DNA from: a virus
Taxonomy: Duplodnaviria > Heunggongvirae > Uroviricota > Caudoviricetes
DNA length: 40,060 bases
Strand: one strand, 5' to 3'
Virus record (IMG/VR): IMGVR_UViG_2563366805_000009
Part shown: positions 1-40,060 of the stretch, in pieces
How positions within the stretch are numbered: position 1 is the first letter of the stretch
Layout: each line of letters begins with the position of its first letter
Notes under the pieces: model-generated
Told to the model about the DNA's origin: nothing
Seen by the model: only the letters and a program-made list of their open reading frames with translations
The model's database searches: none
Made by a program: the position numbers and the translations under genes

Positions 1-1053
1 TTACGGGGTAATGCCAACCGCTGCCGCCACTTTGTCGCCACTTGGCAGCGTTGCCAGAGGATTGAAACGGAGCGCCGTTTCCAGATGATCTGGTGCCAGA
101 TGTGCGTAACGCATAGTCATTTTTATATCGTGGTGTCCGAGAATTTTTTGTAAGGCGAGAATGTTTCCACCCGACATCATGAAGTGCGCCGCAAACGTAT
201 GGCGCAGAACGTGTGTGAGTTGACCGCGAGGGAGCACGATAGACGTTTTTTCCATCACGGATAAAAATTGAAAATAGTAGTCTGTAAAGAAATTGAACCC
301 ATCAAGCGCCATGATCTCTTCGTAAAGCTCTTTACTGATAGGGATGCTTCTGTTTTTCTTCCCCTTCGTTCTGACAAAGGTAATTCGGTATTTGGTCACC
401 TGTGAGCGGGTAAGATTTACGGCTTCACGCCAGCGTGCGCCTGTGCTTAAGCATATCTTAACTACCAGTGCCAGAATTGGGTCCTGACGTTTGCAATCAG
501 CCAGCAATTCAACAATCTGCTCATGGGTAAGCCATGCCATCTCTTTTTCTGCGATGGTGAATTTTCGCATGTTCTCCAGTGGGTTCGGATACGACCACTC
601 GCCCAGACGGGATAGTTCGCTAAAAACACTACTTAGATAGCTTTGCTCCAGGTTAATGGTGACCGGGCTTGCTCCTTTCTTCCATTTCTCGCTGAAGTAG
701 ATCTCGCCTGTCAGGCGTTTATCTCGATAGTGGGCAAACATTTTAGAGGTGAGATCGGTTGCAAGAGGATTACCCAGAGCGTCAACCATCAACAGCAATT
801 TGTCATAGACATGCTGCCCAGCTGTCAGAGATTTACCATGTAGTTTGAACCATAGCTCAACTACGTCTTTCAGTGTTCGACGATCCACTGATTCACCCAG
901 CCAGGGCTTTGCTTCGGTTTCTTCCATCGTGTGGCGCTCAAAAGCCAGAGCTTCGCCTTTGGTGGCGAATTGTTTACGCACACGACGTCCACTACGTCCG
1001 GCGGGGTAACATTCGCAAAGCCATTTCCCTGTGGTGAGTTTTCGTACTGCCAT
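1..1053 (-). CDS. int: Phage tyrosine integrase (P2/186-type); stop codon is the first 3 nt of the window
   Basis: ORF 1..1209 minus; internal Met (MAVRKLTTGKW...) aligns with the N-terminus of P2-family integrases as recalled; C-terminal HxxR...Y-type region (LRHTFAAHFMMSGG...MRYAHL). Start placed at 1053 by that comparison, not by search. Confidence 0.85.
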   Translation of the reverse strand: MAVRKLTTGKWLCECYPAGRSGRRVRKQFATKGEALAFERHTMEETEAKPWLGESVDRRTLKDVVELWFKLHGKSLTAGQHVYDKLLLMVDALGNPLATDLTSKMFAHYRDKRLTGEIYFSEKWKKGASPVTINLEQSYLSSVFSELSRLGEWSYPNPLENMRKFTIAEKEMAWLTHEQIVELLADCKRQDPILALVVKICLSTGARWREAVNLTRSQVTKYRITFVRTKGKKNRSIPISKELYEEIMALDGFNFFTDYYFQFLSVMEKTSIVLPRGQLTHVLRHTFAAHFMMSGGNILALQKILGHHDIKMTMRYAHLAPDHLETALRFNPLATLPSGDKVAAAVGITP

Positions 1054-1241
1054 AAAAAATGCCCTCCAGTAGAGAGCATTTTTACTGTATGTATAACCAG
1101 TGTCAATGTATGAAATCCTACGACCATACATCTCACTGAAGCCATCATGAAGTTGGCTATTCTTTTTGCTATGTGAGCATGTAACTTTTGCGGTTAACCT
1201 GCGGCTCATTTTTATTTTAGACGCAGATATAAAAGCAAAAG

Positions 1242-1433
1242 TTATCGTGAGTTTTTAGTACAGATTTTTTTGGATTTACTAATAGTTCCATCATTGCAAA
1301 CGAATTTGCCATCTGAGGTACAGTGAGAAACACCTCCCTTTTTCCCTGAGCAGGGATAATTTCTAGCATAGGTAGTTAGTGGGTTTAATAACAAAGAACA
1401 TGACAAAACCACAAAAAATACCTTACCAAGCAT
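1242..1433 (-). CDS. Small secreted cysteine-containing protein (63 aa) with N-terminal signal peptide; AT-rich moron between cI and int
   Basis: ORF track; hydrophobic N-terminus [16 protein letters not shown], 4 Cys in mature part; GGGAGGA Shine-Dalgarno 5-6 nt upstream; starts 15 nt after the CI-like gene stop; AT-rich relative to flanks. Confidence 0.45.
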
Positions 1434-1448
1434 AGTTTCCTCCCGGTA

Positions 1449-2105
1449 CTATTTAATATACTTGACTGTTAAACTTATAATTTTACCAATTATTTCAATG
1501 TCTTCTATCTTGCATTCGAAGGCTCTGTTTCCACCCTCGACGAAGATTCTTCCACCGGGTAAACGAGTAATGTCACGGATCGTTATTTCGCCATCAATAC
1601 TTATTACCCATTTACCATCACGTATATCATCAAATTCTTTATCACAAATAAATTCAGAATTGTTATCTGTGATGACAAAAGGTTTTTTAAACGTAGAGGG
1701 TAGAAATCCCTTATCAAAAATATAAAAACCGTCTTTCTGCAATGCTCCATCAGACAATAAATATTTTTCTACTTCTATAGTATTTGTATTTGCTGATGCT
1801 TGCTTTGAACCATGCCCTGTTGTTAGCCAATTAAGCGAGGTGCCCGTTTCAAGGGCGCACTGGATTACCCAATCTGCTGGAAAAATATCACGCATATAGC
1901 GCGTTGCCATGGTGCTCTTAGAAACACCTAAATGATCACAGAGAGCCTGACGGGTACCGAACCCATATGCTTCAACTAAACGTTCTATGGCTTTCTTACC
2001 GCCGCTATTGAAATCCACAAGTCCTCCAAAGAAATCCAAAATTCGTTGACAGATTCCAAAAGCGATCTTAAAGTTGAACCAGAAGTGTTCTTTTGGAGCC
2101 TTCAC
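1449..2105 (-). CDS. cI: CI-type immunity repressor (HTH N-terminal domain, larger C-terminal domain), 186-like position upstream of int
   Basis: ORF 218 aa; HTH-like segment (LGVSKSTMATRYMRD); location and orientation match the cI-int arrangement of 186-family phages. Confidence 0.7.
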   Translation of the reverse strand: MKAPKEHFWFNFKIAFGICQRILDFFGGLVDFNSGGKKAIERLVEAYGFGTRQALCDHLGVSKSTMATRYMRDIFPADWVIQCALETGTSLNWLTTGHGSKQASANTNTIEVEKYLLSDGALQKDGFYIFDKGFLPSTFKKPFVITDNNSEFICDKEFDDIRDGKWVISIDGEITIRDITRLPGGRIFVEGGNRAFECKIEDIEIIGKIISLTVKYIK

Positions 2106-2163
2106 TACTAATCACGACAAACAACGGCTCGCCACAAGCCATACCTAGAAGGAATGTTGCCTT

Positions 2164-2367
2164 ATGACACCTAACATTTCAATTACTCTGAATACACCAC
2201 ATGTCACAATCGAACGTTATAGCGAACTGACTGGCCTTTCTATTGATACGATTAACGACATGTTGGCTGATGGCCGACTACCTCGTCATCGTCTTCGTAA
2301 AGACAAAAAACGTGAAAAGGTAATGATTAACCTGGCTGCTCTGACTGTTGATGCTTTGTCTGCTTAA
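2164..2367 (+). CDS. Apl/Cox-like small DNA-binding regulator/excisionase (first gene of lytic operon)
   Basis: 67-aa ORF divergent from the repressor gene, basic C-terminus ([15 protein letters not shown]); position matches apl/cox of 186/P2. Confidence 0.6.
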
Positions 2368-2422
2368 TAGACGTCTATTTTCGCAATAAGACGCTGAGTT
2401 CGATTTTGCGATAAGTTCGGAG

Positions 2423-2941
2423 TTGAAAACCATGTTTGATTACCAAGTTTCCAAACATCCACATTTTGATGAAGCCTGTCGTGCATTCGCACTGCGCCAC
2501 AATCTGGTGCAACTGGCAGAACGTGCGGGCATGAATGTGCAGATTCTGCGGAACAAGCTGAACCCAGCTCAGCCTCATTTATTAACCGCACCAGAAATCT
2601 GGCTGCTTACCGATCTGACTGAAGATTCAACGCTGGTAGATGGTTTTCTGGCACAGATTCATTGTCTGCCATGTGTACCGATTAATGAGGTGGCAAAAGA
2701 GAAACTGCCACATTACGTCATGAGTGCAACCGCAGAGATCGGGCGTGTTGCTGCAGGTGCGGTATCTGGCGATGTAAAAACCAGTGCAGGTCGTCGTGAT
2801 GCTATCAGCAGCATTAACTCTGTAACACGACTGATGGCGTTGGCTGCTGTTTCATTGCAGGCCCGTTTACAGGCTAACCCTGCGATGGCGAGTGCAGTTG
2901 ATACCGTGACTGGCCTCGGTGCTTCATTCGGTTTGCTGTGA
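2423..2941 (+). CDS. CII-like phage regulatory protein
   Basis: 172-aa ORF immediately after the apl-like gene; size and position match 186 CII as recalled. Confidence 0.55.
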
Positions 2942-2948
2942 GGTGCTT

Positions 2949-3245
2949 ATGCTGACGAAAGAACCATCATTTGCATCGCTGCTGGTAAAACAAAGCCCGG
3001 CAATGCACTACGGTCACGGCTGGATCACGGGTGAGGATGGAAAACGCTGGCATCCATGTCATTCACAAGATGAATTGCTGTCTGAATTGACCACGAGGAA
3101 ACGGAGAAAGTCCAAATGTATGCGGCAGAAAGTGAAGTGGTTTATCAGTTTCGTTACAGAGGGGAGAGTTATTCAGTACCTGAAGATGATTTGCTCTGTT
3201 GCTATCCGTCATTGTCGGGCGATGGCAGTTACTTTTTCGCGTTAA
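2949..3245 (+). CDS. Hypothetical early protein (fil position of 186-like phages); 3' end uncertain
   Basis: ORF track frame 2919..3245 with Met at 2949 (MLTKEPSF...); its last ~40 codons overlap the next ORF in another frame and look low-complexity, so the true end may be earlier. Confidence 0.35.
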   Translation: MLTKEPSFASLLVKQSPAMHYGHGWITGEDGKRWHPCHSQDELLSELTTRKRRKSKCMRQKVKWFISFVTEGRVIQYLKMICSVAIRHCRAMAVTFSR

Positions 3246-3340
3246 AGGATGGGACGTTTTTACGGGGAGAGCAGGTTAAAGAGACGATACGAAAAAATGT
3301 ATCTCCTCTTGAGCGTTACCGTAAGAACAAAGAACGATAG
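3116..3340 (+). CDS. Hypothetical early protein (dhr position of 186-like phages)
   Basis: 74-aa ORF with GGAGAAAG Shine-Dalgarno 7 nt upstream of the ATG. Confidence 0.45.
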   Translation: MYAAESEVVYQFRYRGESYSVPEDDLLCCYPSLSGDGSYFFALKDGTFLRGEQVKETIRKNVSPLERYRKNKER

Positions 3341-3362
3341 CTGCGTTTGGGGGATATGAAGT

Positions 3363-3704
3363 ATGGCAATTAATGGCGCTGCAGCAACTGTTCCATTAAG
3401 CCCCGGTGAACGCCTGAATGGACTTAATCACATTGCGGAGTTAAGGGCGAAAGTTTTTGGCCTGAATATTGAGTCAGAGCTTGAGCGGTTTATTAAAGAT
3501 ATGCGTGATCCACGGGATATCAATAATGAACAAAATAAACGGGCACTGGCTGCCATATTCTTTATGGCAAAAATTCCAGCTGAACGTCATAGCATCAGCA
3601 TTAATGAGCTGACCACTGACGAAAAGCGGGAGCTGATTAAAGCAATGAATCATTTTCGTGCAGTGGTGAGCTTATTTCCCAGACGGCTAACCATGCCGAA
3701 TTAA
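3363..3704 (+). CDS. Hypothetical phage early protein
   Basis: 113-aa ORF in the co-oriented early operon. Confidence 0.5.
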   Translation: MAINGAAATVPLSPGERLNGLNHIAELRAKVFGLNIESELERFIKDMRDPRDINNEQNKRALAAIFFMAKIPAERHSISINELTTDEKRELIKAMNHFRAVVSLFPRRLTMPN

Positions 3705-3765
3705 CCAACTAATGAAATTAATGGCGTAAACCCGCCGGGCATCCCTTTATCTAAATTCAGGAGAA

Positions 3766-4005
3766 TTGATTATGCGTAATATTGAAACCCTCACGACTAA
3801 AACCGGACCGGATGACGCAGGGCTTAATATTTTACTGACAGAGGCTCGTCTGGAAGAACGCCGGGCAAGGGCTGAAGCAATGGCAGCTCGCCTTGATAGC
3901 CTGGCGTGTCATATCTCATCCCGTCAGCTAAACCACGTGGAAGCGGCAGAACTGCTGCGTGTGACTGCTGAAGCAATCCAGAACGAAGCGCAGGAGATCC
4001 ACTAA
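3766..4005 (+). CDS. Hypothetical small phage protein (coiled-coil-like)
   Basis: 79-aa ORF, stop overlaps next start (TAATG). Confidence 0.5.
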   Translation: MIMRNIETLTTKTGPDDAGLNILLTEARLEERRARAEAMAARLDSLACHISSRQLNHVEAAELLRVTAEAIQNEAQEIH

Positions 4006-4232
4006 TGGCTGATGCAATGGATCTCGTACAGCAGCGCGTTGAAGAAGAACGCCAGCGCCATATCCGTGCTGCCCGTGCCAAAACGCCGGGCGTGTCCCGC
4101 GTGCTTTGCGTTGAGTGTGAAGCGCCAATTCCGCCAGCACGCCGCCGTGCCATTCCGGGTGTGCAGCTTTGCATTACCTGTCAGGAAATCGCAGAGCTGA
4201 AAGGCAAACATTACAACGGGGGGGCTGTATGA
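4005..4232 (+). CDS. TraR/DksA-family C4 zinc-finger protein
   Basis: CVECEAPI...CITCQE (C-x2-C-x17-C-x2-C) in a 75-aa ORF; P2-like phages carry such a protein upstream of A. Confidence 0.65.
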   Translation: MADAMDLVQQRVEEERQRHIRAARAKTPGVSRVLCVECEAPIPPARRRAIPGVQLCITCQEIAELKGKHYNGGAV

Positions 4233-5086
4233 GCACCATCCTGAAATGGGCGGGAAATAAAACCGCCGTAATGTCCGAACTGAAAAAACATCTTCCTGCT
4301 GGTCCGCGACTAGTTGAACCTTTCGCGGGTTCCTGTGCTGTGATGATGGAGACGGATTATCCCTGCTATCTGGTTGCGGATATTAATCCTGATTTAATCA
4401 ACCTCTATAAAAAGGTTGCCGCTGATTGTGAATCGTTTATATCTCGCGCCAAAGTTTTATTTGAGATCGCAAACAGGGAGGTGGCTTATTACAACATAAG
4501 GCAGGAGTTTAATTACTCAACTGAAATTACTGATTTCATGAAAGCGGTATATTTCCTGTATCTCAATCGTCACGGTTACCGTGGGTTATGTCGCTATAAC
4601 AAGAGCGGGCATTTCAACATTCCCTACGGTAATTATAAAAATCCGTATTTCCCTGAAAAAGAAATTCGCGCTTTTGCAGAAAAAGCCCAGCGAGCAACGT
4701 TTATCTGCGCCAGCTTTGATGAAACGCTGGCGATGTTGAAGGCGGGGGATGTGGTGTATTGCGATCCGCCTTATGACGGTACGTTTTCCGGCTATCACGC
4801 TGACGGCTTTACTGAAGATGACCAGTATCACCTGGCATCCGTTCTTGAACATCGGTCATCAGAAGGACATCCGGTCATTGTTTCTAACAGTGACACATCC
4901 CTGATCCGTTCGCTGTATCGCAATTTTACTCACCACTATATCAAGGTAAAACGCAGCATCGGCGTAGCAGCTGGTGAGAGTAAATCAGCAACAGAAATCA
5001 TTGCTGTTTCCGGGCCGCGCTGCTGGGTGGGATTTGATTATTCGCGTGGCGTGGATAGTTCTGCCGTGTACGGAGTACGTGCATGA
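4229..5086 (+). CDS. dam: Dam-family DNA adenine-N6 methyltransferase (orphan, phage-encoded)
   Basis: N-terminal KWAGNK...EPFAGS AdoMet-binding region and catalytic DPPY motif ([10 protein letters not shown]); start chosen at internal ATG 4229, overlapping the previous stop. Confidence 0.85.
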
Positions 5087-7497
5087 GCCATGCCGATATG
5101 AGCAACTGCTGCGGCTTTAACGAGGCTGCCGCATCGTTCTCATGGAACAGCCCGAAAAAGGCCATTAACCCTTATCTGGACCCGGCGGAAGTTGCGCCGG
5201 TTTCTGCGCTTTCAAACCTGATCACTCTGTACGCTGCCGATAACGAGCAGGAACAACTGCGCCGCGAGGCACTGAGTGATCAGGTCTGGGAGCGTTATTT
5301 CTTTAATGAATCCCGTGATCCTGTCCAACGCGAAATAGAGCAGGATAAGCTCATTAGCCGGGCAAAGTTGGCGCATGAGCAGCAGCGTTTTAACCCGGAC
5401 ATGGTCATTCTGGCAGACGTCAGCGCCCAGCCCTCCCATATCAGCAAGCCGCTGATGCAACGTATTGAATACTTCAGCAGCTTGGGCAGGCCAAAGGCTT
5501 ATTCCCGCTATTTACGTGAGACGATTAAGCCATGTCTGGAACGACTGGAGCATGTACGCGACAGCCAGCTATCTGCATCTTTTCGTTTTATGGCAAGCCA
5601 TGTAGGGCTGGACGGCCTGCTGATTCTGCCTGAAATGAGTCAGGATCAGGTGAAACGCCTGTCTACCCTTGTCGCTGCGCATATGAGCATGTGCCTTGAT
5701 GCAGCTTGTGGTGATTTGTATGCCACCGATGACGTTAAGCCAGAAGAAATCCGCAAGACATGGGAAAAGGTGGCAGCGGAAACCCTGCGTCTGGATGTCA
5801 TCCCGCCTGCGTTTGAGCAACTCCGTCGGAAAAGAAACCGCCGTAAACCCGTGCCCTATGAACTCATTCCGGGTTCGCTGGCGCGTATGTTGTGCGCCGA
5901 CTGGTGGTACCGGAAATTATGGAAAATGCGTTGCGAATGGCGGGAAGAGCAGTTGCGTGCTGTCTGCCTGGTCAGCAAAAAAGCATCTCCCTATGTCAGC
6001 TATGAAGCCGTGATGCATAAACGTGAGCAGCGCCGCAAGTCACTGGAGTTTTTCCGTTCTCATGAACTGGTGAACGAAGAGGGCGACACGCTGGATATGG
6101 AAGACGTGGTAAACGCCAGCAGCAGCAACCCGGCGCACCGCCGCAATGAGATGATGGCCTGTGTTAAAGGTCTGGAGCTTATCGCGGAAATGCGCGGTGA
6201 CTGCGCCGTTTTCTACACCATTACCTGTCCGTCACGTTTCCATTCCACGCTCAATAACGGCAGACCAAACCCAACCTGGACAAATGCGACGGTAAGACAA
6301 AGCAGCGATTATCTGGTCGGCATGTTTGCTGCATTTCGTAAGGCGATGCACAAAGCCGGGTTGCGCTGGTATGGCGTGCGGGTGGCTGAGCCGCATCATG
6401 ACGGTACAGTTCACTGGCACCTGTTGTGTTTCATGCGCAAAAAAGACCGCCGCGCCATTACTGCATTGTTGCGTAAGTTTGCCATCCGTGAAGACCGCGA
6501 GGAACTGGGTAATAACACTGGTCCACGCTTTAAATCTGAGCTGATAAACCCGCGCAAAGGAACGCCGACAAGCTACATCGCGAAATACATCAGTAAGAAC
6601 ATTGACGGGCGTGGTCTGGCTGGCGAGATCAGCAAGGAAACGGGTAAATCCCTGCGTGATAACGCTGAATACGTTAATGCCTGGGCGTCTCTGCATCGTG
6701 TTCAGCAATTCCGCTTCTTTGGTATTCCGGGACGTCAGGCTTACCGTGAACTTCGCTTGCTGGCTGGTCAGGCGGCAAGGCAACAGGGTGACAAAAAAGC
6801 AGGTGCGCCGGTACTGGATAACCCGCGTCTTGATGCCATTCTGGCTGCTGCTGATGCTGGTTGTTTTGCCACCTACATCATGAAGCAGGGCGGCGTACTG
6901 GTTCCCCGCAAATATCACCTCATCAGAACCGCTTATGAAATCAACGAAGAGCCAACCGCCTATGGCGATCACGGTATTCGTATTTATGGCATCTGGTCAC
7001 CCATTGCAGAGGGCAAGATCTGCACTCATGCAGTGAAGTGGAAAATGGTTCGTAAGGCCGTTGACGTTCAGGAGGCGGCAGCCGACCAGGGCGCTTGCGC
7101 CCCTTGGACTCGTGGCAATAACTGTCCCCTTGCTGAAAATTTGAACCAACATGAGAAAGATGAATCAGCAGATGGGGATACCAGAACGGACATTACCTGC
7201 ATGGATGACAAGGAATTGCACGATTACCTGCACAGTATGAGCAAAAAAGAGCGCCGGGAACTGGCAGCAAGATTGCGCCTGGTTAAACCGAAACGGCGTA
7301 AAGACTACAAACAGCGAATTACAGAGTATCAGCGTCAGCAGCTCGTCTATGAACTGAAGTCCAGAGGATTTGATGGCAGCGAGAAAGAGGTCGATTTGCT
7401 CCTTTGCGGTGGCAGTATTCCGTCAGGAGCAGGCCTGCGTATCTTCTATCGGAACCAGCGTTTGCAGGAAGATGATAAGTGGCGGAACATGTATTAA
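5083..7497 (+). CDS. A: Replication initiation endonuclease (P2 gpA family, rolling-circle)
   Basis: 804-aa ORF; HWHLL (HxH) motif and conserved Tyr-containing regions typical of gpA-type Rep; position after dam/TraR genes. Confidence 0.85.
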
Positions 7498-7591
7498 TCA
7501 CGCGGGTTAACAATTCGTGCTCTTAATAATACCAGGCATATCAGGCTGATGAACGTAAAAAAACGTTTTACATCAGTAAGATTATTATATA

Positions 7592-7607
7592 CTGTAAATA
7601 TAAACAG
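7592..7607. promoter_or_regulatory. LexA (SOS) box CTGT-N8-ACAG upstream of small ORF
   Basis: Sequence TACTGTAAATATAAACAGTG (7590..7609) matches consensus TACTGTATATATATACAGTA at CTGT/ACAG and an A/T-only spacer; about 45 bp upstream of ATG 7651, which has an AGGAGG RBS. Confidence 0.55.
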
Positions 7608-7749
7608 TGGTTATATGTACAGTATTGCGTATGGTGTTATAGGAGGAAAGATGCAGGACTATTTTTTGGAGTCTTTGAAGCTCCAGCGCATTGATTTTTT
7701 TCTTAAGCTTGTAGCGGCTAGTGAGTGTAGTGATGAAGAGAAGGGGCTA

Positions 7750-8902
7750 AATAGCTGCGCGGAATAGTAGATCACTGAAAGGGAACTCAGCCCGGATTGT
7801 GCGATCTGATCAATCGCCAAACCAACCAAAATCACCAACCGGACTGAGCGATGCCGATCATAGTACCAATACCCCGTGGCGAACGACGCCTGATGCAGAA
7901 AGCTATTCATAAAACGCGTGATAAAAATCATGCCCGCAGACTCACGGCCATGCTGATGCTTCATCGGGGTGAACGGGTCAGCGATGTTGCCAGAACTCTC
8001 TGTTGTGCCCGTTCATCCGTTGGTCGCTGGATTAACTGGTTTACGCACTCAGGTATTGAAGGCCTGAAATCCTTACCCGCAGGGCGCTCCCGACGCTGGC
8101 CTTTTGAACATATCTGCACCCTGTTACGTGAGCTGATAAAGCATTCTCCCGGCGATTTTGGTTATCAACGTTCACGCTGGAGCACCGAATTACTGGCAAT
8201 AAAAATCAATGAGATAACCGGTTGCCAGTTACATGCAGGAACCGTTCGCCGCTGGTTGCCATCTGCGGGGCTTGTATGGCGCAGGGCCGCGCCAACTCTG
8301 CGTATCCGTGACCCACATAAAGATGAAAAGATGGCGGTAATCCACAAAGCGCTGGATGAATGCAGCGCAGAGCATCCGGTATTTTATGAAGATGAAGTGG
8401 ATATCCACCTTAATCCTAAAATCGGTGCGGACTGGCAGTTGCGCGGACAGCAGAAACGGGTAGTGACGCCGGGGCAGAACGAAAAATACTATCTGGCCGG
8501 CGCACTGCACAGTGGCACGGGTAAAGTCAGCTACGTGGGCGGCAACAGCAAAAGTTCAGCGCTGTTTATCGCTCTGCTGAAGCACCTGAAAGCCACTTAC
8601 CGGCGGGCGAAAACAATCACGCTGATCGTTGATAACTACATTATCCATAAAAGCCGCGAAACACAGCGCTGGTTGAAAGCAAATCCCAAGTTCAGGGTAA
8701 TTTACCAGCCGGTTTACTCGCCGTGGGTGAATCATGTGGAACGGCTATGGCAGGCACTTCATGACACGATAACCCGTAATCATCAGTGCCGCTCAATGTG
8801 GCAGTTACTGAAAAAGGTCCGCCATTTTATGGAAACCGCCAGCCCATTCCCCGGAGGAAAACATGGTCAGGCAAAAGTGTAGCGGTATTAGGCGCAGCTA
8901 TT
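7750..8902 (+). mobile_element. IS630-family insertion sequence (1153 bp) with TA target duplication in a CTAG target
   Basis: Terminal inverted repeats AATAGCTGCGC at 7750..7760 and 8892..8902 (reverse complement); TA at 7748..7749 and 8903..8904; flanks reconstitute C-TA-G; single 343-aa transposase ORF; length equals IS630 as recalled. Confidence 0.85.
7851..8882 (+). CDS. IS630-family (Tc1/mariner-like DDE) transposase
   Basis: 343-aa ORF with HTH N-terminus and DDE-type C-terminus (…VDNYIIHKS…), inside the TIR-bounded element. Confidence 0.9.
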   Translation: MPIIVPIPRGERRLMQKAIHKTRDKNHARRLTAMLMLHRGERVSDVARTLCCARSSVGRWINWFTHSGIEGLKSLPAGRSRRWPFEHICTLLRELIKHSPGDFGYQRSRWSTELLAIKINEITGCQLHAGTVRRWLPSAGLVWRRAAPTLRIRDPHKDEKMAVIHKALDECSAEHPVFYEDEVDIHLNPKIGADWQLRGQQKRVVTPGQNEKYYLAGALHSGTGKVSYVGGNSKSSALFIALLKHLKATYRRAKTITLIVDNYIIHKSRETQRWLKANPKFRVIYQPVYSPWVNHVERLWQALHDTITRNHQCRSMWQLLKKVRHFMETASPFPGGKHGQAKV

Positions 8903-9026
8903 TAGCTCTGCAGTGGGTTTCTGAATTGACTGATGAGTTGATGGCGAAAATTCGAAGCCATGAATACAGTAGGTCGATGGATGTAATCAGTTGAGCTTGT
9001 TTCGTTAGGACTTGATAAGGGAACCG

Positions 9027-9049
9027 AAAAGGGGCATTAAGCCCCTTTC
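9027..9049. terminator. Bidirectional Rho-independent terminator-like hairpin
   Basis: AAAAGGGGC-ATTAA-GCCCCTTT, T-rich on the plus side and A-run (T-run on minus) on the other; lies between the interrupted small gene and the convergent lipoprotein gene. Confidence 0.45.
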
Positions 9050-9061
9050 TCATAAGTTGAT

Positions 9062-9361
9062 TTAGTTGTTCCCCAAAGAGCCGGCCATGGCTGCATATTT
9101 AATTTCTTCGCTGGGTATTTCAGGATGTAGTTGAATTTGCCTGATGATATAGCCAGGAACTTCGTCACTCCACAGTTTCGCCGCGTCCTTACAGACCTTA
9201 TACGCGAAGTCTCTATTCTCAAAGGCATAGGATTTTCCGTATGCATATTGCTGACAGGCATGAACATAAGCTCCGAAGTCGCCGTCTTTATCTGGCAAAG
9301 CACATCCAGCTAAGGCTATGATGATTGCTACTAACGTAAAGGAGAAAGTTATACGTTTCAT
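9062..9361 (-). CDS. Small lipoprotein (99 aa), function unknown
   Basis: Signal peptide with lipobox (LAGC) at N-terminus; ORF track. Confidence 0.6.
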   Translation of the reverse strand: MKRITFSFTLVAIIIALAGCALPDKDGDFGAYVHACQQYAYGKSYAFENRDFAYKVCKDAAKLWSDEVPGYIIRQIQLHPEIPSEEIKYAAMAGSLGNN

Positions 9362-9469
9362 GGTCTCTTTCTAAGCGTTTAGCATTATTTAACTAAGGGG
9401 TATCTGCCGTGATTTGGTAGTCCCTGATATATATTCTCAGGGACTATGCTGAAGTAGCTTTAATTTTGA

Positions 9470-10276
9470 TTATTTAGAAAGGTACTTATCTCTAAGTTGA
9501 TTCAGTCTGTCAGCATCGCGTTCTGAAAACTCGGCGTCACCATAGATCGATTTCCCATCTGCGTCTTCAAGGCCAATGACTGTGACGGTAAATATAGCAT
9601 CAGCCGGAACTTTAAGTTTTCCCCAATCAGAGTATCTATTAGGGGCTAATTTCCAGTTGGCTTTCTCACCTGGTTCCAGACCTCCAGAAATTTTATAGTT
9701 GAAGACGTCAGAGAACCAAGGGACGCTTCTTCCTGGGCTGGCAATAACTCCTTTGAAGAATACTCTGGCAACCGCTTTGTCTGTTCCGTTTTCAACGCTA
9801 ATATCCAGAATTGGCTGATCATTGCCGTAATCCTCTTTCTGGAAATAAAAACGGGAACGTTCGACCTTGAAGGCTTTCATTTTTTCCGCAGCCTGTGTTG
9901 CAGAGGTTTGTTTGGCTTCCAGTTCTTTTATTTCTTGCAGAGCCTGTTCTTTCTCTCTCTTCTCACGCTCAAGGCGAATAGTTTGTGCGTAATTTATAAC
10001 CTCATCACCAGTTTTACCTTCCAACGCTGACTTAATTTTTGTTTCGTAGACGTCCCCAGAAGACGTTCCAGCCTGCATTAGCTCTCTCATGTTGATTTGG
10101 CTAAAGGCAACGACTTTAACTGCATCATCAAACTGAGCTTTTTTATCTGCAGGTAAGGACTCTCTTACTTTTTGAATGGACTCTTTCATCGACTGATCGC
10201 TTGATGCATCGATCTTCGGTTTGTCACAAGCAGTAAGCAGCAGAGCAAAAGCAATTACGCCAGTTAATTTCTTCAT
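9470..10276 (-). CDS. Lipoprotein (268 aa), function unknown
   Basis: Start moved to internal ATG (MKKLTGVIAFALLLTAC…, lipobox LTAC); charged coiled-coil-like middle region; ORF track 9470..10348. Confidence 0.6.
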   Translation of the reverse strand: MKKLTGVIAFALLLTACDKPKIDASSDQSMKESIQKVRESLPADKKAQFDDAVKVVAFSQINMRELMQAGTSSGDVYETKIKSALEGKTGDEVINYAQTIRLEREKREKEQALQEIKELEAKQTSATQAAEKMKAFKVERSRFYFQKEDYGNDQPILDISVENGTDKAVARVFFKGVIASPGRSVPWFSDVFNYKISGGLEPGEKANWKLAPNRYSDWGKLKVPADAIFTVTVIGLEDADGKSIYGDAEFSERDADRLNQLRDKYLSK

Positions 10277-10437
10277 ATCCCTATCCCAATCGTAAAAAAA
10301 CAAGGCTAATCCTAACAGGATTAGCGGGCATGACAAACTCATAGCCATATAGGTGTGCTGTATAAATTAGCGGGATGAGAAAGCCTGCACAGACCCTCAT
10401 GTTGAAACTTGATTTTAGCTCAAAAGAGCTGACACTA

Positions 10438-10618
10438 AATAACTGCGCGGAATAATGTTCCACTTTCGGTTAGCCCTTGGCCCTTGGCTCTTGCTGGGTA
10501 AGGCGTGGGGCCGTTTTCTTCGCCTGATCCTGCTGTATCTGGCCTACAGTATGTTGTCCTTACGCGACATGCCACATGTCAGTAAACGGCAGGTGTAGCA
10601 GTATTAGACGCAGCTATT
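10438..10618 (+). mobile_element. 181-bp MITE-like element with IS630-type terminal repeats, TA duplication in a CTAG target
   Basis: Left end AATAACTGCGCGGAATAAT matches the IS630 left end at 7750 (2 mismatches); right end GTGTAGCAGTATTAGACGCAGCTATT matches the IS right end (2 mismatches); TA at 10436..10437 and 10619..10620; flanking C…G; no ORF inside. Confidence 0.6.
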
Positions 10619-10805
10619 TAGTGTGTATTAAGCTGGCTCATATTTATGACTGGTTTCAAGGTTTGACCGATTTTCATGTCATGCATGTCTATGCTGCATG
10701 AGTTCGCATGATCGTTTGAGGATCGGTTTGGCTAAGACATGCCAGAACTGGCGGGCTTTTGCTCATGTCATGCAGGTGCATGAAAACTACTACATAAAGC
10801 GGGCA

Positions 10806-10824
10806 GGCGTGGCGGGGATACGAG
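10806..10824. other. Probable cos site (19-nt cohesive-end region) of the P2/186-family phage
   Basis: GGCGTGGCGGGGATACGAG resembles the recalled P2/186 cohesive end GGCG(A/T)GGCGGGGAAAGCA(C/T) over the first 13 nt; lies between the A-side accessory region and the portal gene, as in P2. Confidence 0.4.
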
Positions 10825-10983
10825 CGCGCGCTCGCTTAGTTTTGTAACACTCTGAGTAAGGTCGCTTTTTAGAAGCAAATGGCTTGCAAATTTTTTCAAC
10901 ATTGAGGTAATTTGTTAGGTATCGAAGGATAAATTAAGACAAGAGCAAATTCTTATTGCTTTTTGGATGACTAGGTGCAAGTT

Positions 10984-12090
10984 ATGACAGGTAGTGTCCC
11001 AGTAGTGCTTTCTGAGTCTGAGTTAAAGTCGATCTTGACCTTAACTGAACGTTTCACATGGAACGTTGCAAGGCCAATTATTGCGTCTTTAGGGCTGCCA
11101 ACAGGTAGGGGGCGTGAAGCAACAAACGAAAAAATACTAGAAAGCCTCATTGATCTTAAAAGTAAAGATAGGCAAAAGTTTGATGGCATTATGGCAAACG
11201 TAAATGACCTAATTTTGGGTCAGGTCGTTTATGGTGAAAAAGCAATATTTAGTTTGACTGTAGATAATAGTGTAATTAAAACACTAAATGACAGATTTAG
11301 TTTCCAATGGAATTTGATGAATCAACCATCATTATTGGTTGATTCGATCCTTGATGATGTCCAATTGCAAAATGCTGTAAAAAATCAACCTGAACTTGTT
11401 AATTATTCTATTCAAAACACCCAGTCAATACTTGTTTTTTCATCTGTCAGAGAATTAGTTGTAAGAGAAAAAATTCCCCCGTCAGCACTTGCGCAATACA
11501 AGCAGTTTGATGAAATTATTGCAAAGCGAAAAGAAAAGCGACAATGTTTTGATGTCTGTATATTAGACTCTGTTACTAATAAAATTCATGTTTTGGTAGA
11601 TACTAATGGTAATATTATTGGTGATAATGTTACTTTTGCAAAGAGTAACATTATTCGTGAATTGTATAATCATGTCGGTTATGAATTTAAATCATCGGAA
11701 AAAGATTTTTATCCGTTAATTGAGCCAATTTTCAAACAAAATTCATTGCCTTATTCAAAATTAAGCTATAAAGTCTTTGATTTGTCATTTTTGACGAATG
11801 AGGGGACTACGCATAAAGAAAAGAAAAATGTGGCCACTAAAGACTTACGTGATGATTTGTTTAATAAGGAAGGCATCAAAGCAGTAGGCAGTATTGGTTT
11901 GTATCGTATTGGAATTAGAGTTGATAGAAATAATCCAAAACTGCAATTAGCGGATAACGTAGAGCTTATCATTCCGGGAACACTCCGCAGGCATCTAGGA
12001 GGGAGTAGTTGCTCTCCTGTTAACTATGCTATATTAAGTAAATGTATATCCAAAGATGATTTCGAAACCCTCACAAAGCTGATATTATAA
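10984..12090 (+). CDS. Hypothetical protein, gene 1 of AT-rich three-gene operon (368 aa)
   Basis: ORF track 10975..12090 (GTG); ATG 10984 preferred, AGGTG RBS 6 nt upstream; no P-loop, no nucleotidyltransferase GS…DxD or RT YADD motif seen by eye; strongly AT-rich. Confidence 0.6.
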   Translation: MTGSVPVVLSESELKSILTLTERFTWNVARPIIASLGLPTGRGREATNEKILESLIDLKSKDRQKFDGIMANVNDLILGQVVYGEKAIFSLTVDNSVIKTLNDRFSFQWNLMNQPSLLVDSILDDVQLQNAVKNQPELVNYSIQNTQSILVFSSVRELVVREKIPPSALAQYKQFDEIIAKRKEKRQCFDVCILDSVTNKIHVLVDTNGNIIGDNVTFAKSNIIRELYNHVGYEFKSSEKDFYPLIEPIFKQNSLPYSKLSYKVFDLSFLTNEGTTHKEKKNVATKDLRDDLFNKEGIKAVGSIGLYRIGIRVDRNNPKLQLADNVELIIPGTLRRHLGGSSCSPVNYAILSKCISKDDFETLTKLIL

Positions 12091-12102
12091 TTGGAGTCAG
12101 CA

Positions 12103-12537
12103 ATGAAGGATGGTGATATGCCCAAGATCATCAAAGAAATGTGTGCAGAACGCCCTGAAATTGGGGCGTTAGCTTGCTATTTGTACGATGAAATCGAGGC
12201 AAGGGCTAAAAAATCATCAAATATAGCTTTAAGTTATAAGGATTTATTTAATATAGCTGGTGGTTATAATAAGGTTTTACAGCCAGAAACGTATGAGCAG
12301 GTTATCTATCCGGCCATACAAATTCTTTGTAGCCCAAAGGTTGATTTTTTAAAACTCAATTATTGGTTCATTGATGATTTTCATGACCCTGTAGAACTTG
12401 AAATAGAGGAAGTTATTGAGGCGGAAATCAGTCAATCTTTAGCAAACCCATTTACAGGGGAGCTTATGTATGACTATAAGTCATTCGTATTTCCTTTTTT
12501 TACATTAGATGAATCTAAATCAAAGGATATTATCTGA
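12103..12537 (+). CDS. Hypothetical acidic protein, gene 2 of operon (144 aa)
   Basis: ORF track 12091..12537 (TTG); ATG 12103 with GGAG 6 nt upstream; begins 12 nt after gene 1 stop. Confidence 0.55.
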   Translation: MKDGDMPKIIKEMCAERPEIGALACYLYDEIEARAKKSSNIALSYKDLFNIAGGYNKVLQPETYEQVIYPAIQILCSPKVDFLKLNYWFIDDFHDPVELEIEEVIEAEISQSLANPFTGELMYDYKSFVFPFFTLDESKSKDII

Positions 12538-13202
12538 TGTTAAAAATGTCTGCAGCAATGAGTTTGGCTGATATTGATAATGATATTTTTCTTCAGCGTA
12601 TTAATGCTTCTATTACTCGTGTTAGATTTGCACTTCAATCGTACGATAATTTCAAACAATTTGTCAGGATTGAACTTGATTCTGCTGTAAAGGAAATAGA
12701 AGAGAATTCAAATAAGTTAAACTTCGATTTAACAGAAGATCAGCTTACTTTAATTTTATTGGCCAATATCAAAAATAAAGATATGGGCATTGAAGCATTT
12801 CATGAAAATAATCAGCGCGGACATTGTGATATTACAATAAAACTAAAGGATTATATTTGGCATGGCGAAGCCAAAAAACATACATCTTCATATAGTTATT
12901 TATTTAAAGGGTATGCTCAACTCACTGAACGATATAGTACAGGGACCGTAGACAGCGCAAGTGGTGGATTGATTATCTATACTCGTAATAGAAAATGTAA
13001 TGAAATGATGAGCAACTGGAAGGCGCATTTAGATAAATTCGCACCAAGAATTCATGCCTGTAAATCTATAACGATTACTCCTTGTCAAAAAAATCCATTG
13101 GTTTTTTATAGCCAGCATGTTCACACAGTTACTCAACTGAATTATGAAGTTATTCATTACCCTGTAAATCTATATCATGAGCCTGTAGATCCGGATCTTT
13201 AA
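12537..13202 (+). CDS. Hypothetical protein with PD-(D/E)xK-like nuclease motif, gene 3 of operon (221 aa)
   Basis: Start overlaps gene 2 stop (TGATG); motif …AFHENNQRGHCDITIKLKDYIWHGEAKKH (E…D-x13-E-x-K). Confidence 0.55.
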   Translation: MLKMSAAMSLADIDNDIFLQRINASITRVRFALQSYDNFKQFVRIELDSAVKEIEENSNKLNFDLTEDQLTLILLANIKNKDMGIEAFHENNQRGHCDITIKLKDYIWHGEAKKHTSSYSYLFKGYAQLTERYSTGTVDSASGGLIIYTRNRKCNEMMSNWKAHLDKFAPRIHACKSITITPCQKNPLVFYSQHVHTVTQLNYEVIHYPVNLYHEPVDPDL

Positions 13203-13242
13203 GTTTTAATGCTCATGTCTTGGTGATTTTAAACTAAAGAAT

Positions 13243-13270
13243 AAAAGCCTGTTTGTACAGGCTTTTAAAT
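13243..13270. terminator. Bidirectional Rho-independent terminator between operon and portal gene
   Basis: Perfect 10-bp inverted repeat AAAAGCCTGT/ACAGGCTTTT with 4-nt loop, T-run after the stem on both strands. Confidence 0.5.
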
Positions 13271-13271
13271 A

Positions 13272-14309
13272 TCATTCAATACCTAAATTATAATCTTCAA
13301 AACGCATGACTTCTTCTCCAAGCCAGTCGTTCAATTCCTGAAGGCGCTTCTGCAGAGGTATCAACTCGTTGCGAACAAAGACGCGGCTGGCTTTCTCCAC
13401 ATCCCCAAAACCCCCAACATTACTCGGCATAATCCCCATCATTTGCGGCGGCACACGATGTGCTGCCATCATGTCATCCCGACTCACGTTCTTGATATTC
13501 AAAAACTCATCCTTCGCTGCGACCTCTGACAACGGGATAATCTGAAGTCCGTCCTTTTTGCCGTTAGGCGAGTACATAAACAGATTGCGGAAGTTGCCAG
13601 GGCCTTTGGCGCTTTTCATTGCGTTGCGGAGGTTGTTCACATCTTCCTGGTTCTGCGCGGCATCGGTCATATACATGATGAAGCCTGCATGGCTACCGTT
13701 AATGTAATACTTGCGGCGGAACAGCGTGGCGGACTCGTTGAGCAGGGCTGACGGAATGGCAGAAAGATAACCGGGCAGGCCGTAGATCTCCTGGTTGATG
13801 TCCGGTTCCATCAGATGAAAAATGCTGCCTTTCGTGAACTGATACGGCAGGGTTGTCATACCGTATTGCACAAACCAGTAGGTATCCAGGTCTAATCCGC
13901 GTCGGGTGTATTTTGCAAGCGCAGGCTCAATAGCGATAACTTCACCGAATCGGTTCGTGCGTTTCTCCAGGTAGGCGTTACCAAATACCAGATAGTCCTG
14001 CACAAAACGCGAAAAAGCCTGCTGGCTGAGCAGCGGATGAGGGATATAGGTACTGGTCAGAATGTTGCACTTTACTGCAATCGGGGAACTGTGATGCACG
14101 GCGGCGCGGAAGGTGCGCGCCAGTCCGTCAAAGCTGACGGGCGGCTCATACCAACGGTCCATCTGTACGCATTCCACATAATCCAGCAGTTCTCGGCGGT
14201 CCAGAACAGGAACGGGATCGCCGAAGCTGAATGCTTCGGCTGTAGTTTGACTTTTAAGCTGGATCTGTTTCGTCGCCGCAGCGCGGTTCTTCTTACTCTT
14301 TCCCATCAA
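13272..14309 (-). CDS. Q: Portal protein (P2 gpQ family)
   Basis: 345-aa ORF, size and position match P2 Q; overlaps the terminase gene start/stop. Confidence 0.9.
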   Translation of the reverse strand: MMGKSKKNRAAATKQIQLKSQTTAEAFSFGDPVPVLDRRELLDYVECVQMDRWYEPPVSFDGLARTFRAAVHHSSPIAVKCNILTSTYIPHPLLSQQAFSRFVQDYLVFGNAYLEKRTNRFGEVIAIEPALAKYTRRGLDLDTYWFVQYGMTTLPYQFTKGSIFHLMEPDINQEIYGLPGYLSAIPSALLNESATLFRRKYYINGSHAGFIMYMTDAAQNQEDVNNLRNAMKSAKGPGNFRNLFMYSPNGKKDGLQIIPLSEVAAKDEFLNIKNVSRDDMMAAHRVPPQMMGIMPSNVGGFGDVEKASRVFVRNELIPLQKRLQELNDWLGEEVMRFEDYNLGIE

Positions 14310-16072
14310 AAAATCTCCACAATATTGCTGGTATTGGCGGATTCGCCCTGCAGCGGTTCGTTAAACAGTGCGTGCATCGTTGCCCAGGCCAGATCGGCGT
14401 GGCTGGCTTCTTCGCTGCGGCTGGCTTCATAGGTCGGGCGGTTGCCACTGGCGGTGGTGGCGCGACGGATTGCCATAAAGGACTGCGCTATGTCGGTGTG
14501 TCCGGCGTCAAACTCCAGACGGCGGTGGCTGATAATGTCGTAGGCCTTGAGTACCAGGGCGTTTTTAACGTTGGGGTTGTAGACAAACTCCCGGACGGCA
14601 GGAAAAAACGCTTTCACGTTCTCGTAAACCCCGTGACCAACGCCGGTTGAGTCGATACCGATATAGGTCACGTTGTACTGTTCGGTCAGTTTTTTGATGG
14701 CGTCAGCCTGGGCGCGGAAGTCCATTCCGCGCCACTGGTGACGCTCAAGAATGCGGAACTTACCGCCCGGCACGGCTGGCGGCGCCACCACCACGCATCC
14801 GGCGCTGTCGCCGTTCTGCGTACCTTTCGCCGGGTCATATCCGATCCACACTTCGCGCCAGCCAAACGGGCGCAGGGCCAGTGCATGAAAGTCGGTCCAG
14901 ACTTCCCAACTGTCCACCATGCACGCCTGCAGCTCGCTGAGTGGGAACACAGACGCGAGATCGTCCACGAACTCACACATCAGCAGGTTCTGGTATTCGT
15001 CCGGGCTGTACTCCATGCGCAACTGGTCGAGGTCGAACAGGTTACAGCCGCCGCGCACCGCATCTTCCACAGTGACTATCTGGCGGTACTGCCCGTCTGC
15101 GCACAGCAGGCCGGGGGCCAGATTGCTGTGGGACAGGTCGATGTCCACCTTATCGGCTTTGCTGCGCCCTCGGTTGAACAGCGCACCGGACCAGAACGGA
15201 TAAGCACTGTGTGTCAGGCTGGATGGCGTGGAAAAATAGGTTTGTCGCCATTTTTTGTGAATAGCCATACCGGAAGCCACTTTGCCCAGCTCCTGGAATT
15301 TCGGTATCCAGAAATATTCATCCAGATACAGGTTGCCGTGGTAACTCTGGGCCGTGCGGGCATTGGTGCCGAGGAAGTACAGCGTGGCCCCGTTAGGAAG
15401 CACCATCGGATCGCCTTTCAGCTCCACCTCCACTTCTTTGGCGAAGTCGATGATGTACTGCTTAAAGACGTGGGCCTGAGCCTTGCTGGCGGAAAGGAAA
15501 ATCTGGTTACGCCCGGTTAGCAGGGCGTCAATCAGGGCTTCACGGGCAAAATAGAAGGTCGCGCCGATCTGGCGTGACTTCAGCAGGTTGCGGATGCGGT
15601 TGGTTTTTCCGGCTTCCCACCAGTGGCGCTGGTAGTTGAACATGGAGGAATGGAAGATTTCTTCCAACTTCTCAATCTGTTCATCGGTGAAAACGTTCTT
15701 TTCCGGCTGACGGCGCGGGCCTTTGTTGCGGTTGGCGACGTTAGGGTTTAAGTCGGCTTCGTTGCCGCCATTGTTAAACTTGCCGATCCGCGCATGGCGC
15801 TCCGACTGGCGCGCCAGCAGGTCAATCTCTTTGAAATCTTTCCCTTCTTTGTGCTCCTTCATAATGAGCTGGCAGTAGCGTGCGGCGGTGGTGAGCTGCA
15901 TCTGATCAAGCGGCCCATAGTCACCCCACTTGTCGCGTTTTTTCCAGCTGTGAACGGTTGCAACTTTCTCGCCCAGCATTTCAGCAATGCGGGCTACGCG
16001 GTATCCCTGAAAGTACAGCAGCATGGCCTGCCGACGGGGATCGAGATCTGCGGGTGTCAGTGTGGTGTTCAT
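14306..16072 (-). CDS. P: Terminase large (ATPase) subunit (P2 gpP family)
   Basis: 588-aa ORF adjacent to portal, N-terminus …TPADLDPRRQ… like P2 gpP as recalled. Confidence 0.9.
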   Translation of the reverse strand: MNTTLTPADLDPRRQAMLLYFQGYRVARIAEMLGEKVATVHSWKKRDKWGDYGPLDQMQLTTAARYCQLIMKEHKEGKDFKEIDLLARQSERHARIGKFNNGGNEADLNPNVANRNKGPRRQPEKNVFTDEQIEKLEEIFHSSMFNYQRHWWEAGKTNRIRNLLKSRQIGATFYFAREALIDALLTGRNQIFLSASKAQAHVFKQYIIDFAKEVEVELKGDPMVLPNGATLYFLGTNARTAQSYHGNLYLDEYFWIPKFQELGKVASGMAIHKKWRQTYFSTPSSLTHSAYPFWSGALFNRGRSKADKVDIDLSHSNLAPGLLCADGQYRQIVTVEDAVRGGCNLFDLDQLRMEYSPDEYQNLLMCEFVDDLASVFPLSELQACMVDSWEVWTDFHALALRPFGWREVWIGYDPAKGTQNGDSAGCVVVAPPAVPGGKFRILERHQWRGMDFRAQADAIKKLTEQYNVTYIGIDSTGVGHGVYENVKAFFPAVREFVYNPNVKNALVLKAYDIISHRRLEFDAGHTDIAQSFMAIRRATTASGNRPTYEASRSEEASHADLAWATMHALFNEPLQGESANTSNIVEIF

Positions 16073-16118
16073 GGCACAAACCTACAGCCTTGAATGAAGG
16101 CTTTCCCCGCCTGCGGTT

Positions 16119-16136
16119 TGTGTGGTTGTCGGTACA
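16119..16136. promoter_or_regulatory. Ogr/Delta activator site TGT-N12-ACA of late promoter (P/O divergent region)
   Basis: TGTGTGGTTGTCGGTACA, about 80 bp upstream of the O start; P2 late promoters carry TGT-N12-ACA near -55. Confidence 0.45.
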
Positions 16137-16214
16137 AATACCGCGCATTGTTTCACTGCCCCCATCACCGCAACCATAAGGCTCCAGTAAGTTTTTTCTA
16201 ACGGAGCACGGCTC

Positions 16215-17048
16215 ATGACAGTGAAAGCAAAGCGTTTTCGCATCGGGGTGGAAGGTGCCACCACCGACGGACGCGAAATCCAGCGTGAATGGCTGGAACA
16301 GATGGCAGCCAGCTATAACCCGGCGGTGTATACCGCGCTGATTAACCTTGAGCACATCAAGTCTTATCTGCCGGACAGCACCTTTAACCGCTACGGCAAG
16401 GTGACGGCGCTGTTTGCTGAAGAAATCACGGAAGGTCCGCTGGCAGGCAAGATGGCGCTGTATGCTGACGTTGAGCCAACGGAGTCCCTGGTGGAACTGG
16501 TGAAAAAAGGCCAGAAATTATTCACCTCTATGGAAGTCAGCCCGAAGTTCGCTGATACGGGCAAAGCCTACCTGGTCGGCCTGGCTGCCACTGATGACCC
16601 TGCCAGTCTGGGCACTGAAATGCTGACATTCAGCGCCAGTGCAGCCCATAACCCGCTGGCAAACCGCAAGCAGAATCCCGCCAATCTCTTTACCGCCGCA
16701 GAGGAAACGGTGATCGAACTGGAAGAAGTCCAGGACGACAAACCGTCCCTGTTTGCCCGCGTCACGGCGCTGTTTACCAAAAAAGAGCAGTCCGATGACG
16801 CCCGGTTCTCTGATGTGCATAAGGCCGTGGAGCTGGTCGCCACTGAGCAGCAGAACCTGAGCGCACGCACCGAAAAATCCCTGTCTGAGCAGGAAGAACG
16901 CCTGTCTGAGCTGGAGACTGCCCTGCAGGCACAGCAAACCGCCTTTAACGAACTGGTGGACAAGCTGAGTCATGAAGACAGCCGCCAGGACTACCGCCAG
17001 CGTGCAACAGGCGGTAACGCCCCCGCTGACACTCTGACCAATTGCTGA
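16215..17048 (+). CDS. O: Capsid scaffolding protein (P2 gpO family)
   Basis: 277 aa, N-terminus …RFRIGVEGATTDGREI… as in gpO; precedes major capsid gene. Confidence 0.85.
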   Translation: MTVKAKRFRIGVEGATTDGREIQREWLEQMAASYNPAVYTALINLEHIKSYLPDSTFNRYGKVTALFAEEITEGPLAGKMALYADVEPTESLVELVKKGQKLFTSMEVSPKFADTGKAYLVGLAATDDPASLGTEMLTFSASAAHNPLANRKQNPANLFTAAEETVIELEEVQDDKPSLFARVTALFTKKEQSDDARFSDVHKAVELVATEQQNLSARTEKSLSEQEERLSELETALQAQQTAFNELVDKLSHEDSRQDYRQRATGGNAPADTLTNC

Positions 17049-17064
17049 TGGAGCACAAAACCTG

Positions 17065-18123
17065 ATGAAGAAGAATACCCGCTTTGCTTTTAACGCTTAC
17101 CTGCAGCAGCTGGCGCGTCTGAACGGTGTGGCAGTTGAAGAACTGTCCAGCAAGTTCACCGTAGAGCCGTCTGTACAGCAGACGCTGGAAGACCAGATCC
17201 AGCAGTCCGCCGCTTTCCTGACGCTGATTAACGTCACGCCAGTGACTGAGCAGTCCGGTCAGCTGCTGGGGCTGGGAGTTGGCAGCACCATTGCCGGAAC
17301 CACTGACACCACCGCGAAAGAGCGTGAACCTGTCGATCCGACGCTGATGGTCGATGTGGAATATAAATGCGAGCAGACCAACTTTGACACGGTGCTGACC
17401 TACGCGAAGCTGGACCTGTGGGCGAAGTTTCAGGATTTCCAGGTGCGCATCCGTGACGCCATCGTGAAACGTCAGGCACTGGACCGCATCATGATCGGCT
17501 TTAACGGCGTGAAGCGTGCGAAAACCTCCAACCGTAGCGATAACCCGCTGCTGCAGGATGTGAACAAAGGCTGGCTGCAGAAAATCCGTGAAGATGCACC
17601 GGATCACGTCATGGGCAGCACCACCACGGGCGGTGAAACCACACCGGGTGCGGTGAAAGTCGGGAAAGGTGGCGAATATGCCAACCTGGACGCCGTGGTG
17701 ATGGATGCCGTCAATGAGCTTATCGATGTGGTCTACCAGGACGATGACGATCTGGTGGTGATTTGCGGTCGTGAACTGCTGTCTGACAAGTATTTCCCGC
17801 TGGTCAACAAAGAGCAGGAAAACAGTGAAAAACTGGCTGCCGATATGATCATCAGTCAGAAACGCATGGTTGGCCTGCAGGCCGTGCGTGCGCCGTTCTT
17901 CCCGCCGAATGCACTGCTGATCACCCGTCTGGATAACCTGTCCATCTACTGGCAGGAAGACACCCGCCGCCGCTCAGTTATCGACAACCCGAAACGTGAC
18001 CGGATTGAAAACTTTGAATCCGTTAACGAAGCCTATGTGGTTGAGGACTACCGCTGCGCCGCACTGGTGGAAAACATCCAGATTGGCGACTTCAGCGCCG
18101 CAGCAGCAGAAACCGGAGCGTAA
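17065..18123 (+). CDS. N: Major capsid protein (P2 gpN family)
   Basis: 352 aa, N-terminus …TRFAFNAYLQQLARLNGV… resembles gpN. Confidence 0.9.
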   Translation: MKKNTRFAFNAYLQQLARLNGVAVEELSSKFTVEPSVQQTLEDQIQQSAAFLTLINVTPVTEQSGQLLGLGVGSTIAGTTDTTAKEREPVDPTLMVDVEYKCEQTNFDTVLTYAKLDLWAKFQDFQVRIRDAIVKRQALDRIMIGFNGVKRAKTSNRSDNPLLQDVNKGWLQKIREDAPDHVMGSTTTGGETTPGAVKVGKGGEYANLDAVVMDAVNELIDVVYQDDDDLVVICGRELLSDKYFPLVNKEQENSEKLAADMIISQKRMVGLQAVRAPFFPPNALLITRLDNLSIYWQEDTRRRSVIDNPKRDRIENFESVNEAYVVEDYRCAALVENIQIGDFSAAAAETGA

Positions 18124-18126
18124 TTC

Positions 18127-18777
18127 ATGAGCCTGAGTCCCGCACGGCAGCATCGCCTGCGCGTTCAGGCTGAACAGGCCGCCCGCGAGGGCGGCAGCGT
18201 TCGCCACGCGTCGGGCTATGACCTGATGCTGCTGCAACTGGCGGAAGACCGCCGCCGTCTCAAGGGCGTTCAGTCCACGGTCAAAAAAGCGGAAATCAAG
18301 GTGGAGCTGCTGCCGAAGTACGCCGCTTGGGCGGAGGGTGTCCTGGCTGCCGGAGGCGCTCAACAGGATGACGTGCTGATGTACGTGATGCTGTGGCGCA
18401 TTGATGCCGGAGATTATGCCGGGGCGCTGGAGATCGGGCGTCACGCCCTGCGTCATGGCTGGGTGATGCCGTTAGGTAACCGCAACGTGCAGACCGTGCT
18501 GGCAGAGGAAATGGCAGATGCAGCCCAGAGCGCAATGCTTGCCGCCACCGGCTTTGATGCCGATCTGTTGCTGCAGACCCTGGAGCTGACAGACGGTATG
18601 GATATGCCGGACCAGTCACGGGCGCGTCTGCATAAAGCGATTGGCGCTGTCCTGAGTGAAAGAAATCCGGCGTCTGCCCTTAATCATCTCAACCATGCGT
18701 TACAGCTCGATCCCCGCTGTGGCGTGAAAAAAGACAAACAGCAGCTGGAGCGCAGACTGCGCAATGACAGCCGCTGA
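18127..18777 (+). CDS. M: Terminase small/endonuclease subunit (P2 gpM family)
   Basis: 216 aa; LEIGRHALRHG… region resembles gpM. Confidence 0.85.
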   Translation: MSLSPARQHRLRVQAEQAAREGGSVRHASGYDLMLLQLAEDRRRLKGVQSTVKKAEIKVELLPKYAAWAEGVLAAGGAQQDDVLMYVMLWRIDAGDYAGALEIGRHALRHGWVMPLGNRNVQTVLAEEMADAAQSAMLAATGFDADLLLQTLELTDGMDMPDQSRARLHKAIGAVLSERNPASALNHLNHALQLDPRCGVKKDKQQLERRLRNDSR

Positions 18778-18872
18778 CAGAACGTGCCCCCGCGCACGGG
18801 CGGCACGGGGTGGCGAAAGGCACTGCCACATCAAAACCCCGTCCACCGCCCTCTATTTCAGGAGAAAGCAGC

Positions 18873-19337
18873 ATGAAGTTTGTTGCGCCAGAACAGGCAC
18901 CGGAACAGGCGGAAATCATCAGGAATACGCCGTTCTGGCCTGATGTGGACCTGTCGGAGTTTCGCAGTGTGATGCGCACTGACGGCACGGTGACGCAGCC
19001 GCGTTTAAAACAGGTTGCTCTGTCGGCAATTTCGGAGGTCAACGCAGAGCTGTATGAGTTTCGCAGACGCCAGCAGATGCTGGGGTATGCCTCGCTGGCA
19101 GAAGTCCCGGCGGAACAACTGGACGGCAAAAGCGAGCGCATTCAGCACTATTTCAACGCGGTTTATTGCTGGGCACGCGCCATGCTCAACGAACGTTACC
19201 AGGACTATGACGCCACGGCATCCGGTGCGAAGCGAGGCGAGGAACTGGCGGAAGCAAGCGGTGATTTATGGCGTGACGCCCGCTGGGCCATCAGCCGGGT
19301 GCAGGATGCGCCGCACTGCACAGTGGAGCTTATCTGA
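18873..19337 (+). CDS. L: Head completion/stabilisation protein (P2 gpL family)
   Basis: Start at internal ATG 18873 with GGAGAAAG RBS; 154 aa. Confidence 0.8.
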   Translation: MKFVAPEQAPEQAEIIRNTPFWPDVDLSEFRSVMRTDGTVTQPRLKQVALSAISEVNAELYEFRRRQQMLGYASLAEVPAEQLDGKSERIQHYFNAVYCWARAMLNERYQDYDATASGAKRGEELAEASGDLWRDARWAISRVQDAPHCTVELI

Positions 19338-19540
19338 TGAAAGTGCGTGCGCATCAGTATGACACGGTGGACGCACTTTGCTGGCGTCATTACGGGCGCA
19401 CGCAGGGTGTCACGGAGCAGGTACTGAAGGCAAATCCGGGGCTTGCCGAATACGGCCCCTTTTTACCTCACGGGCTGCAGGTGGAGCTGCCGGACATTCC
19501 GACAACCACCACCGTGCAGACCGTCCAGCTATGGGACTGA
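19337..19540 (+). CDS. X: Tail protein X (P2 gpX family)
   Basis: 67 aa, same size and position as P2 X. Confidence 0.8.
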   Translation: MKVRAHQYDTVDALCWRHYGRTQGVTEQVLKANPGLAEYGPFLPHGLQVELPDIPTTTTVQTVQLWD

Positions 19541-19543
19541 ATT

Positions 19544-19759
19544 ATGACGCTTGAGCGAATCAGCGCCTTTATCACGTATTGCATCGCCGTCGTGCTGGCC
19601 TGGCTGGGCGATTTGTCCATCAAGGATGCCTCAACGCTGGGCGGCCTGATGATCGGTGTGCTGATGCTGGCTATCAACTGGTACTACAAACACAAAGCCT
19701 ACCAGCTTCTGCGCGACGGGCAGATCTCGCGGGAGGACTATGAATCCATCAATCGTTAA
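19544..19759 (+). CDS. Putative holin
   Basis: 71 aa with two hydrophobic segments and charged C-terminus, immediately upstream of the lysozyme gene. Confidence 0.6.
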   Translation: MTLERISAFITYCIAVVLAWLGDLSIKDASTLGGLMIGVLMLAINWYYKHKAYQLLRDGQISREDYESINR

Positions 19760-20252
19760 ACGCTGCCTTGTCGGGGCCGTGCTGGCTATTGCTGCCACGC
19801 TGCCGGGGTTTCAGCAGCTTCACACCTCCGAGGAGGGACTGAAACTGATCGCCGATTATGAAGGCTGTCGTCTGCAGCCGTATCAGTGCAGCGCGGGTGT
19901 CTGGACCGACGGCATTGGTAATACGTCGGGCGTCATTCCCGGCAAAATTATTACGGAACGACAGGCAGCTGAAGGGCTGATCTCCAACGTGCTACGAGTG
20001 GAGCGGGCGCTGGAAAGGTGTGTGAAGCAACAGCCGCCGCAGAAGGTGTATGACGCTACGGTGTCGTTTGCCTTCAACGTGGGGACGGGCAATGCCTGTA
20101 GTTCCACGCTGGTGAAATTGCTCAATCAGCGGCGCTGGGCGGATGCATGCCGACAGTTGCCGCGCTGGGTTTATGTGAAAGGTGTTTTTAATCAGGGGCT
20201 GGATAACCGCCGTGCGCGGGAGATGGCCTGGTGTTTACAGGGAGCAAACTGA
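19740..20252 (+). CDS. K: Endolysin, phage lysozyme (GH24-like) with N-terminal signal-anchor
   Basis: 170 aa; …EGCRLQPYQCSAGVWTDGIGNT… catalytic region of T4-lysozyme-like enzymes; hydrophobic N-terminus. Confidence 0.85.
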   Translation: MNPSIVKRCLVGAVLAIAATLPGFQQLHTSEEGLKLIADYEGCRLQPYQCSAGVWTDGIGNTSGVIPGKIITERQAAEGLISNVLRVERALERCVKQQPPQKVYDATVSFAFNVGTGNACSSTLVKLLNQRRWADACRQLPRWVYVKGVFNQGLDNRRAREMAWCLQGAN

Positions 20253-20253
20253 A

Positions 20254-20631
20254 ATGAAAAAGAAATTAATCAGCGGACTGTTTCTGATGTTATGGATGGC
20301 GCTGTTAATCGCAGCAATGGTGTATCCGCAGAGGATTTTTCCGGTACTGGCAGCGTCCGGCGTTTGGGTAGCCTGTTTGCTGACATGGGCGGTAATTCCG
20401 GTAGCACTGGCTGCGTTAATTAAGAATGGCCCGCTCTGGCAGGAGTTAAGGGCATCTTTGCTGAAGACAATTACCCGAAAAGAAAACGTATTTACCAGTT
20501 GGGTGATGCGATTGCTGATTGTTGTAAGTCTCGCCTGGACGGGGTGGGCTATTACCCTGGTCTTTTATCTACTGACCGTTATTGCCTTCTGGATCACCCG
20601 TAATCAGATGGCGCAACAGGTAGCAGCATGA
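20254..20631 (+). CDS. Lysis-associated membrane protein (LysA-like)
   Basis: 125 aa from internal ATG 20254; four hydrophobic segments. Confidence 0.55.
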   Translation: MKKKLISGLFLMLWMALLIAAMVYPQRIFPVLAASGVWVACLLTWAVIPVALAALIKNGPLWQELRASLLKTITRKENVFTSWVMRLLIVVSLAWTGWAITLVFYLLTVIAFWITRNQMAQQVAA

Positions 20632-21056
20632 ACCGGTTGCTGCTGGTTGTGCTGACGTTATTACTGGCGGCGCTGGGCTGGCAGACGTGGCGGCTGGCTG
20701 ATGCCAGCCAGACCATCAGCACGCAGGCAGACGAGCTGCAGAGCAAAAGCCAGGCACTGGCAAAGAGCAATAGCCAGCTTATCAGCCTGTCCATTCTGAC
20801 TGAAACCAATAACCGGGAGCAGGCGCGGCTCTATGCCGAAGCAGAACAGACCAGCACGCTGCTGAGACAACGACAACACCGGATCGAGGAACTGAAACGT
20901 GAGAACGAGGATTTACGCCGCTGGGCTGATACTCCTTTGCCTGCTGACATTATCCGGCTGCGGAAACGTCCGGCACTCACCGGAGGTATGGCTTACCGTC
21001 AGTGGTTGTCCGCGAGTGACGCCGTGTCGGCTGGATCAGGCAACGCCGCGCACTAA
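20628..21056 (+). CDS. lysB: LysB, Rz-like i-spanin
   Basis: 142 aa, N-terminal TM then coiled coil; contains the embedded LysC frame. Confidence 0.7.
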   Translation: MNRLLLVVLTLLLAALGWQTWRLADASQTISTQADELQSKSQALAKSNSQLISLSILTETNNREQARLYAEAEQTSTLLRQRQHRIEELKRENEDLRRWADTPLPADIIRLRKRPALTGGMAYRQWLSASDAVSAGSGNAAH

Positions 21057-21189
21057 CGGTGATCTGAACGCGTTGCTGGATGAAACGGAGGCCGCCTGGG
21101 CGGTCTGTGCAGACAAAGTGGACATGATTATTGCGTGTCAGGAGCGAAACAGTGAACAAACCACAATCCCTGCGCCACGCCCTCAATAA
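20899..21189 (+). CDS. lysC: LysC, Rz1-like o-spanin lipoprotein (overlapping lysB in another frame)
   Basis: GTG start with GAGGA RBS; lipobox LSGC; Pro-rich; overlaps lysB 3' half. Confidence 0.6.
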   Translation: MRTRIYAAGLILLCLLTLSGCGNVRHSPEVWLTVSGCPRVTPCRLDQATPRTNGDLNALLDETEAAWAVCADKVDMIIACQERNSEQTTIPAPRPQ

Positions 21190-21583
21190 AGCGGTGCCTT
21201 ATGTCCGCAATAACCCGGACAAACTGCATCTGTTTGTGGATAACGGTTCGCTGGTTGCCACGGGGGCCAGCTCCATGTCGTGGGAGTACCGTTACACACT
21301 GAACGCGGTGATTGAGGATTTCAGCGGCGACCAGAATCTGCTGATGGCCCCGGTTTTGCTGTGGCTGAGGGATAACCAGCCCGATGCCATCAATAACCCG
21401 GCGTTACGGGAAAAGCTATTCACCTTTGAGGTGGATATTCTGCGCAACGATGTCTGTGATATCAGCCTGAACCTGCAACTGACGGAACGTGTGCTGGTCA
21501 GCACTGACGGCAGTGTGTCGAGCGTTGAAGCTATAGCGGAACCTGATGCACCAGAAGAAATGTGGACGGTGAAACGTGGCTGA
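21152..21583 (+). CDS. R: Tail completion protein R (P2 gpR family)
   Basis: ORF track start 21131 (TTG); GTG 21152 preferred, AGGAGCG RBS upstream; …LHLFVDNGS… as in gpR. Confidence 0.7.
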   Translation: MNKPQSLRHALNKAVPYVRNNPDKLHLFVDNGSLVATGASSMSWEYRYTLNAVIEDFSGDQNLLMAPVLLWLRDNQPDAINNPALREKLFTFEVDILRNDVCDISLNLQLTERVLVSTDGSVSSVEAIAEPDAPEEMWTVKRG

Positions 21584-22022
21584 ACTGCAGAAGGTGGACG
21601 ACTGGCTGAGTGCCTTGCTGGCGAATCTGGAACCAGCCTCGAGAAGCCGCATGATGCGCCAGCTGGCGCAGGAACTTCGCCGGACACAGCAGCAGAATAT
21701 CAGGATGCAGCGCAACCCTGACGGCAGCGGCTATGAACCGCGACGGGTAACAGCACGCAGTAAAAAAGGCCGTATCAAACGTCAGATGTTTGCAAAGCTG
21801 CGCACCACAAAATACCTGAAAACTGCCGCCAGCACCGACTCTGCCAGCGTGCAGTTTGAAGGCAAGGTGCAGCGCATTGCCCGCATTCACCATTACGGCC
21901 TGCGAGATCGCGTCAGTCGTAAGGGACCGGAGGTGCGTTACGCAGAGCGTCGCCTTCTGGGTGTAAATGATGATGTTGAGGCAATGACCCGCGACATGAT
22001 TCTGCAATGGCTGGCGGGGTGA
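21576..22022 (+). CDS. S: Tail completion / virion morphogenesis protein S (P2 gpS family)
   Basis: 148 aa, position and size. Confidence 0.8.
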   Translation: MAELQKVDDWLSALLANLEPASRSRMMRQLAQELRRTQQQNIRMQRNPDGSGYEPRRVTARSKKGRIKRQMFAKLRTTKYLKTAASTDSASVQFEGKVQRIARIHHYGLRDRVSRKGPEVRYAERRLLGVNDDVEAMTRDMILQWLAG

Positions 22023-22026
22023 TCTT

Positions 22027-22044
22027 TGTATCAGCACTGATACA
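22027..22044. promoter_or_regulatory. Ogr/Delta activator site TGT-N12-ACA of late promoter upstream of V
   Basis: TGTATCAGCACTGATACA, nearly perfect palindrome, upstream of V start 22091. Confidence 0.45.
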
Positions 22045-22090
22045 AGTTGCAGCACTGCCGCCTTTCTTCCCCTGATGGCAACCTTTCCCT

Positions 22091-22669
22091 ATGAACGCAC
22101 AATTAACCGAAATCATGCGCCTTATCACCAACCTGATCCGCACAGGGGTAGTCACCGAAGTGGACAGGGAAAACTGGCTTTGCCGGGTGAAAACGGGCGA
22201 CCTTGAAACCAACTGGATTAACTGGCTGACGCTGCGCGCGGGTAATGCCCGGACATGGTGGCGACCATCGGAAGGTGAGCAGGTGGTGCTACTGAGTCTG
22301 GGCGGCAATCTGGAAACAGCCTTTGCGCTGCCCGCCATCTATTCGAATCAGTTCGCGCCACCGTCGACGTCGGCAGACGCCTGCGTGACAGAACATCCTG
22401 ACGGTGGCTGGTTTGAATACGAACCTGCCACCGGGCGTTGGTATGTAAGGGGCATCAAATCAATGGTCATTGAGGCCGCTGACAACATCACCATGAAAAC
22501 CAGTGAGTTTGTACTGGAGGCTGACCACACGCGCATTAACAGCGAAGTGGTGATCAATGGTGGCGTTACCCAGGGCGGCGGAGTGATGAGTTCTAACGGG
22601 ATTGTGGTTGATGCACATCAGCATACTGGCGTCCTGAAAGGCGGCGACACAACCGGAGGCCCGGTATGA
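22091..22669 (+). CDS. V: Baseplate spike/assembly protein V
   Basis: 192 aa; Gly-rich C-terminus; position. Confidence 0.85.
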   Translation: MNAQLTEIMRLITNLIRTGVVTEVDRENWLCRVKTGDLETNWINWLTLRAGNARTWWRPSEGEQVVLLSLGGNLETAFALPAIYSNQFAPPSTSADACVTEHPDGGWFEYEPATGRWYVRGIKSMVIEAADNITMKTSEFVLEADHTRINSEVVINGGVTQGGGVMSSNGIVVDAHQHTGVLKGGDTTGGPV

Positions 22670-23025
22670 CGCTTTATAGCGGGATGAACAATACCAGCGG
22701 TAAAGCCATTACTGATATTGACCATCTGCGCCAGTCGGTGCGGGACATTTTGCTGACGCCGCAGGGTAGCCGCATTGCCCGTCGGGAATATGGTTCCCTG
22801 CTGTCGGCACTGATAGACCAGCCACAAAATCCGGCATTACGCCTGCAGGTCATGTCGGCAGTGTATGTGGCGCTGAGTCGCTGGGAGCCACGGCTGACGC
22901 TGGATTCCATCACCATCAACAGCAACTTTGACGGTTCTATGGTGGTGGAGCTGACCGGGCGGCGGAATAACGGTGTGCCTGTGTCCCTTTCCGTATCAAC
23001 AGGAGCAGAGAATGGCAATGATTGA
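22666..23025 (+). CDS. W: Baseplate protein W (GPW/gp25 family)
   Basis: 119 aa, position. Confidence 0.85.
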   Translation: MTLYSGMNNTSGKAITDIDHLRQSVRDILLTPQGSRIARREYGSLLSALIDQPQNPALRLQVMSAVYVALSRWEPRLTLDSITINSNFDGSMVVELTGRRNNGVPVSLSVSTGAENGND

Positions 23026-23920
23026 CCTTTCGCAGTTGCCTGCACCGCAGATTGTGGATGTGCCGGACTTTGAGACGCTGCTTGCCGAACGCAAGGCAGA
23101 ATTTGTGGCGCTTCATCCGAAAGATGAGCAGGAAGCCGTGATCCGCACGCTGGAACTGGAATCTGAACCCGTCACTAAATTGTTGCAGGAGAACGCTTAC
23201 CGTGAGTTGCTTCTGCGCCAGCGCATTAACGAAGCCGCACAGGCGGTGATGGTGGCTTACGCGATGGGCGGCGATCTTGACCAGCTCGCTGCCAACTACA
23301 ACGTGACACGCCTGACGGTGACGCCTGCTGATAATGATGCTGTGCCGCCCGTTGCAGCTGTGATGGAAAGCGATGAAGCGTTACGCCTGCGTGTGCCTGC
23401 AGCCTTTGAAGGGCTTTCTGTTGCGGGGCCAACTGCAGCTTATGAATTTCATGCCCGAAGCGCCGACGGTAGGGTGGCGGATGCCAGTGCAACCAGCCCG
23501 GCACCTGCAGAGGTGGTGCTGACTGTCCTTAGCCGCGAAGGCGATGGAACTGCAGAAAAAGACCTGCTGGACGTGGTGGAAAAAGCTCTGAACAGTGAGA
23601 ACGTCCGCCCGGTGGCTGACCGTCTGACGGTTCGCAGCGCAGAAATCATCCCGTATCGCGTGGAAGCCACCATTTTTCTCTATCCGGGACCGGAAGCAGA
23701 GCCGGTAATGGCAGCGGCAAAAGCCAGCCTGCAGAAGTACATCGCCAGTCAGACGCGTCTTGGTCGGGATATTCGCCGTAGCGCCATCTTTGCCGCCCTG
23801 CATGTTGAGGGTGTGCAGCGTGTGGAGCTGGCTTCTCCTCTGGCGGATGTGGTCCTGAACAAAACACAGGCGGCATCATGTACGCAGTGGAGCGTAACCA
23901 ACGGAGGAACGGATGAATAG
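23012..23920 (+). CDS. J: Baseplate protein J
   Basis: Internal ATG 23012 with AGGAGCAGAG RBS; 302 aa as P2 J. Confidence 0.85.
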   Translation: MAMIDLSQLPAPQIVDVPDFETLLAERKAEFVALHPKDEQEAVIRTLELESEPVTKLLQENAYRELLLRQRINEAAQAVMVAYAMGGDLDQLAANYNVTRLTVTPADNDAVPPVAAVMESDEALRLRVPAAFEGLSVAGPTAAYEFHARSADGRVADASATSPAPAEVVLTVLSREGDGTAEKDLLDVVEKALNSENVRPVADRLTVRSAEIIPYRVEATIFLYPGPEAEPVMAAAKASLQKYIASQTRLGRDIRRSAIFAALHVEGVQRVELASPLADVVLNKTQAASCTQWSVTNGGTDE

Positions 23921-24518
23921 TCTGCTGCCACGGGGTTCAACTTCACTGGAGCGCCGACTGGCGCAAACCTGTAGCGGGATTTCTGATCTGCAGGTGCCGC
24001 TGCGTGACTTGTGGAATCCGGCTACCTGTCCGGTCAGCTTCCTGCCTTATCTCGCCTGGGCGTTCTCTGTGGATCGCTGGGACGAGGGCTGGACAGAAAG
24101 CGTCAAACGCCAGGTAGTGAAGGATGCTTTTTATATTCATCAGCATAAAGGAACCACCAGTGCCGTGCGGCGGGTGGTGGAACCGTTCGGATTCCTGATC
24201 CGCATTATTGAGTGGTGGCAAACCGGAGAGGCTCCGGGCACGTTTCGCCTGGATATCGGCGTGCAGGACCAGGGCATCACTGAAGATACCTATCTGGAAC
24301 TTGAGCGACTGATAAGCGATGCCAAACCATGTAGCCGCCACATGATCGGCATGTCCATCAATCTGCAGACCAGCGGCCCGCATTGGGTGGGAGCCGCCAG
24401 CTATCTTGGCGAAGAAATCACGATCTATCCGTATATCAACGAAACAATTATTTCTGGCGGCACCGCGCATGAAGGCGGGGCGGTCCATGTTATTGACACA
24501 ATGAGAGTGAATCCATGA
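23913..24518 (+). CDS. I: Tail/baseplate protein I
   Basis: 201 aa, position between J and H. Confidence 0.8.
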
Positions 24519-25897
24519 GCACAAAATTTTATACCCTGCTGACGGATATTGGCGCGGCGAAACTTGTCAGCGCCGCCGCGCTCGGTGTGCCGCTAAAAAT
24601 TACCCATATGGCGGTGGGCGATGGTGGCGGAACATTGCCGACGCCGGACGCAAAGCAGAGTGCACTGGTAAATGAGAAACGTCGGGCTGCGCTGAATATG
24701 CTCTATATCGACCCACAGAACAGCAGCCAGATTATTGCTGAACAGGTGATCCCTGAAAACGAGGGCGGTTGGTGGATACGTGAAGTGGGCCTGTTTGATG
24801 AGTCAGGGGCATTGATTGCCGTGGGCAACTGCCCGGAAAGCTATAAGCCGCAACTGGCTGAAGGCAGCGGGCGTACCCAGACCGTGCGCATGGTGCTGAT
24901 TACCAGCAGCACGGACAATATCACCCTGAAAATCGACCCTGCTGTAGTGCTGGCAACCCGCAAGTATGTGGATGACAAGGCACTGGAGCTGAAGGTGTAC
25001 GCGGATGATCAGATGGCAAAACATCTTGCCGCACCGGACCCGCATTCACAGTATGCAGCCAAAGAAAGTCCTACGTTTACCGGGACACCCAAAGCGCCAA
25101 CGCCAGCGACGGGGAATAACACCACGCAGGTTGCGACCACCGCATTTGTTCAGGCGGCACTGACGGCTCTTATTAATGATGCGCCAGCCACGCTGGACAC
25201 GCTGAAAGAAATAGCCGTAGCCATTAACAATGATCCGAAATTCAGTACCACCATTAACAATGCGCTGGCACTGAAAGCGCCGCTGTCGAGTCCGGCACTC
25301 ACCGGAACGCCAACCGCACCGACTGCGGCACAGTCGGTCAACAATACACAGATTGCCACCACGGCATTTGTGAAATCGGCGATTGCGGCAATGGTGGGTT
25401 CTGCACCTGCGGCACTGGATACACTGAACGAACTGGCGGCGGCGCTGGGGAATGACCCGAACTTTGCCACGACAATGCTTAATGCACTGGCAGGTAAACA
25501 ACCGCTGGACAATACGCTGACTCATTTGAGTGGAAAGGATGTTGCTAGTCTTCTCGCATACCTTGGTTTGGGAGAAGCGGCAAAACGGAATGTGGGAACA
25601 GGGGAAAATCAGATACCTGATATGTCATCATATGCATCAGGTTCAGGCTGGCGAAAAATGCCAGATGGTTCAATTGAACAGTGGGGACGAATTAGTTTTC
25701 CTGGTGAACACGGGCCTGTATCCGCCAATGTTTCATTCCCGATTCCATTTACACAGACACCTGGCATTGTAATTGTGTGCGATGGTGGTTTCGGGGGCGG
25801 GAATATGTGGGGGGCGACCAACTGGAGCACTACCGGCTTCATAGCTCACTGCAATTATGGTCTTGAAGGTGGTGCGTTTTTCGCTAAGGGCTGGTAA
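24515..25897 (+). CDS. H: Tail fibre protein H: constant N-terminal part fused to the currently expressed variable C-terminal segment (25565..25897)
   Basis: 460 aa; conserved N-terminus [17 protein letters not shown]…; repeats …TTAFV…; crossover site lies inside the gene at 25551..25576. Confidence 0.85.
25551..25576. other. Invertase crossover site (left, inside H): TTCTCGCATACC-TT-GGTTTGGGAGAA
   Basis: 26-bp imperfect dyad with central dinucleotide, resembling hix/gix/cix/pix sites (…AAACC-NN-GGTTT…); marks the left end of the mirror symmetry. Confidence 0.55.
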
Positions 25898-26340
25898 TGA
25901 TGAAATATCTGTACGTAAACAACCTGGCATATCCTTACGAACTTCAGTCTCTTTATGTTGAAAAAGGTGAATGGCCTGAAGAAAAAGGTGTTGATATAGA
26001 CGAAGTAATTTTCAGGGAATATTTCTATGACACACCACCAGAAGGAAAATACAGATGTGTTGGAGAAGATGGACTGCCTGCATGGGCAGATATTCCTCCA
26101 CCAACACGTGAAGAACAAATTGCATCAGCCGAAACTAAAAAGCAGCAATTGATTAATCAGGCCAACGATTATATGAACAGTAGACAATGGGTTGGTAAAG
26201 CGGCTATTGGTCGTCTGAAAGGTGAGGAACTGGCGCAATATAATTTGTGGCTGGATTATCTGGACGCACTGGAGCTGGTCGATACTTCCGGTGCACCAGA
26301 TATTGAATGGCCTACGCCTCCGGCAGTTCAGGCCAGATGA
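25897..26340 (+). CDS. Tail fibre assembly protein (Tfa) for the expressed fibre tip
   Basis: 147 aa directly after H stop (ATGATGAAA overlapping); size and C-terminal conservation typical of Tfa. Confidence 0.75.
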   Translation: MMKYLYVNNLAYPYELQSLYVEKGEWPEEKGVDIDEVIFREYFYDTPPEGKYRCVGEDGLPAWADIPPPTREEQIASAETKKQQLINQANDYMNSRQWVGKAAIGRLKGEELAQYNLWLDYLDALELVDTSGAPDIEWPTPPAVQAR

Positions 26341-26914
26341 CATCCGGCGCGGTGCTGGTATCTGTTGCCGTCACCGCGTCAATGTAATCCAGCACGGCGT
26401 TAAGGCGGGTTGTTTCTGCCTGCGTCAGCTTCCGTCCGGCCTGTAATTTCAGTTGAATCAGACTGATGGAGGCCATTGCAGTATCAATCAGCGACTGGCG
26501 CTGTGCTTCTGCTGCATCTACTGCTGCGCCGTGCTGTGCCTCAGTATCGGTCACCCATTTCTCACCATCCCATTTATCGTATGGCGTTAACGGGGCGATA
26601 GTGGTTGTATTTTCAGGGTAATCACCCGGAGTTGTGATTTCTTTGGCTTCTCCCGTTTCGGTGTTATAGACGATTTCACCGCGATGGTCTGGCACATATT
26701 CCCATGAGTTAAAATCTGCAGAACGGCAGATAGCATAACCAGCCTTATATGTGCCTGGTGAATCTAAACAGGAATATGCCGGGATACCAACACCAACGGC
26801 AAGATATTCATTTGAAGTGGAAATATATTCCCGTATTTCACCATCATAGTTATAGACGGTAATATTCCCTGCCTTCGTGGCAATAATCTCGCTATTTAAT
26901 ACAGCGTTATCCAT
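26312..26914 (-). CDS. Tail fibre assembly protein (Tfa) of the alternative fibre
   Basis: 200 aa, convergent with the other tfa; follows the alternative fibre tip on the minus strand. Confidence 0.75.
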   Translation of the reverse strand: MDNAVLNSEIIATKAGNITVYNYDGEIREYISTSNEYLAVGVGIPAYSCLDSPGTYKAGYAICRSADFNSWEYVPDHRGEIVYNTETGEAKEITTPGDYPENTTTIAPLTPYDKWDGEKWVTDTEAQHGAAVDAAEAQRQSLIDTAMASISLIQLKLQAGRKLTQAETTRLNAVLDYIDAVTATDTSTAPDVIWPELPEA

Positions 26915-27393
26915 TATGCAGCCCTCACAATATAATTAAAGGCAATGTTACGTGGGCGGTTCTCATTTGCGGTTGGGACAACGGCTGAAGCATTAAAATT
27001 CGCATACAGGGAGCGTTGATACCCGGATGCTGATGCACCACTTAATGCGGGAGCTTTTGACTCCGAAGCCGAAAAGGCCCCTGACACGTATCCTAATAAC
27101 CCTTGTGAATCGCCAATTGAACTGTAGCCAACCACCCCGGTAATGTTTCGGATAGCATCTCCTTGTGCTGAAAGCAGAGTTCGCCCACTATCCACTCCCT
27201 TTCCACCATCCCAGCCACGAATAAACTCACCGCGTAAATCAGGCAATTTTAACGTCGGGTAAGCCTTTGCCAGATTAGGGTAATCTTCAGCAGAAAAAGC
27301 CGCACCGTTGCATTTCAGCCAGCCTGTTGGCGGTGTGGCTGAAGGCCATGGAACAGGCACACCAACAGGCAGCGCAGAGCCTTCCCCTAAACC
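26914..27393 (-). CDS. Alternative tail-fibre C-terminal segment (promoterless; becomes fused to H after inversion)
   Basis: In frame from the crossover core (…GLGE-GSALPVGVPVPWP…); the ORF-track N-terminal extension (MHFSQPVGG…) is antisense of the copy-2 coding sequence and is not considered real. Confidence 0.6.
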   Translation of the reverse strand, partial: GLGEGSALPVGVPVPWPSATPPTGWLKCNGAAFSAEDYPNLAKAYPTLKLPDLRGEFIRGWDGGKGVDSGRTLLSAQGDAIRNITGVVGYSSIGDSQGLLGYVSGAFSASESKAPALSGASASGYQRSLYANFNASAVVPTANENRPRNIAFNYIVRAA

Positions 27394-27407
27394 AACGTTT
27401 AAGAAAA
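27382..27407. other. Invertase crossover site (centre 1): TTCCCCTAAACC-AA-CGTTTAAGAAAA
   Basis: Outer half identical to the pin-proximal site's outer half; inverted relative to the left site. Confidence 0.5.
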
Positions 27408-27437
27408 TGCAGAGGTGTGGAAAGGATGTTGCTAGTC

Positions 27438-27463
27438 TTCTCGCATACCTTGGTTTAGGGGAA
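27438..27463. other. Invertase crossover site (centre 2): TTCTCGCATACC-TT-GGTTTAGGGGAA
   Basis: Outer half identical to the H-internal site's outer half; direct repeat of the left site, 1887 bp downstream. Confidence 0.5.
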
Positions 27464-27931
27464 GGCTCTGCGCTGCCTGTTGGTGTGCCTGTTCCATGGC
27501 CTTCAGCCACACCGCCAACAGGCTGGCTGAAATGCAACGGTGCGGCTTTTTCTGCTGAAGATTACCCTAATCTGGCAAAGGCTTACCCGACGTTAAAATT
27601 GCCTGATTTACGCGGTGAGTTTATTCGTGGCTGGGATGGTGGAAAGGGAGTGGATAGTGGGCGAACTCTGCTTTCAGCACAAGGAGATGCTATCCGAAAC
27701 ATTACCGGGGTGGTTGGCTACAGTTCAATTGGCGATTCACAAGGGTTATTAGGATACGTGTCAGGGGCCTTTTCGGCTTCGGAGTCAAAAGCTCCCGCAT
27801 TAAGTGGTGCATCAGCATCCGGGTATCAACGCTCCCTGTATGCGAATTTTAATGCTTCAGCCGTTGTCCCAACCGCAAATGAGAACCGCCCACGTAACAT
27901 TGCCTTTAATTATATTGTGAGGGCTGCATAA
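27452..27931 (+). CDS. Second copy of alternative tail-fibre C-terminal segment, preceded by a 31-bp fragment of the H constant region
   Basis: Identical protein to the 26914..27393 segment; ORF-track start 27308 is an antisense artefact. Confidence 0.55.
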   Translation, partial: GLGEGSALPVGVPVPWPSATPPTGWLKCNGAAFSAEDYPNLAKAYPTLKLPDLRGEFIRGWDGGKGVDSGRTLLSAQGDAIRNITGVVGYSSIGDSQGLLGYVSGAFSASESKAPALSGASASGYQRSLYANFNASAVVPTANENRPRNIAFNYIVRAA

Positions 27932-28533
27932 TGGATAACGCTGTATTAAATAGCGAGATTATTGCCACGAAGGCAGGGAATATTACCGTCTATAACTATG
28001 ATGGTGAAATACGGGAATATATTTCCACTTCAAATGAATATCTTGCCGTTGGTGTTGGTATCCCGGCATATTCCTGTTTAGATTCACCAGGCACATATAA
28101 GGCTGGTTATGCTATCTGCCGTTCTGCAGATTTTAACTCATGGGAATATGTGCCAGACCATCGCGGTGAAATCGTCTATAACACCGAAACGGGAGAAGCC
28201 AAAGAAATCACAACTCCGGGTGATTACCCTGAAAATACAACCACTATCGCCCCGTTAACGCCATACGATAAATGGGATGGTGAGAAATGGGTGACCGATA
28301 CTGAGGCACAGCACGGCGCAGCAGTAGATGCAGCAGAAGCACAGCGCCAGTCGCTGATTGATACTGCAATGGCCTCCATCAGTCTGATTCAACTGAAATT
28401 ACAGGCCGGACGGAAGCTGACGCAGGCAGAAACAACCCGCCTTAACGCCGTGCTGGATTACATTGACGCGGTGACGGCAACAGATACCAGCACCGCGCCG
28501 GATGTCATCTGGCCTGAACTGCCGGAGGCGTAG
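27931..28533 (+). CDS. Tail fibre assembly protein, duplicate copy
   Basis: Identical 200-aa product to 26312..26914. Confidence 0.7.
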   Translation: MDNAVLNSEIIATKAGNITVYNYDGEIREYISTSNEYLAVGVGIPAYSCLDSPGTYKAGYAICRSADFNSWEYVPDHRGEIVYNTETGEAKEITTPGDYPENTTTIAPLTPYDKWDGEKWVTDTEAQHGAAVDAAEAQRQSLIDTAMASISLIQLKLQAGRKLTQAETTRLNAVLDYIDAVTATDTSTAPDVIWPELPEA

Positions 28534-28948
28534 GCCATTCAATATCTGGTGCACCGGAAGTATCGACCAGCTCCAGTGCGTCCAGATAATCCAGCCACAA
28601 ATTATATTGCGCCAGTTCCTCACCTTTCAGACGACCAATAGCCGCTTTACCAACCCATTGTCTACTGTTCATATAATCGTTGGCCTGATTAATCAATTGC
28701 TGCTTTTTAGTTTCGGCTGATGCAATTTGTTCTTCACGTGTTGGTGGAGGAATATCTGCCCATGCAGGCAGTCCATCTTCTCCAACACATCTGTATTTTC
28801 CTTCTGGTGGTGTGTCATAGAAATATTCCCTGAAAATTACTTCGTCTATATCAACACCTTTTTCTTCAGGCCATTCACCTTTTTCAACATAAAGAGACTG
28901 AAGTTCGTAAGGATATGCCAGGTTGTTTACGTACAGATATTTCATCAT
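28505..28948 (-). CDS. Tail fibre assembly protein, duplicate copy
   Basis: Identical 147-aa product to 25897..26340. Confidence 0.7.
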   Translation of the reverse strand: MMKYLYVNNLAYPYELQSLYVEKGEWPEEKGVDIDEVIFREYFYDTPPEGKYRCVGEDGLPAWADIPPPTREEQIASAETKKQQLINQANDYMNSRQWVGKAAIGRLKGEELAQYNLWLDYLDALELVDTSGAPDIEWPTPPAVQAR

Positions 28949-29280
28949 TACCAGCCCTTAGCGAAAAACGCACCACCTTCAAGACCATAATTGCAGTGAG
29001 CTATGAAGCCGGTAGTGCTCCAGTTGGTCGCCCCCCACATATTCCCGCCCCCGAAACCACCATCGCACACAATTACAATGCCAGGTGTCTGTGTAAATGG
29101 AATCGGGAATGAAACATTGGCGGATACAGGCCCGTGTTCACCAGGAAAACTAATTCGTCCCCACTGTTCAATTGAACCATCTGGCATTTTTCGCCAGCCT
29201 GAACCTGATGCATATGATGACATATCAGGTATCTGATTTTCCCCTGTTCCCACATTCCGTTTTGCCGCTTCTCCCAAACC
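28948..29280 (-). CDS. Second copy of the H variable C-terminal segment (promoterless, inverted)
   Basis: Identical to H residues [11 protein letters not shown]…AKGW; in frame to the crossover core at 29281..29282. Confidence 0.55.
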
Positions 29281-29294
29281 AACGTTTAAGAAAA
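29269..29294. other. Invertase crossover site (right, pin-proximal): TTCTCCCAAACC-AA-CGTTTAAGAAAA
   Basis: Inverted relative to the left site; lies about 55 bp upstream of the invertase gene, as gix/cix/pix sites do. Confidence 0.55.
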
Positions 29295-29349
29295 TGCAGA
29301 GGTAACAGCTAACTGGCATCATCTCCGGTTTTTATTCAGGGGGATGATC

Positions 29350-29916
29350 ATGCTTATTGGCTATGTACGCGTGTCAACAAATGACCAGAACACCGATTTG
29401 CAACGTAATGCACTGAACTGCGCGGGATGTGAGCGGATTTTTGAGGACAAAATCAGTGGCACTAAGTCCGACAGACCGGGGCTGAAAAAACTACTCAGGA
29501 CACTATCGGCAGGAGACACGCTGGTTGTCTGGAAGCTGGACAGGTTGGGGCGCAGTATGCGGCATCTTGTTACGCTGATAGAAGAGTTGCGCCAGCGTGG
29601 TGTGAATTTCAGAAGCCTGACTGACAGTATTGATACCAGTACCCCAATGGGCCGTTTCTTTTTTCATGTCATGGGTGCCCTGGCTGAAATGGAACGCGAA
29701 CTGATAGTTGAACGTACCAGGGCAGGGCTGGCTGCAGCTCGTGCCAAAGGCAGAGTAGGTGGACGCCGTCCTAAGTTGACCACCGAACAGTGGGCACAGA
29801 TTGGGCGTTTACTCGAGGCCGGAGAATCAAGACAGCGTATTGCACTGATTTTTGATGTAGGCGTTTCTACCATTTATAGAAAATTTCCGGCAAATAAGAT
29901 CAATGAATCCCCCTGA
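29350..29916 (+). CDS. pin: Serine-recombinase DNA invertase (Hin/Gin/Cin/Pin family)
   Basis: N-terminus MLIGYVRVSTNDQNTDLQRNAL with catalytic Ser; …VVWKLDRLGRSM… and C-terminal HTH; near-identical to the recalled e14 Pin / P1 Cin N-terminus. Start at second ATG (AGGGGG RBS). Confidence 0.9.
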   Translation: MLIGYVRVSTNDQNTDLQRNALNCAGCERIFEDKISGTKSDRPGLKKLLRTLSAGDTLVVWKLDRLGRSMRHLVTLIEELRQRGVNFRSLTDSIDTSTPMGRFFFHVMGALAEMERELIVERTRAGLAAARAKGRVGGRRPKLTTEQWAQIGRLLEAGESRQRIALIFDVGVSTIYRKFPANKINESP

Positions 29917-29963
29917 ATCAGCATTATGTTGATTATCCCTGCAAGCAGACAAATACCGTTATT

Positions 29964-29981
29964 TTGTGTGAATAACGACAC
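29964..29981. promoter_or_regulatory. Ogr/Delta activator site TGT-N12-ACA of late promoter upstream of FI
   Basis: TGTGTGAATAACGACACA, imperfect palindrome about 80 bp upstream of FI start. Confidence 0.45.
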
Positions 29982-30058
29982 AACTGCGTTTAGCTGTTTG
30001 TCAGGCACAATCACTTCAACATAGGGCGAAGCCTAATCCAATCAGGAGGTTCGCCACT

Positions 30059-31231
30059 ATGGCTCAGGATTACCACCACGGGGTGCGCGTTGTTGAAGTC
30101 AACGAAGGCACCCGATCTATTACCACGGTGAGCACCGCCATCGTGGGTATGGTCTGCACGGGCGATGATGCCGATGCAAAAATGTTTCCTCTTAATAAAC
30201 CCGTGCTGATCACTGATGTGCTGACTGCCAGCGGTAAAGCGGGTGAGTCCGGTACTCTGGCCCGTTCGCTGGATGCCATCGCTGACCAGGCAAAACCCGT
30301 GACCATTGTTGTGCGTGTGCCGCAGGGTGAAACGGAAGACGAAACCACGACCAATATCATCGGCGCAGTGACTGCTGAAGGTAAAAAAACAGGTATGAAA
30401 GCCCTGTTATCTGCCCAGTCACAGCTCGGCGTTAAACCGCGCATTCTCGGCGTGCCAGGCCACGACACCAAGGCGGTGGCTACTGAGTTGCTGAGCGTGG
30501 CGCAAAGCCTGCGTGGATTTGCTTACCTGTCAGCGTATGGCTGCAAGACAGTGCAGGAGGCGATCACTTACCGCGAAAACTTCAGCCAGCGCGAAGGGAT
30601 GCTGATCTGGCCTGACTTTACTGGCTGGGACACGGTGCTGAATGCCGAAGCAACGGCATATGCCACCGCTCGTGCGCTTGGTCTGCGCGCCAAAATTGAC
30701 GAGCAGACCGGATGGCACAAAAGCCTGTCCAACGTGGGCGTGAACGGTGTCACCGGAATTTCTGCAGATGTGTTCTGGGATCTGCAGGACCCGGCAACCG
30801 ATGCAGGTCTGCTGAACCAGAAAGACGTCACCACGCTTGTGCGTAAAGACGGTTTCCGCTTCTGGGGTTCCCGCTGCCTGAGTGATGACCCGCTCTTTGC
30901 CTTCGAAAACTACACCCGCACGGCGCAGGTGCTGATGGACACGATGGCAGAAGCACACATGTGGGCGGTGGATAAACCGCTTAACCCGTCGCTGGCCCGC
31001 GACATTATCGAAGGTATCCGCGCCAAAATGCGCAGCCTGGTCAGTCAGGGCTATCTCATTGGTGGTGATTGCTGGCTGGATGAGTCGGTGAACGACAAAG
31101 ACACGCTGAAAGCCGGAAAACTCACCATCGACTACGACTACACGCCAGTGCCGCCACTTGAAAACCTGATGCTGCGTCAGCGCATCACCGATCAGTACCT
31201 GGTGAATTTCGCCAGCCAGGTCAGCGCGTAA
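30059..31231 (+). CDS. FI: Contractile tail sheath protein (P2 gpFI family)
   Basis: 390 aa, N-terminus [14 protein letters not shown]…, size as P2 FI. Confidence 0.9.
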
Positions 31232-31240
31232 GGGGACAAC

Positions 31241-31756
31241 ATGGCTTTACCACGCAAATTAAAACACCTGAACCTGTTTAACGACGGGAACAACTGGCAG
31301 GGGATCGTTGAGTCGCTGACGCTGCCGAAATTTACCCGCAAATATGAGAAGTATCGCGGCGGCGGAATGCCGGGTGCGGTGGATGTGGATCTGGGGCTTG
31401 ATGACAGTGCGCTGGACACAGAATTTTCCATTGGTGGTACTGAATTGCTGCTGTTTAAACAGATGGGTAAAGCCACGGTGGATGGCATCCAGCTGCGCTT
31501 TACCGGCTCTATTCAGCGTGACGATACCGGGGAAGTGCAGGCCGTGGAGCTTGTCGTGCGTGGACGTCACAAAGAAGTGGATTCCGGCGAGTGGAAGACG
31601 GGCGAAAGCAACACCACCAAAGTGACCAGTACCAACAGCTACGCGAAGCTGACCATCAATGGTGAGGTGCTCTATGAAGTGGACCTTATCAACATGGTGG
31701 AAATTGTGGACGGTGTGGACCTGATGGAAGCGCACCGCAACGCCCTCGGCCTCTGA
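31241..31756 (+). CDS. FII: Tail tube protein (P2 gpFII family)
   Basis: 171 aa, follows sheath. Confidence 0.9.
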   Translation: MALPRKLKHLNLFNDGNNWQGIVESLTLPKFTRKYEKYRGGGMPGAVDVDLGLDDSALDTEFSIGGTELLLFKQMGKATVDGIQLRFTGSIQRDDTGEVQAVELVVRGRHKEVDSGEWKTGESNTTKVTSTNSYAKLTINGEVLYEVDLINMVEIVDGVDLMEAHRNALGL

Positions 31757-31810
31757 TATATCTGAACGGCGCGGGATACCGCGCCAGAACCCAATTGACA
31801 GGACAGCAAA

Positions 31811-32113
31811 ATGAGCGATAAGCAGACTGAAAAGACCATTCAACTGGATACCCCCATCAAGCGCGGTAAAACAGAAATCACCGAAATTGTGCTGCGTAAA
31901 CCGCAGTCCGGTGCGCTGCGCGGTACACGCCTGCAGGCCATTATGGATATGGATGTAAACGCGATGATGACCGTGATCCCCCGCATCTCCAGTCCGGCAC
32001 TGACTGCACAGGAAATTGCAGAGATGGACCCGGCAGATCTCACTGCCATGTCGGTTGAGGTTGTCACTTTTTTGTTGAAGAAGTCGGTGCTTGCCGGTTT
32101 ACCGACAGCCTGA
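31811..32113 (+). CDS. E: Tail assembly chaperone E (gpE)
   Basis: 100 aa; contains slippery TTTTTTG at 32068..32074 near its 3' end. Confidence 0.8.
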   Translation: MSDKQTEKTIQLDTPIKRGKTEITEIVLRKPQSGALRGTRLQAIMDMDVNAMMTVIPRISSPALTAQEIAEMDPADLTAMSVEVVTFLLKKSVLAGLPTA

Positions 32114-32247
32114 CGGTTGACGATCTGGTGGCAGATATCGCCACCATTTTTCACTGGCCGCCATCCGTTACTGACGTTATGCCGCTGACCGAAGTGCTGG
32201 AATGGCGGTATAAAGCGATTCAGAGAAGCGGGGCCAACGATGAGTGA
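31811..32247 (+). CDS. Predicted E+E' product made by programmed -1 frameshift at TTTTTTG (32068..32074)
   Basis: Translating the -1 frame by hand from 32074 gives 57 open codons ending at TGA 32245..32247, overlapping the T start at 32240; P2 gpE/E' uses this mechanism. Confidence 0.5.
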
Positions 32248-35200
32248 TAACAACCTGCGTCTGCAGGTCATTCTTAATGCGGTTGACAAGCTTACCCGCC
32301 CATTTCGATCTGCGCAGGCCAGTTCAAGAGAACTGGCTGCTGCTGTCAAAAAATCCCGCGATGCAATAAAGCAGCTTGATCAGGCCGGGAGCAGTCTGGA
32401 CAGCTTCCGAAAGCTGCAGGCAGAAAATCAGAAATTAGGCGACAGGCTGAACTATGCCCGCCAGCGTGCAAATTTGCTCAGTCAGGAACTGGGAGCGATG
32501 GGGCCGCCTTCGCAACGTCAGGTTGTTGCTCTGGGCCGTCAACGGCTGGCTGTTCAGCGCCTGGAAGAACGCCAGAAAAAGCTGCAGCAGCAGACGGCGC
32601 TTGTGCGTGCTGAACTGTACCGGGCGGGAATTTCTGCGAAAGACGATGCGGGAGCAACTGCCCGTTTAGCCCGTGAAACATCACGTTATAACCAGGAACT
32701 TTCGAAACAGGAGGCGCGGCTGAAGCGACTGGGGGAAGCTCAGCGCAGGATGAATGCAGCGCGTGCCAGTTATGCCCGTTCGCTGGAGGTGCGTGATCGT
32801 ATTGCAGGTGCCGGAGCCACCACCACGGCTGCAGGGCTGGCAATGGGCGCACCAGTGATGGCGGCAGTAAAAAGCTATACCAGCATGGAAGATGCCATGA
32901 AAGGTGTGGCAAAGCAGGTCAATGGTCTGCGTGACGATAATGGCAACCGCACTGCACGTTTTTATGAAATGCAGGATGCCATCAAGGCTGCCAGCGAACA
33001 GTTGCCGATGGAAAACGGTGCGGTGGATTTCGCTGCACTGGTTGAAGGTGGTGCGCGCATGAACGTCGCAAACCCTGACGACAGTTGGGAAGATCAGAAA
33101 CGTGACCTGCTGGCCTTCGCCAGTACGGCAGCAAAGGCGGCAACAGCCTTTGAGCTGCCAGCGGATGAACTGTCAGAAAGTCTGGGGAAAATCGCCCAGC
33201 TCTACAAAATCCCCACCCGCAATATTGAACAGCTCGGCGATGCGCTGAACTATCTGGATGATAACGCCATGTCGAAAGGGGCAGACATCATTGATGTGAT
33301 GCAACGTCTGGGCGGTGTGGCTGACCGTCTGGATTATCGTAAAGCGGCGGCGCTGGGTTCCACCTTCCTGACACTGGGCGCTGCGCCAGAGGTTGCAGCC
33401 AGTGCAGCAAACGCGATGGTGCGTGAATTGTCCATTGCCACCATGCAAAGCAAGAGTTTCTTTGAAGGGATGAATCTGCTGAAACTCAATCCTGAAGTGA
33501 TTGAAAAGCAGATGACGAAGGATGCGATGGGAACCATCCAGCGCGTGCTGGAGAAGGTAAACGCGCTGCCGCAGGACAAGCGCCTGTCTGCCATGACTAT
33601 GTTGTTTGGTAAAGAGTTTGGCGATGACGCGGCGAAACTGGCAAACAACCTGCCGGAACTGCAGCGTCAGTTAAAACTGACAGCGGGCAATGATGCGCTC
33701 GGCTCCATGCAGAAAGAATCCGACATTAACAAGGATTCACTTTCTGCGCAGTGGTTGCAGGTCAAAACCGGAGCGCAGAACACCTTCAGCAGTCTGGGCG
33801 AAACGCTGCGCCAGCCGCTGATGGATATTCTGTACACGGTGAAAAGCGTCACGGGGGCGTTGCGTCGCTGGGTGGAAGCTAACCCGGAACTGACAGGCAC
33901 ACTGATGAAAGCATCGGCTGTTGTGGCTGCGGTTACCGTCGGCCTAGGCACCTTAGCGGTGGCGATGGCTGCAGTGCTGGGGCCGCTGGCAGTGATCCGT
34001 CTGGGATTCTCTGTGCTGGGTATCAAAACGTTACCTTCCGTTACGGCAGCAGTAACTCGAACCAGCAACGCGTTGTCCTGGTTGGCTGGCGCTCCACTGG
34101 CACTGCTGCGACGCGGGCTTGCTTCATCGGGCAACGCCGCAGGTTTACTTACTGCGCCGTTGTCGTCTTTGCGCCGCACGGCATCACTGACGGGAAATGT
34201 CCTGAAAACTGTAGCAGGTGCGCCAGTTGCACTTTTGCGGTCTGGATTATCCGGTTTACGTGCTGTTGCTGTGATGTTTATGAATCCTCTGGCGGTACTG
34301 CGCGGTGGACTGGCCGCCGCAGGCACGGTGCTGCGAGTACTGGCATCTGGTCCACTGGCGATGCTGCGCGTTGCCCTGTATGCCATATCTGGTCTGTTAG
34401 GTGCTCTGCTCAGTCCGATAGGTCTTGTGGTTACTGCACTGGCGGGCGTGGCGCTGGTTGTCTGGAAATACTGGCAACCCATCACCGCATTTCTCGGTGG
34501 CGTGGTGGAAGGATTCAAAGCGGCGGCAGGTCCCATCAGTGCAGCGTTCGAACCGCTTAAGCCCGTGTTCCAGTGGATTGGCGACAAAGTGCAGGCGCTG
34601 TGGGGCTGGTTTACTGATCTGCTGACGCCCGTTAAGTCGACCTCTGCCGAACTGCAGAGCGCAGCGGCAATGGGGCGGCGATTCGGGGAGGCACTGGCGG
34701 AAGGGCTGAATATGGTCATGCATCCGCTGGACTCCCTGAAATCCGGCGTTTCCTGGTTGCTGGAGAAGCTCGGCATTGTCAGTAAAGAGGCCGCAAAGGC
34801 AAAACTGCCGGAAAGCGTGACGCGTCAGCAACCTGCGACGGTGAATGCAGACGGTAAAGTGATGATGCCATCGGGTGGTTTTCCATCATGGGGATATGGC
34901 TTTGCGGGGATGTATGACAGCGGCGGGTATATCCCGCGCAGGCAGTTTGGCATCGTCGGTGAAAACGGACCGGAAATTGTTAACGGCCCGGCAAATGTGA
35001 CCAGCCGGAGAAATACAGCTGCACTGGCTGCCGTTGTTGCCGGAATGATGGGCGTTGCTGCCGCGCCAGCAGAGCTTCCACCGTTGCACCCCTTGGCACT
35101 TCCCGCGAAAGGTGGAGAAGCAATTGTGAGTCGCGCAGCCACTGTGCCGCTCGTTCAACGGATTGAGGCACCGACGCAGATCATCATTCAGACGCAGCCA

Positions 35201-35317
35201 GGACAAAGTGCGCAGGATATTGCGCGGGAGGTGGCACGCCAGCTTGATGAACGTGAACGCAGGCTGAAGGCAAAAGCCAGGAGTAACTACAGCGATCAGG
35301 GGGGATACGACGCATGA
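32240..35317 (+). CDS. T: Tail tape measure protein (gpT family)
   Basis: 1025 aa, coiled-coil N-terminal part, Ala/Gly/Leu-rich repeats (…LRRGLA…LRSGL…), position between E and U. Confidence 0.85.
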   Translation: MSDNNLRLQVILNAVDKLTRPFRSAQASSRELAAAVKKSRDAIKQLDQAGSSLDSFRKLQAENQKLGDRLNYARQRANLLSQELGAMGPPSQRQVVALGRQRLAVQRLEERQKKLQQQTALVRAELYRAGISAKDDAGATARLARETSRYNQELSKQEARLKRLGEAQRRMNAARASYARSLEVRDRIAGAGATTTAAGLAMGAPVMAAVKSYTSMEDAMKGVAKQVNGLRDDNGNRTARFYEMQDAIKAASEQLPMENGAVDFAALVEGGARMNVANPDDSWEDQKRDLLAFASTAAKAATAFELPADELSESLGKIAQLYKIPTRNIEQLGDALNYLDDNAMSKGADIIDVMQRLGGVADRLDYRKAAALGSTFLTLGAAPEVAASAANAMVRELSIATMQSKSFFEGMNLLKLNPEVIEKQMTKDAMGTIQRVLEKVNALPQDKRLSAMTMLFGKEFGDDAAKLANNLPELQRQLKLTAGNDALGSMQKESDINKDSLSAQWLQVKTGAQNTFSSLGETLRQPLMDILYTVKSVTGALRRWVEANPELTGTLMKASAVVAAVTVGLGTLAVAMAAVLGPLAVIRLGFSVLGIKTLPSVTAAVTRTSNALSWLAGAPLALLRRGLASSGNAAGLLTAPLSSLRRTASLTGNVLKTVAGAPVALLRSGLSGLRAVAVMFMNPLAVLRGGLAAAGTVLRVLASGPLAMLRVALYAISGLLGALLSPIGLVVTALAGVALVVWKYWQPITAFLGGVVEGFKAAAGPISAAFEPLKPVFQWIGDKVQALWGWFTDLLTPVKSTSAELQSAAAMGRRFGEALAEGLNMVMHPLDSLKSGVSWLLEKLGIVSKEAAKAKLPESVTRQQPATVNADGKVMMPSGGFPSWGYGFAGMYDSGGYIPRRQFGIVGENGPEIVNGPANVTSRRNTAALAAVVAGMMGVAAAPAELPPLHPLALPAKGGEAIVSRAATVPLVQRIEAPTQIIIQTQPGQSAQDIAREVARQLDERERRLKAKARSNYSDQGGYDA

Positions 35318-35799
35318 TGATGGTGCTGGGATTGTACGTGTTTATGCTGCGCACCGTTCCGTATCAGGAACTGCAGTATCAACGCAGCTGGCGACATGCG
35401 GCAAACAGTCGGGTAAACCGACGTCCGTCCACGCAGTTTCTGGGACCGGAAAACGACATGCTGACGCTTTCCGGTGTTCTTATGCCGGAAATAACAGGCG
35501 GCAGGCTGTCGTTGCTGGCACTGGAGCAGATGGCAGAACAGGGGAAAGCATGGCCCCTGATTGAAGGCAGCGGCACGATTTACGGCATGTATGTGATTGA
35601 GGGACTGAATCAGACTAAAACGGAGTTTTTCCGCGACGGTATGCCGCGCCGGATTGAGTTCACCCTGTCGCTCAAACGAGTGGATGAATCCCTGTCCGAT
35701 ATGTTCGGTGATCTCAGTGCGCAACTGAATAATCTGCAGGACACGGCAACGTCTGCCTTAAGCGATATCAGTAAAACGGTGGGAGGGCTGCTGTCGTGA
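35314..35799 (+). CDS. U: Tail protein U
   Basis: 161 aa, position. Confidence 0.8.
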   Translation: MMMVLGLYVFMLRTVPYQELQYQRSWRHAANSRVNRRPSTQFLGPENDMLTLSGVLMPEITGGRLSLLALEQMAEQGKAWPLIEGSGTIYGMYVIEGLNQTKTEFFRDGMPRRIEFTLSLKRVDESLSDMFGDLSAQLNNLQDTATSALSDISKTVGGLLS

Positions 35800-36896
35800 A
35801 TTTCAGCTCTGAACTGCTTAACAAAGGCAACAAAACTCCCGCATTCAGCATCAGTATTGAGGGCAGGGATATCACCACTGTGCTGGATAACCGCCTGATG
35901 AGTTTGACGCTGACGGATAACCGGGGCTTTGAAGCGGACCAGCTTGATCTGGAGCTGGATGACGCTGACGGAAAAATCGTGCTGCCGCGCCGTGGTGCGG
36001 TTATTACGCTGGCGCTGGGCTGGAAGGGGCAGCCGCTTTTCCCGAAAGGGGCATTCACAGTGGACGAGATTGAACACACTGGCGCACCGGACCGCCTGAC
36101 TATCCGGGCGCGAAGTGCTGATTTTAGGGAAACGCTGAATACCCGCCGTGAAAAATCGTGGCACAAGACCACTGTCGGGGAAGTGGTGAAGGAAATAGCC
36201 GCGCGTCATAAGCTGAAGATGGCACTGGGTAAAGACCTGTCGGATAAGCCCGTGGAGCATATAGACCAGACTAATGAGAGTGACGGCAGTTTTCTGATGC
36301 GGCTGGCGCGCCAGTACGGTGCCATCGCGTCGGTGAAAAATGGCAATCTGTTATTCATCCGGCAGGGACAGGGCAAAAGCGCCAGCGGTAAACCACTGCC
36401 GGTGATCTCAATCACACGTAAGGACGGCGACAGTCACCGCTTTACCCTGGCAGATCGCGGAGCCTACACGGGCGTAATTGCCAGCTGGTTGCATACCCGC
36501 GAACCCGCGAAGAAAGAAAGCACCACGGTGAAGCGTAAGCGCAGGACTAAGAAGCAGAAGAAAGAGCCGGAAGCGAAGCAGGGCGATTACCTGGTGGGTA
36601 CAGATGAAAACGTGCTGGTACTTAATCGCACCTATGCCAACCGGAGCAACGCCGAACGGGCGGCGAAAATGCAGTGGGAACGCCTGCAACGCGGCGTTGC
36701 GTCATTCTCGCTACAACTGGCAGAAGGTCGGGCAGATCTCTACACGGAAATGCCAGTGAAAGTCAGTGGCTTTAAACAGCCGATAGATGATGCGGAATGG
36801 ACCATTACGACTCTGACGCATACTGTCAGCCCGGATAACGGTTTTACGACCAGTTTGGAGCTTGAAGTGAAGATTGATGATTTCGAAATGGAATGA
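35796..36896 (+). CDS. D: Tail protein D (late-control gene D family)
   Basis: 366 aa, position before ogr. Confidence 0.85.
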   Translation: MNFSSELLNKGNKTPAFSISIEGRDITTVLDNRLMSLTLTDNRGFEADQLDLELDDADGKIVLPRRGAVITLALGWKGQPLFPKGAFTVDEIEHTGAPDRLTIRARSADFRETLNTRREKSWHKTTVGEVVKEIAARHKLKMALGKDLSDKPVEHIDQTNESDGSFLMRLARQYGAIASVKNGNLLFIRQGQGKSASGKPLPVISITRKDGDSHRFTLADRGAYTGVIASWLHTREPAKKESTTVKRKRRTKKQKKEPEAKQGDYLVGTDENVLVLNRTYANRSNAERAAKMQWERLQRGVASFSLQLAEGRADLYTEMPVKVSGFKQPIDDAEWTITTLTHTVSPDNGFTTSLELEVKIDDFEME

Positions 36897-36986
36897 TTCT
36901 TCGCAATGGAGAACTTTTAAGTTTTCAAAATGGAATAATGCGGTATCATTATTGTGAATTTAGCAAAAATGGGGAGAGCTCGAAAA

Positions 36987-37205
36987 ATGATGATTTGCCC
37001 ACTGTGTGGAAGTGCCGCCCATACTCGCAGCAGTTTTCAGGTATCTTCATTGACCAAAGAGCGTTACAACCAGTGCCAGAACATTAACTGCAGCCATACT
37101 TTTGTTACCCATGAAACTTTTGTTCGTTCGATTGCAACGCCAAAAGAGTCAAATCCGGTTCAGCCGCATCCAATGAAATCAGGACAGGTGGCGCTCTCTC
37201 TTTGA
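36987..37205 (+). CDS. ogr: Ogr/Delta-family zinc-finger late transcription activator
   Basis: CPLCGSAAH…C-x4-C (…CQNINCSHTF…) as in P2 Ogr; start at ATG 36987 (GGGAGAG RBS), 72 aa. Confidence 0.8.
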   Translation: MMICPLCGSAAHTRSSFQVSSLTKERYNQCQNINCSHTFVTHETFVRSIATPKESNPVQPHPMKSGQVALSL

Positions 37206-37284
37206 CGCTGCCGCCATTTTGTCGCCATCGTTAAAAAACAGTGTTTCTAACATCATGATTTTAAACAGCTTAAATTTCAGGCAA

Positions 37285-37328
37285 CAAAAAACCCATCAAC
37301 CTTGAACCGAAATGGCGGGGTTGATGGG
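37285..37328 (-). terminator. Rho-independent terminator (minus strand), probably for ybjL
   Basis: 10-bp stem CCCATCAACC/GGTTGATGGG with 17-nt loop, followed on the minus strand by TTTTTTGTTG. Confidence 0.5.
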
Positions 37329-37440
37329 CTCCACAAAATGGGGACATCAAAGAAAAGCAGTGGCACTAATTAAGACTGATGCCCTGCGGAAAAGTTCTGC
37401 GGTTGTGCAAAAAAATTTCATTTTCAGGGCAACTTCAGTT

Positions 37441-39126
37441 TTATCCTAATCCTGGCCATACCATGACGATGATTGTCCCTGCCAGCGTCAGCAGGACGTT
37501 GGCGATTGCATAGGTGCCCGCATAGCCCAGCGCCGGGATGTTACTGCGAGCTGTATCACTGATGATCTCCATTGCCGGCGCGCAGGTACGTGCGCCCATC
37601 ATTGCGCCGAACAACAGCGCGCGGTTCATTCGCAATACATAAGCACCGAACAAGAAACAGATAACCACGGGCACCAGACTGACAATCAATCCGGCAATCA
37701 ACATCTGACCGCCAATCGCGCCCAGGCCGTTATTAATACCGCTACCGGCGCTCAGACCAACGCCTGCCATAAACACCATCAAGCCGAACTCTTTCACCAT
37801 GCTTAATGCACCCTGCGGAATGTAACCGAAGGTCGGGTGGTTAGCACGCATAAAGCCCAGCATAATTCCGGCGAATAACAACCCGGCAGCGTTCCCCATG
37901 CCGAAACTGAATGTGCTGAACTGGAAGGTGATCATCCCGATCATCAGCCCAATAACAAAGAAGGCGCAGAATGCCAGCAGGTCAGTGACCTGGCTGTGAA
38001 TCGAGATAAAGCCGATGCGATCGGCGATGGTTTTTACGCGGCGGGCATCGCCGCTGACTTGTAAAACGTCACCTTTGTTAAGCACGACGTTGTCATCTAT
38101 CGGCATCTCAATCTGGCTACGAATGACGCGGTTAAGGAAGCAACCGTGATCGGTCAACTTCAGTTGTGCGAGACGTTTACCTACAGCGTTATGGTTTTTA
38201 ACGACCACTTCTTCAGTGACGATACGCATGTCGAGAAGGTCACGATCGAAAACTTCTTTACCGTTACGGAAGCTGGGATCGAGTCGGGCATGGGCGTCGG
38301 GATAGCCTACCAACGCTATTTCATCGCCCATTTGTAGCACGGCATCACCGTCTGGATTTGCCAGAATCCCGTTACGTCGAATACGTTCAATGTAGCAGCC
38401 GGTTTGTCGATAAATACCCAGTTCACGCAGATTTTTGCCGTCGGTCCAGGCCACCAGTTCCGGGCCGACGCGATAGGCGCGGATCACCGGTAAATAAACC
38501 TTACGGTTGGCATCAGTGTCCAGGCCACGTTCGCGGGCGATTTGCTGGGCGCTGGTCTGTAAGTCCTGATGCTGCAATTTCGGCAAGTAACGCGCACCAA
38601 CAATCAAACTCACCAGACCGATTAAATAGGTTAAGGCATACCCGAGGCTCAGATTATCCAGTGCCAGTGAGAGCTGCCTGCTTTCCATGCCGGAATGACG
38701 CAGTGTATCGCCAGCACCGACCAGAACCGGTGTCGACGTCATAGAGCCTGCTAACATACCGGCCGTCAGGCCAATATCCCAGCCAAACAGCTTACCTAAC
38801 CCTAAGGCGATCACCAGCGCACTGCCAACCATCACCAGTGCTAACATTAGGTAATTTTTCCCATCGCGAAAAAAAATGGAAAAAAAGTTCGGTCCGGCTT
38901 CGACCCCGACGCAGAAAATAAACAGCATAAAGCCAAGATTAAGCGCATCGGTGTTAATGCTGAAATGTTGTTGGCCTAATAACAGCGATACGACTAAAAC
39001 GCCAATGGAATTACCCAGTTGGATCGAACCAAGTCGTAACTTTCCGAGACATAGCCCAAGCGCGAGGACCACAAATAATAACAGAATGTAATTCCCATTT
39101 AACAATTCGGCGACGTTTATATTCAC
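37441..39126 (-). CDS. ybjL: Putative transporter YbjL (AAE transporter family, two RCK_C/TrkA_C-like central domains)
   Basis: 561 aa; N-terminus [20 protein letters not shown]… recalled as E. coli YbjL; multi-TM with cytoplasmic middle region. Confidence 0.8.
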
Positions 39127-39395
39127 GGAGGCTAACTTCTTGTTTACTAGTAAGCTGTTGAAAGAAATGGTAATTTACGATAATGTTTTTTACCAGAATT
39201 CAGGGCGCAGATTCATTCAGCGCACCTAAACGATAGTAAAGTAACAATATATTTTACTAGTGTAATCACATTAGGTATCAACGGCTATATGAATTGCGTT
39301 GGCCTATATTAGCATGGAATGCGAAGCGGCTTTATCTTACTGAACGCCACACTGGCGAAAAATGTGTTCGATAGACGCAGTGTCAGGAGGAACGA

Positions 39396-39773
39396 GTGAA
39401 ACATAAACAACGTTGGGCGGGGGCAATCTGCTGTTTTGTCCTCTTCATTGTGGTGTGCCTTTTTCTGGCGACGCACATGAAAGGCGCTTTTCGGGCTGCC
39501 GGGCATCCTGAAATCGGCTTGCTATTTTTCATTCTTCCTGGAGCAGTCGCCAGCTTCTTTTCACAGCGTAGAGAAGTCCTGAAACCTCTGTTTGGCGCAA
39601 TGCTGGCGGCACCCTGTTCGATGCTCATTATGCGGCTGTTTTTTTCACCGACGCGCTCATTCTGGCAAGAGCTGGCATGGTTATTAAGTGCGGTGTTCTG
39701 GTGTGCGCTGGGGGCACTGTGTTTCTTATTTATCAGTAGTTTGTTTAAACCACAGCACAGAAAAAATCAGTAA
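39396..39773 (+). CDS. ybjM: Inner membrane protein YbjM
   Basis: 125 aa, four hydrophobic segments; gene order ybjL-ybjM-grxA as in E. coli K-12. Confidence 0.75.
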   Translation: MKHKQRWAGAICCFVLFIVVCLFLATHMKGAFRAAGHPEIGLLFFILPGAVASFFSQRREVLKPLFGAMLAAPCSMLIMRLFFSPTRSFWQELAWLLSAVFWCALGALCFLFISSLFKPQHRKNQ

Positions 39774-39802
39774 AGCCCTCAACGCGAGGGCTTGTCAGAC
39801 GA

Positions 39803-40060
39803 TCAGGCGTCCAGATTTTCTTTCACCCATGCAGCAAAATCGGTATAGCCGCCGATATGTTGCTGATCGACAAAAATCTGCGGCACGGTTTCTACGGGTT
39901 TACCTGCCTTTTGTTGTAGATCTTCTTTAGTGATCCCTTCCGCACGAATATCTACATAGTGATACTGAAAATCATCGTGTTCATTGCTCAATTTCTCAGC
40001 CAGATCTTTTGCACGCACACAGTAAGGGCAACCCGGACGACCAAAAATAACGGTTTGCAT
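39803..40060 (-). CDS. grxA: Glutaredoxin 1
   Basis: 85 aa, CPYC active site (GRPGCPYCVRAK); start codon is the last 3 nt of the window. Confidence 0.9.
   Translation of the reverse strand: MQTVIFGRPGCPYCVRAKDLAEKLSNEHDDFQYHYVDIRAEGITKEDLQQKAGKPVETVPQIFVDQQHIGGYTDFAAWVKENLDA

Follow-up and report, generated by a model that had tools for sequence, protein, structure and literature searches.

Gin, Cin and Pin belong to the 'Din' family of serine invertases, which switch the C termini of tail fibers. The tail-fiber cassette of the P2-like prophage of Escherichia coli KTE100 is like Gin with the G segment of Mu, Cin with the C segment of P1 and Pin with the P segment of e14 in that its invertase matches Gin over the full length, its crossover sites are 26 bp long with a 2-bp core, and the segment leaves out the constant part of H but contains two alternative tips, each with its tfa chaperone. 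It differs from them in that the unit is, as written, tandemly doubled with a junction that is not a crossover site; to our knowledge, no Gin, Cin or Pin member with a tandemly doubled unit has been described. Each single KTE100 unit is nevertheless a textbook member of the Gin/Pin/Cin group: the enzyme is a small serine recombinase whose catalytic domain (Ser near position 9-10) is N-terminal and whose HTH is C-terminal, and alternative 3' tips of H, each with its cognate chaperone, occupy a segment that excludes the constant 5' part. The cassettes of E. coli P2-like prophages such as EC958 Phi2 have the same gene order as KTE100 and closely similar crossover sites (...ACCTT GGTTTAGGAGAA and ...AACGTT GGTTTGGGGGAA in EC958 Phi2; PMC4134206), but they are single, whereas that of KTE100 is doubled as written. 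Forde et al. (2014) reported that both tail-fiber orientations coexist in cultures and that the alternative one was seen as separate spurious contigs, and they warned of 'artefactual duplications in phage regions' and against merging such contigs into the chromosome (PMC4134206).

The window, that is, the whole 40,060-nucleotide stretch of DNA that was analyzed, lies on scaffold KE137155.1 of KTE100 (2013 draft assembly, GCA_000408565.1), and the features of its cassette are collected in Table 1. Exactly four 26-bp sites fitting the 12+2+12 Gin/Pin-type pattern were present in the window, where chance would give none; s1/s2 and s3/s4 are inverted pairs. The outer half-sites are fixed with the flanks, TTCTCGCATACC on the H side and TTTTCTTAAACG on the invertase side, while the inner half-sites move with the segment, the pattern expected from exchange at the central TT, which in all four sites is the exchange point between isomers. 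The first ~349 aa of H, as far as the crossover at 25563/25564, are constant, and the remaining ~111 aa are tip A. Pfam assigns Phage_tail_fib to residues 1-150 and Gp53-like_C to residues 381-448. The invertase gene is intact, and residues 1-184 of its product match the Gin structures 3uj3 and 4m6f (E = 1e-92).

Table 1. Coordinates of the doubled tail-fiber cassette and its neighbors in the window
Feature	Position	Strand	Description
H, present fusion	24515-25897	+	Tail-fiber gene, 460-aa ORF; EOW09399.1 of E. coli KTE100
Unit A	25530-27416		1887 bp
Crossover site s1	25551-25576	+	TTCTCGCATACC TT GGTTTGGGAGAA; outer half H-side, inner half tip A
tfaA copy 1	25897-26340	+	147 aa, tail-fiber assembly chaperone of tip A; Pfam Caudo_TAP, E = 1.5e-32
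tfaB copy 1	26312-26914	-	200 aa; Pfam Caudo_TAP, E = 1.4e-32
Silent tip B copy 1	26914-27393	-	Faces the junction; same as 27452-27931 read on the opposite strand; copy-2 ORF has a Collar domain
Crossover site s2	27382-27407	-	TTTTCTTAAACG TT GGTTTAGGGGAA on the minus strand
Junction-made ORF	27407-27931	+	174 aa; RefSeq WP_024191338.1; Pfam Collar
Nonpalindromic center	27408-27437		30 bp; 9 bp of invertase-side flank (TGCAGAGGT) against 21 bp of H-side flank (GTGGAAAGGATGTTGCTAGTC)
Unit B	27417-29303		1887 bp
Crossover site s3	27438-27463	+	Outer half H-side, inner half tip B; direct repeat of s1
tfaB copy 2	27931-28533	+	
tfaA copy 2	28505-28948	-	
Silent tip A copy 2	28948-29322	-	124-aa ORF starting in the invertase-side flank; Pfam Gp53-like_C; WP_097481011.1 of MS 115-1
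Crossover site s4	29269-29294	-	Direct repeat of s2
Serine DNA invertase	29350-29916	+	188 aa, N terminus MLIGYVRVSTNDQ...; Pfam Resolvase and HTH_7

A script comparison of the two units showed that their outer flanks are identical (25530-25564 equals 27417-27451, and 27394-27416 equals 29281-29303) and that their 1829-bp interiors, bounded by the central dinucleotides (25565-27393 and 27452-29280), are reverse complements without a single mismatch. A repeat search returned an inverted repeat with arms of 1857 nt (25551-27407 and 27438-29294, 99% complementary) around a spacer of 30 nt, together with direct repeats at 1887-bp spacing of 48 bp (25530-25577/27417-27464) and 36 bp (27381-27416/29268-29303). 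The doubled structure is present in the sequence as written, far beyond chance. The number of tips stays at two despite the doubling, the copies being identical over the 1829 bp. Both orientations of the segment were found, B in MS 115-1 and its relatives and A in copy 1 of KTE100 and in one ENA metagenome contig. The initial annotation had described a 1887-bp unit occurring twice in tandem in opposite inversion states, a near-perfect palindrome of ~3.7 kb, four crossover sites with 25551/27438 and 27382/29269 as direct repeats, and two tips and two tfa genes per unit upstream of a Gin/Pin-type invertase; the flank and interior comparisons, the agreement of the pattern and repeat searches, and the Pfam and Gin structure matches bear out this anatomy. 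Its flank lengths needed minor correction: the invertase-side flank extends 9 bp outside the site (22 bp from the crossover center), and the H-side flank extends 21 bp outside the site (34 bp from the crossover center) and not 31.

The sole new adjacency is the junction 27416/27417 (GCAGAGGT/GTGGAAAGG). The natural continuations at the breakpoint are GCAGAGGT/AACAGC and CATTTGA/GTGGAAAGG, so that the junction is blunt and without microhomology; it is also gapless, with no N across the whole window, and, measured from the closest isomer-specific base, the duplicated flanks are 40 and 28 nt long. The ORF that spans it takes its ATG from the invertase-side flank, continues through 7 H codons and then enters tip B. 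BLAST searches found the junction in 0 of 5,426 complete E. coli genomes and in no phage or plasmid record. An exact junction pattern gave 0 matches, a pattern allowing any 10 to 40 bp between the two outer half-sites gave 0 matches in the viral, genome and metagenome collections, a generic pattern of two head-to-head sites gave 0 matches in species-representative genomes and viral contigs, and the junction-spanning ORF was confined to GCA_000408565.1 among 153 billion gene positions.

We rejected three simple origins of this junction, and a fourth leaves part of it unexplained. A fold-back or hairpin chimera does not fit, since the 30-bp center lacks palindromic symmetry and the flanks on the outside, one from H and the other from the invertase gene, are not reverse complements. 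Serine recombinases require a shared 2-bp core, and action of the invertase on a secondary site is contradicted by the retention of both GT dinucleotides and by natural partners that share no breakpoint bases. The unit ends are not a homology or module boundary in common with other prophages, because homology with Mu-like copies of the cassette stops at the sites (25551/25563 to 27400) and not at 25530/27416. A plain k-mer bubble written twice does not account for the two flank lengths, which fit no single k.

When unit A was removed from the KTE100 sequence, the remainder matched the single-cassette prophage of E. coli MS 115-1 at 9,814/9,814 bp. The same prophage is present in four more complete genomes at 99.9 to 100% identity, and there the span is 3,813 to 3,833 bp against 5,701 bp in the window, which indicates one cassette in each of the four. 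In the comparison with single-copy relatives, proposed in the initial annotation as a check, the doubled structure is missing from five near-identical prophages of complete genomes, all single-cassette, and isomers A and B stand in series here. The identical invertase protein occurred in 9,140 collection blocks, and 10 of the 10 diverse contexts checked held one cassette. Furthermore, tfaB occurred in 210 collection blocks, and in 77 of these every tfaB contig was at most 2 kb, suggesting that assembly from short reads usually fails to place this segment. The KTE100 prophage also has an ISEc33 insertion among further private changes, and such changes mark it as an independent lineage.

On balance, we lean toward the reading that the doubled cassette is an assembly artifact of a mixed-orientation culture and not a new four-site switch. 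The locus would be an ordinary single-copy cassette, running from the constant part of H through a site, tip A with tfaA, the opposed tfaB and tip B, and a second site to the invertase, and the KTE100 culture would have held both orientation isomers; coexisting orientations are usual for such invertible cassettes. The 2013 draft assembly would then have put both isomers in series, by an assembler step that we infer to have made the junction, in the order prefix, isomer A (unit A), isomer B (unit B), suffix. The doubled cassette, its four sites, the 3.7-kb palindrome and the 174-aa ORF would in that case be products of assembly and not chromosomal features.

Removal of one allele restores the sequence of the relatives, as this explanation predicts, and the junction was found in no other sequence, its ORF being known from one assembly. 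Serial alleles predict one copy in each orientation, whereas a real duplication would give that arrangement in only about one case out of two. The sequence comes from a draft scaffold, short-read assemblies seem usually unable to place the segment, and one cassette accompanies the identical invertase in each of the ten diverse contexts. Long palindromes are destabilized in E. coli by SbcCD and by palindrome-stimulated deletion, and one with these arms, this spacer and these direct repeats should be unstable in a wild-type strain. Moreover, endpoints that lie 21 and 9 bp beyond the sites are very unlikely to result from random duplication, and their hugging of the sites suggests a cause linked to the invertible segment. 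The spurious contigs that arose from mixed tail-fiber orientations in EC958 provide a precedent (Forde et al. 2014; PMC4134206). On the other side, a k-mer-graph assembler should not join sequences without shared bases unless reads contain the junction, the join is gapless, the duplicated flanks are incompatible with one k value, and no assembler step that yields the junction was identified. We found no description of the KTE100 assembly method in the literature, and the ALLPATHS-LG paper contains no passage that bears on it; KTE100 was probably assembled with ALLPATHS-LG from Illumina data. The initial annotation had left the choice between real duplication and artifact open, and the restriction of the structure to one draft assembly, its absence from the five near-identical prophages and from all collections searched, and the serial order of the two isomers together shift it toward artifact without settling it.

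A real, private and recent tandem duplication of 1887 bp, followed by inversion of one copy between its own sites, is possible but rather doubtful. Its route might tentatively be drawn as illegitimate blunt recombination of sister chromosomes, from 9 bp past s2 to 21 bp before s1. One could speculate that synapsed sites drew the two flanks together and so kept the endpoints tight; we know of no mechanism that ties such duplication endpoints to crossover sites, and endpoints so close to both sites are improbable if random. The clean, gapless junction within a 5.18-Mb scaffold argues for a real event, as graph assemblers normally need reads for such joins and no k-mer size accounts for the flank lengths. 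The segment is inverted precisely at the central dinucleotide, as in a true invertase event, the Gin-like invertase gene is intact, and ISEc33 and the other private changes mean that KTE100 is a lineage of its own. Against this, a second example was absent from every collection searched, the junction has zero microhomology, and a near-perfect 3.7-kb palindrome between direct repeats should collapse fast in E. coli. No new tip was gained, and hence no selection for the doubled state is evident.

It is unlikely that the junction existed in the sequenced DNA outside the main chromosomal structure and was promoted into the scaffold by the assembler. The minor DNA could have been a subpopulation with a transient duplication or amplification, a 1887-bp circle, or an amplified chimeric library molecule, formed for example by blunt circularization in a mate-pair library. 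A blunt, microhomology-free junction is typical of in vitro ligation, circle and tandem junctions are indistinguishable in short reads, and such a source would reconcile a junction that needs reads with its absence from relatives. Random chimeras, however, should not fall within ~20 bp of both sites, and we know of no process that creates ends at 25530 and 27416. A four-site inversion system that has evolved and is maintained, a small shufflon enlarging the set of tail fibers, is highly improbable: four intact sites do adjoin one invertase in the sequence as written and clusters of more than two sites exist (nine sites in pSA186_4, an EPEC P2-like prophage with three inverted repeats, and Min of p15B), but the identity of the copies, which leaves the tips at two, together with the absence of the structure from all near-identical prophages and from all 5,426 complete E. 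coli genomes, effectively refutes it, and the geometry is unlike that of natural clusters, where every added site carries another tip.

If the structure is an artifact, invertible phage segments of mixed cultures can enter draft genomes twice, and the error spreads, the junction ORF being already a RefSeq protein (Table 1). If it is true, it would represent the first step of a two-site Gin/Pin switch growing into a Min-like cluster, before the copies diverge or tips are replaced from other phages, and also a natural 3.7-kb E. coli palindrome whose symmetry is toggled by an invertase, on which the stability of palindromes could be studied in an unusual setting. The gain would be modest even then, since inversion systems with more than two sites have been described before and no new receptor-binding tip is present.

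These larger systems are the remaining points of comparison. Gin-family enzymes strongly disfavor directly repeated sites, and Min of plasmid p15B has six sites. Min has been cited as an inversion cluster of more than two sites (PMC5903667), and the P2-like prophage of EPEC E2348/69 has three inverted repeats (PMC4272514), so that the initial annotation overstated one segment with two sites as the norm. In pSA186_4, a cluster of nine sites is served by one invertase, and eight of the sites are directly repeated and persist without deletion; its silent tips are eight distinct cassettes of ~0.45 kb, all in the same orientation. That persistence, together with the bias of the Gin family against direct sites, weakens the earlier suggestion that the invertase could delete one KTE100 copy. 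As written, KTE100 would resemble Min, EPEC and pSA186_4 in having more than two sites per Gin-family invertase, with direct sites coexisting, but each extra site of the natural clusters brings a new tip, whereas the extra sites of KTE100 come with an exact copy and stand head to head 30 bp apart. The R64 shufflon likewise offers alternative C termini of a surface protein, picked there by multiple inversions, but its recombinase, Rci, is a tyrosine recombinase acting on pilus adhesin genes and is not homologous. Finally, KTE100 shares with the long palindromes and tandem-inversion duplications of E. coli, which are SbcCD substrates, an inverted duplication that is almost perfect and has a short spacer. 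It differs from them in that its central flanks are direct and not folded back, and in that site-specific inversion, and not snap-back synthesis, accounts for the inverted copy.

We examined the doubled tail-fibre cassette with a repeat search of the window, a script comparison of its units and a pattern match for crossover sites, and these confirmed the structure described in the initial annotation, namely, two tandem invertible units in opposite orientations with four crossover sites. The repeat search returned an inverted repeat with arms of 1857 nt (99% complementary, 30 nt between them) and two short direct repeats at a spacing of 1887 bp. By script, the two copies are 1887-bp units with identical outer flanks, and their interiors, delimited by the central dinucleotides of the flanking sites, are 1829 bp long and exact reverse complements (0 mismatches). 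The site pattern matched 4 times, compared with 0 matches expected by chance. The outer half-sites are fixed to the flanks and the inner ones move with the segment, indicating that one copy is a precise inversion product at the central TT. The sole novel adjacency is at 27416/27417 (GCAGAGGT|GTGGAAAGG), where 9 bp of invertase-side flank abut 21 bp of H-side flank with 0 shared bases; this join is gapless, and there is no N anywhere in the window.

Features of the doubled cassette and of the prophage accessory region (window positions)
Feature	Position	Strand	Description
Replication endonuclease gene	5083-7497
ISEc33	7750-8902		IS630 family, 1153 bp
ISEc33 transposase	7851-8882		343 aa
Three-gene block	10984-13202	+	368, 139 and 221 aa
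Copy 1 (unit A, isomer A)	25530-27416
Inverted repeat, arm 1	25551-27407
s1 crossover site	25551	+	26 bp, fits 12+2+12 Gin/Pin pattern
s2 crossover site	27382	-	26 bp, fits 12+2+12 Gin/Pin pattern
Junction ORF	27407-27931		174 aa; start in invertase-side flank; RefSeq/UniRef 'phage tail protein' WP_024191338.1
Copy 2 (isomer B)	27417-29303
Inverted repeat, arm 2	27438-29294
s3 crossover site	27438	+	26 bp, fits 12+2+12 Gin/Pin pattern
s4 crossover site	29269	-	26 bp, fits 12+2+12 Gin/Pin pattern

The tail-fibre gene H, whose constant part lies outside the segment, encodes 460 aa as fused, with Phage_tail_fib at the N-terminus and the Gp53-like tip A. The segment also carries the assembly chaperone genes tfaA (147 aa) and tfaB (200 aa), both Caudo_TAP, and the alternative tip B with a Collar domain; a 188-aa protein encoded downstream of the segment matches Gin invertase structures over residues 1-184 (E = 1e-92). 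Taken singly, each unit is a textbook example of the Gin/Pin/Cin family of tail-fibre switches.

Comparison with related prophages, a check proposed in the initial annotation, showed a single cassette in near-identical prophages (99.9 to 100%) of five complete E. coli genomes (MS 115-1, 2021CK-01361, ECONIH4, CAVP776 and C 236-04A), the matching span being 3,813 to 3,833 bp in each versus 5,701 bp in the window. With unit A removed, the window was identical to MS 115-1 at 9,814 of 9,814 positions. The near-identical complete genomes are all in orientation B (H-tip B fusion), so orientation A (H-tip A fusion) appears to be the rarer state. Among the matches listed, the only carrier of the H-tip A fusion other than KTE100, the E. 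coli strain whose draft contains the window, was a metagenome contig (L004, ENA ERZ27237850 k111_7014), the end of which falls within the segment, close to where tfaA and tfaB overlap.

Besides the doubled cassette and a few SNPs, the only difference from the MS 115-1 prophage is an ISEc33 copy, absent from MS 115-1 and inserted in the accessory region directly downstream of the replication endonuclease gene. A three-gene block, annotated as hypothetical in MS 115-1, is also located in the accessory region, with the replication genes on one side and the portal gene on the other; this block gave no Pfam matches above curated cut-offs and no PADLOC matches at all, and it could be a moron or anti-phage cargo of unassigned type. 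The prophage of the window is P2-like and adjoins ybjL. At this site, other E. coli (loci L016, L018 and L024) have remnant prophages with the invertase deleted, in which the terminase gene borders directly on an incomplete gpI, H (509 aa), tfaB and a truncated copy of tfaA; the fibre in these remnants is frozen in orientation B.

A 120-bp junction query had spanning matches in 0 of 5,426 complete E. coli genomes and was spanned in 0 phage records and 0 plasmid records. The outer half-sites with any 10 to 40 bp between them gave 0 matches in IMG/VR, 100,044 species-representative genomes and JGI metagenomes, and a generic head-to-head pair of Gin-type sites gave 0 matches in representative genomes and viral contigs. 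The ORF created by the junction occurred in one assembly only among 153 billion gene positions. The identical invertase protein was present in 9,140 collection blocks, with a single cassette in all ten diverse contexts listed, and tfaB was present in 210, twice at one locus only in KTE100. All tfaB-carrying contigs were 2 kb or shorter in 77 of the 210 blocks, which suggests that short-read assemblies usually fail to place this segment. The H-tip A protein of the window is EOW09399.1 of KTE100, and the DNA belongs to scaffold KE137155.1 (5.18 Mb) of assembly GCA_000408565.1; we take the KTE series to be Illumina drafts of 2013 made with the ALLPATHS-LG assembler.

Our leaning, held with modest confidence, is that the doubled cassette is an assembly artefact and not a real feature. 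The interpretation in the initial annotation, which allowed for either a real duplication or an artefact, is thereby supported in part, the artefact now being the favoured explanation. In a culture of mixed orientation, both alleles would have been incorporated in series by the assembly, and the order in the window (prefix, isomer A, isomer B, suffix) is the expected result of such incorporation. Cultures with mixed orientation are well documented (PMC4272514), and in EC958, alternative tail-fibre orientations appeared as spurious contigs (Forde et al., PMC4134206), whose authors caution against artefactual duplications in phage regions. One copy per orientation, identical copies, endpoints hugging the sites and uniqueness to a single draft fit an artefact better than a real event. 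Since the junction ORF is present in RefSeq and UniRef, a probable assembly artefact is now in the protein databases.

Two observations count against an artefact and favour a real duplication that happened recently, with one inversion after it: a graph assembler should not join sequences bluntly and without a gap unless reads support it, and the duplicated flank lengths match no single k. Moreover, the artefact reading, though we lean towards it, names no assembler step for making the junction. A real duplication therefore stays a serious rival, to which we give a substantial minority of our credence. However, endpoints that hug the crossover sites would be very unlikely if duplication were random, and the structure is confined to a single draft assembly. 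In addition, a palindrome with 1.86-kb arms, a 30-bp spacer and flanking direct repeats of 48 and 36 bp should be an SbcCD target and collapse readily. Less likely still, and in our view improbable, is that the junction arose in a minority of the population or in vitro. Three other origins were rejected, namely, a fold-back chimera, use of a secondary site by the invertase and a module boundary shared with other prophages.

If the doubled cassette were real, the state as written would express H-tip A and tfaA, with the truncated tip B and tfaB of copy 2 downstream in the sense direction. Inversion of copy 1 would yield H-tip B, inversion of the whole 3.7 kb would yield H-tip A again, and no new specificity would arise. 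Deletion of one copy by the invertase, which the initial annotation had considered possible, would be disfavoured, because recombination between directly repeated sites is disfavoured in the Gin family; consistent with this, pSA186_4 keeps eight directly repeated sites beside one invertase.

The locus in pSA186_4 (L027, NZ_CP022733.1, 4108-9042) is a natural inversion cluster in which the expressed fibre gene has one site and the eight opposite-orientation sites are spaced at ~0.45-kb intervals and interspersed with seven annotated silent tip genes; many phage-plasmids of ~95 kb have 4 to 12 such places. Related cassette sequences were found at L022 and L023 (CP056865.1) and L026 (p1493-4). 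Two Mu-like prophages have a near-identical cassette (tfaB plus a 147-aa tfa), with 99.7 to 99.9% DNA identity from site to site, next to different invertases, and P1-like phage-plasmids also contain the beginnings of tip B-like sequences together with the site. Phage families exchange these cassettes, and the homology stops at the crossover sites. Inversion systems with more than two sites include Min of p15B (cited in PMC5903667), a P2-like prophage in EPEC with three repeats and four variants (PMC4272514) and the nine-site cluster in pSA186_4. Since such systems are already known, the doubled cassette, even if real, would only extend a known kind.
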